Assembly (NCBI GenBank): GCA_964505305.1
Contig: CAZDHE010000003.1
Coordinates: forward strand, 1-53,946
Reading direction: 5' to 3'
DNA: 53,946 bases
Source: an uncultured Bdellovibrionales bacterium
GTDB lineage: Bacteria > Patescibacteriota > Minisyncoccia > Moranbacterales > DUUL01
Shown here: piece by piece, positions 1 through 53,946 of the stretch
Position numbering within the stretch: the stretch's first letter is position 1
How the letters are laid out: each line of letters opens with the position of its first letter
The notes under the pieces: model-generated
What the model saw: the letters and a program-made list of their open reading frames with translations, nothing else
Database searches by the model: none
What the model was told of the DNA's origin: nothing
Made by a program: the position numbers and the translations under genes

Positions 1-36
1 TTGGAGACCGTCGTTATACCACTTAACTAATCCCGC
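1..36 (-). tRNA. tRNA-Trp(CCA), 5' half, truncated by window edge
   Basis: Reverse complement GCGGGATTAGTTAAGTGGTATAACGACGGTCTCCAA: acceptor 5' strand, D-arm with TGG, anticodon loop CTCCAA. Confidence 0.8.
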
Positions 37-398
37 GTGGTTATAATATTACAAAAAACAAAATAATTTGAAAAGCTAATGAGGATGAGCCCCCCCCTTC
101 GCAAAAAAAAGGGGGGTGCCACTTAACTAATCCCGCATAATTGATTCCTTCCAGTTTTCAGCAACTAATAAGCGCCAAGCCTCTTCATTAATCTTAATTA
201 TTTTTGATAAACACAAAAAGACTGCGATTTATAGTTTTTTAATCGGATTTTAACCTGTCTTAGACCAAAAACCACAATTTCAAAACTCAATATCTTTTAC
301 CTTGCCTCTTCCCTTAATGTTTGCCCCACTTCTTTTTCGACATTTAACATTTATTTATTAGAATTTGATTTGACATTTAAGCTTGGTCCCGGTGAAAG

Positions 399-418
399 AA
401 TCCCGAGGGCTCGGGATT
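399..418. repeat. REP-like palindrome family B (ATCCCGAGTACTCGGGA), variant copy
   Basis: AATCCCGAGGGCTCGGGATT; related copies at ~509, 1965, 2357, 2777, 3418, 3634, 8496, 52054. Confidence 0.8.
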
Positions 419-439
419 AAGATTTTTTCAAAAAAACCC

Positions 440-477
440 TGAAGTTAGACTTCTGCATCCGCAGAATTCGAACTTCA
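440..477 (-). repeat. REP-like palindrome family A (TGAAGTTCGAATTCTGCGGATGCAGAAGTCGAACTTCA)
   Basis: Reverse-orientation copy of the ~38 bp imperfect palindrome also at 2704, 3553, 7061 and 33656, with partial copies at 9994, 11815, 14597, 30302. Confidence 0.85.
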
Positions 478-542
478 ATCCCCTTATCCCTTGCTTCTGT
501 TTAGTTTTGTCTCGAGTACTCGGAGCTTAATTTCTTAATCTC

Positions 543-965
543 CTACTCCACCTTCACGCCCATTGACCTGGCGGTTCCTTCCACAATTCTTATTGCCGAA
601 TCTAAATCATTGGCATTTAAATCCGGCATTTTTTTCTCGGCTATTTCTTTTACTTGATTTTTGGTTATTTTACCGGCTTTTTCGGTTAAAGCGTTACCGG
701 CTCCTTTTTGTATGCCGGCGGCCTTTTTAATTAGCTCTGAAGCCGGAGGAGTTTTGAGTTTAAAATCAAAGCTGCGGTCCTCAAATACGCTAATCTCCAC
801 CGGAACAACATCTCCCTGCATTTCCTTGGTAGCCTCGTTAAATTTAGTGCAAAAATCTTGAATATTAAGACCATGCTGACCCAGAGCGGGACCTACCGGA
901 GGAGCCGGATTGGCTTGCCCTGCTTTTATTTGAAGTTTAATAACGGTTTCTGCTTGTTTAGGCAT
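543..965 (-). CDS. rplK: 50S ribosomal protein L11
   Basis: [23 protein letters not shown] and GTARSMG signatures. Confidence 0.98.
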
Positions 966-1022
966 AAAAGTATTCTTATTATTTATTCTGCTAAAATTTA
1001 TTCTATTGAAAATGAAAAGCTT

Positions 1023-1568
1023 TTAAGTTTTGCTTATTTGCAAAAAATCCAATTCCACGGGAGTTTCCCTGCCAAAAATATTTACCAACACGGTTATCTT
1101 TCCTCTTTCTTTATCCACTTGGCTGACTTTACTGTCAAATCCCTTAAAAGGACCGTCCACCACCTTTACCATTTCCCCTTCTTCTATATCTATATTATAC
1201 TTAGGCTCTTGTTTGTCCGTTCTTTTTTTAATAAGTCCAATTTCCTCCGGGTCAACGGGAGTTGGGGTGGTTCCCAATCCGATAAAACCGGTCACATTGG
1301 GAGTATTTCTAACCACATACCAAGAATCGTCCGTTACAATCATATCCACCAACACATACCCGGGAAATATTTTCTCTTCTACCGTATACCGCTTACCGTT
1401 TTTAATCTTAATCTTGGCTTCTTTAGGCACTAAAACATCAAAAATCTTGTCTTTAACTCCCATAGATTCAATTCTTTGCCTTAAATTTCTAGCCACATTA
1501 TCTTCATAACCACTGTAAGTATGAAGAACATACCAAGCGCGTCCGTGATGTTGGGTTTGTTTAGCCAT
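1023..1568 (-). CDS. nusG: Transcription termination/antitermination factor NusG
   Basis: WYVLHTYSGYE, FPGYVLVDM, KOW motif DGPFKGF, IFGRETPVELDF. Confidence 0.98.
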   Translation of the reverse strand: MAKQTQHHGRAWYVLHTYSGYEDNVARNLRQRIESMGVKDKIFDVLVPKEAKIKIKNGKRYTVEEKIFPGYVLVDMIVTDDSWYVVRNTPNVTGFIGLGTTPTPVDPEEIGLIKKRTDKQEPKYNIDIEEGEMVKVVDGPFKGFDSKVSQVDKERGKITVLVNIFGRETPVELDFLQISKT

Positions 1569-1597
1569 AATCCAAATAAATTAGATAATTAGTCCTT

Positions 1598-1783
1598 TTA
1601 GTTGAAAATAAATCTTTCGATAGCTCCGGAAAAAAGCAAATCCAATAATCCAAGAAAAATAGCCACAGCCAAACTGACTCCTATCACCACTCCGGTGTAT
1701 TTAAGAGTTTGTTCTCTGCTTGGCCAATTCACCTTCTTCAACTCCTCTTTGGCTTCTTTAAGGAAATTAATCGCCTTATTCAT
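1598..1783 (-). CDS. secE: Preprotein translocase subunit SecE
   Basis: ELKKVNWPSR motif plus one TM helix; upstream of nusG. Confidence 0.95.
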   Translation of the reverse strand: MNKAINFLKEAKEELKKVNWPSREQTLKYTGVVIGVSLAVAIFLGLLDLLFSGAIERFIFN

Positions 1784-1865
1784 TTAGGTAATTAAAATAA
1801 TTCTTAAAAAAACAATTCTTTCTGGATTTAAAAACAGCCTCGAGGGCTATTGTTAATTTATTAAA

Positions 1866-1894
1866 ATTCTACATTCTTTTTTCAAAAAAGTCAA
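1866..1894 (-). promoter_or_regulatory. Putative sigma70 promoter of secE-nusG-rplK
   Basis: Minus strand TTGACT-17 bp-TAGAAT. Confidence 0.6.
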
Positions 1895-2148
1895 ATGCTT
1901 CCTTTGATGGTTTTTGGAAACGGCCCCTTGATACTTAAACTCAAAACTAAGATGTCAACTAACAATCCCGGGTACTCAGGGACGGGAAGATAGAGAATAA
2001 GGAGTAAAAAACAAAGGGCGAGAACTTGAAATGTCAAATGTCAAACCCGCTCAAATGTCAAATCAATGACAAATGACTAAGCTCAAATATCAAATGAAAG
2101 GGGTAAGGGTTCAATAAGTCAAAAGTCAAAATGACAGCTCAAAAGTCA

Positions 2149-2190
2149 ACCCGGTGGAACTCTTGCGAAGCAAGATTGTTCCACTCGGGT
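2149..2190. repeat. Palindrome family C (42 bp hairpin)
   Basis: ACCCGGTGGAACTCTTGCGAAGCAAGATTGTTCCACTCGGGT; copies at 3451-3492 and, inverted, 52418-52459. Confidence 0.85.
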
Positions 2191-2447
2191 CAAAGCCACG
2201 GCTCAAAGCTAAAAGTTTAAATAGAAGCAAGAGGTAAGTATTAAGAGGCAAGGGATTGAAATGACAAATGACAAACCCGCCCAAATGACAAATGAATAAA
2301 TGACAAATGACCGCCTATTAAGGGGCAAGGGGCAAGGGAAGAGAAACTCAAAGCTCATCCCGAGTACTCGGGACAAAAGTCAAATCTACAACTTAAAGTT
2401 CAAAGCTACGGTTAAAAACTTAAATCTAAAATTTACCTAAATTAAAA

Positions 2448-2641
2448 ATGTCTGATAATAAAACTAAGCCCAATAATTTAAAACACTGAGCCTATTGCCT
2501 CTCCTTGGAAACAGCCTCTGAAAAACGGAACTGATTACGGAAAAACCAACCAAGAATCCAAAAGATTTGAAAGAAATTAAAGAAAATTCCAATATGCTAG
2601 CCTCAAGCATCTTAACTATGAAAAACAAGGAAGAACATTAA
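2448..2641 (+). pseudogene. Internally deleted four-helix-bundle protein relic
   Basis: ATG-SDNKTKPNNLKH*AYCLSLE at the start and LKEIKENSNMLASSILTMKNKEEH* at the end, resembling LLKETIEIANILGTSILTLKGKKK of 47343..47729. Confidence 0.7.
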
Positions 2642-2870
2642 AACGTAAAAGTTTTGACTTTTAAGTTGTGGCTTTGAGATTTGACTTTTGAGATTTGACT
2701 TTTAAGTTCTGCGGATGCAGAAGTCGAACTTCAGGGTTTTTTCGAAAAAAGTTGCTGGTTTAAACGCATAATATCAATCCTGATTACTCAGGACAAATGT
2801 CAAATATTAAATCAAATCCTAATATCAATCCCGGGGGCTCAAAATCAATTATGCTAACTAAATAAACTTA

Positions 2871-2902
2871 AAAGAGGCCGGCTCGGATGAGCTGGCCTCT
2901 TT
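2871..2902. terminator. Putative intrinsic terminator downstream of 2914..3243
   Basis: AAAGAGGCCGGCTC-GGAT-GAGCTGGCCTCTTT stem-loop with A/T tracts. Confidence 0.6.
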
Positions 2903-2913
2903 GATTTTTTTGC

Positions 2914-3243
2914 TTAAGCACTTTGCTTAAATGGCAAAGTTCTTGGGTCGAACTGATAGTTGTTTCTTGATTTTTTTAAATGATAAACCTCCCTTGCAAG
3001 TATCTCGATCGCTTCTTTGGGGTAAAACTCATGCTTAGCCAAGATTTCTTGCACAAACTCATTCTCCCTTTCCTTTTCCTGCTTTTGCCGGCATTCCGGG
3101 CAAATTAAATAATGAACCACCTGATGCTGATTCTCCTTATAATAATAACTGGTTTTAACCTCATTTTTATTACGATCAACACATTCAGTACGCACCTCAA
3201 AACACTCCGGGCAAACCACAGTTAAATCTTGAAAAAGAGCCAT
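2914..3243 (-). CDS. Hypothetical protein, putative zinc ribbon (two CPEC motifs)
   Basis: 109 aa ORF, AAGGGGG upstream of ATG, CPEC x2, downstream terminator. Confidence 0.7.
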   Translation of the reverse strand: MALFQDLTVVCPECFEVRTECVDRNKNEVKTSYYYKENQHQVVHYLICPECRQKQEKERENEFVQEILAKHEFYPKEAIEILAREVYHLKKSRNNYQFDPRTLPFKQSA

Positions 3244-3334
3244 AACAATCCCCCTTTTTATAAATTTTGGTTCCCTGGGAAACTCTGTGGTTAAATATAA
3301 TAAAATGACTTCAACCGAGCAAACTTCATAGATT

Positions 3335-3670
3335 CAATGACAAAAGTCAAACCCGTGCAAATGTCAAATCAAAGAAGCAAGAAGTAAGTATTAAGGGGGC
3401 AAGGGGTTGAAAATTCAATCCCGAGTACTCGGGACAAAAGTCAAAAATCAACCCGGTGAAACTCTTGCGAAGTAAGACTGTTCCACTCGAGTCAAAGCCA
3501 CAGCTCAAAGCTCAAAACAGAATCAAGGAGAAAGAAGCAAGAAGCAAGGAAACTGAAGTTCGAATTCTGCGGATGCAGAAGTCGAACTTCAGGGTTTTTT
3601 CAAAAAAAATTGCTTTGGCAAAAATACGCAACATCAATCCCGAGCACTCGGGATTGAGTTTTGAGTTTTT
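3335..3670. repeat. Gene-less heptamer-arm cassette with nested palindromes of families A, B, C
   Basis: CAAATGTCAAATCAAAGAAGCAAGAAGTAAGTATTAAGGGGGCAAGGG nearly identical to 47196-47245; family B at 3418 and 3634, C at 3451, A at 3553. Confidence 0.8.
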
Positions 3671-4899
3671 CAAACGTATCTCCTCTTCTTCAGCTTATCC
3701 GGCAAATACTGCTGATCAGCGCTATCTTCTTTGGGGGTATATCGGTAGCCCTTGCCATAGTCAAGGTCTTTCATTAATTTTATCGGCGCATTTCTAATAT
3801 GTAAAGGAACCGGTAAGTTGCCATAGGATTGAACATCTTTTTTGGCCTTTCCGAGCGATTCATAGGCTAAAATACTTTTTTTGGTTTTAGCCAAGTAAAT
3901 TACGCACTGAGCCAAATGCACCTCGCACTCAGGCAGACCGATTTTATGGCAAGCGTCAAAAACCGCATTAGCCAGAACCAGCGCGTGGTTATCCGCCAAT
4001 CCCACGTCTTCGGAGGCAAACCGCACCAGACGCCTGGCAATATACAACGGGTCTTCCCCGCCTTCAATCATTCGCGCCAGCCAGTAAAGGCTTGCGTCGG
4101 CATCTCCGCCCCGCATAGATTTATGCAAAGCTGAAATGATATTGTAATGCTCCTCCCCGTGCTTGTCATACATCAAGTGGCTCTTTTGCAGAATTTCCTT
4201 GACCAGCTTTTTACTCACCGGCTTGTCTTGATTTAAAACGGCCTCCAAGGTGTTCAACGCCATCCGCGCGTCTCCATTGGAAAGATCCGCTATTATTTTG
4301 AAAATTTCCCACTTGATTTTCTTGTCCTTGCTCTCTCGAGGCGCTAAACCTTGGTTTTTAAAGATTTTTTCCGCTCTTTTCAACAACTTTTCCACATCTC
4401 CGGTTTTCAGCTTATGCAAAATCATTACCCTACATCGAGACACTAAAGCCGAATTGACTTCAAAACCGGGATTTTCCGTAGTAGCGCCGATTAAAACCAC
4501 GGTTCCGTCTTCCACATAAGGCAGTAAGGCGTCTTGCTGGGATTTGTTCCAACGATGCACTTCGTCCAGAAACAAAATGGTTCGCCTGCCTTCGCTGCGG
4601 TTTCGCCCCGCTTTCTCAACAATCGCCATCAGGTCTTTCTTGCCGGTGTTAACCGCCGAAAGCTGATAGAATTCCGAATTAGTTTTTTCTGCAATAATTT
4701 TGGCCAGTGTGGTTTTGCCCGTTCCCGGCGGTCCCCAAAAGATCATCGATGGCACCTTGTCGGCCTCAATGGCATTTCTTAAAAAGGAATTTTCCCCAAC
4801 CAATTCCTCCTGTCCGACAAAATCATCCAATCTCTTCGGTCTGACCAGCTCCGCCAAGGGTTTATATATTTGCTCTTTCATGTCTTTATTGTAACTCAC
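3670..4899 (-). CDS. rarA: Replication-associated recombination protein A (RarA/MgsA AAA+ ATPase); true start may be MKEQ at 4881
   Basis: WGPPGTGKTT Walker A, FLDEVHR Walker B, GATTENP, ISALHKSMRG, ASEDVGLA. Confidence 0.95.
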   Translation of the reverse strand: MSYNKDMKEQIYKPLAELVRPKRLDDFVGQEELVGENSFLRNAIEADKVPSMIFWGPPGTGKTTLAKIIAEKTNSEFYQLSAVNTGKKDLMAIVEKAGRNRSEGRRTILFLDEVHRWNKSQQDALLPYVEDGTVVLIGATTENPGFEVNSALVSRCRVMILHKLKTGDVEKLLKRAEKIFKNQGLAPRESKDKKIKWEIFKIIADLSNGDARMALNTLEAVLNQDKPVSKKLVKEILQKSHLMYDKHGEEHYNIISALHKSMRGGDADASLYWLARMIEGGEDPLYIARRLVRFASEDVGLADNHALVLANAVFDACHKIGLPECEVHLAQCVIYLAKTKKSILAYESLGKAKKDVQSYGNLPVPLHIRNAPIKLMKDLDYGKGYRYTPKEDSADQQYLPDKLKKRRYV

Positions 4900-5069
4900 T
4901 TTTTTATTTTTGTAACTGATTTTACGCGAGTTGATAAATTAGCCCTGCTATAGAAAACCCTAAAGTTTAAATTCTGCAGCCACGAAAATCAAACTTCTAT
5001 CCGCCAATGTGAATAGAAAATACACATTGGAGAATGTGTGTGTAATATCAGTTATTGACTTTTTGAAAG

Positions 5070-5153
5070 TGGGCATGGGGAGAGTCGAACTCCCATGAGC
5101 TTACGCTCACACGCTCCTGAAGCGTGCGTGTCTACCAGTTCCACCACATGCCC
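5070..5153 (-). tRNA. tRNA-Leu(CAG)
   Basis: GGGCATGTGGTGGAACTGGTAGACACGCACGCTTCAGGAGCGTG..., long variable arm, GTTCGACTC T-loop. Confidence 0.92.
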
Positions 5154-5292
5154 TCTTTAGTTGTAAAGTGTGAAAGTGAGGGCAATTGAGAAAGTGGAAA
5201 AGAGTGATTCACCTAAGCCTGCTTGAAGGCAGGCAGGTATCTTCCCTTAAATTCCTTGCTTCTTACCCCTCACCCCTTGCTACTAATTTATG

Positions 5293-5363
5293 TCGGGCCG
5301 CCCGGAATTGAACCGGGGTTGCACGCACCCAAAGCGTGAGTAATGCCATTATACCACGGCCCG
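5293..5363 (-). tRNA. tRNA-Pro(TGG)
   Basis: CGGGCCGTGGTATAATGG...CACGC TTTGGGT GCGTG...GGTTCAATTCC. Confidence 0.92.
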
Positions 5364-5534
5364 AAAACTTCTTAAGATTGTAACACCAATCAAATCAAAA
5401 ATCAATCCTCGCCCCGAGTAACGAAGAAGAAAATAGCAACAAGAGGTGAACAGCAAGTAGTAAGGGAAATATCTTCCTGTCCACCCCCTAAACCAGACAA
5501 ACAGTGTTTGTCGGGTTTAGTTAAAAAAAGGCAA

Positions 5535-5735
5535 ATTTTAGAAATCCAAATGACCAAACTCAAATTTCAAATCAATGTCAAATGATAGAAGGCCAATATC
5601 AAGTTTTGGTCTTTGAAATTTAAAATTTGAATTTCAGTTTAATTCATTTTGCATTTTATTCTATCATTTTGATTTTTGACCTTTGATTTTTGAATTTTCA
5701 ATCCCTTGCCCCTTAATACTTGCTTCTTTTGTTTG
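5535..5735. repeat. Gene-less heptamer-arm cassette
   Basis: 5624-5730 is the reverse complement of the upstream flank (~47210-47320) of the four-helix-bundle gene. Confidence 0.75.
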
Positions 5736-5761
5736 TCGTTTCAAACCCTAGTCCCTTACTC

Positions 5762-6970
5762 CTACCTCAGACTGCAATGAAGCTTACTGTAAACCAGACT
5801 TAAAAACAAAGAAAATAAAGCTCCAAAAACAAAGAGCCAGTTAATGGAAACAAAAAAAGAAGAAACCAGCAACAAGGCAAGCATCGCAATTTTTCCCAAA
5901 CAGAGACCAATTTCTCGAAAAACCACAAATTCATCCACCAAATGTTTTTGTTCGTAAGCTTTCTCAAAAACAAAGACATCCAAAGGAGTGCGGTAAAATA
6001 TCTGGGTGAACTTATGAAAAGCATCCACTACAAAAATATGAAAAGCCGATAAAACAAAAATTTTCGCCAGCCATCCGATGGCGTAAAAAACGCCTCCGAA
6101 TTTAACCATTTTTTCTCTATAACAGCCTTTATCTATAAATTTGCCCGCCAACAATTGCATAACTACCGTAACACTTACTACCATAGTCAAAACAGAACCT
6201 ATTTTCAAATAATCATCTCCCAAAATTAAAAAAATAAAAATTGGCCAGATCAGGAAGCCGGCTACCGTCTCGGCTCCATCGGCAAAAAAGATTAAAAAGG
6301 CTTGCCTGTTTTCTTTATCTAAAATCTTTTTAATTATTTTCTTTCTGCTCCAACTAAGCTTTTCTTTGGTTCTGGGGGTAAAAATAAGCGGCACAAAAGA
6401 CAAGCCAAAAGCTAAAAAAGCTAAAAAGAAAAGAGCCTTAAAACCAAAATCCTCGATAATAAAACCGGCTATTAAGGGAGTTAAAATGCTGGTTATTCCA
6501 AAAGCGACTTCAATCAAACCCAGCTGGCGGCCTCGATTTCTTTTGCTGGTAAATTTAGTCAAATCCACATTGTAAGGGATCCAATAAAGAAATCTCCATA
6601 AAGAAATAAAAATTACCGAAAAAGGCAAAATAAACCAATAATTATCCTTATCCAAAAAGAAAAAAGACAAATAAAACAAAGCCCCCACCAAAGCGCTCAA
6701 TCTTAAAGCCTTGCGAAAGCTAAAACTGTTTAAACCGTGAGATAAAAAGAAAACAAAAAAAAGAAGCAAGATATAACTGGCCAGATAATATAAAATCACC
6801 CCCTGAATACTTTCAAGAATTAAATAAAGAAATATCGGCAAAAAAACCGCAAACAGACCCATAACAGCGTCTGTAATAACGCTGTTTATAAACAAGGTGA
6901 TATATCCTCCGGAAACCTTGCCCTCAAAATAATGAGGCCGGTGAATATGCAAATGAAAGCGATGATGCAT
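5762..6970 (-). CDS. MFS-type transporter, paralog 1, His-rich N-terminus
   Basis: ~402 aa, about 12 hydrophobic segments, GKFIDK loop motif; clear similarity to 7129..8340. Confidence 0.8.
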   Translation of the reverse strand: MHHRFHLHIHRPHYFEGKVSGGYITLFINSVITDAVMGLFAVFLPIFLYLILESIQGVILYYLASYILLLFFVFFLSHGLNSFSFRKALRLSALVGALFYLSFFFLDKDNYWFILPFSVIFISLWRFLYWIPYNVDLTKFTSKRNRGRQLGLIEVAFGITSILTPLIAGFIIEDFGFKALFFLAFLAFGLSFVPLIFTPRTKEKLSWSRKKIIKKILDKENRQAFLIFFADGAETVAGFLIWPIFIFLILGDDYLKIGSVLTMVVSVTVVMQLLAGKFIDKGCYREKMVKFGGVFYAIGWLAKIFVLSAFHIFVVDAFHKFTQIFYRTPLDVFVFEKAYEQKHLVDEFVVFREIGLCLGKIAMLALLLVSSFFVSINWLFVFGALFSLFLSLVYSKLHCSLR

Positions 6971-7128
6971 TTAAAAAATGGTTAAAAATTACCTATCTGA
7001 TGTTACCGCATATACTCATTATAGTTTAATATGAATATATTTTCCAATCACACAACAGCTTGAAGTTCGAATTCTGCGGATGCAGAAGTCGAACTTCAGG
7101 AATTTTTTAAGAAAGATTTCTTTAACAG

Positions 7129-8340
7129 TTACCTAAGATAACAATAAAATCTGTTAAAAACCATTCCGATCACAATCGAAGCGACAACTCCCAAAAGAAA
7201 AAGCCAATTAAGGGAAACAAAAAAAGACAAAACAATGACCAACGATGTCATTACCGCTCTCCCCGAAACTAAACAAATCTGTCTAAAAACACTAAATTCA
7301 TCCACTAAATGATGTTGCTGAGAGGCTTTTTCAAAAATAAAAGCATCCAAGGGAATGCGGTAAAAAATTCTCATAAACTTATGATAAGCATCTATCACAA
7401 AAACATGCAGAGCCGTGAAAGCAAATATTTTCAAAAGCCATCCGAGGGCATAAAAAAAGCTGCCGGTTTTTAAAACCTTTTCTTTTTTGTGATCCGCCAA
7501 TTTTCCGGCAAAGACTTGCAAAATAATTGTAATTGCCACAACAAATGTAGACAAAAAGCCTATCTCCAAATAATTGCCGTTTAGCAATTCATAAAGAAAG
7601 ATCGGCCAAATAAAAATGGGCAAGGAAGACTCCATTCCATCCAGGAAAAACAACCAAGCCGCTTGTCGATTTTCTTTGGAAAAAATCTTTTTGATAATTT
7701 TGTATTTGCTCCAACTGAATTTTTCTTTGGTTCTGGGTAAAAATATATAAGGAATAGCCGAAGCGCCGAAAATTACAATGCCGAAAATAAACAAAGTATT
7801 GAATCCGGAATTAGCTATGATAAATCCGGCCGCAATCGGCGTCACCACACTTAAAAAACTCAACACAGCTTCCACCACCCCCACTTCCTTGCCCCTGTCT
7901 TTCTTGTTGGTAAACTTGGCAAAATCAATATTGTAAGGAATCCAGTATAAAAACCTCCAAAAAGCGATTAAAAAAACCATTATGGGAGCAATAATCCAGA
8001 TATTATCTTTGTTTAGTAAAAAAACAGCTGTATAAAACAACGCCCCCACAAAGGAACTCGTTCTAATAGCTCGACGAAAGCCAAACTTGTTCAAAGAAGG
8101 AGAAAGAAAAAAAACCAGCAATAATTGCAAAAAAAATCCGGCTAAATAATAAAAGGCCACATATCTAACACTTTCCCCAAATGTTTCGTATAAGAAAATA
8201 GGCAGAAAAACGCTAAACAAACCCACCGCCACGTTGGTTATAGCCTTGCCGTAAAAAAGGGAAAGAAACCCCTTTGATAATTTTTCCTTAAAATAATGAG
8301 GTTTTCTGATATTAAGATGATGGTGATTACAATAATACAT
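7129..8340 (-). CDS. MFS-type transporter, paralog 2, His-rich N-terminus
   Basis: ~403 aa, GKLADH motif A-like loop; WRFLYWIPYN shared with paralog 1. Confidence 0.8.
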   Translation of the reverse strand: MYYCNHHHLNIRKPHYFKEKLSKGFLSLFYGKAITNVAVGLFSVFLPIFLYETFGESVRYVAFYYLAGFFLQLLLVFFLSPSLNKFGFRRAIRTSSFVGALFYTAVFLLNKDNIWIIAPIMVFLIAFWRFLYWIPYNIDFAKFTNKKDRGKEVGVVEAVLSFLSVVTPIAAGFIIANSGFNTLFIFGIVIFGASAIPYIFLPRTKEKFSWSKYKIIKKIFSKENRQAAWLFFLDGMESSLPIFIWPIFLYELLNGNYLEIGFLSTFVVAITIILQVFAGKLADHKKEKVLKTGSFFYALGWLLKIFAFTALHVFVIDAYHKFMRIFYRIPLDAFIFEKASQQHHLVDEFSVFRQICLVSGRAVMTSLVIVLSFFVSLNWLFLLGVVASIVIGMVFNRFYCYLR

Positions 8341-8412
8341 TGATTTAAGTTAAAGCCCTAAAAACAAAAAACTCAATAACCAAAAAGCAGCTCCGGGGAA
8401 TTGCTTTTAAAA

Positions 8413-8571
8413 GGAGTTATTTCCAAACACCGCTCCCACCGCAACTCCACCTTTTTGCTAATTTTTCCAAAAATTTTTTGCCTTAGCTCCGGCCATTCCG
8501 AATACTCGGAGCAAAACAATTTATCTAAAAAATTAGAGTTTTCTTGACGAAGCGGTTTTTAAAGCAGTCCC
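8413..8571. mobile_element. MITE-like element, degenerate copy with nested family B palindrome
   Basis: Colinear with 35867..36027 (TTTCCAAACACC...TTTTTGCTAA...TTTTTTGCCTTAGCTC...AATTTATCTAAAAAAT). Confidence 0.7.
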
Positions 8572-9854
8572 TAAAAAATTTGATCGCAGCCTTTTTGGTA
8601 AGAATATTTTACTAAATCTCCCCTTCTTATTTTTTCCCCTCCGATTTTTTGCAAATCGCCCTTGATGTCAAAACTAAAACGGCTTTTTCCAACAAAGGTT
8701 TTTTCTTGTCTATTTAATCTTTCCACTACCAAATCCATTTCCCGATCTTTAAAATTGGCTAACTTTTCTTCTCTTAATTTATCGCTCAACTCGCGAAGAC
8801 TCCGGGAGCGAGCAGTTTTATCCGCTTTTGAGTTTTTGGATCGCAATTTTGCCGCCGCGGTTTTTGGATGCTCGGAATAAGTAAATACATGGATTTTGGA
8901 AAATCCGATTTTTCGGCAAAATTCCCGGGTTTCTTCAAAATCATCATCCCCCTCCCCGGGAAAACCGACTACAACATCCGTGGTTAAACAAATCCGAGGA
9001 ATTTCTTTTTTTAAAAAAGCAACCTTTTGAATAAAATCTTTTTTCCGATAAGGTCTATTCATAAGCTTTAAAATTTTATCGCTCCCGGATTGAGCCGGAA
9101 TGTGAAGGTGCGGGCAAATTCGGGAGTTTTGCTTGATTAAGCCGGCAATTTCAGGGGTAATCTCGTTAACTTCAATAGAGCTTAAACGAATCCTTTTTAT
9201 TTCAGTTTCCCGTAAAATATTCTCCAATAAATTTTCTAATTTAATTTGCCCCGACTTATATCTCCCAATATGGATACCGGTCAGCACCACTTCTCTATAA
9301 CCGGCTTGCTCGGCTTTTCTTATTTCCCTTATAACATCTTCGGGATTTTTATTTATTTTTTCTCTTCTGGCGTATGGAATAATACAGTAGGAACAAAATT
9401 GGTCACAACCGTCTTGAATTTTCAAAAAATATCGGTTCTTGCTTCTGTCGGATAAGGCGATTTTTTCCTTAATTTGATTTTTTCTGTTGGCCAAGTTTAA
9501 AAAACACTCCAATTCTCGCAATGTCTCCCGGGGATGTTGATGATTAACCGAAGATAATTTAATATCCTTGTCTAAAATTTGTTCCAGCAACTCTCGATAA
9601 ACCGCTACAGCGCAACCCGTCACAAAAATTTTTACCCCGGGGTTTTCTTTTCGAGTTTTTTTAATGGCTTTTTGGCTTTTATTGAAAGCGCTTCGGGTAA
9701 CAGCGCAGGTGTTTATTATGACAAAATCACCCTCTTCTTCCCCGCCTAACTCTATTTTTTCAAAACCGTATTTTTTAACCAGCCGGGAAATTAAAATCCC
9801 GCTATCATATTGGTTAACCTTGCACCCAAAAGTGATTACTTTAAACTTTTTCAT
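8571..9854 (-). CDS. mtaB: tRNA methylthiotransferase MtaB (MiaB-like radical SAM)
   Basis: TFGCKVNQYDS, INTCAVT, VTGC, KIQDGCDQFCSYCIIPYAR, HVFTYS. Confidence 0.9.
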   Translation of the reverse strand: MKKFKVITFGCKVNQYDSGILISRLVKKYGFEKIELGGEEEGDFVIINTCAVTRSAFNKSQKAIKKTRKENPGVKIFVTGCAVAVYRELLEQILDKDIKLSSVNHQHPRETLRELECFLNLANRKNQIKEKIALSDRSKNRYFLKIQDGCDQFCSYCIIPYARREKINKNPEDVIREIRKAEQAGYREVVLTGIHIGRYKSGQIKLENLLENILRETEIKRIRLSSIEVNEITPEIAGLIKQNSRICPHLHIPAQSGSDKILKLMNRPYRKKDFIQKVAFLKKEIPRICLTTDVVVGFPGEGDDDFEETREFCRKIGFSKIHVFTYSEHPKTAAAKLRSKNSKADKTARSRSLRELSDKLREEKLANFKDREMDLVVERLNRQEKTFVGKSRFSFDIKGDLQKIGGEKIRRGDLVKYSYQKGCDQIF

Positions 9855-10352
9855 TTAATTAAGCCCTCCATTACAAAGCTTTTAAAGACAAGGATGAACA
9901 TAAAAACTTGTTGAATTTTAAGTTTGCAACTGATGATGCCCGCATATACTCAATAGTTTAATATAAACCGATAGCGAACTAAATCAGCAACTACAGAAGT
10001 CGAACTTCAGAGACTTTTAAAGAAAGGCCGGCTTGACAGAAGCGCTTAAATCAATTTGCAAATTCGACACCCGGGAATAAGAAGAAAGCCAAGATTAATT
10101 CCAATCATTCAAGGGCAATATCAAATCCTTATCCAGCCGAAGTTAAAAATCCGGATTAGAATAGTAAATAATAATCATTCAGTATTCGTTTTAAAAAAAT
10201 CCTCCTTTAATAATTTTACAGAAAACAGCGAAGAACTCTTCATAAACTTTGTAGCTCGGAAATAAAACTTTATTAAATCAATAGCTTCACTTTCTATCTT
10301 TCGGCTTTTTTATTACTCGATTTTTCCCAGCTTTGATTCCGCCTTTGTATTT

Positions 10353-10715
10353 TTACTCCAGGTTTTCCTTTACCTTTTCCAATATCTCTTTGGGTTTGTA
10401 ATCGGATTTGACTAAATAACTTTTAGCTCCCAAGGCAAGAGCTTTTTGAACATCTTCCATTCCGCTTAAATTGGTTAATAATAAAACGGGGGCCTTGATT
10501 TTTTCCCGCTTAACTTCCTCCAGAACCTCAAATCCATTTTTTTTGGGCAGAATCAGGTCCAACAGAACCAAATTGTACTTATTTTCCTTGATTTTTTCTA
10601 ACCCCTCCTTGCCATCGGAGGCGGCGTCAACCTCCAAGCCGGCTTCCTCAAAAACATCTTGGAGAGTTTCTCTCATAGTAACTTCATCTTCAACTAAAAG
10701 AATCTTTTTTTTCAT
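10353..10715 (-). CDS. Single-domain response regulator (receiver only)
   Basis: ILLVEDE, LLDLILP, LLTN, GAKSYLVK. Confidence 0.9.
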   Translation of the reverse strand: MKKKILLVEDEVTMRETLQDVFEEAGLEVDAASDGKEGLEKIKENKYNLVLLDLILPKKNGFEVLEEVKREKIKAPVLLLTNLSGMEDVQKALALGAKSYLVKSDYKPKEILEKVKENLE

Positions 10716-10801
10716 AGCATTTATTTAAAAATTACAAAGGTTTAGCAAAGTTAAATTTATTTATATTTTTTTAATCTACTTAAAGACTCTCGGGGGAATA
10801 A

Positions 10802-11722
10802 TCAACAAAGATGAAAAGAGACGTAAAAGTCAGTGCCTTTGTCTTCTTCCGAATCAAACCAAATCTTTCCGCGCATCTCTTCGATTAAAGTCTTAGCTAC
10901 GTAAAGACCGACGCCGGTACCGTCCGATGTCGCTTTAACTGCATTTTCCGCTCGGTAAAATTTCTCAAAAATACGTTTTTGGTTTTCTTTTTTAATTCCG
11001 CATCCTTCATCCTTAACCGCCACAATCACTCTACCATCCTCTTTCCACGCTTCAATTTTTACTTCGCTTTTTTCATAGCTGTATTTTGTAGCATTATTAA
11101 CGAGATTATCCAAAGCAATTTCCAGTTTTTTTCTATCCGCCTTAACGCAAAATTCATCCTTGGAAAAAAATTTTGTTTTAATCTTAATTCCCTTGGCTCG
11201 AGAGAATAACTCATTTTCTTTAACAACCTCTTTTATTAATTCCTTTAAGTCCACTTTTTCCAAATGAATTTCTTTTTTGCTTCTGCTTAATCTCGACAAA
11301 TAAATAAAATCACTAACCAATTCTGACATCTTTTCAGCGGAGTTGGTTAATCTTTGTATATACCTCTCCTGTCCTTTGGTCTTCTTTTCATTTAAAAGCT
11401 CTATGTTCCATTTTATGCTGGTTAAGGGGGTTTTTACTTGATGAGAAATTAAATCAATAAATTCTTCTTTTAGCTTATAATTGTCTATAACCTTCCTGGA
11501 AGACTCGGCAATCAAATTACCTATAAATAGAATCAATACAGCCTCGGCCGCCACCAGCAGAACTCCTTCCCTGGGATCGCTCATTGCGCTTTGAGCCCAC
11601 CAATAAGTCGCCACCATGGCAAAGATGTTAACCGCCGCCATCTCCAATAAAAGAACATCCGGCAATTTCCAAATCGAAACTCCGTACTTTTGAGCATCTT
11701 CTTTTAGTTTTTGAAACAACAT
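10802..11722 (-). CDS. Membrane sensor histidine kinase
   Basis: Two TM helices, H-box SHQVKTPLT, N-box NLVNNATKY, DEGCGI, GTGVGL. Confidence 0.92.
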   Translation of the reverse strand: MLFQKLKEDAQKYGVSIWKLPDVLLLEMAAVNIFAMVATYWWAQSAMSDPREGVLLVAAEAVLILFIGNLIAESSRKVIDNYKLKEEFIDLISHQVKTPLTSIKWNIELLNEKKTKGQERYIQRLTNSAEKMSELVSDFIYLSRLSRSKKEIHLEKVDLKELIKEVVKENELFSRAKGIKIKTKFFSKDEFCVKADRKKLEIALDNLVNNATKYSYEKSEVKIEAWKEDGRVIVAVKDEGCGIKKENQKRIFEKFYRAENAVKATSDGTGVGLYVAKTLIEEMRGKIWFDSEEDKGTDFYVSFHLC

Positions 11723-11936
11723 TTTGGAAGTTTAATTTTTAGGATTAAAAAAAATACCAACTAATTAATCACTAATGTTATGTGTTAAGGCTATCTTTTT
11801 TGAAAAACCTCTAATGTTTGACTTCCGCATTTGCAGAAGTCGAAAGTCTCTCCCCTTACTTTTTGCTTCTTGTCCCTTTTATTTGCCATTTGAGCTTTGT
11901 CATTTGTCATTTCAACCTCTCTTACCCCTTAGCTCC

Positions 11937-12791
11937 TTACAATTCCTTCATAAACGTCCTTAATTCACCCCTAATGTCATCTCTCTCTACTGCAAAAGAA
12001 AGAATGGTTCTCAGATAATTCAACGGGTCTCCGGTGGTCATCCACTCCCCGTCTTCCACTTCCTTTGCAAAGCATTTGCCTCCCTTTTTAATATAATTTC
12101 TAACAGCATCCACTACCCAAAGCTCATTGTCTTTGCCTAAGGAAGTTTCTTTTAAAGATTCCACAATTTCGGGAGTGAGAATCATTCTACCAAAACTTGC
12201 CAGGCGAGAAGGGGCTTTGTCGACATCCGGTTTTTCCACAACATCTTCCACCTGATTATCTTTATCCTTTAAGCTGATGATGCCATATTTATTCACTTCT
12301 TGCTTTTTCACTTTTTGAGCCCCCAGAATGGGCGATTGTTTTTTTTCAAAGTCTTTTACCATGCTTTTAGTAAAGGATTCTTTTGCTTTAACAATATCAT
12401 CGCCGTAACAATAAACGAAAGGCTCTTTCTCCACCAATCCGGAGGCTGATAATATAGGGGTTCCATTGCCATAAGGACCTTTTTGTCTAACATAAATAAA
12501 ATTGGCCATATCGGAAATTTTTCTTATTTTTTCCAATCTTTCAAGTTTCCCTCCTTTTTCAAGTTCATTCTCCAATGCCCAGCTTTGATCAAAGTGGTCC
12601 TCTAAGGGCTTTTTATCCCACTTAGTTACTAAAATAATATCTTTTATGCCGGCCTCCACTAATTCCTCCACAACAAGCTGAATAACCGGTTTATCAACTA
12701 TTGGCAGCATTTCTTTGGGCATAGATTTAGTAGCAGGCAAGAGCCTAGTTCCGGATCCGGCCACTGCCACTACGGCTTTTTTGATTTGCAT
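11937..12791 (-). CDS. galU: UTP--glucose-1-phosphate uridylyltransferase
   Basis: AGSGTRLLPATKSMPKEMLPIVDKP, VRQ, VEKP motifs. Confidence 0.88.
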   Translation of the reverse strand: MQIKKAVVAVAGSGTRLLPATKSMPKEMLPIVDKPVIQLVVEELVEAGIKDIILVTKWDKKPLEDHFDQSWALENELEKGGKLERLEKIRKISDMANFIYVRQKGPYGNGTPILSASGLVEKEPFVYCYGDDIVKAKESFTKSMVKDFEKKQSPILGAQKVKKQEVNKYGIISLKDKDNQVEDVVEKPDVDKAPSRLASFGRMILTPEIVESLKETSLGKDNELWVVDAVRNYIKKGGKCFAKEVEDGEWMTTGDPLNYLRTILSFAVERDDIRGELRTFMKEL

Positions 12792-12848
12792 TTTAATATT
12801 TTTACTTTTTAAACAAATTATAAAGTTGTAAAAAATTGAGTAAAAAAT

Positions 12849-13160
12849 TTACCTACCATTTTTCAGAACCGTGTCCACCTTCAAAAAGTCATCCTTTTTT
12901 CTTGGAAAATTTCCTTTAATAAGTTCTAATTCATTTTTATCTGCCTTTTCAACCTCATCTTGCCTTAAGTGAGATTTTTTTTGATTGTAATGATCAAAAA
13001 AATCCACTTTTTCAACCGGCGCCTCTTGAATATAATTAAAGTATTCCAGAATTTCTTCCAATTCCTCGGTGAAGCCGGTTTTTTCTTGCTCAGTCAAGCT
13101 TATCCTGGATAGATTGGCTATTTTATCCAATTGCTTGGAAGTAATATTTTTTTTCATCAA
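12849..13160 (-). CDS. gatC: Asp/Glu-tRNA amidotransferase subunit C
   Basis: IANLSRISL...LEEILEYF...LRQDE...FLKV pattern; ~100 aa. Confidence 0.8.
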   Translation of the reverse strand: MMKKNITSKQLDKIANLSRISLTEQEKTGFTEELEEILEYFNYIQEAPVEKVDFFDHYNQKKSHLRQDEVEKADKNELELIKGNFPRKKDDFLKVDTVLKNGR

Positions 13161-13203
13161 GATTAATTACTTATAAGAATAATTCTTGCAAATTTTTCAA
13201 CAC

Positions 13204-13527
13204 CTACTCATTCTTTGCTTTTGACATTTTAGTCCTGTTTTCCTTGAGTCTCTTTTCGATAATTTTAATATTCTCTGTTTGTTGAAATCTTTTTTTATCA
13301 AGAGTTTCTTCTTCTTTTTTGAGTCTTTCTATTTCCATTTCCAAGCGTTCCTTTTTCTTGCCAAGTCTTCTTTTCTCCACGGCAATTTCGTTTCTGCGAT
13401 TGTCCAATCTTCGCAACTCTGCCGTTGAGATATTTTTTTGTCCTTCCAGTTCTCTATTTTTATTTCTTAGCGCTCTTTCATCTTCATTTGGCATAAATTT
13501 AGGTAATTCAAAGTTTATAAAATCCAA
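13204..13527 (-). CDS. Hypothetical coiled-coil protein
   Basis: K/E/R-rich heptad pattern; co-oriented with neighbours. Confidence 0.6.
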   Translation of the reverse strand: MDFINFELPKFMPNEDERALRNKNRELEGQKNISTAELRRLDNRRNEIAVEKRRLGKKKERLEMEIERLKKEEETLDKKRFQQTENIKIIEKRLKENRTKMSKAKNE

Positions 13528-13639
13528 GAGTATTCATCAATAATAATCCCTTTTAAATTCGGTTTTATGGTAATTATTGCTTTCTATCCAATTTGTTAAC
13601 TCTTCTTAAAATCTAAAATCAACATCAATAAAGCGCTTC

Positions 13640-14065
13640 TCAGCCCAATATTTTATTAAAAAACCGCCCGATTCCAAAAATTTTAAAGATAAAAATAAAA
13701 ATACCCAAAACTATGAAAATGTCAGCTAAATTAAAAATCGGAAAATCTCCTATTTTGAAATAATCCACCACGCAACCAAAACTAATTCTATCTATAAAAT
13801 TAGAAACAGCTCCTCCCAAAACCAGAAATAATGGCCAGTTATAATTAAAGCTGAAAATTAAATAAAATAATCCCAACAGAGCAATTGTCCACCCCATCCA
13901 AAACAACAATCCCTCTAAAGGTATCCCCCAAGAAAGCAAAGGATTGCAAACAAAAGAAATTCCAAAAAAACCTTCGCTTTGAGACAAAAAGCCTCGACTC
14001 ATCAAAACTTTAAGAATTTGATCGGGGATAATAGCCAGGAAGAGAAGAAAAAGTTTATTTTTCAT
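13640..14065 (-). CDS. lspA: Signal peptidase II (lipoprotein signal peptidase)
   Basis: DQILK, GGAVSNFIDR, VVDY, FNLAD catalytic motifs. Confidence 0.88.
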   Translation of the reverse strand: MKNKLFLLFLAIIPDQILKVLMSRGFLSQSEGFFGISFVCNPLLSWGIPLEGLLFWMGWTIALLGLFYLIFSFNYNWPLFLVLGGAVSNFIDRISFGCVVDYFKIGDFPIFNLADIFIVLGIFIFIFKIFGIGRFFNKILG

Positions 14066-14417
14066 TTTTACTTTTGCAGGTTATACAATTTTTAGCAGCC
14101 GGGTAAACTTTCAACCTTTCCAATGGAATCTCTTCATTGCAATTCTCACAAATTCCATATGTCCCCTCTTCTATTTTCCGAAGAGCTTCTTCCACGTTCT
14201 TAAGATCTTTTTCCAAAGATTCAGTAATACCCACTCGGGTAGCATAATCCTCTACCTCTTCGGCATTGTCCTCTTTATCTCTTCCATAGTCTTCATATTT
14301 AGCTTCGTAGTTGCCGTCTTCTTCTCTATTGGCAATCCTGTTTAAATCTCCTTCCAGCTTTTTCTTTTCCTTCAAAAGCTCCTTTTGAAGAACCTGCTGA
14401 GTTTTTTGATCTATCAT
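14055..14417 (-). CDS. TraR/DksA C4-type zinc finger protein
   Basis: ALRKIEEGTYGICENC...IPLERL...PAAKNCITC. Confidence 0.88.
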   Translation of the reverse strand: MIDQKTQQVLQKELLKEKKKLEGDLNRIANREEDGNYEAKYEDYGRDKEDNAEEVEDYATRVGITESLEKDLKNVEEALRKIEEGTYGICENCNEEIPLERLKVYPAAKNCITCKSKNEK

Positions 14418-14460
14418 AAAATTTATAAATTATTTTTTAAACGCTTTTCTCCTGTTGGTA

Positions 14461-14489
14461 ATTGTACCATCGCATTTTTTTAAAGGCAA
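14461..14489 (-). promoter_or_regulatory. Putative sigma70 promoter (extended -10) of the DksA-like/lspA unit
   Basis: Minus strand TTGCCT-17 bp-TACAAT with TG upstream of the -10. Confidence 0.55.
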
Positions 14490-14681
14490 GAGAGGGGTAA
14501 ATTTAAAAATAACTCATAATCGGCAAATATTTTATCTTTGACATTGATTTATTGATTTTGCACATTTCTGCCAACCAGCCTTTTTCAAAAAATCCCTGAG
14601 GTTCGACTTCAGTCCGCTTACTGCTTACTCCTTATCCTTTGATTCCTTCCTCGCACCCCTTATTTTTCAATTCTTGCTTTT

Positions 14682-15830
14682 TTAAATTTGCAACTCCATC
14701 AAATCCCGGGTTTTTCTATCTATAAAATACAACTTATCCTCTTTTTTATTTACTAATAAATTAACCGCATCAACAGAAATCTTTTCTTCTATGGTATCGA
14801 TTAAGCGTTCTTTCTTTCCTGTTTCTATGTCAATTTTCCAAAAAGTGTCTTGGGAATAAAAATTTTCCTCTTGCCAGCTTTTAAGCAAGTCTCCGTCTTC
14901 CTCTCCTTGGGAAGAAAAACCTGTTATCATCCCGCAATACAAAGACTCTTCATCTTCCGACCAAGCACACTTTTCAATCGTTGTCGGAAAATTAAAAGTA
15001 TAATAATTATCATTTTTCATATCCAAATAACCCAAATCCAGACCCTCTTCCTTTTTATGAGATATTAACAACTTATCTCCGCTTGGAGACCACTTGCAAT
15101 CAAAACCCTCTTTCCATTCTATTAACTCCGTCTTTTCCCTCTCGGTTAAATCCACCAAAAAAACTCCTTTTTCTTTTTCCGTTTTATTGTTTTTAGGATA
15201 ATACAGAACCTCCTTGCTTTCCGGCCTTGTTTTTAAAGAAATTTCCGCAAAATCCGTATCTATTATCTTTTTCCAGTTTCCGCCCTCCGCATCGGAGACA
15301 TCAATCTCGGAAACATCGTTTTCTTTGTCTTGAAAGTGATACACCAGCCCTCCTTCTAAAATATTCCAACCCGCTTCTTTTATCCCTCCTTTTAGATCAG
15401 CAACCTCCCCGTCGGAAAGATTAAAAACTTTAAAACCCTCCTCCGTTTGAATCAACGTCCTACTTCTATCAAAAGACCATTTTATATTTTTAATATTCTT
15501 AAATGGGTAAGACTCCAAATTTTCTATGAAAACCTCTTTACCGGGAGTTAATTTTAAAAAATTATTATTATTGTAGTATAAAACATTGCGCTTATCTCTA
15601 TCAAAGACAACACTGTTAATTTCACCTTCGGCTATTTTCCTTATTAAATCACTATTCAGATTCGCGCCTTCTTGTTTTTGCTCTTTAGGCTCTTCTCTTC
15701 TTTCCGCTTCTTCGTTAACAATTTCTATGGGTTTTTTATTATCCTCCCTTAAAAAATACCACCCTCCGGACAACAGCACCAGCAAAACAAAAAAGCTGCC
15801 GGCTATTATGAAAATTTTTTTGCTTATCAT
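14682..15830 (-). CDS. Membrane-anchored beta-propeller (TolB/WD40-like) protein
   Basis: N-terminal TM helix; repeated KWSFD, KWSPSG, AWSED blade motifs. Confidence 0.7.
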   Translation of the reverse strand: MISKKIFIIAGSFFVLLVLLSGGWYFLREDNKKPIEIVNEEAERREEPKEQKQEGANLNSDLIRKIAEGEINSVVFDRDKRNVLYYNNNNFLKLTPGKEVFIENLESYPFKNIKNIKWSFDRSRTLIQTEEGFKVFNLSDGEVADLKGGIKEAGWNILEGGLVYHFQDKENDVSEIDVSDAEGGNWKKIIDTDFAEISLKTRPESKEVLYYPKNNKTEKEKGVFLVDLTEREKTELIEWKEGFDCKWSPSGDKLLISHKKEEGLDLGYLDMKNDNYYTFNFPTTIEKCAWSEDEESLYCGMITGFSSQGEEDGDLLKSWQEENFYSQDTFWKIDIETGKKERLIDTIEEKISVDAVNLLVNKKEDKLYFIDRKTRDLMELQI

Positions 15831-18658
15831 TTTTCCTTTTTTAAGTTTTCAAACAGTCTTTTTCTTAACTCTTCGTCTTCGAAAAAATAAACACCATAAA
15901 GAACAAACCAAAACAAAACCGCCAAAACAGATAATTTTAATAAAAATATCGTATATTCGGGGGCGTTTTTATAGGTAGAGGCCAAGAAAAATCCCAGTGA
16001 ACCCTCCCGGGCGACTTCATCTTCGGGATTAGAGTCATTGGTAATTCTAAGGGTTATGGAATCTTCTTGGAAAAGGTCTTTGACTTGATTGGGCTCTATT
16101 CCCCAGGTTTCTTTTAAGTCTTCCTTGAAAGAGCTATTAAACACTTTTTCTATCTCCACCTTTACTCCAAGATTATTGCCGGGTTTTTCAGGAATTTTAA
16201 AATTCATCTTTTTTCCCTCCAAAATAATCTCCAATTCTTCATTACTTGAAATAAATTCTTCATTTACCTCGGCGCCATTCAAATACCAGGTTAAATCAAC
16301 CTCTTCTTCGCTTAAATAACTGGGCACAAAATCCGCTCTTATTTCAGCCTCTTCTCCGGCAGTTCCCAAAAAAACACTCTCCGAACTCCCTCCCTCTTCA
16401 CTTCCATCATCAATCACTCTAGGCCAAACCTTAGAAGTGTCATCGCTTTTAATTATAGGCAAAGGCTCCGACACGCTCAAAGATCGATCTGAGGAAATAT
16501 CCTTCCCTTCTTCTTTTTCAGCTTTTAAGGAGATTTTGTTAATACCCTTGTCTCCCCCAATAACAGGGAAAAAGAAGGTCTCGCCAAAAGAACATCCTCC
16601 TTCAAAGATACACTCGGAAGAATTCAGAGGAGCGTTTGCTTTATGGCCATTCATCTCCCAAATATGACCTTGTACCTCCTCTTCAAAATCAGCTTCCGCC
16701 ACTACCAACTGAAAAGGATAAACAGGGCATAGCTTGCTATAAAGACCGTCATTGCAAATCTCCTCCCCTTTTTCATATATTCCGTCCGGTCTTTGAATCA
16801 CATCATAAAAACGTATATTGGTATTATTTAGAACCACCGGCACATCAGCTTTGGAAACACTTACGATATTACTGGTCTGACTTTTCTTGGTTCTTAAAAA
16901 AACCTTAAAGTAAAACTTTTCGTCACGTAAATCTTTACTCTCTAAAAAATCCTGGGTAGGCTTAAAGTTAAATTCGTTTAAACCCAGCCCTTCGATGTAA
17001 GAGTTGGAAATTAGATCCGGAGCGCAATCTTGAGTCACATCTCCTTCCCCACAATCTTCCGTCAGCCACTCCGATTCGTTCTCGCCGATCGAGGCATCCT
17101 CGGTACAAGTTTCCAAATTATCCTCTTGGCAATAATAAACATCCCAATCATAGTAAACAAAATCCTCATCTACGTTTTCCGATTCAATGCTAGATTCCAT
17201 CTCTATCAAACTCGTAAAAGATTCATTGCCCGTATCAGCCTGGGTCTTGGAAGGTTTGAAATCTAAAATCGTATCTAACTGCCCCTCGGTTTCTTCATAA
17301 ACCGGCTTAGAGGCCAAGTAGGTGTACCCTAAATCCTGAGATTCGTTATCGCACCAATCGTTTTTCATAAAATCATCCTTGGGGTCTCCGTCGTAATCCG
17401 GCTCATCCGTACAAATACCTATGCCCGCCCAAGTTATTTTGTAATAAGAATTTAATCCCGCCTCCTTATTTTCCGTAAAGCCATCGTTGAATGTCTGATT
17501 GGTTTCAAAATTGATGCTTTGAGATGCTTCGGAAGAAGAAGAATCAGAAGAGCTGGAAGAAGAGCTGGAAGAGGAATTGCCCTCGCTTACGCTTGCAGAA
17601 GATTCTGACTCCGAGTCCGACTCAGCCCGAGAGTCTTGTTTCATATTAATAGAATCACTTTCGGTTCTATATTCTGTAAAACTCCCGCTTTCACCTTCAT
17701 TAGTAGGCTTCATAGAAGTACCCTCCACTAAAACTCCCACTCTATCTCCCTCTTGATAATTCCAGGTAAATTGTTTTTGTCCCTTACCGGCTAAGTCAGC
17801 CTCATCCGGCGTGCCGTCTCCGTCGGTGTCCGGGTTGTCGGGATCCAATCTCCAGCAAGCTTTTTCATTGACAGTAAATTTTCCATCCCCAATCTTATAA
17901 TCGTCTTCGCACTCTATTTCTTCTCCGGTTGCCGGGTTTTCAAAAGAATCTCCTTCCGGGGCATCCGGAAAATGATGCTCACATTCCACTATTAAGTCTT
18001 TTCCGGAACTGCTTTGTTGATATTTGTCATTTCCGGTGGGGTTGTTAATACCAAAATTATGCTTATAGCATCTGCTTATACAACTTGGATCAACTGTTCT
18101 TCTGTCAGTATCCGAATAACAAGATTCTTCAAATTGACCAATATTAAAATTTGTTCCCGGCTTCCCCCCAACTCCATCCGCTCCTCCAAAAGGAGCAAAG
18201 TAAGCCCCGGGGGCATCCTCATCGCCATTGCTATAATCCGATCCGAATAAAAAAGGATCAAAATCACCTCTTGCCACAATTCCCATAGCCCTTCTTTTGG
18301 CTTTTTCCATAGTATCTCCGTCATTTAAGTCATCCCCCTCTCTCACCAAAAACCAGGTATAATAAAGATTCTCTCTTTCGTTCTTAAAACCGGAAGGATT
18401 GGCTGTGGCTGTTACTTTTTCCCCCTCCTTGGGCTCATTATTATCAAAAAACACGTCCGTTTTAGGATAATTGGTTTTTCGATCCGCTCTCCTGAGTGTA
18501 TTTCCATCAAAGCCATACCTCTTCTCAACATCGTCCATTATTTCTCCTGAAGAAGGAATACTTATGGAATAAACAGGCAAAACTTGGGCAACCGAAAAAG
18601 AAAAAAGGATTGCAAAAAAAGTTACGCGTTTAAAAATTTTTCTCATATTTTTTTTCAT
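15827..18658 (-). CDS. Large acidic surface protein with DxDGDG Ca-binding motif, Ser-rich linker and C-terminal TM anchor
   Basis: Signal peptide, [15 protein letters not shown], poly-Ser tract, paired Cys, C-terminal hydrophobic helix plus charged tail. Confidence 0.8.
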   Translation of the reverse strand: MKKNMRKIFKRVTFFAILFSFSVAQVLPVYSISIPSSGEIMDDVEKRYGFDGNTLRRADRKTNYPKTDVFFDNNEPKEGEKVTATANPSGFKNERENLYYTWFLVREGDDLNDGDTMEKAKRRAMGIVARGDFDPFLFGSDYSNGDEDAPGAYFAPFGGADGVGGKPGTNFNIGQFEESCYSDTDRRTVDPSCISRCYKHNFGINNPTGNDKYQQSSSGKDLIVECEHHFPDAPEGDSFENPATGEEIECEDDYKIGDGKFTVNEKACWRLDPDNPDTDGDGTPDEADLAGKGQKQFTWNYQEGDRVGVLVEGTSMKPTNEGESGSFTEYRTESDSINMKQDSRAESDSESESSASVSEGNSSSSSSSSSSDSSSSEASQSINFETNQTFNDGFTENKEAGLNSYYKITWAGIGICTDEPDYDGDPKDDFMKNDWCDNESQDLGYTYLASKPVYEETEGQLDTILDFKPSKTQADTGNESFTSLIEMESSIESENVDEDFVYYDWDVYYCQEDNLETCTEDASIGENESEWLTEDCGEGDVTQDCAPDLISNSYIEGLGLNEFNFKPTQDFLESKDLRDEKFYFKVFLRTKKSQTSNIVSVSKADVPVVLNNTNIRFYDVIQRPDGIYEKGEEICNDGLYSKLCPVYPFQLVVAEADFEEEVQGHIWEMNGHKANAPLNSSECIFEGGCSFGETFFFPVIGGDKGINKISLKAEKEEGKDISSDRSLSVSEPLPIIKSDDTSKVWPRVIDDGSEEGGSSESVFLGTAGEEAEIRADFVPSYLSEEEVDLTWYLNGAEVNEEFISSNEELEIILEGKKMNFKIPEKPGNNLGVKVEIEKVFNSSFKEDLKETWGIEPNQVKDLFQEDSITLRITNDSNPEDEVAREGSLGFFLASTYKNAPEYTIFLLKLSVLAVLFWFVLYGVYFFEDEELRKRLFENLKKEK

Positions 18659-19368
18659 AAAATTGAAACTTGATTTTTTATTTGTTCTATATAGTAAAGT
18701 AATATCCCGTCAGTTATCAAAACAAAGATCCAGCTTACGGCAAAAGATGTCAATACGTTCCCGGTTTGCAAAAAAAGCAACCCCAAAAACAAAGCCAGCA
18801 AAAAACTCATTACAAGAAAAACCCAGTCAAAACTTCCAAAGATTAAAGCATTAAAGGAGACAAAAATAACTGCCTGAAAGAAAAGCGTATTGAGGCGGCT
18901 AAGTCTCTTTTGCAAAAAACTCATTACAAAACCCCTAAAATAAACTTCCTGGCAAAAAAGCGCTATCGGCAAAAAAATCAAATTAACAAAAATAATCACT
19001 GAAACTCCTTCTAAATACCACTCCTTTCGAGCAAAAAAGTTTAGCATCACGCTATCCGCTAAATTCAATTTTAACACAATTGCAGACATTACGCCAAAAA
19101 AAATCGCCGCTTGAATCAAAATTCTCAAAAAAGTCCATTTATCAATTCTTCCCTTAAATACCTCAAATAAAAAATTATCCTTATAAAAAAACCGGGAAAC
19201 CAAAATGGGTAAAAATAATAGAAATACTAAATAAAGAAAGGTTATCTCCCAAACCCCTTCCGTATTAATACTGGAAAAGGCCACCCAAAAAACCACCCAA
19301 GTTAAAACGATTTGCGTTATTATAACTTTTATGCTTTTTTCTTTTTTTAAATTAAATGAGTTTGCCAT
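18655..19368 (-). CDS. CPBP/CAAX (Abi) family intramembrane protease-like protein with degenerate motifs
   Basis: Polytopic; QEVYFRG in place of EExxFRG; GLLFLQTGNV segment. Confidence 0.7.
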   Translation of the reverse strand: MANSFNLKKEKSIKVIITQIVLTWVVFWVAFSSINTEGVWEITFLYLVFLLFLPILVSRFFYKDNFLFEVFKGRIDKWTFLRILIQAAIFFGVMSAIVLKLNLADSVMLNFFARKEWYLEGVSVIIFVNLIFLPIALFCQEVYFRGFVMSFLQKRLSRLNTLFFQAVIFVSFNALIFGSFDWVFLVMSFLLALFLGLLFLQTGNVLTSFAVSWIFVLITDGILLYYIEQIKNQVSIL

Positions 19369-19383
19369 AATAAAAGTTTAAAA

Positions 19384-19854
19384 TCACCTATCCTTAACAA
19401 TCAAGCCATAAAGTTTTTCTACGTTTTCCGATTTGGTCAAAGCCAAATTAATCAAAGCCGCCAAGGTGAAAAAGGGTAACCAGCCAAGTCCTATTCCAAA
19501 AATCTCCGCCCCTTGAGAGAGAAGCAAAACTAAAACCCTAACACCCCTTTTTCGTAGATACTTTTTTATATTCCGCTGAGCAGCATTGTCAGAATTCAAG
19601 AAATACATCAACCAAATAATAATGGAGAAGAAAATAGCAAAAATATTTCCCACCAGCGGAATAAAGGTAAAAATATCAGCTATAATGGAGACAAACAGTA
19701 TATTATAAGCTCCGGTTTTTTGAGACCTACCCGCTTCTTCTATTTCCGCTATTAACTCTTTATCCTCATCAACTTCTTGGTGTTTAGCGCTCTCCCTTTC
19801 CAATCTTCGAATTTCCTCTAATTCTCTCCTTATTTTTTCTTCTCTTTCGCTCAT
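19384..19854 (-). CDS. Hypothetical membrane protein of the T4SS-like cluster
   Basis: Charged N-terminus plus hydrophobic segments (FIPLVGNI, GWLPFFT). Confidence 0.7.
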   Translation of the reverse strand: MSEREEKIRRELEEIRRLERESAKHQEVDEDKELIAEIEEAGRSQKTGAYNILFVSIIADIFTFIPLVGNIFAIFFSIIIWLMYFLNSDNAAQRNIKKYLRKRGVRVLVLLLSQGAEIFGIGLGWLPFFTLAALINLALTKSENVEKLYGLIVKDR

Positions 19855-19903
19855 ATGTAACTCAATTTATTGCTTCTTAAAGCTTGCCGACACAAAACGC
19901 TTT

Positions 19904-21748
19904 CTACTTCTCCCTTTTTTCTTTTTCTATTTCCATTCTTTGCGCCGGATTGGTGGTGATAATTTTATCTTCATTATAAGAAGCTACCACCTGAATGGCC
20001 GCTCTTTTATTGCCGGCAAAAAATATTCCTTCACCCACCTTGGTTTCCATCAAAAAATATTTCTCTCTTTCAGTTAAATAGAAAGTGTCCGCCACTACAT
20101 CAATAGAGGATTTAGACTGCTTCATCAAAAGCTGCAAAGAAGAGTTGGAAACAATGGATTTTCCATACCGGGAATTCATAAAATCGGAAATATCTTGAGT
20201 TATAGTAGCCAAACCTCCGTAGTATTTTCTGATTCTTTTGGCTATAGAAAACAAAAAACTGGCTCCCTCGTCATATTGCATCATCCACCAAGCCTCATCC
20301 ACTGTAATTAATCGCTTTTTAACATTGTAGCGAACCTCGTTCCAAATATATTTAAGAATAATATACATAGCAATTGGCCGAAGTTCATCCTCCAAGTCCC
20401 TGATATTAAAAACTATCAATCTATTATTAAGAGAAATATTGGAAGGCTGATTCAAGAAACCGTTATAAATACCTTTGACATACTTTTCCAATCTAATTGA
20501 CAAGTCTCCGGCTCCTTCCATATTTTCCAGGACTTGGTGAAAATCTGTTAATAGTGGCATTTTTTTCTTCCCCAGTTCTTGTACCGGCGTACTATCGGTA
20601 ATATCCCTTACCGCATAAGCTTCTTTTAAAGCTCTCTCCAAGATAGCCTCCTCCTCGGGAGTAACAGCACCAAGCATCAATTTCATTAAACCCAAAAGAT
20701 CGGCAATGCTGGATCTTAGAATTTCTTGAGTATCCTCATCTTCATTGGGTCTTAATTCAAAAGGATTGATATGATGAGAAGAATTCAAAGAAACGGATAT
20801 ATAACTTCCACCCACAGCTTCGGCTAAATATCTATATTCGTCTTCCGGATCAATAATAATAGAGTCTGTTCCCAGCATCAAAGATCTCAATATTTCCAAT
20901 TTAACAGCATAACTTTTCCCCGCTCCGGATTTGGCAAAGACAACCATATTGGCATTTTCCAAACTAAATTTATCAAACAAAATCAGGGAATTGTTGTGCT
21001 TATTGATTCCATACATAATCCCCTGATTAGAAGTAACGTTGGAGGAAATAAAGGGAAAGACTGTTGCCAGGGGGGAGGTGTTTAAGTCCGATCCTATCAT
21101 TAATTTATCCGTAGCAAGGGGCAAGCAAGAATCAAATCCCTCCTTCATTCTAAAGATAGCCTTTTTGGTATAAATGGACATTGACTCTAAAGCGTCTTGC
21201 ACTACGGAAGTATTTCTCTCCAACTGATCCAAGTCTTTAGCATAAACATTTACATAACAACCGAATTTAAAGACTTTTTCTACCCCCTCTTGAAGTTTAT
21301 CTCTTAATTCTTCTACATTTTGGTAAGCCATTTCCAATTCCGGATCCCTAGTGTAACCCTTTTCCGCTTCTATGTTCAACTGCGATTGAATTTGGGTGGC
21401 TTTTTTCCTCAACTGTTTTAGAACCCTGGTGGTCTCTACCGGATGAACATAAAAAGAAATATCCATCGGCAAATCTAAGGTAATTATTTGCCCGGCCCAC
21501 CCGGAACTTAAAACTCTCGGATAAGCTGAAACAAAAACAGTTCGACAATAAACACCCCCAATTTGCAAGTGGGAGCTGGAAACTCCCATCGCTGAAGGAG
21601 CTACAAAATCTAAAATTCTAGTTAATCCTTCCTCATAAATTTCTTTCTTGTTTAGAATATCTATTTCTTCATAATTATCCTCTTTCCAAGAGGAATTGCC
21701 TTGAGAAGAATTGTCTTTATTTTCCTTTTTTTTAAATAAATTGAACAT
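19904..21748 (-). CDS. virB4: VirB4-like type IV secretion ATPase
   Basis: AKSGAGKS Walker A, IIDPEDEY, VDEAWWM Walker B, RIRKYYGG, ITQD. Confidence 0.9.
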   Translation of the reverse strand: MFNLFKKKENKDNSSQGNSSWKEDNYEEIDILNKKEIYEEGLTRILDFVAPSAMGVSSSHLQIGGVYCRTVFVSAYPRVLSSGWAGQIITLDLPMDISFYVHPVETTRVLKQLRKKATQIQSQLNIEAEKGYTRDPELEMAYQNVEELRDKLQEGVEKVFKFGCYVNVYAKDLDQLERNTSVVQDALESMSIYTKKAIFRMKEGFDSCLPLATDKLMIGSDLNTSPLATVFPFISSNVTSNQGIMYGINKHNNSLILFDKFSLENANMVVFAKSGAGKSYAVKLEILRSLMLGTDSIIIDPEDEYRYLAEAVGGSYISVSLNSSHHINPFELRPNEDEDTQEILRSSIADLLGLMKLMLGAVTPEEEAILERALKEAYAVRDITDSTPVQELGKKKMPLLTDFHQVLENMEGAGDLSIRLEKYVKGIYNGFLNQPSNISLNNRLIVFNIRDLEDELRPIAMYIILKYIWNEVRYNVKKRLITVDEAWWMMQYDEGASFLFSIAKRIRKYYGGLATITQDISDFMNSRYGKSIVSNSSLQLLMKQSKSSIDVVADTFYLTEREKYFLMETKVGEGIFFAGNKRAAIQVVASYNEDKIITTNPAQRMEIEKEKREK

Positions 21749-21762
21749 AATTAGATTGGTTT

Positions 21763-22416
21763 TTAATTTTTATCTATCTCCACCTCACTCAAATTTTCCA
21801 GGTTGATATACTCAAATTCGGAAGGGTTGTAAGAATTATAAAACAACTCTATCAACTCATTGGTATTCAGCATTACCCCATTAACCTCCATACTGCTCAA
21901 ATAAGATCTAACGTGGTCTACTCTCTGAAAAAGCTGATTTTTATAAGTCAAAAAGTCTTCGTGTCTCTGATTTATGCTTCTCCTGGGATTTATAGCCGAA
22001 GCCATTCTTTTTAAAACGCCTTCATTGCGAGATTCAACTACGTAAAAAGGGACTACCACGTAAAAAAGCTTGGACATAACATTGGAAAGATTAACCATTT
22101 CTTCAACAAAATCAACATAATCCTTGATTTGATTTTTAAGCAACTCATTTTCTTCCACCCTTATTCTTTTCTTGAGTGTGTTTATGTAAGGATTAATATT
22201 AAATTTCCTAGAAGAAATTAGAATCTGAAAGGAAAAATCAAAGGAAGTTAAAAACTGCTGAAAACTGTAGATAATGGCTTGCTGCTCTTCATCCGACTTT
22301 AGATCCAGATTAACCGAAGAAACTGCCAAAACAGCTCTCAAGGAACCATCTTTAAGTATCACCACATCTTCTTTTATTTCAGCTATGTCTAACTTATCTT
22401 GTATGGATTCACTCAT
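21763..22416 (-). CDS. VirB4-associated protein (TraC/TraE N-terminal-like)
   Basis: LRAVLAVSSVNLDLKSDEEQ, FYVVVP, LIELFYNSYNP; lies between the PrgI-like gene and virB4. Confidence 0.65.
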   Translation of the reverse strand: MSESIQDKLDIAEIKEDVVILKDGSLRAVLAVSSVNLDLKSDEEQQAIIYSFQQFLTSFDFSFQILISSRKFNINPYINTLKKRIRVEENELLKNQIKDYVDFVEEMVNLSNVMSKLFYVVVPFYVVESRNEGVLKRMASAINPRRSINQRHEDFLTYKNQLFQRVDHVRSYLSSMEVNGVMLNTNELIELFYNSYNPSEFEYINLENLSEVEIDKN

Positions 22417-22534
22417 AATGTAATTTAAAAATTTATTTAGAGGCAGTCTTCCATTTTCAATGCAAGCGGGAATTATAAATAAGTATTAAAATATTTAAAA
22501 TCAAACTTTCTATTTATCTTTATCTTAAAAAATA

Positions 22535-22960
22535 TTACTTCTCAAAAATATCCAGGGCTTTAGACGCTTTTTTAATCTCCTTTATGTCTCCAACCTTTTT
22601 ACTGCTTTCTTTTTTATTCTTGTCGCTCTGCTCTTTTTCTTTTTCAGCCCTATTTTCAAAACCACTCTTTTGAGTTTTCCTACCTCTCCTCCAAATATAG
22701 GTCTTGGGCTTAAATAAGTAAAAAAAGATATTTTTAGCAAATTCCGGCATTGACATTCCAAAGGGACGAACAAATAAAATAGCCACGATTAACAACGAAA
22801 CAATTACGGCAATAATAATAAAATAGGTTTGCTCCAAAAAAAACCACGCTATAAAAATAAAAAACCCGCCCAAGCCGGCCCATCCCAGCTGCTTTGCCGT
22901 TAACTGAAAAGCTATCTTGTCCTCGATGTCAATAAATTGTGGAACTTCTCTTTTTTTCAT
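22535..22960 (-). CDS. PrgI family protein (VirB3-like)
   Basis: VPQFIDIEDKI...LTAKQL, two TM helices, PKTYIWR. Confidence 0.8.
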   Translation of the reverse strand: MKKREVPQFIDIEDKIAFQLTAKQLGWAGLGGFFIFIAWFFLEQTYFIIIAVIVSLLIVAILFVRPFGMSMPEFAKNIFFYLFKPKTYIWRRGRKTQKSGFENRAEKEKEQSDKNKKESSKKVGDIKEIKKASKALDIFEK

Positions 22961-22963
22961 TGA

Positions 22964-23968
22964 TTATATATAATCGTTTAAATCTACGGTATTCGTTTTT
23001 TGAAAATCCTGTTTTGAAGAATTTTCAACAGACTCATCTTCCGTTCTTTTTTGGGGGTTTTCTCTTCTTGCGTGAATAGGATCATCCTCTTTCTCGGATT
23101 CATCTCCTTTTCCACCCTTCTTTTTTTGAAGATCCGTTTCATAAAAAGGCTTGTTTTCCATTTTCTTTATATTAAAAACTTTTTTTTCCGAATTATTTTT
23201 TTTACCCTCGCTTTCTCCAAAAACCCTTTCCGGATAAAGAATTGCCTCGAAGTCCACTTCTTCATACAACTTATTATACCATATTTTTTTCTTATTATCA
23301 TATGAATCTAAGATAATAGACAACTTTTCCCTTTCTTTCCTTTCTAATTTTTTCGCGTTAACCGAATTATAAGCATAACCGCTTCTCTGAAGAGAATTGT
23401 GGTTGCCCGTCCCCAGTTTCATTTTGTAATCATAGAGCCAATTTTCTATTGTGGGCGGTAAGAGTTCGCCCTCCACCCCCAAACCATCAATGCCCACCAT
23501 TTGCTCCCTAACTTGTTCGTATTTACTCATTAATTCAATAATTTTTTCCTTTTCCAAGTCTTCCCGAACCGCTTGTTCTCCGCCTTTCTTGATAAAAGCC
23601 AAAACCTCCTTAAGTTCTTTTTCTAAATCATTTTTTCTTGCGTTTTTCAGTCCCATTTTCTTTTCTATTTCCATCCCAACCCGGGAGGATTCAACTTCTC
23701 CGCAAAAAACTCCTCTAATTAATCTGGACAACTTCCCCAAATCTTGAGGATTCTTAAGTCCAAATCGATTAGCGGTTTGGATAATTTTTTCCTCGGTCTC
23801 CTCTTTAATCATCCCATACCTTAAATAACGGGGTAATCTTAAAAATTTCTTGCCCCAAGAAAGCCTATCCTCCGGTTGCTCCTCATGAGGATTCAAAAGC
23901 ACGCTGGCATAAACCGGGTTGGCCTGTTTTTTTATAATATTAGATGTATTTCCATTATCTTGTGGCAT
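22964..23968 (-). CDS. Hypothetical protein of the T4SS-like cluster
   Basis: 334 aa ORF ending 3 bp before the PrgI-like gene; PTIENWLYDY, NTVDL end. Confidence 0.7.
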   Translation of the reverse strand: MPQDNGNTSNIIKKQANPVYASVLLNPHEEQPEDRLSWGKKFLRLPRYLRYGMIKEETEEKIIQTANRFGLKNPQDLGKLSRLIRGVFCGEVESSRVGMEIEKKMGLKNARKNDLEKELKEVLAFIKKGGEQAVREDLEKEKIIELMSKYEQVREQMVGIDGLGVEGELLPPTIENWLYDYKMKLGTGNHNSLQRSGYAYNSVNAKKLERKEREKLSIILDSYDNKKKIWYNKLYEEVDFEAILYPERVFGESEGKKNNSEKKVFNIKKMENKPFYETDLQKKKGGKGDESEKEDDPIHARRENPQKRTEDESVENSSKQDFQKTNTVDLNDYI

Positions 23969-24026
23969 AACTTCGCGTCTTAAAAAGCATTATTAACCAA
24001 TTTAATTTATCCGTCTTTAATCATTT

Positions 24027-25997
24027 CTATAGAATATTCTTCTTTTTAAGTACATCTCTAGCTTTGGTGCTTGCCATATCCGCGGCAAGTCTATTTTTGG
24101 AAGCCGTGTCAAGTTCCCGAGTTTTCTCCAACAAAAATGCTTCCACTTCCGGTTTCAACTTTCCTTGGCTGTCAAGAAAAAATTCCTCCCCTTGACTTAG
24201 GATATCTTTCAAAGAAGCTTTTCCGTAATTCTCCTCCAGCGCCGTCTTTAAACCTCTTGTATTTTGCTGCCCCGGAAGCAGAGCATTAGCCTCTTGGTCG
24301 ACCACAGCAGCCCCGTTCTTCTTCTTGGTTTCTCTTTTTAGTTTTTCCGCTACCCCCTTATTGTTCTCAACCCCCTTAATTTTCAATGCTCTTGCATAGA
24401 GATTGTGTTGCCTGCCACTTTGATCTTTATACATTCCCAATCCATCATTTTGGGATAAATACATAGCCGTTGCCAAATCCCCTTCTCCGGAAGCCATTTT
24501 TTCCTTCAGCTCATCCATATCGGGCGGATCATCTTTCCATTTTTTAATTTTTTCATTAGCTCTTTGCACATCCAGGGATTTTTGAGCTGAATCATCCCCA
24601 AGCCTGTCCTTCCAACGAGCCTTTCCTTCCTCGCTGGCCCTATCCCTTCCTTTCTGAGTAGTGTAACGAAGGATTCCTTTGTCTTTAGTTTTATCTTCCC
24701 ATCTTTCTTTAGCCGCCTCTTTTAAGTTGCGACGAGTCCCGCCAAGGGTGGCTGCCGATAACCCCGCCTTTCCATAACCCCTGGCCTTAGATGTCCAGTC
24801 ACTCATCTTCTTATCTCCCCACTTTAAAACTCCCTGAGCCGCCCCGGTGGAAACCTCGTTGGAAAGCCTATAACCATAATACAAAAAAAAGATAGCCGTG
24901 GAATAAGGGATTAATACTATAAACGTGGTCTTAGCATAATCCCCTAAAGCGCTTTCCCCATCTGATATCGCTTCCGTGTTAAACTCTAAATTAAAACCAT
25001 CCATACTCCCAAAAATAGCAGTAGAGATAGCATCAATTAAAATCAAAGCCAGCCACAGAAAAAAAAGCATTATAGGTCCATAAAACGACCAGCTCAATAG
25101 ATTTTGCGACCAGTTGTTTTTTAATTTGGAGCCCAAATTTCCGGGTATCGCCATTCCAAACATTGCCATGGGAGACAAGATTATCAAAACCCAAAAAGCT
25201 ACCAGCCTAATCAACAAAGAGAGCGCTAACACAAAAATCATAAAAGTCATTATCAACACAAAAACAATGGAAAATAAAAGCATCACAAAAACAACCATCG
25301 TATCCATAGTTTCACCTTTTTCTATCACCGGCAAAAACAAATCTTTTATCTTAATATTTTCCTGCATAGTGACTGTAAAATTATTGCCGGATTGATGAAT
25401 AGCTTCGGCAAAAAACCTCATCACCACCTGAGAAGCGTCGATTACCGCCAGAGTGATCGGCATAGAAAAATTTATTAGCAAGGCCGCCCCTATAACACTT
25501 AGAATATTTTTTTTGGCGCTGAATTTTTCTATTTTCAAGATTGTGCTAATAGCGATAAACATAATAATCACTATAAAGAACAAATTAAAAAAATCCCTCA
25601 CAAAAGACCAAGCCGTTCCGATGGCGCTTCTGGCAACATCTGAGAAAAAAACCTGTTCATAAACCGCCGGCTTGGTAATAAAATCCAAAAGCCACATGGA
25701 ACCGTCGAAACAGATAATAACTAATTTATAAATTCCATACAAAGCGGCGGTTACACCTCCAAAAAAAACACCTCCGACCTTTTCCGCTACCCAACTAATG
25801 GGATTACCGCCAGTAGGCACATCCTCCTTATCATAATTACCAGCATCAGTGTGCCAAGGAATATCAGTAAGTGTATTACCTTCTTCTGCTAAGGCAAGAT
25901 CTCCTAAACAAAAAAATAGGCAAGCAAACAATAAAAAAACCAATAAAGATTTATTTTTTCTTGTTTTATTTGTCTTATTTCGAAAAATTTTCCACAT
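24027..25997 (-). CDS. VirB6/TrbL-like polytopic membrane protein
   Basis: WSFVRDFFN, ALLINFS, LLIRLVAFWVLIILSPMA, multiple TM helices, charged C-terminal tail. Confidence 0.75.
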   Translation of the reverse strand: MWKIFRNKTNKTRKNKSLLVFLLFACLFFCLGDLALAEEGNTLTDIPWHTDAGNYDKEDVPTGGNPISWVAEKVGGVFFGGVTAALYGIYKLVIICFDGSMWLLDFITKPAVYEQVFFSDVARSAIGTAWSFVRDFFNLFFIVIIMFIAISTILKIEKFSAKKNILSVIGAALLINFSMPITLAVIDASQVVMRFFAEAIHQSGNNFTVTMQENIKIKDLFLPVIEKGETMDTMVVFVMLLFSIVFVLIMTFMIFVLALSLLIRLVAFWVLIILSPMAMFGMAIPGNLGSKLKNNWSQNLLSWSFYGPIMLFFLWLALILIDAISTAIFGSMDGFNLEFNTEAISDGESALGDYAKTTFIVLIPYSTAIFFLYYGYRLSNEVSTGAAQGVLKWGDKKMSDWTSKARGYGKAGLSAATLGGTRRNLKEAAKERWEDKTKDKGILRYTTQKGRDRASEEGKARWKDRLGDDSAQKSLDVQRANEKIKKWKDDPPDMDELKEKMASGEGDLATAMYLSQNDGLGMYKDQSGRQHNLYARALKIKGVENNKGVAEKLKRETKKKNGAAVVDQEANALLPGQQNTRGLKTALEENYGKASLKDILSQGEEFFLDSQGKLKPEVEAFLLEKTRELDTASKNRLAADMASTKARDVLKKKNIL

Positions 25998-26147
25998 AAC
26001 TAAAAATATTTTTTATTTCTATTTTCTTTCATTCTCCATCCCATAATTAAATTAAGCCGAAATTACTCTCTACTCCCAATAAATTTTCAAAAACCTTGCT
26101 TCGGATACCCCACCCTTTTAAAAAAGGAGCGGCTTTTAATAAAAAAT

Positions 26148-27101
26148 TTAAAAACCACCCATTCCCGAATCAAATTCTATTCCGTTATAAATATCATTTT
26201 GCATATTAGAAGATCCCCCGGATTCCCCAAAGGTCTGATTGGACTGACTGGAAAATCCTCCGCTGCCCCCTCCGCTACCGCTGCTTCCGGTTACTCCTTC
26301 TTTTATGCTTTGAGTTAAAATTCCGGCAGCTAAAGTTCCCGCCAGTTCGGGAATGCTGGTGGCGTTATTTATCAAGTCAAAATAATTGCTTTTACTTTTG
26401 GCGGTGATATCAGCCAAAACACTGCCGGGCAAATCAATAAGGTTCCCGTCCCGGCGGCTTTTAAAGCCTTGACCGGAAACAGCCTCCACCTCGGCTTTCT
26501 TTTGCTCTACTTCCATCCTCTCGGCCAATAAAGACTGGCTTTTTAAATACGCCCCGAAGGGATTATTATAATCATTGGTCACCGACGCCATCAAAGCTTG
26601 AGTTCCGCCCCCTTCGCTTTGCTTGAAGATGTTTTCCGACCCCCCGCTAACATACTGATCTATAGTGGAAGCCTCTTTTGTGTTTTGCTTGGAGCTTAAC
26701 AAGCTTTTTTCTATCGTCTCATACATTCCGGAGGTTTCTGAGGACACCCCGCTGTTTAAATCCCGGAAAAAATCATAAACGTAAGCATTGGCATTTTCCC
26801 GGGAGTTATTGTAAATAAAATTTTCATAGTCTCCAATCACCAAACCGCTATCTCCGGATCCCCCAAGCATCCCCACTATCTGGTCTTTAATAAGATTATT
26901 AGCTTCCATTTTAAGACCAGCCACCATAGCGTTAATAAAAGCCTCCCTTATTTCCACCCAGGCCTCATGCATCAAAACCGACTCAATAGATTCCCCCCAA
27001 ACGCCGGCTCTAACCGGGTTTTTCACTCCAAAAAACCCCGCGGAAAGAATTGCCGCCAGCAAAAATAGGGCTGTTTTTTTCTTAATCGATTTCAACATCA
27101 T
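26148..27101 (-). CDS. Secreted hypothetical protein of the T4SS-like cluster
   Basis: Signal peptide (VRA/G), NNPFGAY, GQGF, PGS motifs, Gly/Ser-rich tail. Confidence 0.7.
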
Positions 27102-28215
27102 CGTATAATTCTATGGTGTTAAGCTCATACTCGGTTAAAATTTCCTCCATTTCCATTCGAAGAGAATCAAATTCCGCTAAGGCCGATTGAAATTTTCCCA
27201 AATACATAGCCATAGCCACGGGATCCTCCTTGGAGGATAATTTCTCTTCATCTACGCTTTCTAATAAATAACGCATCAAGGAAATTCCTTCGATGTGGAG
27301 TTCTTTTACCACATAAGGCACCTCCACTTTTTTCAAGGCTTTTAACGTTCTCTCCGCCCGCTCCCTAAATTCGGAAAGTTTTTCCGTGTTTCCTTGTTGA
27401 ATATAATCATTGGCTTCTTTTACAAAATCCACCCCGTCTTCGGACAAATTTTCTTTTTCACTTAACTCAAAAGGCTTATTGGCCGCCGCTATATACAGAA
27501 CTGAAACCAAATATTCCTGAAGTTGTTTTCTCTCCTTCTTTTTAACCCTCTCTTCGCCACCCTCGGGCTTGTCAAGAATATTTAATTCTTCCTCTTCAAA
27601 ATACTCCATATCCCTACTTATCTGAGTCTCTCCGGATAAGCCGGACAACAAACCCTCCAGGTCTTGCTCCGTAATAGATATATCCCGGGCTTTTTCCATA
27701 TTTTCCTCTTCATTTAAAAAATCGGGATTAGAAGATATTTCTTTTAAATATTCAATCTCCTCGCCTTTCTGGTTTTGAAATCTTTCTAATAATTCTTGGG
27801 TTAAATTCTCCTCTTCCTTTTTTTGATCAGAAGCCTTCCCTTCTTCCTCTTCTTCTTCCTTTTTGTCTTCATCTTGACTTTGCTCATCACTTTCCCCTCT
27901 CACCTCCGGCTCCTCTTGGTTTTCTTGAATAATTTTATCCCCCGGGGCCGGCTTAAGCGGATCATAACCGCTCTCCACCTCCACTCCATCCTCATAACCG
28001 TCTCCGTCGGTATCCGGATTATTCGGATCAGTTCCCAGAGCCACCTCCTCGGCATCAGTCAACCCGTCTCCGTCCGAATCCTTAAAAATATTATGCCCCT
28101 CGACTCCCGCTCTTGACAAACCAAACCAAGAAACTCCCACCACGCAAACAAACAAAGCCACTTTCAAAAAAAGCTCTCTGGAAACAATTTTCTTTTTTTC
28201 TTTATTTAATTGCAT
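27082..28215 (-). CDS. Membrane-anchored protein with thrombospondin type 3-like DxDGDG Ca-binding repeats
   Basis: [35 protein letters not shown]. Confidence 0.8.
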
Positions 28216-28292
28216 TTATAGTATTGCTTTTATTTTTTTACTCCGCTTTATTTTAACATCTTATTTAAACTATAACAAATTTAAAAAATATA

Positions 28293-29921
28293 TCAAGTAA
28301 ACATTATCCATACCCCGATCAATCCATAACACAAAACCCCCGCAAAAAGCCATCCGTAAAGCCAACTCACTTTTATTTCTTTTTTTGCAACAACAAAAAA
28401 ACTTACCGAACCGAACAAAACAGCCCAAGGGAAAAGTTTGTTTTCATTAAATACATAAACAGAAAACAAATAAAAAAACAAAATCAGGGAAGCCAGCGCA
28501 AGCTTAGCATTTCTTAATCCGATTAAGACCGGCAAGGTATAAATTTTCTCTCTTCTATCACCCTCCACGTCTCTCAAATCTTTTATAGATAAAACAAAAA
28601 AATAAGCAAGGCCCAGAAAGCCAATTACCTCCCAAGAAATACCACTAAACAAATCACCCCCGGAAAAAACCAGAAAGCCTATTCCCAAAAAAAGCAAAGA
28701 GGCGGTCGCCGAAATCAAATTAGCCACTCCGAAAAACTTCTTTAATCGAAATGGATAAGCCGAATAAATCCAAGTCAATAAGTGATAAAAGACTATCAAT
28801 AAAAAAATCACCGGTGAAAAAAGCAGCGCTATAATTAAAGACAAAAACAAAAAAACCAAACCGTAATCCATATACTCTCTTTTTTTCACAATCCCGGAAA
28901 CCAAGGGTCTATCCGGGTTGGAAATTTTGTCAATTTCCGCATCAAAAATATCATTAATAAAAACCGAAAAAAACCAAGCGCAAAAAACCATCAAAATTAA
29001 ATTCAAAATGCCCACAAAATGAAAAATATCCCAACCAAATCTTTCCGGGTAATAAAACCACCCCAAACCCAAACCGATAAATAAAAGCCCTCCGTTAAAA
29101 AACATCTGGGGAAAACGAATATTTTTCAATAAAGCCTTGAATTTGGTTTTTTGGCTCAAATAAAAATAAACAAAAAGAGTTAAAAAAATCAAAAGAGTAT
29201 AAAAAAGCGCTAATTTTCTGGGCAAAAAAGCTTTCCAAACCTCCCCTTTAATCCCAAAAAACTCAAAAGGGGACATAAAAACACTCGCCACGTTAAAATC
29301 TTGCACCAACCAAATACCCTCTCCTTTCAGCAAGCTCATCAACAACACTACCAAGCTGGGAAAAACCCCGAAAAGATAAAAAATAAAGTAACTCAACAAA
29401 ACAAATCCGGCAGATGACTTAAAACTCGCCTTTTTGTGATAAACATAAATAAACAACAAAAATAAAACCAGTAAAATTTCCACCCTGGTTCCCAGAGTTA
29501 TTCCCCAATGCAACCCCTCGCCAAAAAAAAGAAAGAATCTTTCCACTAATCCTCCGGCTCCATCAAAAATGTAAAAACTCTTAAATTCTTTTCCTTGGGC
29601 AATAAAAGCCGCCCAATCAATCAAGGGAGGGAGAATTATCACCCAGAAACCCCACAACAAAACTGAAGAGGTTTTTTTAATATTTTCCTTTAAAAAGAAA
29701 GTTAATAAAAAAACAAAAACCAAATAAACCAATAAGAAAAACAAAAAAGTATGCAAAAAAAGCACCAAGAAATCTTCCAAATCCCGCTTTGGAAAACCCA
29801 AAATTAACGCCTCCACAAAAAGCCTTACGGCAATAATAGCTGTAAAACCGCCTATCCAGCTTTTAAAATTAAGCGGGACGCTTTCTATATAACAAATTAT
29901 TTTTTGAATCAAATTACCCAT
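28293..29921 (-). CDS. UbiA-family prenyltransferase with additional N-terminal membrane domain
   Basis: NDIFDAEIDKISNPDRPLVSG, YSAYPFRLK, KDLRDVEGD in the C-terminal half. Confidence 0.85.
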   Translation of the reverse strand: MGNLIQKIICYIESVPLNFKSWIGGFTAIIAVRLFVEALILGFPKRDLEDFLVLFLHTFLFFLLVYLVFVFLLTFFLKENIKKTSSVLLWGFWVIILPPLIDWAAFIAQGKEFKSFYIFDGAGGLVERFFLFFGEGLHWGITLGTRVEILLVLFLLFIYVYHKKASFKSSAGFVLLSYFIFYLFGVFPSLVVLLMSLLKGEGIWLVQDFNVASVFMSPFEFFGIKGEVWKAFLPRKLALFYTLLIFLTLFVYFYLSQKTKFKALLKNIRFPQMFFNGGLLFIGLGLGWFYYPERFGWDIFHFVGILNLILMVFCAWFFSVFINDIFDAEIDKISNPDRPLVSGIVKKREYMDYGLVFLFLSLIIALLFSPVIFLLIVFYHLLTWIYSAYPFRLKKFFGVANLISATASLLFLGIGFLVFSGGDLFSGISWEVIGFLGLAYFFVLSIKDLRDVEGDRREKIYTLPVLIGLRNAKLALASLILFFYLFSVYVFNENKLFPWAVLFGSVSFFVVAKKEIKVSWLYGWLFAGVLCYGLIGVWIMFT

Positions 29922-29941
29922 TTTGAAAAATTCTTGAAAAT

Positions 29942-30229
29942 TTATTTTACTATTATTTTCCCAACCGCTTTTTGTTTTAATTTGGAATTAATATTTTTTA
30001 TGATTTCCCCGCTTCTCAATTTAACCTCACTTCTCCAAACAGAAGACTCCATTTTCAAAAACAAATTGCCTTCCTCAAAGTCAACTATTTCAATATTCTG
30101 TTTTCCAACCTCTCCAAATAAGCTCTTCACAATTTCCTCTGTCAAACCAAGAATTAAATGTTTATCTTTTTTGAGATTTTGCTGCTTGTTAACCCTGCCT
30201 TCTAAAACTTTTTGAAAATTATTCCACAT
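29942..30229 (-). CDS. DciA/DUF721 family helicase-loader-like protein
   Basis: GNLFLKMESSVWRSEV...IIKNIN pattern; position directly after dnaN. Confidence 0.7.
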   Translation of the reverse strand: MWNNFQKVLEGRVNKQQNLKKDKHLILGLTEEIVKSLFGEVGKQNIEIVDFEEGNLFLKMESSVWRSEVKLRSGEIIKNINSKLKQKAVGKIIVK

Positions 30230-30351
30230 AATATCAACAGTTAAAAATTACCAATTCCAAATCCTTAATACCCCGATAAAAATGACTAATTTATCAGCGG
30301 ACTGAAGTTCGACTTCAGTATCCATAAATAAAAAACTATATACATAACAAA

Positions 30352-31515
30352 TTAATCTTTTACAATAGGCATTACAATATAAGAATAATCGGGGTTTTCT
30401 TTATTATTTTTATTAAAACCTCTAATTAAGGCCGGTGATTTTTGCTGATTTAATTTTAACACAATATTTTCATTAAAAGACTTAACCACATTTAACCCGT
30501 CAATTAAAAACCTGCAGTTAAAAACAACTTCAAAATCATCACCCTTTGATTCCATTTTAAGCGCCGATTTATTCTCGCCCGCTTCCGAGGATTGAGATAA
30601 AATTTCCAAAGTATCCTCCTTACTCTCTTTTTTATTGCTCTCTTTTTTTAAAATAACCTCGCCATCGCCATCAGAAGAAACCAATAAAGCTATCTTTAAA
30701 GCGCTTAAAAATTCTTCTTTGTTTAAAACTAATTCAATAGAATATTTTTCCGGTAAAATTTGTTTGTAATCGGGATAATTACCATTTATCAAGCGAGAGA
30801 TTATTTTTACAGTGTTGCTTTTCAAAAATAATTGGTTTTGACTAATTACAACCTTAAAACTATCCCCGGTTAAAACCCTTTGTAACTCACTAAAAGCTAT
30901 AGAAGGGGCAATAACAGAGTTATTACTTCCCAAGAAAGCTTTAAATTCTTCGCTGTTTTTTGATTTATCCAACCTCACAGCAGCCTCGCTTAACCTACAG
31001 CTATCCGTTGAGGCTAAAATTATTTGATCCTCGCTCATTTCCATATAAATACCGTTTAATTCCTGGCGGGTATCATTATGAGCAACAGAGCTTAATACAA
31101 TAGGAATAGTGTTTATTAGATCCTCCGTTTTTAACTCAAAAAAATGTTCTGATGGAAATTCCGGAATAATGGGGTAATCATTGGCATCCATCCCTCTGAT
31201 CTTCATACTGTGATTTTGAGTTGTAATTTTTAAATCATTATCCACCAACTCACCTTTAATAATTTCATCTTTAACCCCCGACAAAAAACCGTTTAACATC
31301 TTAGCCGGAACAGTAATCTCACCCTCTTTTTCTATCTTAGCTCCAATATATGTTTCAATAGCTATTTCCAAATTAGTAGAGGCTATTAAAAGCCTTCCTT
31401 TCTGGGTTTTAATTAAAATATTAGATAAAATTGGAAGACTGGGTTGTTTGGATACAATTCTTTCCACTTGAGAGATTGCTTCTTTCAGATTTATCTTTTT
31501 ACAATTAAATTTCAT
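30352..31515 (-). CDS. dnaN: DNA polymerase III beta sliding clamp
   Basis: LPILSNILI, STNLE, STDSCRL, SRLINGNYPDY, IVMPI. Confidence 0.96.
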   Translation of the reverse strand: MKFNCKKINLKEAISQVERIVSKQPSLPILSNILIKTQKGRLLIASTNLEIAIETYIGAKIEKEGEITVPAKMLNGFLSGVKDEIIKGELVDNDLKITTQNHSMKIRGMDANDYPIIPEFPSEHFFELKTEDLINTIPIVLSSVAHNDTRQELNGIYMEMSEDQIILASTDSCRLSEAAVRLDKSKNSEEFKAFLGSNNSVIAPSIAFSELQRVLTGDSFKVVISQNQLFLKSNTVKIISRLINGNYPDYKQILPEKYSIELVLNKEEFLSALKIALLVSSDGDGEVILKKESNKKESKEDTLEILSQSSEAGENKSALKMESKGDDFEVVFNCRFLIDGLNVVKSFNENIVLKLNQQKSPALIRGFNKNNKENPDYSYIVMPIVKD

Positions 31516-31756
31516 ATAATTTATTTACTTATTACTTATATTATATTAAGAAACTAAAATTTGTTGATAAGTTAGTTTTTTACCTTTTTTAAAGACAAAA
31601 ACTTGTTAATAAAAGTGTTTAATTTTTTAGTGATAAGCGAGTTAATAAGGTTAACTGAAATGTTGATAAAAAACTCTTTTTTAAAAATTAACAATTTATT
31701 AACAGTAAATTTTAAAAATCTTTAACAATTTATTAATAAATTTTCAACAAATAATT
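31516..31756. promoter_or_regulatory. Putative oriC unwinding region between dnaA and dnaN
   Basis: Very AT-rich; DnaA-box variants TGTTGATAA (31562, 31661), TGTTAATAA (31604), TTATTAACA (31696), TTTTCAACA (31741); trinucleotide-like tract 31521-31550. Confidence 0.7.
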
Positions 31757-33199
31757 TTAATAATCAATATACTTTTCTCTGATAAATTTTATTTGATCTT
31801 TAAGAATTTTATTGGAAGATAATTCTTTTTCTATTTTTTTATTGGCATACATGGCGGTGGAATGATCTCTCCCTCCCACGTTTTTACCAACCTCTGGAAA
31901 GGATAAGTTTAAATCTTTTCTTAAAAGGTAAATAGCCACTTGCCGAGGTCTGATAGATTGTTTTTTTCTTCCTTTTTCGTAAATATCACTTGGTTTTATG
32001 TCAAAAAATTCCGCCACCGCCTTGATTATTTTGTCTTTGTCTAAATTTTTTTGCCTATTGGTCGAAATTAAATCTTCCGTTATTTCCATTACCTCTTTTA
32101 AGGATGGCTCCTTGTTTCTTAATTGGTAGGTAACGATTATTTTATTTAGAGCGCCCTCCAGTTCTCTTATATTGTGATAAATATTTTCCGCTAAGTAATT
32201 TACTATCTCCTCACTAAGAAAGAATTTTTTCTCTTGAATTTTTCTCTTGATTATAGCTAAGCGGGTTTCTATGTCGGGTTTATTTACATCAGCCATCATT
32301 CCGCCTTCAAATCTGGACCTCAGCCTATCTTCCAGGGTGGGAATAGACTTGGGCGGCCGGTCTGAACTGATTATTATTTGTTTTCCGTGTTGATAAAGCG
32401 ATTCAAAAACATGAAAAAACTCCTCCTGGGTTTTTTCTTTTCCGGACAAAAATTGCGCGTCATCTATAATCAAAACATCCAAACGAATGTATTCATCTTT
32501 AAACTCTTTTGCCTTGGAAGATTGAATGGCGCTTATTAATTCATTGGCAAAGCGTTCCATTCCTATGTATTTGACTCTATTTTTTTCGCCTTTGCGAGTT
32601 ATGTGGTTGCCGGTGGCTTGAAGAAGATGGGTTTTTCCCAGCCCCACCCCCCCATATATAAACAAGGGGTTATATTCAGTGCCGGGATTTTCAGCTACTG
32701 ATTTACAGGCGGCATAAGCCAAATCGTTGTTGGAGCCCACCACGTAAGAGTCAAAATGATATTTGGGATTTAAATTGGAATAAAAGTTTTGATTGTTGTT
32801 CAAGAAGTGATTAGTAGCGGATTTTTGATTTTTATTAAATTGTTGTTTTCCCGAGTTGTTTTTTTGTTTATATTTTGTTGATAAGTTTACGGGATGGTTT
32901 CCGGAGTGGTTTACTATTGAGTCTACACTTTTTTGGTTTTTAGCTTGAGGAATTTCTGTATTTAAAAAACAAGACAACTTATTTATTCCGGGATCGTGGC
33001 GTCTTAGGGTTTCTAAAATAATACCTTTGTATTTTTTTTCCAGCCACTCTTTGGCAAAGATATTTGGAACTATTATTTTAATTTCCCCTTCTTCTATTTT
33101 GTAAATAGAAGTATTCTTAAACCAGGTAGTAAAACTTGCTTTGGAAACGGATAGCTCTATTTCCCCCAAGGCTATTTTCCACAGTTCTTCCTTGTTCAT
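31757..33199 (-). CDS. dnaA: Chromosomal replication initiator DnaA
   Basis: YNPLFIYGGVGLGKTHL, QEEFFH, RLRSRF, NIRELEGAL, GGRDHST. Confidence 0.98.
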   Translation of the reverse strand: MNKEELWKIALGEIELSVSKASFTTWFKNTSIYKIEEGEIKIIVPNIFAKEWLEKKYKGIILETLRRHDPGINKLSCFLNTEIPQAKNQKSVDSIVNHSGNHPVNLSTKYKQKNNSGKQQFNKNQKSATNHFLNNNQNFYSNLNPKYHFDSYVVGSNNDLAYAACKSVAENPGTEYNPLFIYGGVGLGKTHLLQATGNHITRKGEKNRVKYIGMERFANELISAIQSSKAKEFKDEYIRLDVLIIDDAQFLSGKEKTQEEFFHVFESLYQHGKQIIISSDRPPKSIPTLEDRLRSRFEGGMMADVNKPDIETRLAIIKRKIQEKKFFLSEEIVNYLAENIYHNIRELEGALNKIIVTYQLRNKEPSLKEVMEITEDLISTNRQKNLDKDKIIKAVAEFFDIKPSDIYEKGRKKQSIRPRQVAIYLLRKDLNLSFPEVGKNVGGRDHSTAMYANKKIEKELSSNKILKDQIKFIREKYIDY

Positions 33200-33250
33200 T
33201 GTTTTGGGCTTACTTTTGTTAACAAAGGCAAAAAACTCTTAAGTATTTTT

Positions 33251-33295
33251 ATTGTATTAAAAGAACTCTTTTAAAGCAATCTTTTATGTGGATAA
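33251..33295 (-). promoter_or_regulatory. Putative dnaA promoter with adjacent perfect DnaA box
   Basis: Minus strand TTGCTT-17 bp-TACAAT (33279-33251); TTATCCACA on the minus strand at 33287-33295. Confidence 0.65.
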
Positions 33296-33529
33296 GTTGT
33301 TGACAAAATGTTTTTAGTTTATTTAATAAGCGTTAATTATCGTTTTTTAGGTAGTGATTCTTTTTAAAGCAACCCATTGCAAAATATCACCAACTTTCCA
33401 GTCTTTGTGCTGCTTAAGTGTTTCACCAATTTTTTATTAAACAATAATATTTTAATTTGTCAAGGGTGCTGAGTTGTTGTAGTTGATTTATAAAACAAAA
33501 GATGTTGTTTTATAATTTATGTCGATTTT

Positions 33530-35583
33530 TGTTTCACGTGAAACAAAAAAACTTAAAAAGATAATCACAACAAACAAGGAGTCTAAATAATTTTTTTAAA
33601 TAACTGATGTTAAGTACATATTTTTGCTCTAATTTAACATAAGCGCATTTTTTAACTGAAGTTTGACTTCTGCATCCGCAGAATTCGAAATTCCGGCTTT
33701 CTCGCAAAAGGATTGATTTATTAAGCGCGCGTAATATTAGTTAAATAAATTTAAAAAGAACGTAATTATTTTGTTTTGATAATTGTTTCACGTGAAACAA
33801 TTTTAATAAGGTTGCTTTTTTTGAAATGGTTTTAAAGTTGTAGTGGTAAAATATTTTGTTTCACGTGAAACATTTTATTATTTCAATCTTTTTTAGTTGT
33901 TATTCAGACATTTTTCCAAGTTTATTTAAAAAATTTAATCAAGTCGAAAATAAGTAAAATAATCAAAAGAGGATTGTTTCACGTGAAACAATTCAGATAA
34001 AGCAGAATTGTTTTTTAATTTATCCTAATAAAAAGGCTTATTTTTGTTTCACGTGAAACAATTGATTTTTAATATTAGAACGCTTTTTTGTGATAGCATT
34101 TTAAAAGCATCCGATTTTTCTGGTAACTGATGAGGATGCTTTGGTTTAATTTGTTTCACGTGAAACAAAAGCGCTGTGTTGAATGTATATTTTTATCTTT
34201 TATAACGGGTTAACCTTATCTTTTTAATTTGATTAAGAAATAGAATTCAAGACAAAAGCTTCGCTTCTGAACAGCTGTGTTTAAATAACTGTATTTAATG
34301 CAAAAAAATGGATCTAATGTGATAATTTTAGTTTTAAATGTTTCACGTGAAACAAAATATAAAAGTTTTTTAAATAAAAAAAGAGTTGAGTGTGGTTTGA
34401 GATTGCATGATTAGGGGTTAACAGGGGATTTTTGATTTATTTTTAAGTTTCTTCCTCGTTATACCGGAAAGATTATATCGGTTTTGAGGAGTTTTTTTAG
34501 GACCAAGCCCCTTTTGATTAATATTATGCCTTTAAAAAACTATTCACAGAAAAAAAATAGATGGATATTTCTTTGTCAAAAATTAACATACCTAATTTTT
34601 TCCTAAAAAATCACTCATTAACACTTGTGATTAATAAATTGTTTCACGTGAAACAATTTATTATTTCAATCTTCTTTACTCATTATTTAGACAGTTTTCC
34701 ATGTTTATTTAAGGAATTTAATTAAATAGAAACAGGTAAAATAATCAAAAGAGAATTGTTTCACGTGAAACAATTTAAACAAGATTACTTTTTTAAAATG
34801 GTTTTAAAACTATAGTAGTAAGATATTTTGTTTCACGTGAAACAAAAAGACCCAGGTGTCGACAAGAGATTTTTGGTTTATTTTTAACCCCTCTTTTGTT
34901 ATGTCAGAAAACATCTTGCCGATTTCCAGGGAATTTTTTTCGAGGATAGTCCTTAATTTAAAAAGGATTAGCCCCGGAAAAATCTAATTGCAAGAAAGGG
35001 AGTAAATATTTTTAGTAAAGCTTTTTTCTTTAAAAAAGAATGTAATTATTTTGTTTTGAAAATTGTTTCACGTGAAACAATTTAAATAAAGTTAATTTTT
35101 AAAATGGTTTTAAAATTTTAGTAAGAATAAAATTTTGTTTCACGTGAAACAAAATAATCAAGATTGATTTTTTGGTACTACTATGAGATTTAGGGGGTTT
35201 CAAATAGCGCTTCGGTTGATTTTTTAGGCAAAAATAAATCTGCTTATGGAATTATGACAACCAAAAACCCTTTAGCTGATGAATCTTAATTGCTGATTAT
35301 TTTCTCAGGGCTAAGCCTTTTTAAAATGAAGGCTTAGCCTTGAGAAAAATTGGGTTGCATCAATCAATGCATGCTTAAACTTGGCATTCCAAGGAAGGAT
35401 ACCCCCCTCTTAAATCTCTCACCAGTACCAGTTTTTTAAAATAGTTGCAAGAAAAATAATTTGTTTCACGTGAAACAATTTATTAAATATTGGAACGCTG
35501 TTTTTATGTTAGTATTTTGAAAGCATCCGATTTTTCTAATAATTAATGAGAGTGTTTTAGTTTAATTTGTTTCACGTGAAACA
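33530..35583. repeat. parS: Array of 14 perfect parS palindromes TGTTTCACGTGAAACA
   Basis: Starts at 33530, 33784, 33857, 33975, 34045, 34152, 34339, 34640, 34757, 34829, 35064, 35136, 35462, 35568; matches the ParB/Spo0J consensus TGTTNCACGTGAAACA. Confidence 0.92.
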
Positions 35584-35636
35584 AGTGTGGGGTAGGGATT
35601 TACCTTGACAAACATTTAAAATTATGTTGTTAAATA

Positions 35637-35665
35637 TTGACCTTTAAATCTTTTTATGCTACTCT
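35637..35665 (+). promoter_or_regulatory. Putative promoter upstream of tRNA-Ala
   Basis: TTGACC-17 bp-TACTCT with TG extended -10. Confidence 0.45.
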
Positions 35666-35778
35666 AAAGGAAGAGTTGCTGAAAAATACACACTTGAAAT
35701 TAAGAGCCTCATTTTCCTCGTGAGCTTTATTTTAGCTTGATTATTGAATATATGTTTATTGAAAAAGTAATTTAATTC

Positions 35779-35854
35779 GGGCCTGTAGCTCAATTGGTAG
35801 AGCGCTCCCATGGCATGGGAGAGGTAGTCGGTTCAATCCCGATCAGGTCCACCA
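35779..35854 (+). tRNA. tRNA-Ala(GGC)
   Basis: GGGCCTGTAGCTCAATTGGTAGAGCG, CTCCC ATGGCAT GGGAG, encoded CCA. Confidence 0.95.
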
Positions 35855-35866
35855 ATTTTCTCTAAA

Positions 35867-36027
35867 GGGGTTGTTTCCAAACACCATTCCTACTGCAATT
35901 CCACCCTTTTTGCTAAATTTCCCAAAAATTTTTTTGCCTTAGCTCTGCTAAAGCGGCAAAAATTGTTTGAAAAATTTATCTAAAAAATCAGAAATTTCGT
36001 AACGAAATGGTGTTTGGAAACAGCCCC
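35867..36027. mobile_element. MITE-like element with 22 bp terminal inverted repeats
   Basis: GGGGTTGTTTCCAAACACCATT ... AATGGTGTTTGGAAACAGCCCC (21/22 match), non-coding, related copies at 8413 and 52110. Confidence 0.78.
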
Positions 36028-36073
36028 CTAAAAATCAAGACTGCAAGTCGCAGATTTTTAGCAAGAAAAATGA

Positions 36074-36201
36074 GTGTCCCGCTGGAAAAATTCCCCTTAA
36101 ACAAGGAATACATTGAAGAAAAACAGGCATTTTATTAAATTGAGCAATACGCGTTTAGCGTGTTGCTGTAGAATAAAGCAGTATTTTTCCCGGCGGGGCA
36201 C
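36074..36201. other. Inverted-repeat-bounded non-coding element (second MITE type or structured RNA)
   Basis: GTGTCCCGCTGGAAAAAT pairs with ATTTTTCCCGGCGGGGCAC; internal hairpin AGCAATACGC-GTTTA-GCGTGTTGCT. Confidence 0.5.
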
Positions 36202-36382
36202 CATACTTTTATTTCTATTCTTATTTCAAGACCCTTGACCTCAATTTTTTAGGTAACAAGATAAGTACCCAATTGGAAGGTATTGATCAAAATAGGTTTT
36301 TTGCCATAATAATGGCTTTTTTTGTAGGGAAAATCAAAAAATTATTCAAAATTTGAAATTCAATATTCTTAATTAAATATAC

Positions 36383-36454
36383 GCCCTCGTAGTTCAATGG
36401 ATAGAACGGAAGCCTCCTAAGCTTCAAATCCAGGTTCGACTCCTGGCGAGGGTA
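36383..36454 (+). tRNA. tRNA-Arg(CCT)
   Basis: GCCCTCGTAGTTCAATGGATAGAAC, GAAGC CTCCTAA GCTTC, GGTTCGACTCC. Confidence 0.93.
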
Positions 36455-36477
36455 CAGTTGATGGCAGGCGGATGATC

Positions 36478-36558
36478 GCCTTCTCAAGCTTCAGATTCAG
36501 ACTTGCCCGGCATACACCGGGCGTCCCGCGGATGCGGGGCGACTCCCGGCGAGGGTAC
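36478..36558 (+). pseudogene. Degenerate duplicate of the tRNA-Arg 3' half, interrupted by hairpins
   Basis: GCCTTCTCAAGCTTCAGATTCAG...CGACTCCCGGCGAGGGTAC versus GCCTCCTAAGCTTCAAATCCAG-GTT-CGACTCCTGGCGAGGGTAC. Confidence 0.6.
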
Positions 36559-36674
36559 GAGTGCAATTTTTAATTTCCAATTTTTAATTTTTAAACAAAA
36601 GAAAAAAGATCTGAAACTGCAAGGAAATTTGCAGTTTATTTGTTAATAAGGTGTGAATAGGTTATAATTTAGAT

Positions 36675-38207
36675 ATGAAAATTAGAATTCCGATTGATAT
36701 AATCAAAATAAGCAGAAAACTTGAAGAAAACGGCTTCGAGAGTTTTTTGGTGGGCGGATGCGTGAGGGACTTGCTTTCAAATAAAAGTCCCAAAGATTGG
36801 GATATTACCACCAACGCCAAGCCGGAGGATATTTTGAAAATTTTCCCCTTTGGAAAATATCAAAATGAATTTGGAACGGTGGTTTTACCGGATAAATATT
36901 TTACCGAAAAAAACAAAGGCAAGGCCGGCAATCTTTACGAGATAACAACTTACAGAAAAGAGGGGAAATATACTGATAAAAGGCGGCCGGATGAGGTGGT
37001 TTTTGCTGAAAAAGTGGAGGACGATCTGAAAAGGAGGGATTTTACCATAAATGCCATGGCTATCCGGTTTTTGGATGTTGAGAAGCTGTGGAAAAGGGTT
37101 GGTGAAAGCTCTGTTGATACAGCTGTTCAGCTAACTGAGTATACAATAAAAGACATTTTTGGCGGAAAAATTGATTTGGATTCAAAGCTAATTAGAACCG
37201 TCGGCGACCCTTACGATAGAATTGAGGAAGACGCTTTAAGGATGATGCGGGCGGTTCGATTTGCCGTTCAGCTGGATTTTGAATTGGCTGTCTCCACTTA
37301 TGAAGCCATAAAAAAGAAGGCCGACAATTTAAGATTTATTTCCAAGGAAAGAATTCAAGAAGAGCTGACTAAGATATTTTTATCTCCTCGGCCGGCCAAG
37401 GGTGTTGATTTATTAGTGGAAACAAATTTGATGAACTGCATAATCCCGGAGGTGATAGAGGCGGTTGGGGTTAGGCAAAACCGCCATCATTACTACGGCC
37501 CTTACAATACCGTTTATAAACATATGCTGGCCAGTTTGGAAAAATGCCCTTCGGAAAAGCTGGAGGTTCGTTTAGCTGCTTTTTTGCACGATGTTGGCAA
37601 GCCTCAAACCAAAAGAGGAGAAGGCATCAACTCTACTTTTTACGGCCATGAATATGTTGGGGCCAGAAAAGCAAGAGAGATTTTGGAGAGGCTGAAATTT
37701 CCCCGGAAAGTTGTGGAAAAAACAGTCCTGTTAATAAAAAATCATATGTTTTATTATAATGTGGATGAGGTTGGCGAGTCAGGAGTTCGCCGAGTGATTA
37801 AAAAAGTGGGATTAGAAAACATAAATGATTTGATAGACGTGCGAATAGCCGATAGACTGGGCTCGGGAGTTCCCAAAGCTGTACCTTACAAATTGAGGCA
37901 CTTTAAGTTTATGGTGGAGAAGGTTAGCAAGGACGCGGTTTCAGTGAAGCAGTTAAACATAAACGGAGATGACCTTATCAAGGAGGTTAAAGTAAAACCG
38001 GGACCTAAAATAGGAGCAATTTTGGAGATTTTATTAGCCGAAGTGATTGATAATCCACAACTTAATAACAGGCGCCAATTATTGGAAAGAGCCCGAGAAT
38101 TGGCTAAAAAAGAGTTGAAAAGCCTAAGAAGCCAATCCAAGAAAAAAATTAAAGAAGAGAGAAAAAGAGAGGAAGAAGAAATTAAGGGTAAATATTATGT
38201 GAAGTAG
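36675..38207 (+). CDS. cca: CCA tRNA nucleotidyltransferase, class II, with HD domain
   Basis: VGGCVRD, DWD, RRDFTINAMA, EDALRMMR, LHDVGK. Confidence 0.9.
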   Translation: MKIRIPIDIIKISRKLEENGFESFLVGGCVRDLLSNKSPKDWDITTNAKPEDILKIFPFGKYQNEFGTVVLPDKYFTEKNKGKAGNLYEITTYRKEGKYTDKRRPDEVVFAEKVEDDLKRRDFTINAMAIRFLDVEKLWKRVGESSVDTAVQLTEYTIKDIFGGKIDLDSKLIRTVGDPYDRIEEDALRMMRAVRFAVQLDFELAVSTYEAIKKKADNLRFISKERIQEELTKIFLSPRPAKGVDLLVETNLMNCIIPEVIEAVGVRQNRHHYYGPYNTVYKHMLASLEKCPSEKLEVRLAAFLHDVGKPQTKRGEGINSTFYGHEYVGARKAREILERLKFPRKVVEKTVLLIKNHMFYYNVDEVGESGVRRVIKKVGLENINDLIDVRIADRLGSGVPKAVPYKLRHFKFMVEKVSKDAVSVKQLNINGDDLIKEVKVKPGPKIGAILEILLAEVIDNPQLNNRRQLLERARELAKKELKSLRSQSKKKIKEERKREEEEIKGKYYVK

Positions 38208-38315
38208 GGCTTTAAGCTTAACTGCCTGGGTCTTTCTTTTTTACGGTCTTTAATTATTTATTTTTGATTTTATTTTTAATCGGGAAAACTTACTTTTCCT
38301 TTACTCTAATTTGAT

Positions 38316-38344
38316 TTGACCATTTTCGGTATCTAAGCTATATT
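38316..38344 (+). promoter_or_regulatory. Putative promoter of tRNA(CAT)-dnaB
   Basis: TTGACC-17 bp-TATATT, 16 bp before the tRNA. Confidence 0.6.
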
Positions 38345-38360
38345 AAAAAAGCGATTTTAA

Positions 38361-38433
38361 GGGCCCGTAACTCAGCGGTCAGAGTAGTCGGCTCATAACC
38401 GATTAGTCGCTGGTTCAAATCCAGCCGGGCCCA
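38361..38433 (+). tRNA. tRNA with CAT anticodon, most likely Ile2 (lysidine) type; elongator Met not excluded
   Basis: GGGCCCGTAACTCAGCGGTCAGAG, GTCGG CTCATAA CCGAT; lacks initiator features. Confidence 0.85.
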
Positions 38434-38563
38434 CACAAAATTAATTATCTTTGGCGGCGGTTGCGCTTGGAAGCAGTTATTCATAAATACAAACAATTTA
38501 TATCAAGTTTTTCAAGTACTCACATTTTAGTTTTAGTGGGGAATAATTTAAATCAATACAATA

Positions 38564-40015
38564 ATGGCGGAAAAAGAAAAAAAGACAAACAAGAAGAGCG
38601 ATTTAAAGAAGACGGACAAGAAAGCTGTTTCCGCCAATAAGAAGAAGGGCGCTAAAACCAGCCTTTACCGGGGCGGTTTAAAAATGCCTCCCAATAATAT
38701 AGAAGCGGAGATTTCCACTCTGGGAGCTTTAATGATAGATAAAAACGCTATTACCAAGGTGGCTGATCTTTTGGAGGCGGATGATTTTTACAAAGAGAAG
38801 CACGAGAAGATTTTTCAAGTTATTCAGGATCTTTATCAAGAGGGAGACTCGTTAGACATTCTAAGCGTTTCCTCTAAATTAAAAGAAAAAAAACAATTAA
38901 AAGATATCGGAGGAAAGAGTTATTTAACAGAAATAATCAACGCCGTTCCCACCGCTTCCAATGTTGTCTCTTATGCCAACATTGTCAGAAAAAAGGCTAT
39001 TTTGAGGCGCTTAATCTCAACCGCTTCCGACATTGTGGAAATGGGCTATGATGAGGAAAAGCCGGTGGATGAAATTTTAGACAAAGCTGAACAGAGTCTT
39101 TTTGCGGTCGGTCAAAAATCAATCAAGCAGGATTTTAATCCAATAAACACTCTTCTGGAAAGCGCCTTTAATCGAATTGATGAAATGCACAAAGACTCCG
39201 GCAAATTTCGAGGAATTCCGACCGGTTTTTATGATTTAGACGGTATTTTATCCGGTTTACAGAAGTCTGATTTGGTAATTTTGGCTGCCAGACCTTCTTT
39301 GGGAAAAACTTCTTTTGCCTTGAATTTAGCTGCCAATGCAGCAATAGAATCTAAAGCTCCCGTAGGAATTTTCTCGTTGGAAATGTCTTCTGATCAGTTG
39401 GTGGATAGAATGCTGGCGGCCAGATCGGGAGTTAATTTGTGGAATTTAAGAACCGGCAATTTGGATTCGGACTCGGAAGATGACGATTTTCAAAAAATAG
39501 GCGATGCGATGGGAATTTTATCCGAGGCGCCCATTTACATTGACGACAGCGCCACGGCCAATATTATGGAGATGAGGACGATGGCGCGGAGACTGCAATC
39601 GGAAAAAGGTTTAAGTCTTTTGATTATAGACTATTTGCAACTAATGGAAGGAAGGGGAGGGAAAAACTCGGACAATAGAGTGCAGGAAATTTCCGAAATA
39701 TCCAGAGGGCTGAAAAATTTAGCTAAAGAACTAAATGTTCCTATTATAGCGCTATCCCAGCTTTCAAGAGCGGTGGAAAACAGAAGCCCGCAGATCCCCA
39801 AATTGTCAGATTTGAGAGAATCCGGGTCTATTGAGCAAGACGCGGATGTGGCAATGTTTTTGTACAGAGAGGACCGGGAGAAGCCGGACACGGAAAACCA
39901 AAATATTGTAGAAATTATAGTTGCCAAGCACAGAAACGGACCCGTGGGAAAAGCTTTTCTTTATTTTGACGACGCCACCACTTCTTTTAAGTCTTTGGAC
40001 AGAAAAAGGGGATAA
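38564..40015 (+). CDS. dnaB: Replicative DNA helicase DnaB
   Basis: AARPSLGKT, FSLEMS, IIDYLQLM, LSQLSR, DLRESGSIEQDAD, KHRNGP. Confidence 0.97.
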   Translation: MAEKEKKTNKKSDLKKTDKKAVSANKKKGAKTSLYRGGLKMPPNNIEAEISTLGALMIDKNAITKVADLLEADDFYKEKHEKIFQVIQDLYQEGDSLDILSVSSKLKEKKQLKDIGGKSYLTEIINAVPTASNVVSYANIVRKKAILRRLISTASDIVEMGYDEEKPVDEILDKAEQSLFAVGQKSIKQDFNPINTLLESAFNRIDEMHKDSGKFRGIPTGFYDLDGILSGLQKSDLVILAARPSLGKTSFALNLAANAAIESKAPVGIFSLEMSSDQLVDRMLAARSGVNLWNLRTGNLDSDSEDDDFQKIGDAMGILSEAPIYIDDSATANIMEMRTMARRLQSEKGLSLLIIDYLQLMEGRGGKNSDNRVQEISEISRGLKNLAKELNVPIIALSQLSRAVENRSPQIPKLSDLRESGSIEQDADVAMFLYREDREKPDTENQNIVEIIVAKHRNGPVGKAFLYFDDATTSFKSLDRKRG

Positions 40016-40237
40016 AATCGATATTTGCGGGATTAAATTAAAGTTAAACGGAGAAAACGGGAAAAATTAAGAAATTAAGAGGATGGGGAACAGCGGGAAA
40101 TTTTTGAGTTGCCCTTTCTTATTCGGCATTTTGAGCCTTGCTTTTTTTGGAACCGGTCCCGCTCTCAAAAAATCCAAACAACTAAAATTGACTTGCTTTT
40201 TGCAAGAAGCGTGAAGATTAAAAAGTAATAAAAAAGC

Positions 40238-41080
40238 ATGAAAAAAATTCTTATCGTAGAGGATGATCCTATGCTTTCAGAGGTTTATGGAAAAAAGTTT
40301 GAAAAAGCGGGTGATTACGAGGTTCTTAAAGCCACCAGCGGAACCGAAACCTTGGAAAAGATAAAAAAACACAAGCCGGATTTAGTTTTACTGGATTTAG
40401 TTTTGCCGGAAATGGACGGATTTGATATTTTAAGGGAAGTTAGAAAAGATGAAAAGCTGGACGGAGTGAAAATTGTTCCCTTTTCCAATTTGTCTCAAGA
40501 AGAAAACAAGGCCAAAGCTGAAGAAATGGGAGCTACCGGATTTATAGCCAAGTCCGAATATACCCCCGCTCAAATAGTGGAAAAAGTGAAAGAGTTGCTA
40601 CAAGAAGACGTCGAAGGGAGCTTTGGTCAGGGCGGAGAAGCGGACGGTCGGCAAGAGCAAGGAGAGGTGATTAAAAAAACTCCTCCGACTTTTCAGAGGC
40701 GTTCCGGCGCGGGGGATATTTTAATGATTGAAGATGAAAGCGTTTTCTCGGAAGTTTTTGGACTAAAACTGGAAAATCAAGGGTTTGAAGTTGAATTTGC
40801 GGAAACGGCCAAAGACGGCATTTTTCAGGCCGGTTCCAATAAATACGATTTAATTATTACCGATATTATGATGCCGGATCGCAAAGGATCGGAGATTGTT
40901 AACGAAATCAGGCATACTAAAAAAAATCAAAAAACACCCATTTACATTCTGGCTGACGAGACCGACGACAAGGAGGAATTAAGAAAAGCTCAATCCTTGG
41001 GAGCGGGTAAGGTTTTGGACAAAAACAACATTACTCCGGAAGATTTGGTTCAAGAGTGCCGAGAGGCTGTTGAAAAATAA
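40238..41080 (+). CDS. Tandem two-receiver-domain response regulator
   Basis: ILIVEDD...LLDLVLPEMDG and ILMIEDE...ITDIMMP domains; no output domain. Confidence 0.85.
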   Translation: MKKILIVEDDPMLSEVYGKKFEKAGDYEVLKATSGTETLEKIKKHKPDLVLLDLVLPEMDGFDILREVRKDEKLDGVKIVPFSNLSQEENKAKAEEMGATGFIAKSEYTPAQIVEKVKELLQEDVEGSFGQGGEADGRQEQGEVIKKTPPTFQRRSGAGDILMIEDESVFSEVFGLKLENQGFEVEFAETAKDGIFQAGSNKYDLIITDIMMPDRKGSEIVNEIRHTKKNQKTPIYILADETDDKEELRKAQSLGAGKVLDKNNITPEDLVQECREAVEK

Positions 41081-41133
41081 TCAAGAAAGAAAATTATAAG
41101 CGGGTAATTTTTGATAATGCCAAAATTAAGATT

Positions 41134-41856
41134 ATGTATACTGTAAAAACCGATCAATTTGAAGGTCCTCTGGAAGTTCTATTAAAAATGATCGAGAGAA
41201 ACAAGCTGGACATTACTCGATTTTCTTTGGCGGAGGTGGCGGGGGAGTATTTAAATTATATTGAAGAAAAAAAGCAAAAAGAGGAAGTTTTGAGAAATTT
41301 AAGCCAATTTCTTTGGGTGGCTTCCGGCTTGGCTCTCTTAAAATCAAAAGCTTTACTTCCGGATATTGAAATTGGAGAGGGCGAAGAAGAAGATTTGGAA
41401 GAATTGGAGCGAAGAGTTAAAGAATACCGAAAATTTAAACAATTGGGGGAGGCGATTAAGATTAAACTCTTGAAAGAAGGGGAGGGGTTTAAAAAGAGTA
41501 AAAACAAAGAAGCCGACACGGAAACAAAGAGCGCCCCCCGGAGTGTTTTTATCGAACAAAACAAGCTTTTGAATTCTTATTTAAGAATAAAGAGAGAGTT
41601 TCTGGAGACTCAAGAGCAGCTTCAAGAAAAAAAGCGGGAAGAAGAGAATTTTTTTAGCATAGAAGAAAAAATTAATCAAATTAAGATTTTTTTAGAAAAA
41701 ACGCAAAGAGTGTCTTTTTTGAAAACTGTAAATAATTCTTGCGACAAAGTGGAAATTATAGTCTCCTTTTTATCTATTTTGGAGCTTTTGAAACAAAAAA
41801 GCGTTAAATTGGAGCAAAAAGAACTGTTTGCCGAAATTTTTATCCAAAAAAGATGA
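41134..41856 (+). CDS. scpA: Segregation and condensation protein A (kleisin)
   Basis: FEGPLEVLL, LKSKALLP, VSFLSILELLK, QKELFAEI. Confidence 0.92.
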   Translation: MYTVKTDQFEGPLEVLLKMIERNKLDITRFSLAEVAGEYLNYIEEKKQKEEVLRNLSQFLWVASGLALLKSKALLPDIEIGEGEEEDLEELERRVKEYRKFKQLGEAIKIKLLKEGEGFKKSKNKEADTETKSAPRSVFIEQNKLLNSYLRIKREFLETQEQLQEKKREEENFFSIEEKINQIKIFLEKTQRVSFLKTVNNSCDKVEIIVSFLSILELLKQKSVKLEQKELFAEIFIQKR

Positions 41857-41892
41857 GTAGAGCGGCGCTAAGCCTTTTATCAATAAAATAAT

Positions 41893-42468
41893 TTGATTTT
41901 AAAAATGAATGCAGACCGATTAAAAACCAAGCGGAGAGATCAAGTGAAAAAAGAAATGGAGGCCATCCTCTTTTTGTCCGAGGAAGGGGTGGAAATAAAA
42001 AGATTAGCCTCTTTCTTTAATTTTTCCGAAAAAGAAGCGCTGGAGTGCGTGGAAGAATTGATAAAAAAATATAAAGAAGCCGACGCCGGGATATCCTTGT
42101 TTCAAGATGGCCAAAAGGTTCAAATGGTTTCTGAGGAGTCGACTTCGGCGGCGGTAAAAGATTTTTATAATAAGAAAAACTCTTCTTCTTTGGGAGATTC
42201 CGCCTTGGAAGTCTTGGCTATTATTGCTTATAGAGGACCGATAAGCAGAGCGGGGGTGGATTATATAAGAGGGGTCAATAGCCATTTGGCGATCAGAAAA
42301 CTCTCCGAACTGGGCTTAATTGAGAAAGAAGAAAACCCTTCGGATTCCCGCTCTTATTTGTATAGGCCGGGAATCGGCTTTTTGAGGAAAGCCGGATTGA
42401 ATAAGTTGGAAGATTTGCCGGAATATGATAAACTTTCCAAAGAGTTTTTGGGCAAGGATGAAATGTAA
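41893..42468 (+). CDS. scpB: Segregation and condensation protein B
   Basis: EAILF, ALEVLAIIAYRGPISRAGVDYIRGVNS, GLNKLEDLP. Confidence 0.93.
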   Translation: MILKMNADRLKTKRRDQVKKEMEAILFLSEEGVEIKRLASFFNFSEKEALECVEELIKKYKEADAGISLFQDGQKVQMVSEESTSAAVKDFYNKKNSSSLGDSALEVLAIIAYRGPISRAGVDYIRGVNSHLAIRKLSELGLIEKEENPSDSRSYLYRPGIGFLRKAGLNKLEDLPEYDKLSKEFLGKDEM

Positions 42469-42486
42469 CGCTTCAAATAAAAACTT

Positions 42487-43560
42487 ATGCAAAATAAAAA
42501 AAGGTTAAAATATTCAATTATAATTTTTTTAATCTTGTTTGCTGGGGGGTGGTTTTTTGTTTCTCCTTCCTTTAGGGGAGGAAAGAACCTTGCTAAGCAG
42601 AGCAATTTTCAGAAAGATCGTTCTTTTTATAAAGAACAAGTTAGCGTCAAAGGCGCAGAGGCCAAACAAGAAGAGAAAAGCGCCAATATAACCTTTGAAA
42701 ATTTGCTGGTCGGCCAACCGGATGCCCCTCAAAAGAAGGAGGGTTTTGGCGATTTTTATGACAGATCCAAAGCATCTATTGCCATAGATGCCGAGACGGG
42801 AACAATTCTACATTATCATAATGCCAGAGAAAAAAGATCTATCGCCTCCTTAACCAAAGTGATGACCGCGATTGTTGTTTTGGAGGAAGTTGAAGACCTA
42901 AAAAAAGAAATCGTTACCATTGACAAAGAGGCTCTTTCTCAAATAGGCACAAGGGTTGGCTGTCCCGGAAGCGGTCATTGTGTTTCCAACAGGTTGCAAT
43001 TGGGGGAAGAAATATCCGCCTGTAATCTTTTTCAGGCTATGGTGATGAATAGCACCAACGATGCCGCTGTGGCTTTGGGAAACCACATTGCCGGCTCCCA
43101 GGAAGAATTTGCTCACTTAATGAATAAAAAAGCTCAAGAGATGGGTTTAAAAGATACTCATTTTTGCAACGCTTCCGGCTTGGATGACGATGATAATCCC
43201 GGCGCCTGTTATTCCACGGCCTATGACATTGCCAGAATCTCAGCTTATTCTTTGCAGTATGATGAGATTTGGGATACTATGAAAATTAAAGAAAAGGATG
43301 TCTATTCAGCCGATGGTCAAATAAAGCACAGAATTGTTAACACGGATATGCTTATAGAAGAGATGTCTAATTGCTTGGGAGGCAAAACCGGATTTACCTA
43401 CGAGGCGGGCAAATCTTTAATGACGTCAGCTCATCACCCGGCGGATAAAGACAAAAAAGTAATTGGGGTGGTGCTGGACAACAATTATCGCTGGGAGGAT
43501 ATGAAGAAATTACTCAAATGGAGTTTTCAGGCTTATGAATGGCCCGATTCCGATAGTTGA
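42487..43560 (+). CDS. D-alanyl-D-alanine carboxypeptidase (peptidase S11)
   Basis: ASLTK (SxxK), STN (SxN), GKTGFT (KTG); N-terminal TM helix. Confidence 0.9.
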   Translation: MQNKKRLKYSIIIFLILFAGGWFFVSPSFRGGKNLAKQSNFQKDRSFYKEQVSVKGAEAKQEEKSANITFENLLVGQPDAPQKKEGFGDFYDRSKASIAIDAETGTILHYHNAREKRSIASLTKVMTAIVVLEEVEDLKKEIVTIDKEALSQIGTRVGCPGSGHCVSNRLQLGEEISACNLFQAMVMNSTNDAAVALGNHIAGSQEEFAHLMNKKAQEMGLKDTHFCNASGLDDDDNPGACYSTAYDIARISAYSLQYDEIWDTMKIKEKDVYSADGQIKHRIVNTDMLIEEMSNCLGGKTGFTYEAGKSLMTSAHHPADKDKKVIGVVLDNNYRWEDMKKLLKWSFQAYEWPDSDS

Positions 43561-43620
43561 AAATTTTTGTAAATAATTATAACCGATAGCCGGGGAAAAT
43601 TTTTAAATAAATTATTTTTT

Positions 43621-44721
43621 ATGGGTATCGCTCAAATTCAAACCATTCCGGAGGTTTTGGTGATGGCTAAGCTGATATTTCTGGGCTCATCCGCTTTTGT
43701 TTTGGCTATGCTGCTAACTCCGGTGCTGACTCATTTTTTATATAAATACAAAATCGGCATTAAAATTAAAAAGAAATCGGTAAGCGGAGAAAAGCTTTCT
43801 TTTGTGAGCCGTTTGCATTCCCACAAGGAAGGCACCCCCACCATGGGAGGGATAGTTGTTTGGTTCACGGTGGCTGTTTTGATTTTTTCTGTTTACCTTA
43901 TTGCTCCAATCCTGGGTAATTTTTTTGATAGCAATTGGATCAAAGATTTGAATTTTTTAACCAGAAGCCAAACCTGGCTTCCTTTATTTGCTCTCTTAAC
44001 AACCGCTTTTCTGGGGTTGGCGGATGATTATATGAGTATTAAAAAAATTGGCGGCAACAAAGGCGGAGGAATGAGATTTGCTGTTCGCTTGGGTTGGCTT
44101 TTAGCTATTTCTTCGGTGGGGGCATGGTGGTTCTACAGCAAACTGGGCTGGGATTTAATCCACGTTCCGGCAGTGGGCGACTTTGAGGTGGGACTTTGGT
44201 ATATACCTATTTTTATTGCTGTTATTGTTTCTATGGCGGTGTCCTCCAATGAAACCGACGGATTGGACGGGCTTAATGCCGGAGTGCTAATTCAAGCCTT
44301 TGGTGTTTTTTCTGTAATTGCTTTTTTTCAAGGCAAAATTGATTTAGCTGCTTTTTGCGCGGTAGTGGGAGGGTCATTGCTGGCCTTTTTGTGGTTTAAT
44401 TTCTACCCGGCTCGATTTTTTATGGGAGATACCGGGGCGGTTTCTTTGGGAGCGACTTTGGGGGTGGTAGCAATGCTTACCAATTCCATTTTGGTTCTTC
44501 CTTTGGTGGTGTTTATTTATTTTGCCGAATCCGGCTCGGTGATTATTCAAATGCTCTCCAAAAAAATATTCAAGAAAAAGGTTTTTCTTTCCGCTCCGCT
44601 GCACCACCATTTTGAAGCTATGGGCTGGCCGGAAACCAAAGTGACGGTTCGTTTTTGGATTATTAACATAGTTTTAGCTTTAGCGGGCTTGTTGACGGGA
44701 ATTTTGGGAAGAGGAGTGTAG
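43621..44721 (+). CDS. mraY: Phospho-N-acetylmuramoyl-pentapeptide transferase
   Basis: KEGTPTMGG, GLADD, NETDGLDGL, FMGDTG, APLHHHFE. Confidence 0.95.
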   Translation: MGIAQIQTIPEVLVMAKLIFLGSSAFVLAMLLTPVLTHFLYKYKIGIKIKKKSVSGEKLSFVSRLHSHKEGTPTMGGIVVWFTVAVLIFSVYLIAPILGNFFDSNWIKDLNFLTRSQTWLPLFALLTTAFLGLADDYMSIKKIGGNKGGGMRFAVRLGWLLAISSVGAWWFYSKLGWDLIHVPAVGDFEVGLWYIPIFIAVIVSMAVSSNETDGLDGLNAGVLIQAFGVFSVIAFFQGKIDLAAFCAVVGGSLLAFLWFNFYPARFFMGDTGAVSLGATLGVVAMLTNSILVLPLVVFIYFAESGSVIIQMLSKKIFKKKVFLSAPLHHHFEAMGWPETKVTVRFWIINIVLALAGLLTGILGRGV

Positions 44722-44799
44722 CAATAATAGATTGCAGGTAAAAGAAGAGGAGTTAAAACTTATAGAAATTGGAAAAAACAAATAAGGCTGATTTCTTTC

Positions 44800-45414
44800 T
44801 CAGTCTCGAAAGGGAACAAAAAGAAATCCCGGGTAAGAAGTTTTTTTAAATCCTTTGACAGTCCTTTCTATTTTTTGAATATCATTTTTTTGAGTGGGCG
44901 CTATTAAAACTCCATTTATTTTTAATTTATCCAAGAGATTTTCCGGGATTTTTTTGAAAGCGGCTCCGGAGTGGATTTTGTCAACCTTGTTAATTTTATG
45001 CCAGTAATTCTGGACCTTGCCTATGGTATAAATAACATTACGGCGGCAATGGAAGTAAACAGCCTTTTTGCCAAACATTCCCATAGAAGGATTTGATTCA
45101 TAGGCATAAACCTTGCCGCTTTTTCCGGTTAGGGAACCCATCAAGCAGCTAACCCATCCGCTTCCGGCTCCTATGTCCAAAATGTAATCCCCTTTCCTTA
45201 TTCCCAACAACTCTAACATAAAAGCCACCGTGGTTGGCTGAGAAATAGTCTGCCCTTCGGTGATCTCTATTGGTTTATCCAGATAAGCATAAGACCTCCA
45301 CTTTTCCGGAACAAAATTTATCCTGTCCATGGCCAAAAAAGCTTGTTCAACCTTCTTTGTTTGTATAGCTCCCGACTCGACCAAATAATCAACTAATTGT
45401 TTATTGCTTTTCAT
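44800..45414 (-). CDS. pcm: Protein-L-isoaspartate O-methyltransferase
   Basis: GQTISQP, LDIGAGSGW, FLFVP. Confidence 0.9.
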   Translation of the reverse strand: MKSNKQLVDYLVESGAIQTKKVEQAFLAMDRINFVPEKWRSYAYLDKPIEITEGQTISQPTTVAFMLELLGIRKGDYILDIGAGSGWVSCLMGSLTGKSGKVYAYESNPSMGMFGKKAVYFHCRRNVIYTIGKVQNYWHKINKVDKIHSGAAFKKIPENLLDKLKINGVLIAPTQKNDIQKIERTVKGFKKTSYPGFLFVPFRD

Positions 45415-45512
45415 AAGAATGGCATTAAGATTTAAATATCTCTCCTCTCTTTTGTTATTACAAAAAGAAAAGAATTGTTTTTTAATAAAATGTAAAAGAT
45501 TAGCTTCAAAAT

Positions 45513-47006
45513 ATGTCTTCCAAAGTTTATTCCGCGTCTATTTATGGAATGGAGGGAAAATTAATTGAAATCGAAGTGGATACCGCGCCCGGCCAGCCGG
45601 TTTTCAATATTGTGGGGCTTCCGGATGCCGCCGTAAAAGAAGCCAAAGAAAGAGTTACCAGCGCTATCAAAAATTCCGGTTTTAAGTCTCCTAATTTTTT
45701 CGGGCGCATTACCGTTAATTTGGCTCCGGCGGATTTGAAAAAAGAAGGCCCCTTTTTTGATCTGCCTATAGCGTTAGGTTTTTTGTTGGCTTCCAAACAA
45801 ATATCTTCCTTGCCCAAAAGTTCTGTTTTTATGGGAGAATTGTCTTTGGATGGCAGACTAAGAAAAATTAAAGGAGCTTTACCGGTGGCGCTTTCTTTAA
45901 AAGAAAAAGGAATGAAAAACCTTTTTTTACCTGAAGAAACCGCCCCGGAGGCTAATTTGGCCGAAGAAATAAATGTTTTTCCGGTAAAATCTTTGAAAGA
46001 CTTCACCCAAGCCTTAAACAAAAATGTTTTTCAAAAATTGCCCAAAAAAGATTTAAGCGATTTCTTCTTGCAGGAAGATATGGAAGATTTTGACTTTTGT
46101 TATATTAAGGGGCAAGAACATGCCAAAAGAGCCTTGGAGATAGCTGTATCCGGAGGTCACAATATTCTTCTCTCCGGTCCTCCGGGTTCGGGAAAAACTA
46201 TGCTGGCCAAGTCCGTAATTTCCATAATGCCGGAAATGAGCAAGCCCGAGTCTTTTGAGGTTACCAAGCTTTATTCGGTGGCCGGTTTAACTGACAACTC
46301 CCGGCCGCTTATTGCCAACAGGCCCTTTCGCAATCCTCATCACAGTTCTTCTCCTGTTTCTTTGGTAGGAGGAGGCGTTTTTCCCAAGCCGGGGGAGATT
46401 TCTTTGGCCAATCGGGGAGTTTTGTTTCTGGATGAATTTCCGGAATTTTCCAGGGAGCTTATTGAAAATCTTCGCCAGCCCCTGGAAGATGGAACAATTT
46501 CTATTTCCAGAGCTCAAGGGTCTTTAAACTTTCCGGCTCGTTTTATGCTGATTGCGGCTATGAATCCTTGTCCTTGCGGAAACGCCACTGATCCGGAAAA
46601 ATTTTGCACTTGCACGCCGGCTCAAGTTTCTCGCTATAAAAGAAGGCTTTCCGGGCCTATTTTGGATCGCATAGATCTACATATCGAGGTTCCCAGGTTA
46701 AAGTTTGAAAAATTATCCGGTAACAAACCGGCCGAAGAAAGCAAAAAAGCCAAAGAAAGGGTGGTGCGCGCCCGGGAAATTCAAAAAAACAGATTCAAAA
46801 AACTTTCTTTGATAACCAATTCCGAAATGAACACCAAACTTATAGGGCGATTTTGTCCTATTGGAGAACCGGAAAAACAACTCCTCAAATCCGCCATCAA
46901 TCAAATGAATTTATCTCCCAGGGCTTATCATAGAATTTTAAAAGTAGCTCGCACCATAGCGGATTTATCGGGAGAAAAAAATATAAACACCAATCATTTA
47001 GCCTAG
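45513..47006 (+). CDS. comM: ComM/YifB Mg-chelatase-like AAA+ helicase with premature stop about 10 codons from the end
   Basis: IVGLPD, NLAPADL, GPPGSGKT, PFRNPHH, GVLFLDE, NPCPCG, ARTIADL; in-frame continuation after TAG reads AVQFRFKEE* (to 47036). Confidence 0.93.
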   Translation: MSSKVYSASIYGMEGKLIEIEVDTAPGQPVFNIVGLPDAAVKEAKERVTSAIKNSGFKSPNFFGRITVNLAPADLKKEGPFFDLPIALGFLLASKQISSLPKSSVFMGELSLDGRLRKIKGALPVALSLKEKGMKNLFLPEETAPEANLAEEINVFPVKSLKDFTQALNKNVFQKLPKKDLSDFFLQEDMEDFDFCYIKGQEHAKRALEIAVSGGHNILLSGPPGSGKTMLAKSVISIMPEMSKPESFEVTKLYSVAGLTDNSRPLIANRPFRNPHHSSSPVSLVGGGVFPKPGEISLANRGVLFLDEFPEFSRELIENLRQPLEDGTISISRAQGSLNFPARFMLIAAMNPCPCGNATDPEKFCTCTPAQVSRYKRRLSGPILDRIDLHIEVPRLKFEKLSGNKPAEESKKAKERVVRAREIQKNRFKKLSLITNSEMNTKLIGRFCPIGEPEKQLLKSAINQMNLSPRAYHRILKVARTIADLSGEKNINTNHLA

Positions 47007-47141
47007 GCGGTACAGTTTAGATTTAAGGAAGAATAGTTGAGTATAAGCAAGAGAATAGAAACTCCCCTCCTCAAAAAAGCTTATTCCACCGAGCGGCCAT
47101 TCAGTTTTCTCTTCCCTTAGGGGGCGGGAGTGTATAAATAA

Positions 47142-47330
47142 ATGACAAATGACTAAGCTCGAATGTCAAATCAATGTCAAATGACAAACTCGTCCAAATG
47201 TCAAATCAAAGAAGCAAGAAGTAAGTATTAAGGGGGGCAAGGGATTGAAAATTCAAAACTCAAAGGTCAAAAGTCAAAATGACAGAACAAAATGCAAAAT
47301 GAATTAAACTGAAATTCAAAGATCAATTAA
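47142..47330 (+). repeat. Left heptamer-repeat arm of the four-helix-bundle cassette
   Basis: ATGACAA/ATGTCAA, GAAGCAA/GAAGTAA, AAAATTC/AAAACTC/AAAGGTC/AAAAGTC 7-mers. Confidence 0.8.
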
Positions 47331-47342
47331 AATAATAAAGAA

Positions 47343-47729
47343 GTGCAAATGCCGGCAGACAATGAAAAAGAAAAATTTAAAAAAGAGTTCACTCAAAGAC
47401 TGATCAAATTTTCCCTAAAAATCATTAAATTTTGTGAAGAACTAAAAAAAGATAAAGTATTTTGGAGTATCACAGATCAGCTAATCCGATCTTCCACTTC
47501 AATTGGAGCTAATGTGACAGAGGCTAAATCCTCAGGATCCAAAAAAGATTACATCCACTATTTTCAAATCTCCCTTAAATCAGCTAATGAAACCAAATAC
47601 TGGTTATGCCTCATCAAAGAATCATATCCAAAACACCGAGAAAAAGCCAACAAACTATTAAAAGAAACCATAGAAATAGCTAATATTTTGGGTACAAGTA
47701 TTTTAACGCTAAAAGGCAAGAAAAAATAA
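47343..47729 (+). CDS. Four-helix-bundle protein (23S rRNA IVP / bAvd-like family)
   Basis: QLIRSSTSIGANVTEA, ISLKSANETKYWL signatures. Confidence 0.92.
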   Translation: MQMPADNEKEKFKKEFTQRLIKFSLKIIKFCEELKKDKVFWSITDQLIRSSTSIGANVTEAKSSGSKKDYIHYFQISLKSANETKYWLCLIKESYPKHREKANKLLKETIEIANILGTSILTLKGKKK

Positions 47730-47910
47730 TTTTTAATTTTTAATTGCCATTTTGATTTTTGATTTTTGATTTTTGAATTTTTAATCCCTTACTTCTTCCT
47801 TCTTGATTCTTACTTCTATTTTAAGCTTTGAGTTATAGTTTTGACTTTTGACTTTTGACTTTTGAATTCTCAAACCCTTGCCCCCTCAATACTTACTTCT
47901 TGCCCCTCAA
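47730..47910 (+). repeat. Right heptamer-repeat arm, inverted relative to the left arm
   Basis: TTTGATT x3, TTTGACT x3, CCCTTGCCCCCTCAATACTTACTTCTTGC (reverse complement of 47215-47243). Confidence 0.8.
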
Positions 47911-47981
47911 TCCTGCTTGGTATTTCAAATTATTGCTTTTTCTTTTAATTTTAGATATAGTATGAGAGAAATTTGAGAAAT

Positions 47982-48052
47982 GGTCGCGTGGCCGAGTGGT
48001 TAGGCAAGGGTCTGCAAAACCCTGTACCCCGGTTCAATTCCGGGCGCGACCT
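47982..48052 (+). tRNA. tRNA-Cys(GCA)
   Basis: GGTCGCGTGGCCGAGTGG, AGGGT CTGCAAA ACCCT, GGTTCAATTCC. Confidence 0.94.
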
Positions 48053-48136
48053 CCGGCTTGTTTTCCGGTTGTTTAGTTTTCCGGTTTGCCGGTGTTTCAA
48101 ATCTATGGAAAGACCAAATAACTAAACAGCTAAATT

Positions 48137-48221
48137 GCCCGGGTGGTGGAATTGGTAGACACGAGGGACTTAAAATCCCTTGGGATTAAATCCTGTGCGG
48201 GTTCGATTCCCGCCCCGGGCA
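48137..48221 (+). tRNA. tRNA-Leu(TAA)
   Basis: GCCCGGGTGGTGGAATTGGTAGAC, AGGGA CTTAAAA TCCCT, long variable arm. Confidence 0.94.
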
Positions 48222-48346
48222 CTGAACTTTAAAACTAAAAACTTTCTTGAAGCCTCTGATTTTACAAAAAGTATGTTTTGATTTATGCTGTAAGAAAGTT
48301 GTTTTTGTAGTTGTTTAAAATAAGCCAAATTTAATAAGAAACTGAA

Positions 48347-49441
48347 ATGTCCGGTTTTATACAAAAAAAAGTCCAATCTTACACATTGGGAGAACGATTG
48401 AAAAAAATTAGAGAAAACGCGGGGGTTTCCTTGGCGGAGGTTTCCAATTTTACCAAGGTAAAACAAGAGCATCTTCAAAAAATTGAAGAAGGAGATTTTG
48501 ACAGCCTTCCTCCCGATGTTTATATCCGAGGATTTATCAGAAGTTATGCCAATTATCTCGGGCTGGATCCCAAGGAAGTTCTTAAGTATTACGACAGAGA
48601 GATAGGCGTTTGGAATAATATTAAGAAAAAACAAAAACCCTTAGCGGAGAACAAGAGTTTCCCGGACAAGTTTTTAGGATTATTTAGCGGTATTGTTATA
48701 ACACCCAAGCTTTTTACTTTTCTTTTCTTCTTTTTGGGTATAGCCGGGCTTTTTTCTTACTTTTATTTTGAAATAGAAAAGTTTTCCGAAAATCCCAGAC
48801 TGGTTTTGTTTCAGCCTATTAATGAAGAGTCGGTCAATAAAAGCTCTCTGGAGATAGCCGGGGTTACGGAAAGCGAGAACAAGATTAGAATTAACGGGCA
48901 GCCGGTTCAGGTTAACGAAAAAGGGGAGTTTAAAGAAACTTTGGGTTTGCGAAAAGGCATTAATGAGATTGTTGTGGAGGCTGAGAATAAAGTGGGCAGA
49001 GTCAGCAAGAAAAATTTAAACATTTCGGCCGATTTTGAATTAGCTTCCGTTAAAGGATCTCAAAATGAAAGAAAGCAATCAGAAGAAGAGACGGGCGAGT
49101 TTGAGTTTTCTGTTGAAGCTAAGGATGACCCGGTGTGGATTTTGGTGGAAGTGGATGGAAAGAAAAAACAAAATGGAACCATGCTGCCGGACTCTGTGCA
49201 AACATTTAAAGTGAGCGATCAAGTACGGCTAACCTCGGGCAAGGCCAACAAAACTTTTATTCAGATAAACGAAAAAGAGAAGCAGAAACTGGCTGAACAT
49301 CCGGGAGTGGAGAGGGGTGTTGTATTTGACAAAGAAGGAAAAGTGAAAGAAAATGCAGAGGATGATGAAAAGCATTTGTCCGAAGAGGATTCTGAAGAAA
49401 AAAAGAAAGAAGACAAAGAAGACAAGGGGGAGGAAGGTTGA
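48347..49441 (+). CDS. RodZ-like protein (HTH, TM helix, extracellular beta domains)
   Basis: LGERLKKIRE...IEEGDF...YIRGFIRSYANYLGLD, TM helix, VWILVEVDG C-terminal domain. Confidence 0.8.
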   Translation: MSGFIQKKVQSYTLGERLKKIRENAGVSLAEVSNFTKVKQEHLQKIEEGDFDSLPPDVYIRGFIRSYANYLGLDPKEVLKYYDREIGVWNNIKKKQKPLAENKSFPDKFLGLFSGIVITPKLFTFLFFFLGIAGLFSYFYFEIEKFSENPRLVLFQPINEESVNKSSLEIAGVTESENKIRINGQPVQVNEKGEFKETLGLRKGINEIVVEAENKVGRVSKKNLNISADFELASVKGSQNERKQSEEETGEFEFSVEAKDDPVWILVEVDGKKKQNGTMLPDSVQTFKVSDQVRLTSGKANKTFIQINEKEKQKLAEHPGVERGVVFDKEGKVKENAEDDEKHLSEEDSEEKKKEDKEDKGEEG

Positions 49442-49588
49442 CCCAAAGGACTTATTTGCTTTTAGTGTTAAAAATACTTTCTTAGATATTAATAGAATCG
49501 AATTATTATGATTTTGGATTTAGCGGTTGACTGTTCAAGATTTTAAAGAATTTAGGGAGGGAATTAAAAATTAAATTTACTTACAACT

Positions 49589-50620
49589 ATGGCTAAAAAG
49601 AAAGGCGCTCAAAAAGATTCTCCGGAAAAAAAGAGCAAAAAAAATTCGGAAGAAGTTATTGATGAAATTAAGACAAAATTTGGAGAAGGTTCCATTATGA
49701 AAATGGGGGAAATAAAAAAAGTGGATGTAGCTTCCATTTCCACCGGTTCTCCCTCTTTGGATTTGGCTTTGGGAATTGGAGGACTTCCCAGGGGTAGAGT
49801 GGTTGAAATTTATGGTCCCGAATCTTCGGGAAAAACCACTTTGGCTTTGCACGTGGCCTCTAATGCTCAGCAAGACGGGGGATCGGTGGCTTTTGTGGAT
49901 GCCGAACACGCCCTTGATCCGGCTTATGCCAAGAGAATCGGGGTGAATACCGAGGAATTGCTAATTTCTCAGCCGGATGCCGGGGAGCAGGCTTTGGATA
50001 TTGTGGAAACTTTGGTTCGATCTAACTCGGTGGATGTTATTGTGGTTGATTCCGTGGCGGCTTTAACTCCCAGGGCTGAGATTGAAGGCGAGATGGGGGA
50101 TTCTCATATGGGATTGCAAGCCAGGCTTATGTCTCAGGCTTTGCGTAAATTAACCAGCATTGTCTCCAAAACCAATGTAGTGGTGATATTTATCAATCAA
50201 ATCAGAATGAAAATCGGAGTAATGTTCGGTAACCCGGAAACCACTACCGGAGGAAATGCTTTAAAATTTTACTCCTCGGTTCGAATAGAAGTTAGAAGAG
50301 CCGCTCAAATAAAACAAGGAGAGCAAATTATCGGTAACAGAGTCAAGGTAAAGGTAGTGAAAAATAAGGTGGCTCCCCCCTTTCAAACGGCTGAGTTCGA
50401 TATTATGTACAACAAAGGAATTTCCAAAGAGGGAGATGTGGTTGATCTGGGAGAGAAATTCGGGGTTATCTCCAAAACCGGCGCTTGGTATAGCTACAAT
50501 GGAGAAAAAATAGGCCAGGGAAGAGAGGCGGTTAAAAAGTTTTTGCAAGAAAATCCGGATCAATATGATAAAATTTTAGCGGAAGTAAATAAGAAAGCTC
50601 AAGAAGAAAATGACTGGTAA
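49589..50620 (+). CDS. recA: Recombinase RecA
   Basis: [31 protein letters not shown]. Confidence 0.99.
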
Positions 50621-51569
50621 ACTTTTTAAAAAGACTTGGTTTCAAGTCGTCGTTATTATTTTTGCCGGAATTTCCATTCCCGGTTATGTTTTGTGGAAAA
50701 ATATCTTTCCGGATTTTAGTTATTATTTAAACGAGGACACTCAATTTGGGGTGAAGATTTTTTCCAAAGAAGTCGGCGGTAAAAATTTTTTGGTTTTGCC
50801 GGAGTTGGAAAATTACCATTTTGACAAAATAGTTCTTGATATTGATAAAATTAAAACTTCCGGCGACAAAAAAAGAGAAGTGGAGATAGATCTCTATAAG
50901 GGTTATCAAGCTCTTTATTTTAAAGAGGGAGAGTCTGTAAACTCGAAGGAGGATCTTCTTAAACTAATAAATTCGCAAAAAGAGATAAACTTTCCTAATG
51001 GAGGCTTGTTTGCATACAATGATTCGGTAAATGTTTATTCCAAGGGATTTTATTACCCGGTTTTTTCTGAAGAAGTTTTCAAGAAGATAGGTTACAACTG
51101 GGAAGATGTGGTGGAGAAGGGAGGCGATTTTGCGGGAAAAATTCAAGAAGCCGACAGATTGCATTACGGAAACGCCCACCCGGATGGAACCATTTTAATG
51201 ATAGCAGGAGATCATTATTTAATTTGGGAAGAAGAAAAGAGGAAGCTGGATTTTGACGGGGCGGCAGAGACTTTAAAGGAAGAGAATTGTACAATCGTGA
51301 AAGCAAGTAAAGGCAATGCTGAAGCCATAAGTTCTTGCCGGCAAGAAAGCAAAAAATCCGGAGTCGAATGTGAATTTAAGAGAGAAAACCTTCATTCCGG
51401 TTTGGATTATGTTTTTGATTTAAATGACTTGCAAGCGAGCTCTGTTCAAGAGGCGGAAGTTGTTTTAAGCTCTACTCCTTCATGGGAGGCGCTTAGTCGA
51501 AACTCAAAGATTCTTTACCGGAAAATCAAGCAGGAATTATCGGAAAAATATAAGGGGTATTTGTTTTAA
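50610..51569 (+). CDS. Hypothetical membrane-anchored protein
   Basis: 319 aa, overlaps the recA stop, N-terminal TM helix, FPNG/HPDG repeats. Confidence 0.75.
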
Positions 51570-51574
51570 TTAAT

Positions 51575-51997
51575 TTGTTTTTTATGAATGATTTTTTGCT
51601 ACGATCAAAAAATAACATAGAGGAAACGCTGGAGGCAAATTACAAATTTTTTTTATGGTTATTGCTTGTTTTGAGCTTTAACTATTTGGCTTTGTTTGTG
51701 GTGGAAACAGTTTTACCCGGTTTTGTGATGAATTTTTTTAATCTGAATTTTTTGCTTTTGTTTATATTGGCCGGTTGGATGTTTTTGGCTATTTTCACCA
51801 AAGATGAAAAAAAAGCGGATCTGGGAGGCAGGATTAGCGCTATTTTGTTGATGTCCTTTTTGGGATTACTGGGCTTGGGACTTCTTTTCTCTCTCTATAA
51901 GGCTGATTTTTTGGAAATGGCTGTTTATTTTGTTTTAGCGGCCTTGGCCGGAAAGTTGATTTTTGATCACTGGAAAGAAAAAGAAACAAAGGCCTAA
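51575..51997 (+). CDS. Hypothetical membrane protein (about 4 TM helices)
   Basis: Hydrophobic ORF in tight operon spacing. Confidence 0.7.
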   Translation: MFFMNDFLLRSKNNIEETLEANYKFFLWLLLVLSFNYLALFVVETVLPGFVMNFFNLNFLLLFILAGWMFLAIFTKDEKKADLGGRISAILLMSFLGLLGLGLLFSLYKADFLEMAVYFVLAALAGKLIFDHWKEKETKA

Positions 51998-52109
51998 AAT
52001 AAAGAAGGCAAGAGCGGGAAGGCTTGAAAATAACCCGCAATTAACAATTTTTTATCTCGAGTATTCGAGATTTTTTGTTTATCGCTTCGATGTAAAATCA
52101 AATTTAAAA

Positions 52110-52180
52110 GGACTGTTTCCAAATATCATTTCTGCTTTAAATTTCATCTTTTTTGCTAAATTTCTCAAAATTTTTTGCCT
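52110..52180. mobile_element. Left part of the ~160 bp MITE
   Basis: GGACTGTTTCCAAATATCATT...TTTTTGCTAAATTTCTCAAAATTTTTTGCCT colinear with 35867-35939. Confidence 0.65.
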
Positions 52181-52298
52181 CATCAAAGAATCATATCCAA
52201 AACACTGAGAAAAAGCCAACAAACTATTAAAAGAAACTATAGAAATAGCTAATATTTTAGGTACAAGTATTTTAACGCTAAAAGGCAAGAAAAAATAA
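52176..52298 (+). pseudogene. 3' fragment copy of the four-helix-bundle gene
   Basis: 123 bp matching 47607-47729 with 3 mismatches, one of them CGA->TGA. Confidence 0.88.
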
Positions 52299-52394
52299 TT
52301 TTATGTACAGAAACTTCAAAATACCCATATCCTGCTAATTTTACGCGAATTACTATACAGATTTACGCGGACACTGAATATGCGAAGTTTAATT

Positions 52395-52600
52395 TTAGAT
52401 TTTTAATTGTCATTTTGACCCGAGTGGAACAATCTTGCTTCGCAAGAGTTCCACCGGGTTGATTTTTAATTTTTGACATTTTAGTTTCTCTCCCTTTGCT
52501 TCTATTTTAAGCTTTGAGTTATGGCTTTGACTTTTGAATTTTGAATTTTGAATTTCTTTCCCCTTGCCCCTTGCTTCTTGCTTCTTGCCCCTTGTCTTCT
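52395..52600 (+). repeat. Right heptamer arm with nested family C palindrome
   Basis: CTTCTATTTTAAGCTTTGAGTTAT shared with ~47813-47836; TTTGAAT, CCCCTTG and CTTCTTG repeats. Confidence 0.75.
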
Positions 52601-52729
52601 ATAGAGATGCTTTTATTTACTATAGGCCTTTATTGGGTTGACGTTTTTTGTTATTTTGTTAATATGATTGATAAGCGAGGGAGTTGCTGCGGCAGCTTAC
52701 TCGATAGAACTTTTAAAGAATAATTTTTA

Positions 52730-53473
52730 ATGAACCTAGAAAGGCAGGTGAAAATGATGGAACAGCAAGATTTTGACAGCCAGGAAGATCTTGGCACAGG
52801 AGGGAAAGTTAAAAATTGGATTCAGGACAACATCCGAATTATTATCTCTGTCTTGATTGTGGTGGCTATCGCCGGAGGAATTTATTCTTACTCCAACCGA
52901 GGGCAGGCTCCTTCGGAAGAAGAGCTGGCCTTGGAGGAAGAGTTTAATATGGAAAATCAAGAAGAAGGCTCTTCGGAGGAGGATAGCCAAGAAGAAAATG
53001 CTCCAGTTGAACAGGAGGGCGCTGAACAGCAAGAACAAGAAGCTCCGGAACAAGATCAAGAAGAGCAAGTAGATTCTGATTCGGAAGAGGTAAAGGTTGA
53101 CACTCAAGAAGACACTCAGGAGCAACAAGAAGCTCAGGAGGAGTCACAGCCGGCAACCGAAGCTGTTAGCGAGGAGACCGAAGACGCTTTTATAGAAACG
53201 GCTGCAGCCGGAGACAGTCAAACCACATTAGCCAGGAAAGCTTTGAAAAGTTATTTGGAGAAAAATCAAGACTCTGAATTAACTCCCGAGCATAAAATTT
53301 ACATTGAAGATTATCTAAGGAAAAATGTAGATCATTCCGGCGGGGTGAATATTGGAAGCCAGGTGACCTTCTCTAAGAATTTGATTAAAGACGCTATCGA
53401 AAAATCAAAGACTCTAAACGAAAATCAACTGAAAAACCTGGAGAAATATTCATCTATGGTTTCGAATCTGTAA
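52730..53473 (+). CDS. Hypothetical membrane-anchored acidic protein
   Basis: Single TM helix, long E/Q-rich disordered linker, globular-looking C-terminal domain (HKIYIEDYLRK). Confidence 0.8.
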   Translation: MNLERQVKMMEQQDFDSQEDLGTGGKVKNWIQDNIRIIISVLIVVAIAGGIYSYSNRGQAPSEEELALEEEFNMENQEEGSSEEDSQEENAPVEQEGAEQQEQEAPEQDQEEQVDSDSEEVKVDTQEDTQEQQEAQEESQPATEAVSEETEDAFIETAAAGDSQTTLARKALKSYLEKNQDSELTPEHKIYIEDYLRKNVDHSGGVNIGSQVTFSKNLIKDAIEKSKTLNENQLKNLEKYSSMVSNL

Positions 53474-53528
53474 CAGATTAGAGTAATTTGAAAATATTGG
53501 TCCAATAATTTGAAGTTCTTTACTTTTT

Positions 53529-53580
53529 TATAAAAACCGCAAGTACCCCCAACAATGTTTGGGGGTTTTGCGGTTTTTAT
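53529..53580. terminator. Putative intrinsic terminator
   Basis: TAAAAACCGCAA-G-TACCCCCAA...TTGGGGGT-TTTGCGGTTTTTA hairpin downstream of the ORF. Confidence 0.6.
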
Positions 53581-53744
53581 AAAGAGGGGTTGATTTATGG
53601 GTAAAAATAGGTTATAAAGATAAAAGGGCTTATTTCCAAGTCTTATCTCTATCTGCTTGCCGGCAGAAGGATTTGATAAATCGCCTTGAAGCGCAAAAGA
53701 CTCTTTAAGTTTTTTATAAAGAAAAAGAAGGCGCTCCTTTTTTA

Positions 53745-53906
53745 AGATCCCCTCCTTTCTTAAAGGAGGGTTAGGGAGGATTTTTTGCATAAAGTTCTGT
53801 AAATCTCCCTTAGTCCCTCTTTGAAAAAGAGGGAGATAGATAGAGAGGGATTTTAAAAGAGGGAGATGGAATAAGGGAGAAACCTGCAGTTCCCTCCTTT
53901 CTCAAA
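53745..53906. repeat. Cluster of short CCCTCCTTT-N-AAAGGAGGG palindromes
   Basis: CCCTCCTTTCTTAAAGGAGGG, CCCTCTTTGAAAAAGAGGG, CCCTCCTTTCTCAAAG. Confidence 0.6.
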
Positions 53907-53946
53907 GTCCCGCTATAACAATTTGTCAAGTCTTTGGTTCAAACAG

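Follow-up and report, generated by a model that had tools for sequence, protein, structure and literature searches.

Chromosomal parS sites are ordinarily scattered over tens to hundreds of kilobases, often within genes. The sopC locus of the F plasmid is an iterated centromere, in which a 43-bp repeat occurs 12 times as regular head-to-tail units with plasmid-specific sites. The number of parS sites per chromosome is given in reviews as 1 to 20–23, with 10 in B. subtilis and 20–23 near the origin in S. coelicolor and L. innocua, and in model species one parS is described as usually enough (PMC7333895, PMC7022226). The cause of this copy-number variation and the driver of parS clustering are both named there as questions (PMC7333895). 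The closest described counterpart of the locus considered here is that of Myxococcus xanthus, for which one account reports 22 putative parS sites in ~3.05 kb, or one per ~139 bp, that are bound by ParB in vitro and lie ~4 kb upstream of parAB and 30–35 kb from ori (PMC3899335); in another account the count is 24 (PMC3778016). A sequence-only reading of the present locus had ranked its 14 sites as highly surprising, an assessment that we lower because the M. xanthus cluster, as reported, is equally dense (PMC3899335).

The parS array and the replication-origin region

The stretch of DNA analysed (the window) comprises 53,946 nt of contig C3 of an assembly of 994,510 b in 57 contigs, 88% complete, referred to here as G000. 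The features on which the argument depends are the following, in window coordinates.

30352–31515, minus strand: dnaN (387 aa; Pfam)
31516–31756, no strand: dnaA–dnaN intergenic region; DnaA boxes with one mismatch each at 31562–31570 and 31661–31669
31757–33199, minus strand: dnaA (480 aa; Pfam Bac_DnaA at 2.5e-67, Bac_DnaA_C and DnaA_N)
33200–33529, no strand: dnaA–array spacer of 330 bp, GC 0.26, containing the only perfect DnaA box of the window
33530–35583, no strand: parS array, 14 identical 16-bp palindromes, TGTTTCACGTGAAACA
33601–33758, no strand: dispersed repeat (~160 nt, with a hairpin core of 38 nt at 33656–33693), one copy of which lies between parS 1 and parS 2
35779–35854, plus strand: tRNA-Ala(GGC), 195 bp past the last parS; order-wide, this is the gene conserved beside the array
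36383–36455, plus strand: tRNA-Arg(CCT), likewise conserved beside the array
41134–41856, plus strand: scpA (Pfam), kleisin subunit of the SMC complex
41893–42468, plus strand: scpB (Pfam), accessory subunit of the SMC complex

A pattern search of the window located the 14 exact copies of TGTTTCACGTGAAACA at start positions 33530, 33784, 33857, 33975, 34045, 34152, 34339, 34640, 34757, 34829, 35064, 35136, 35462 and 35568, and none of 100 shuffled windows contained any match. The array spans 2,054 bp, for a density of one parS per 147 bp, with start-to-start spacings of 254, 73, 118, 70, 107, 187, 301, 117, 72, 235, 72, 326 and 106 bp. The preceding base is T in 13 of the 14 copies and the following base is A, likewise in 13. 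There are no further sites in the window at up to three mismatches, so that the earlier observation of no other exact copy holds under a looser search as well, and none in the 57 contigs of the assembly at up to two mismatches.

TGTTTCACGTGAAACA is identical to the full 16-bp parS consensus. The sites are built on the chromosomal consensus, with inverted GTTTCAC/GTTCCAC half-sites, and the assignment of the motif to the ParB/Spo0J family of parS sites is borne out in that GTTTCAC is a documented half-parS (PMC7022226).

The array lies in AT-rich DNA (GC 0.27–0.28 over 33001–35000) in which a hidden gene can be ruled out, as no stop-to-stop frame between 33250 and 35750 is longer than 68 codons (table 11) or 76 codons (table 4). 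A hidden RNA was likewise rejected: at E ≤1, Rfam gave only matches to miRNA models, with 21.6–24.3 bits against gathering scores of 70–94. Promoter-like sites are about as frequent as expected (13 versus 12.2), and the scan found 0 terminators. Motif search, base composition and reading-frame scan therefore uphold the initial description of 14 exact copies in a gene-free, AT-rich stretch of 2.05 kb beginning 330 bp upstream of dnaA.

The first parS starts 331 bp from the dnaA start codon. The perfect DnaA box (33287–33295) is situated 88–96 bp upstream of that codon and ~235 bp from the nearest parS, and six of eight related loci have a box at a comparable distance from dnaA (71–112 bp). A search of the G000 array for DnaA boxes among the parS sites found none at up to one mismatch. 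The dnaA–dnaN intergenic region may constitute a second half of oriC. To the right of the array, the plus strand carries tRNA-Ala(GGC), tRNA-Arg(CCT), a CCA-adding enzyme, tRNA-Met, dnaB, a response regulator, scpA and scpB, the last two now backed by Pfam as had been proposed. Cumulative GC skew reaches its minimum at 31–32 kb, and among open reading frames of at least 100 aa, nearly every one left of 33.2 kb is on the minus strand and most of those right of 36.7 kb are on the plus strand. Because the skew minimum, the gene-strand switch, dnaA–dnaN and the DnaA boxes coincide, the array is origin-proximal and sits in the replication-origin region, as the sequence-only reading had placed it. 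That reading had also remarked on the displacement of rpmH from the dnaA locus; the gene is indeed elsewhere, on contig C14.

The absence of parA, parB and smc from the window, noted at the outset, is confirmed, the genes being encoded on contigs C1 and C11. A profile search of the assembly for ParB_N returned exactly one match, a 335-codon open reading frame on C1 at about 155.3–156.3 kb with ParB_N, HTH_ParB and ParB_C domains, and a 256-aa ParA is encoded directly upstream. The genome thus has one canonical parB with an adjoining parA; the lack of any parB had been named in advance as a finding that would count against a centromere. The closest solved relatives of this ParB are chromosomal ParB/Spo0J proteins (7bnk, 8e-52; 6sdk, 1.2e-50; 4umk; 1vz0), which span E values of 8e-52 to 8e-50, and Noc scores lower. 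Printed alignments show that the GERR and ENxQR motifs are retained, both of which serve CTP binding. The parAB genes and the array are on different contigs in G000 and ~420 kb apart on a 1.31-Mb contig of G001, a member of the same genus, a distance that is unusual among chromosomal par loci.

The SMC protein of G000 has 745 aa and matches the SMC model at positions 1–361 and 847–1181, with no Pfam SMC hinge. No hinge reaches the Pfam cut-off in any of 27 family genomes or of 81 genomes of the class (80 sampled plus G000); weak partial hinge matches occur in four class-sample genomes, in frames of 658–740 codons. The short SMC is a class-wide trait not tied to the array of the G000 family and, the hinge being absent at the cut-off throughout the class sample, it does not explain that array. 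A full-text search for literature on short SMC proteins in CPR bacteria found nothing relevant.

Duplication and selection within the array

A regular tandem repeat was considered as the structure of the array and rejected, since Tandem Repeats Finder detects no period and the spacings vary from 70 to 326 bp. The array is instead composed of diverged segmental duplicates. Four pairs can be aligned: 33850–34061 with 34633–34845 (79% identity), 34043–34168 with 35460–35584 (86%), 33750–33872 with 35030–35151 (86%) and 33778–33872 with 34751–34844 (87%). Across these pairs the parS columns are identical at 144 of 144 positions versus 331 of 423 (78%) for the flanking columns (Fisher p = 1.7e-13, a value that is somewhat overstated because the pairs partly overlap and share sites). 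Several sites retain a perfect 16-mer even though the identity of their flanks is ~30%, the level expected from composition. Identical parS columns amid diverged flanks point to selection acting on the sites, the pattern expected of purifying selection on each 16-mer in an array that grew through local segmental duplication.

The repeat at 33601–33758 is the one foreign item in the array and stands outside the parS system. A blastn search returned 27 rows that contain its core, from other contigs or other parts of C3; metagenome depth rises sharply over this copy, and its insertion accounts for the long gap between parS 1 and 2.

Arrays in related genomes

The sequence-only reading treated the array as a singular possession of one genome, a view that is not borne out, since the array is shared across the family and the order. 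Among 27 family genomes (including G000), 21 have the T variant of parS at up to one mismatch and three more, all of one genus, have arrays of TGTTCCACGTGGAACA, so that parS is present in 24 of 27; at least four sites are found in 18 of the 26 genomes other than G000. Dense single arrays in the family comprise 5–21 sites, the largest being 21 in 1.95 kb in G001. No parS was found in G002 or G018, for which both variants were searched, or in G017, searched with the T variant only; these three assemblies are fragmented (90–120 contigs) and encode ParB, which was found in every family genome tested. The eight family loci inspected are all arranged as tRNA-Arg, tRNA-Ala(GGC), array and dnaA–dnaN, with an extra open reading frame between tRNA and array in one locus and between array and dnaA in another. 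The arrays at these loci span 320 to 2,054 bp and are non-coding throughout.

The survey of the order and class used a degenerate pattern covering the site variants. All 13 genomes sampled from other families of the order carry 6–14 parS, and in each of the 10 for which coordinates were listed these form one cluster of 0.66–1.37 kb, for example 12 sites in 656 bp (G280), 13 in 1.37 kb (G334) and 14 in 1.21 kb (G299); a separate contig of G039 holds one further site, with one mismatch. Of the 287 remaining genomes in the class sample, 106 contain at least one parS, with four or more sites in 21 and six or more in nine, counts that are descriptive since kin genomes are not independent. Outside the family, 12 loci were inspected, and at 8 of them the tRNA-Ala(GGC) gene adjoins the array; two more are at contig ends, and the last two, from a different family (f62), show no tRNA in the fetched stretch.

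Adjacency to dnaA is a different matter. In three sister-family genomes with array and dnaA on the same contig, arrays of 7–12 parS in ~1–1.25 kb are 21 kb (G039), 34 kb (G028) and 23 kb (G151) from dnaA, from which it follows that array density is independent of dnaA adjacency. The GC-skew switch is near the array in G039 (about 0–8 kb off), between array and dnaA in G028 (~20 kb from the array) and at dnaA in G151 (~23 kb from the array). Among 80 Patescibacteria dnaA loci, picked via peptide patterns and lacking many family members, 75 have no parS within 7 kb, one has a single parS 6.8 kb downstream, and four have an upstream array, these four belonging to the closest relatives (DnaA identity 59–74%). 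A dnaA gene flanking the array is thus particular to the G000 family, and closeness to dnaA is not the reason for the existence of the array. A full-text search for literature on parS or ParB in Patescibacteria/CPR, with most subscription journals outside its coverage, found none.

A separate observation in the relatives concerns coding capacity. In G039, G299, G036, G334, G178, G205 and G226, which make up 7 of the 12 loci inspected beyond the family, the entire array is contained in one open frame of 353–617 codons, and these frames are mutually homologous. Three of them match Pfam Wzy_C (O-antigen ligase family) at E values of 8e-7 to 3e-15, two above the Pfam gathering score and one slightly under it. 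The palindromes translate in frame as NVPRGT, LFHVEQ, CSTWN or (I/N)VSRET, and some share alignment columns between different families. At the other five loci, which include members of the same genus, the array is non-coding. One reading is that arrays may expand in loops of a Wzy_C-like gene and outlast its loss. In G000 the homologue of this gene is at C7:6297-7715 and has no parS. The possibility that the G000 array is itself a relic of such a gene found no support: tblastn of four of the open reading frames against 33200–35780 aligned nothing but the peptide encoded by parS, in alignments interrupted by stops, and a corresponding search of the family loci, G028 and G151 found no Wzy_C-like remnant at E ≤1e-3.

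Interpretation and comparison with known systems

We consider it likely, with a probability of roughly 80%, that the 14 sites are the only centromere of the chromosome and serve to nucleate its single, predicted chromosomal ParB beside oriC. Direct support comes from the sites themselves, which occur nowhere else in the assembly and lie at the origin, from the cognate type of ParB and ParA, from the selection on the 16-mers and from the conservation of the orthologous locus. Counted against a centromere are the remoteness of parAB, the three family genomes in which ParB, but no parS, was found, and the usual sufficiency of one parS in model species, against the 14 found here. Mechanistically, ParB would nucleate on a compact pad of identical parS sites and, by analogy with the ParBs that have been studied, would load as CTP-dependent sliding clamps; one partition complex would form directly at oriC, and ParA and SMC–ScpAB would then act on it. 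On this view the array arose, and keeps changing, through local duplication and deletion of parS-bearing units. ParB binding and spreading, SMC loading and effects on dnaA or oriC are steps that we infer. The earlier suggestion that ParB spread over the dnaA promoter could couple segregation to initiation is weakened, because the high number of sites is not explained by proximity to dnaA.

Could the copies have been falsely multiplied or joined during assembly? No single contig or read covers the whole array, and short-read graph contigs break at 33625–33647, in the dispersed repeat between parS 1 and 2, and again at the parS-bearing repeats 34634–34661 and 35054–35083. Graph contigs from run X1, possibly the source sample and hence not independent support, nevertheless tile 32800–35860 with zero differences, and depth in that run is even, at 85–98 over the array versus 97.6 and 83 in the flanks. 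The inter-site spacers are unique or diverged, and arrays also emerge from the independent assemblies of 24 of 27 family genomes and of the 13 genomes sampled elsewhere in the order; together these points make an artefact scarcely credible. Parts of the array recur nearly unchanged in contigs from a second study (301 nt with one difference and 316 nt with four), and a 1,375-nt contig of that study joins 33800 to 33874, omitting exactly one 73-bp unit, which is a natural copy-number variant. Runs X2–X4 cover small shares of the stretch only, and their uncovered parts carry no meaning.

Two further explanations accept the array as real and assign it another role. ParB might act on it mainly in replication or transcription control, silencing or insulating the dnaA promoter and DnaA boxes, with segregation secondary; the dnaA start is indeed only 331 bp away from a parS, the one perfect DnaA box of the window is closer still at ~235 bp, and the array–dnaA arrangement is retained at 8 of 8 family loci. 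Equally dense sister-family arrays (7–12 sites in ~1–1.25 kb) are found 21–34 kb from dnaA, however, and the G000 array has no DnaA box at up to one mismatch, so we regard a primary control function as improbable. Still less probable is that the palindromes lack any current ParB function and are a selfish or recombination-born repeat (REP/MITE-like, or left over from a decayed gene). Other dispersed repeats do exist in the region, and the occurrence of the same sites inside the Wzy_C-like frame of relatives means that the G000 array could be the remainder of a dead gene. Unlike dispersed repeats, however, the copies are limited to one locus per genome, and conservation is confined to the 16-mer and does not extend to the flanks; the sequence is the parS consensus in a family with ParB in every genome tested, and no remnant of a Wzy-like gene is detectable in the array.

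A more far-reaching proposal, which we put forward tentatively and consider possible but rather unlikely to hold as a whole, is that the centromere of this order is satellite-like: a single fast-evolving array of 5–21 identical parS sites, anchored by tRNA-Ala(GGC). Such an array would be born and expand in loops of the Wzy_C-like membrane-protein gene with the frame kept, would repeatedly survive the decay of that gene and would be kept uniform, with a single site variant in each genome; in the G000 family it would have become fused with dnaA/oriC. The high site number would make one high-occupancy ParB–CTP loading pad, and many sites may be an adaptation of ultra-small cells having distant parAB and a short SMC that lacks a recognisable hinge.

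The lineage offers a natural series for parS number and clustering, in which an orthologous locus has 5–21 sites, up to 12 of them in 656 bp, and which covers coding and non-coding states, dnaA adjacent or 21–34 kb off, and copy-number change at the strain level. Added interest comes from the order-wide orthology of the locus, the rapid turnover of copy number and the in-frame intragenic arrays of relatives; the arrays inside Wzy_C-like genes, a side observation made in those relatives, are the newest element. The array is also an easy marker of the origin region for Moranbacteria-type metagenome assemblies, and the small, canonical components make ParB and array variants amenable to heterologous testing; heterologous ChIP-seq has already been carried out on 17 chromosomal ParBs (PMC7022226).

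Like ordinary chromosomal parS sets, the G000 array uses the same 16-bp consensus and the same ParB family and is origin-proximal; unlike them, it has all of its sites inside 2 kb of non-coding DNA. With sopC-type centromeres it shares many ParB-type sites in a short non-coding stretch that forms the only centromere of the replicon, but the G000 array has no fixed period, its spacing of 70–326 bp being irregular, and its site is the chromosomal consensus. The resemblance to M. xanthus is closer: both are dense, irregularly spaced, ori-proximal sets of chromosomal-type parS with similar density (147 versus ~139 bp per site), and the G000 array falls within an M. xanthus type defined as at least 10 parS within about 3 kb. 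The differences are that (i) the M. xanthus cluster is upstream of parAB, whereas the G000 array abuts dnaA/oriC with parAB on C1, (ii) the parS copies of M. xanthus are degenerate versions of TGTTCCACGTGGAACG, whereas all 14 G000 sites are identical and (iii) the host genome is 9.1 Mb in M. xanthus and ~1 Mb in G000. Judged by its sequence, the array is a real, selected centromere array, with predicted ParB binding, of a kind already known from Myxococcus.

Site variants and possible array turnover

A single parS variant is used throughout the array in many genomes. In the array under study (window positions 33530-35583), all sites are of the T variant, TGTTTCACGTGAAACA, and one genus of the family, together with most of the sister family f2, carries the C variant, TGTTCCACGTGGAACA, at all sites. 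The following arrays were set against that of the window for variant use:

L026, parS array locus
G020:C12:4254-4570, parS array
G023:C4:40543-40862, parS array

Mixed-variant arrays are few (genomes G019, G039 and G151). The use of one variant per array suggests that arrays turn over or are homogenised as a whole. In an independent study, a contig of 1,375 nt runs directly from position 33800 to position 33874; it lacks exactly 73 bp, or one parS unit, and represents a natural copy-number variant. The highest array density was seen in G280 (C1:167818-168473), where 12 perfect sites occupy 656 bp of non-coding DNA adjoining tRNA-Ala(GGC).

Arrays within coding sequence in relatives

At 7 of the 12 array loci inspected outside the family, the entire array (8-14 sites) lies in frame within an intact Wzy_C/O-antigen-ligase-like ORF:

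L108:6254-7888, minus strand, Wzy_C-like ORF with in-frame parS array
L110:561-1622, plus strand, the same
L111:788-2293, minus strand, the same
L112:6279-7985, plus strand, the same
L123:4697-6457, minus strand, the same
L124:4746-6596, minus strand, the same
L125:4725-6263, minus strand, the same

The sites in these seven ORFs encode the peptides NVPRGT, LFHVEQ, CSTWN or (I/N)VSRET, and across families some of them occupy homologous alignment columns. Same-genus members of the genomes with an intragenic array have a non-coding array instead.

Repeats and tRNA-linked elements around the array

The window array region also holds a dispersed element of ~160 nt (33601-33758) with a 38-nt hairpin core (33656-33693); its metagenome depth is about 20x the local depth, and 27 core-containing blastn rows were obtained for it elsewhere in the genome. 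Between tRNA-Ala and tRNA-Arg lies a MITE-like element with a long inverted repeat (35863-36031), which likewise has high metagenome depth and many partial copies on other contigs. At 36455-36560, tRNA-Arg(CCT) is followed by ~80 nt of other sequence and then by a near-repeat of its 3′ end; this near-repeat may be what is left of a tRNA, or may have arisen as an att-like duplication.

A short SMC and a distant parB

The source genome encodes a short SMC:

G000:C11 (L008:1498-3735), plus strand, SMC gene, 745 aa, no Pfam hinge

No SMC hinge reached the Pfam cut-off in any of the 27 family genomes, nor in any of the 81 class genomes (the source genome and a sample of 80); four weak partial matches were found in the class genomes, in frames of 658-740 codons. 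A literature search found no paper on short SMC proteins in CPR bacteria. In the near-complete same-genus genome G001, parB lies at about 475.9 kb on contig C2 and the dnaA/parS locus at 54-58 kb, a separation of ~420 kb, or about one third of the 1.31-Mb contig, which is unusual for chromosomal par operons.

Follow-up and report, generated by a model that had tools for sequence, protein, structure and literature searches.

The window analysed here, a stretch of 53,946 nt from a Patescibacteria genome of roughly 1 Mb that is 88% complete, probably contains an intact copy of an intervening-sequence (IVS)-type hairpin element living outside rRNA. As reconstructed, the unit would centre on a gene of about 125 codons, encoding a basic four-helix-bundle protein of the intervening-sequence protein (IVP) family, with a 5′ arm of 7-nt repeats and a short leader ahead of it and, behind it, a 3′ arm reverse-complementary to the 5′ arm. 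Such a hairpin-armed IVP cassette outside rRNA looks like an IVS-type element whose gene family is known and for whose architecture no description was found in the literature. The parts of the locus and its neighbours are as follows, with the means of detection in brackets.

45513..47006, plus strand: upstream host gene, a ComM/YifB-like Mg-chelatase-family ATPase (PF01078, E 1.8e-91)
47136..47208, plus strand: outer A-rich array of AAATGAC/AAATGTC with periods 7 and 11 (TRF, inverted-repeat search, fold)
47209..47305, plus strand: 5′ arm, GCAAGAA/GTAAGTA, GGGGCAAGGG, then TCAAAAC/GTCAAAA heptamers (inverted repeats, TRF, fold)
47306..47348, plus strand: leader from the 5′ arm to the start codon (sequence inspection)
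47349..47729, plus strand: intact IVP gene, 126 aa from ATG, with an alternative GTG start at 47343
47724..47811, plus strand: inner copy of the 3′ arm, TTTTGAT heptamers, then CCCTTACTTCTTCCTTCTTG (inverted and direct repeats, TRF)
47818..47905, plus strand: outer copy of the 3′ arm, TTTTGAC heptamers, then CCCTTGCCCCCTCAATACTTACTTCTTGC (inverted and direct repeats, TRF, fold)
47982..48222, plus strand: downstream host genes tRNA-Cys(GCA) and tRNA-Leu(TAA) (tRNA calls)

The open reading frame (47343/47349..47729, plus strand) encodes 128 or 126 aa, and a weak AAGAAG lies 6–12 nt upstream of the ATG at 47349. A sequence-only reading of the window had taken it for an IVP/bAvd-like four-helix-bundle gene, and profile searches agree: the protein matches PF05635 with E 2.1e-22 and 79.8 bits (cut-off 33.8) and TIGR02436 with 93.7 bits (cut-off 24). 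It also matches PDB 2RLD (5 chains) by sequence with E 3e-15, and its fold, as predicted in this way, is a four-helix bundle. The protein has a pI of 9.7 and a net charge of +11.7, and IVP proteins are basic in general (median pI 9.3). The Q..R...S...N..E motif is retained; Q44, S51, N55, E58 and E81 are invariant across the eight PF05635 paralogues of the genome, and R, S, N and E across 14 NIAEG-type family members. The family kinship with Avd that the sequence-only reading had named is seen in the NIAEG-type paralogues, which match NF033474, though below its cut-off. Avd is a pentamer and binds nucleic acid. In PMC4990558, Xcc0516/S23p is cited as a homopentamer, and the family motif was named (G)xxRxxxSxxxNxxE by Zhang 2013 (PMC3936711).

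The period of 7 nt recurs on both sides of the ORF, with TRF arrays at 47140-47206 and 47248-47279 upstream and at 47727-47785, 47750-47781 (96% matches), 47788-47817 and 47839-47865 (100% matches) downstream. Four inverted pairs were found: 47233-47300 with 47818-47885 (68 nt, 79%), 47239-47305 with 47724-47790 (67 nt, 79%), 47214-47236 with 47881-47903 (23 nt, 96%), and 47209-47234 with 47786-47811 (26 nt, 85%). The 3′ arm is tandemly duplicated (47729-47790 vs. 47818-47879, 76% identity), so two alternative stems are possible; the outer copy (47818..47905) is the pairing partner in the minimum-free-energy fold. The idea that the A-rich heptamers are mirrored by T-rich reverse complements holds for 47209-47305 but not for the outer array at 47136-47208, for which no complementary partner was found downstream. 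Similarly, of a near-perfect inverted pair put at about 29 bp, 23 nt at 96% stand, whereas a pair of about 30 nt needs an extra mismatch and a 1-nt indel. It had been suggested that a transcript could fold into a long stem enclosing the ORF, and RNA folding of 47130-47915 gave −176.4 kcal/mol vs. −130.2 ± 7.2 for shuffled sequences (n = 20, z −6.4), with 0/20 shuffles as good. Terminal complementarity enclosing an ORF in a predicted stem, by which an rRNA IVS is recognized, is present in the window cassette.

A search for RNA runs covering 46900-48300 gave none. In the assembled DNA contigs of four runs, compared with 45500-49500, one joint skips from 47232 to 47795 (562 nt; one contig each in X2, X3 and X6; 23-nt side), and a second skips from 47336 to 47725 (388 nt, approximately the ORF; one contig in X1; 21-nt side). 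Since the sides are short and lie within repeats, these joints may stem from other loci or organisms.

Related sequences elsewhere in the window are listed below.

2029..2708, plus strand: member of the five-copy dispersed family of deleted derivatives; it comprises A-rich arms, an IVP ORF shortened by an internal deletion (2448-2640) and, at 2649-2708, a T-rich arm
3334..3548, plus strand: gene-less 5′-arm set; 3334-3418 has 92% identity to 47171-47256
5154..5291, minus strand: purine-rich/pyrimidine-rich heptamer hairpin occupying the tRNA-Leu/tRNA-Pro spacer (repeat comparison)
5535..5730, no strand assigned: gene-less arm set adjoining tRNA-Pro; 5626-5728 on the minus strand has 93% identity to 47216-47320
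11850..11935, no strand assigned: solo T-rich arm with CTTGCTT and GTCATTT units, flanked by two minus-strand genes
52176..52600, plus strand: truncated copy of the intact IVP gene at 47349..47729, of which the last 40 codons are kept (52176-52295, 97.5% aa identity)

The earlier count of one intact and two decayed copies is upheld: the copy at 52176-52295 has an in-frame TGA from CGA, and after it come about 90 nt of unrelated sequence, then a hairpin module of 45 nt and finally, up to 52600, a T-rich 3′ arm, and the copy at 2448 is internally deleted, the element that holds it (2029..2708) folding with z −5.4. Gene-less arm sets had been placed at 3335, 5535 and about 11860; all are present, but the hairpin at 5535 is only modest (5525-5740, z −2.8, 3/200 shuffles equally good) and the last is a solo arm. 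In a same-genus genome, G001, the same tRNA-Leu/tRNA-Pro spacer holds a hairpin of other units.

All eight PF05635 genes of the source genome (8/8) have repeat arms, and the heptamer units differ between paralogues. Flank complementarity was measured as a local alignment score, RNA duplex energy of the 250-nt flanks having been dropped as low for all genes. On this score the eight IVP genes rank 3, 4, 5, 11, 12, 14, 536 and 743 among 834 genes, six of the eight lying within the top 14 (Mann-Whitney p 0.0011), so that the proposed association of arms with this gene family holds genome-wide; 2/8 cassettes fail to exceed shuffles on the strict arm score. Other cargo was considered for the high-scoring non-IVP genes and ruled out, their scores being accounted for by a separate MITE of about 170 nt and by neighbouring gene-less hairpins. 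Intergenic tandem repeats with a score ≥ 40 are dominated by periods 7 (65 arrays) and 14 (37 arrays), as opposed to 0 for period 6 and 14 for period 8. Dimers of GTCAAAA and of GCAAGAA are present at about 68 and about 63–70 other loci, with 105–133 matches vs. 21–31 for shuffled 14-mers. The genome has 85 array loci, 7 of them with an IVP gene, and dozens of gene-less arm derivatives; arrays of the units TTTAGGA and AACCAAT are present with no IVP gene in this 88%-complete assembly. Arrays also bracket tRNA-tRNA spacers and, in G001, one tRNA.

The same arm families are found in rRNA. The 23S gene of the genome (C8:24420-28443) is 4024 nt long vs. a 2925-position model and contains at least seven heptamer-hairpin insertions, including the sites of helices 9, 25 and 45, which are classical IVS sites; two of the insertions, in two helices, are identical in sequence. 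Cassette arms match 23S hairpins at 88–93% over 27–41 nt. The 23S insertions of these arm families are without an IVP gene, and 0/8 IVP genes lie inside the 23S gene, the window copy being located between the comM-like gene and tRNA-Cys. G001 has another hairpin type at the helix-9 site. Because gene-less hairpins of the same kind occur in spacers and in 23S helices, the element reads as a mobile intervening element outside rRNA. A gene for RNase III is present in the genome.

It has been reported that the IVS of Coxiella has a 28-bp terminal stem with the S23p ORF in its loop and is cut mid-stem by RNase III (Warrier 2016, PMC4990558), and IVP ORFs were described in CPR 16S and 23S insertions (Tsurumaki 2024, PMC11270868). 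The cassettes resemble the ORF-bearing 23S/16S rRNA IVSs of Leptospira, Coxiella burnetii, Haemophilus and Brucella in having an IVP-family gene in the loop, terminal inverted repeats that can form a long stem, a probable lack of a promoter of their own, and a sporadic distribution suggesting horizontal transfer. Unlike these IVSs, none of the eight cassettes of the genome is located in rRNA, all being placed between genes for proteins or tRNAs; their arms are tandem 7-nt repeats differing between copies; the 3′ arm of the window cassette is duplicated; dozens of gene-less derivatives accompany them; and cutting by RNase III is putative for the window cassette.

Similar cassettes are found in other genomes. 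PF05635 occurs in 158/301 sampled Patescibacteria genomes, and in 83/131 cassettes from other Patescibacteria the arms score above the maximum of 30 shuffles, with a median arm of 34 nt that lies 14 nt ahead of the start codon and 4 nt past the stop; in 51/72 arms the best lag is 7. The remaining 48/131 do not exceed shuffles on the strict score; by eye, short arms are seen in 7/8 inspected low scorers, and one low scorer (L066) has an upstream array alone and is fused to a 376-aa ORF. In about a dozen other phyla (Bacteroidota, Acidobacteriota, Desulfobacterota, Firmicutes, Planctomycetota and others), arms are present in 55/75 analysable loci and lag 7 is best in 45/52 of the armed loci tested, and the same architecture is seen in GC-rich phyla with quite different units. 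Among 41 relatives, which are mutually related and not independent, IVP copy number is correlated with RTCAAAA-dimer matches at a raw rho of 0.52, the reversed-pattern control giving 0.42, and with the excess over control at a Spearman value of 0.27 (p 0.085); relatives without an IVP match still show a small unit excess.

Stop codons are frequent in the arms: there are 11.3 per 100 nt in 5′ arms vs. 5.8 in 3′ arms (59 vs. 16 loci), 336 stops vs. 257 ± 10 in shuffles, and stops in all three frames in 42/83 arms vs. 20.8 expected. In the consensus unit a stop triplet is no commoner than composition predicts (54/75 vs. 50.7), and TAG, AGT and GTA are the only enriched triplets. Stop codons were therefore rejected as the cause of the unit sequence, and the stop excess is largely a product of C-poor composition and a TAGT-like core.

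Gene and arms are one heritable unit: arm similarity is 0.195 at protein identities below 30%, 0.34 at 60–70% and 0.60 at 70–86%. In its behaviour the unit resembles a mobile or exchangeable module: at the DNA level it has been swapped, lost and copied, with gene-less derivatives left behind. The syntenic spacer between a pyruvate-kinase-like gene and a tRNA is filled by a cassette in the source genome and contains gene-less arrays of other units in the relatives G002, G001 and G006, as the comparison of filled and empty loci suggested by the sequence-only reading reveals. The paralogous loci C9 and C4 have flanks that are 91–95% identical around wholly different cassettes, the gene and the 3′ arm having been replaced together. 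An internally deleted derivative is present in five dispersed copies that are 82–92% identical and differ by 7-nt indels, and 320/324 cassette pairs (≥55% identity) have no shared flank. These data support the selfish-element pattern of intact, decayed and gene-less copies that had been noticed in the window; strict synteny, which would speak against it, is broken overall by the swap and the gene-less spacer and is kept by the C21 cassette, syntenic in G001 and near the same gene in G012. Some copies are thus old and vertically inherited, the C21 cassette being syntenic across genera. At filled and gene-less spacers, where element ends are blurred by repeats, no target-site duplication was seen. 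The IVP is the sole product encoded by the cassette, and the absence of a transposase or reverse transcriptase (RT), noted before for the element, extends to the 88%-complete genome as far as profile searches for RVT_1 and Y1_Tnp go.

As a rule the unit takes up the entire spacer separating two host genes of the same direction: the 5′ arm starts at a median of −2 nt from the host stop codon (n = 65), and the 3′ arm ends at a median of +4 nt from the next start codon (n = 64). Cassettes are co-oriented with co-directional flanks in 92/99 cases, which is no higher than the rate among ordinary genes of the genome (513/568). The window copy sits more loosely than is typical: the arrays begin 130 nt past the comM stop, and a gap of 77 nt precedes tRNA-Cys. 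These gaps mean that it may have its own promoter. A sigma-70 scan, which says little for this phylum, gave no promoter excess at 46800-48300 (4 vs. 3.8 expected), and no terminator-like site was found 3′ of the comM-like gene (45513..47006). The spacer between tRNA-Cys(GCA) and tRNA-Leu(TAA) is also repeat-rich, and an Rfam scan of the window returned tRNAs only. Mismatches in the arms comprise 187 G.U vs. 184 A.C in the 83 significant arms and 294 vs. 256 (p 0.11) in all 131 cassettes; an asymmetry in the first 37 loci (92 vs. 67, p 0.057), considered as a sign of RNA-level selection, was gone at 131. The six rRNA-borne hairpins have 32 G.U vs. 18 A.C, too few for a positive control. Since no sense-strand wobble excess is seen in the arm mismatches, RNA pairing need not be the selected trait.

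The following course of events may be proposed for the IVS-type element. A cassette without its own promoter would be transcribed by read-through from the comM-like gene toward tRNA-Cys, and its paired arms would form a long double-stranded RNA stem that host RNase III could cut, by analogy with ORF-bearing rRNA IVSs. Such cutting would release the IVP mRNA as a loop closed by the stem and would separate the flanking RNAs. The basic, probably pentameric IVP would bind the repeat hairpin. Arm complementarity would be maintained by a DNA-level process such as copying, arm-to-arm conversion or slippage by 7, and it is the lack of a G.U excess among arm mismatches that points to such upkeep rather than to selection on RNA pairing.

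A wider reading is put forward tentatively, namely that the IVP and the heptamer hairpins belong to a single pan-bacterial class of mobile 'intervening element'. As parts of this same tentative reading, the elements would settle at harmless transcribed hairpin sites such as rRNA helix tips, operon spacers and tRNA spacers; the IVP would be the factor recognising, making or moving the 7-nt-repeat hairpins; the C-poor, TAG-rich 5′ arms with their 7-nt period would put stops into every reading frame on each inward-facing side and so insulate host translation whatever the frame of insertion; and the class would explain the long-noted heptamer-repeat excess of bacterial genomes. Over-represented heptameric repeats include the cyanobacterial STRR. 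Others are the GGGAATC arrays of Xanthomonas, which are intergenic tandem heptamers with 70–75 convergent (inverted) pairs (Rehm 2015, PMC4692102), and the GGACCGG elements of Geobacter metallireducens, which are over-represented intergenic heptamers (PMC2700814). A cassette in a deltaproteobacterial MAG (L179) has GGGAATC/GGGGTCG arms, and the 5′ arms of the cassettes are C-poor, the same convergent polarity as in the Xanthomonas heptamers; unlike the cassettes, the Xanthomonas and Geobacter repeats have been discussed as G-quadruplexes or regulator binding sites (PMC4692102, PMC2700814). The passages of these papers compared here, whose lists of neighbouring genes may bear on the question, tie the repeats neither to an IVP gene nor to IVSs of rRNA, and, within the literature covered, nothing was found that connects IVP genes with arms, heptameric or inverted, outside rRNA.

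Of the other explanations, a DNA-level hairpin transposon system, in which the heptamer hairpins are non-autonomous, the IVP acts in trans to make, keep or move them and any RNA stem is a by-product, is rather unlikely. REPINs, with a RAYT gene flanked by its own repeats, are the comparison system. Like MITEs and REPIN/RAYT, the elements are hairpin-forming, multi-copy and intergenic, with a coding copy flanked by its own repeats and non-autonomous derivatives, and the combination of terminal inverted repeats with dispersed multi-copy derivatives that marks MITEs and DNA transposons is present. This account is consistent with the symmetric G.U and A.C mismatches, the recurrence of several IVP-flanking units as gene-less sets elsewhere, the amplification of a deleted derivative to five copies, the identical hairpin in two 23S helices, the 7-nt indels between copies, and the basic IVP (median pI 9.3) with its invariant polar residues. 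However, the cassette has no transposase and the IVP is its sole product, the genome yielded no Y1 transposase, the arms are built of a tandem repeat whose unit varies, not of a fixed terminal sequence, target-site duplications were not seen, TTTAGGA and AACCAAT arrays occur without an IVP gene in the 88%-complete assembly, and IVP copy number correlates weakly with hairpin abundance. We know of no nuclease or recombinase chemistry in a 120-aa four-helix bundle.

It is improbable that the hairpins are a general, fast-evolving spacer structure arising by in-place slippage for processing, termination or insulation, with the IVP merely landing or being kept in their loops. Different-unit hairpins in orthologous spacers of four species would fit such an origin, as would the presence of IVP in just 7 of 85 array loci, the tRNA-tRNA spacers and the G001 tRNA bracketed by arrays, and the small unit excess in genomes without an IVP match. 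Against it, arm sequences vary together with IVP phylogeny in different genomes and contexts, the arms lie close beside the ORF (14 nt and 4 nt), the gene and 3′ arm were replaced together in the C9/C4 swap, and the architecture is repeated in GC-rich phyla with different units. Very improbable, and largely refuted, is a resident regulatory gene whose pairing 5′ and 3′ UTRs control mRNA stability or translation and whose extra copies are plain duplications of an immobile gene: the orientation is as for ordinary genes, one cassette is syntenic across genera, and the ORF is intact with its family motif kept, yet the filled vs. gene-less spacer, the C9/C4 swap, the dispersed deleted copies, the 320/324 related pairs in unrelated contexts and the same hairpins within the 23S rRNA gene all contradict it. 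A remnant or accessory (Avd) gene of a diversity-generating retroelement is hardly credible, since, despite a homologous, basic four-helix bundle (PMC10053308) and NF033474 matches of 31–46 bits in NIAEG-type paralogues, the window protein has no NF033474 match and the paralogues stay below the 80-bit cut-off, no RT (RVT_1) was found in the 88%-complete genome, and the flanks are simple heptamer arrays that lack a template/variable repeat pair.

An IVP gene has also been described in a cas operon, flanked by cmr3 and cmr2 at distances of 86 and 6 nt, and read as having a CRISPR-associated function (Zhang 2013, PMC3936711); IVP in cas operons is listed as well in Altae-Tran 2023 (PMC10910872). 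Like the window cassette, the cas-operon IVP is a small gene wedged between two operon genes; arms are unmentioned in the part of the former paper that describes it (PMC3936711). In the light of the IVS-type element, IVP genes in cas and other operons are more likely cassette insertions than functional partners. Heptamer hairpins are also a source of assembly breaks and of false 'CRISPR-like' or tandem-repeat calls in small genomes. Cultivable carriers exist, as records from Sphingobacterium, Flavobacterium and Thiohalocapsa indicate. To our knowledge, no function has been established for the IVP/S23p family since the first report of ORFs in rRNA IVSs (1993), and bacterial heptamer repeats have been noted for decades without an explanation. 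The proposed element would tie the two together in one unit of defined anatomy, with the bridge to rRNA IVSs contained in a single genome.

The ORF at 47349-47729 encodes 126 aa from its ATG (an alternative GTG lies at 47343) and, in profile searches, matches PF05635 (E 2.1e-22, 79.8 bits) and TIGR02436 (93.7 bits), the four-helix-bundle "23S rRNA intervening-sequence proteins" (IVPs); its closest solved structure by sequence is PDB 2RLD (E 3e-15). The protein is basic (pI 9.7, charge +11.7) and retains the invariant Q/R/S/N/E positions of the family. Period-7 arrays lie 5' (47140-47206, 47248-47279) and 3' (47727-47865) of the ORF, and the 5' arm at 47209-47305 is complementary to two tandem copies, 47724-47811 and 47818-47905, either of which can pair with it. 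The arm pairs span 67-68 nt at 79% match, and their GC-richer feet reach 96% over 23 nt and 85% over 26 nt. The sequence-only reading, which placed an IVP-like ORF between inverted 7-bp-periodic arms at 47142-47910, is thus confirmed as a real observation; its claim that the A-rich 5' heptamers are mirrored 3' holds for 47209-47305 and fails for the outermost array (47136-47208), which has no complementary partner. The proposed transcript stem with the ORF in its loop agrees with the predicted RNA fold of 47130-47915, at -176.4 kcal/mol against -130.2 +/- 7.2 in 20 shuffles (z -6.4). An Rfam search of the window returned tRNAs and no other known RNA family, a promoter/terminator scan around the cassette (arms, leader and gene) gave no excess, and a search for RNA runs containing this stretch found none.

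Neighbours of the window cassette and dispersed elements of the source genome (C with a number denotes a contig; C3 is the window)
Window, ending at 47006: comM-like (ComM/YifB-like) ATPase gene, upstream neighbour
Window 47982: tRNA-Cys, downstream neighbour
C3:2300-2760, C12:1640-2180, C19:12600-13230, C8:30500-31060, C14:1-560: five-copy deleted-IVP family
Window 2148-2195, 3450-3495, 52418-52462, also C9, C14, C23: ~45-nt module / 16-nt palindrome
Window 4915-5056, fragments 2708-2745, 3566-3600, 11815-11850: ~170-nt element
C5:17100-17400, C5:19230-19400, C34, C26, C16: other sites of the ~170-nt element

The source genome, G000, is a Patescibacteria genome of 994,510 bp (57 contigs, 88% complete) with eight PF05635 genes, and all eight carry short tandem repeats 5' and their reverse complements 3', in differing units (for example GTCAAAA/GCAAGAA, TAGCTTT, GAAAGTAGA, TTTGTAA, CAAAGCC and GAATTTT). 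When flank complementarity was scored by locally aligning 300 nt of upstream sequence with the reverse-complemented 300 nt on the downstream side, these genes ranked 3, 4, 5, 11, 12, 14, 536 and 743 among 834 (Mann-Whitney p 0.0011); the gene family and the arms are associated in this genome. Other cargo genes, suggested by the non-IVP high scorers, were rejected, these scores being accounted for by the ~170-nt MITE and adjoining gene-less hairpins. The intergenic tandem repeats of G000 are dominated by periods 7 and 14, with 156 arrays at 85 loci, seven of which contain an IVP gene; GTCAAAA dimers occur at ~68 other loci and GCAAGAA dimers at ~63-70, both several-fold above shuffled 14-mers.

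The generality of armed cassettes was tested INDEPENDENTLY. Of 301 Patescibacteria genomes sampled, 158 carry PF05635, the highest copy number per genome being 15; this tally includes the unpublished genome G183, which enters no other result. Starting from 138 cassettes (8 from G000, 29 from the 301-genome search and 101 ORFs in 100 further loci), removal of five near-duplicates (>85% aa identity) and two with short flanks or N left 131, and in 83 of these the arms exceed the maximum of 30 shuffles. In this set the arms have a median length of 34 nt, with medians of 14 nt between the 5' arm and the start codon and 4 nt between the stop and the 3' arm; arm self-match is 0.557 at lag 7 versus 0.26-0.34 at other lags, the best lag being 7 in 51 and 8 in 15 of 72 arms. 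Seven of the eight printed low scorers show 2-4 complementary units by eye, and the eighth, L066, has an upstream array only (GACAGGT/AACAGGG); L066 (G059:C5) is a fused form, a 376-aa ORF whose N-terminal part is the IVP domain. A second scan covered species-representative genomes and gave 80 loci in Bacteroidota, Acidobacteriota, Desulfobacterota, Firmicutes, Fibrobacterota, Planctomycetota, Verrucomicrobiota, Nitrospirota, Ignavibacteriota, Chloroflexota, Gammaproteobacteria, two Methanophagales MAGs and Patescibacteria; arms exceed shuffles in 55 of the 75 analysable loci, and of the 52 arms that are 24 nt or longer, 45 have 7 as their best lag. A near-identical unit, AGTGGTT, lies beside IVP genes of Thiohalocapsa and of Ruminococcus, Pirellulaceae and Chthoniobacterales MAGs (L175, L181, L203, L233), which would reflect either cross-phylum transfer or convergent adoption of a favoured unit.

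Arm similarity rises with IVP identity (0.195, 0.203, 0.220, 0.259, 0.339 and 0.597 in ascending bins; Spearman 0.20), and among the 324 cassette pairs whose proteins are at least 55% identical, two have both flanks in common, two have one and 320 have none (tblastx, 1e-5). These comparisons show gene and arms to be one unit that occurs in unrelated contexts. The aligned 5' arm overlaps the upstream stop codon by a median of 2 nt (it starts ahead of that codon's end in 36 of 65 cases), and the median gap between the 3' arm and the start codon that follows is 4 nt (n=64). A typical cassette thus takes up the entire spacer, with no room for a promoter or terminator. At the window cassette the fit is looser, 130 nt and 77 nt of additional spacer being present. 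IVP genes are co-oriented with co-directional flanks in 92 of 99 cases, which does not exceed the genome baseline of 513/568; co-transcription with host genes fits this arrangement and is not proved by it.

At the window site itself, the comM-like gene and tRNA-Cys are not adjacent in two same-genus genomes, making direct comparison impossible, and no IVP homologue occurs in 11 comM loci or two tRNA-Cys loci of relatives. In the same-genus relative G001, tRNA-Cys is flanked by inverted TTAATTG/CAATTAA heptamer arrays (L022, G001:C2, ~9580-9823), and a repeat hairpin makes up the tRNA-Cys/tRNA-Leu spacer of G000, G001 and G002. Filled and empty loci could be compared at C11:7746, where the cassette lies between a pyruvate-kinase-like gene and a tRNA, fills their spacer and, through its arm, provides the final codons and stop of that gene; in the relatives G002, G001 and G006 this spacer measures 182-308 bp, lacks an IVP gene and is occupied by heptamer arrays in three other units. 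The cassettes at C9:32685-33395 and C4:44595-45283 lie within a segmental duplication, with flanks 91-95% identical, and differ in their 3' arms and in the subfamily of their IVP gene; the break on the left falls within GCAAGAA repeats. The duplication (C9:30871-33782 / C4:42763-45670, 83-95% identical) takes in a long non-coding leader and the beginning of a paralogous gene for a secreted protein, the differing cassettes lying between. The tRNA-Leu/tRNA-Pro spacer carries a heptamer hairpin in G000 and G001, in different units. Strict synteny is therefore not the rule, given the filled and gene-less spacer and the C9/C4 swap; by contrast, the C21 cassette is conserved in synteny in G001 and, in another genus, is found close to the same gene. 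Filled and gene-less spacers, where the element ends are blurred by repeats, showed no target-site duplication.

The decayed copies proposed at 2448 and 52176 were borne out: 52176-52295 is the last 40 codons of the window IVP (97.5% identity, CGA changed to TGA), and 2448-2640 is an IVP ORF with an internal deletion which, with its arms, is one of five dispersed copies. An unrelated ~90-nt insert (tgtacagaaacttcaaaatacccat...) at 52300-52390 separates the truncated IVP end from its 3' arm. The five copies are 82-92% identical over 190-500 nt, with 7-nt indels between them in places; a single deletion derivative has therefore multiplied in MITE-like fashion. The gene-less arm sets reported near 3335, 5535 and ~11860 likewise stand, as copies of the window 5' arm at 92-93% (3334-3418, 5626-5728) and a solo arm (11850-11935). 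Nested within arm sets, and present in 23S insertions too, are a ~45-nt hairpin module (caacccggtggaactcttgcgaagcaagattgttccactcgggtc) and a palindrome of 16 nt (cccgagtactcggg), which suggests insertion of hairpins into hairpins. A separate ~170-nt element is bounded by inverted repeats, ctgatgttacgcgc ... gcgtaacatcag, and contains a hairpin, gaagttcgacttc..gcagaagtcgaacttc, with T's after it; the element lies beside housekeeping genes in both orientations and imitates 'armed' genes in flank-complementarity scans.

The 5' arms contain little C (G.256, A.380, T.271, C.093; C.117 in the other-phyla set) and the 3' arms correspondingly G-poor, a polarity that belongs to the element and not to gene direction, because a hairpin reads alike on both strands. 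Stop triplets number 11.3 per 100 nt in 5' arms versus 5.8 in 3' arms (59 versus 16 loci, p 7e-9), and all three frames are stopped in 42 of 83 5' arms versus 20.8 in shuffles; in the consensus unit TAG is enriched (28 of 75 versus 15), as are AGT and GTA, and stops as a class are not. It is tempting, though not established, to read the 7-nt period as a barrier of stops in all three frames that faces in both directions. Selection on sense-strand RNA pairing should make G.U far exceed A.C among arm mismatches. This excess is absent (187 vs 184 in the 83 clear arms, 294 vs 256 in all 131), a hint of bias in an early 37-locus sample (92 vs 67) having been lost in the larger set; six distinct 23S hairpins give 32 vs 18, too few for calibration. 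Since G.U does not far outnumber A.C, arm complementarity is probably renewed mainly at the DNA level, with which an RNA role is still compatible.

The reading of the cassette as a selfish element is supported by the multiplied deleted copies, the filled, empty and swapped sites and the unrelated contexts. As had been stated, it carries no transposase or reverse transcriptase: it encodes the IVP alone, and neither RVT_1 nor Y1 transposase was found in the 88%-complete assembly. Across 41 relatives, IVP copy number correlates only weakly with the abundance of one hairpin unit. The closest known system is the ORF-bearing rRNA intervening sequence (IVS), whose anatomy, RNase III cutting and S23p have been described (Warrier 2016, PMC4990558); the design is the same, here outside rRNA, and the present element has 7-nt-repeat arms and abundant gene-less derivatives. 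IVP ORFs have been reported within CPR rRNA insertions (Tsurumaki 2024, PMC11270868), and 18 IVP genes within cas loci (Zhang 2013, PMC3936711); a DGR survey equates PF05635 with Avd-like proteins (PMC10053308). Heptamer excess, with 70-75 convergent GGGAATC pairs, has been described in Xanthomonas (Rehm 2015, PMC4692102), and heptanucleotide elements in Geobacter (Aklujkar 2009, PMC2700814). No link between IVP genes outside rRNA and inverted heptamer arms is made in the relevant passages of these papers, and literature searches turned up no other paper that makes it.

The single 23S gene of G000 (C8:24420-28443, minus strand, L250) is 4024 nt long against a 2925-position model and contains at least seven insertions, each a predicted long hairpin with heptamer-array arms.

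Insertions in the 23S rRNA gene of G000, by model position (Infernal alignment)
~165, helix 9: 125 nt
~285: 148 nt
~583, helix 25: ~140 nt
~665: 193 nt
~1218, helix 45: ~105 nt
~1405: 89 nt
~1760: 182 nt

An eighth is likely near C8:25109-25250, and the helix-9 and helix-25 insertions are identical in sequence. Units CTCAAAAGTCAAA and TTCAAAA/TGCAAAA/CTCAAAA belong to the arm family of the window cassette, GAATTTT is the unit of the C22 cassette and GTAATTA that of C11:4174; cassette arms match 23S insertions at 88-93% over 27-41 nt, and a small palindrome, tcccgagtactcggga, is common to the window arm sets and the insertions. In the G001 23S gene the G000 ~665 hairpin type occurs at three places, the helix-9 site included; rRNA sites, too, therefore exchange hairpin types. 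By position, the 23S hairpin insertions of G000 are gene-less IVSs. Mid-stem cutting by RNase III is established for ORF-bearing IVSs (Warrier 2016, PMC4990558). Because gene-less IVSs of the same units lie in the 23S gene and G000 has an RNase III gene, the window cassette would, by analogy, be expected to undergo the same processing.
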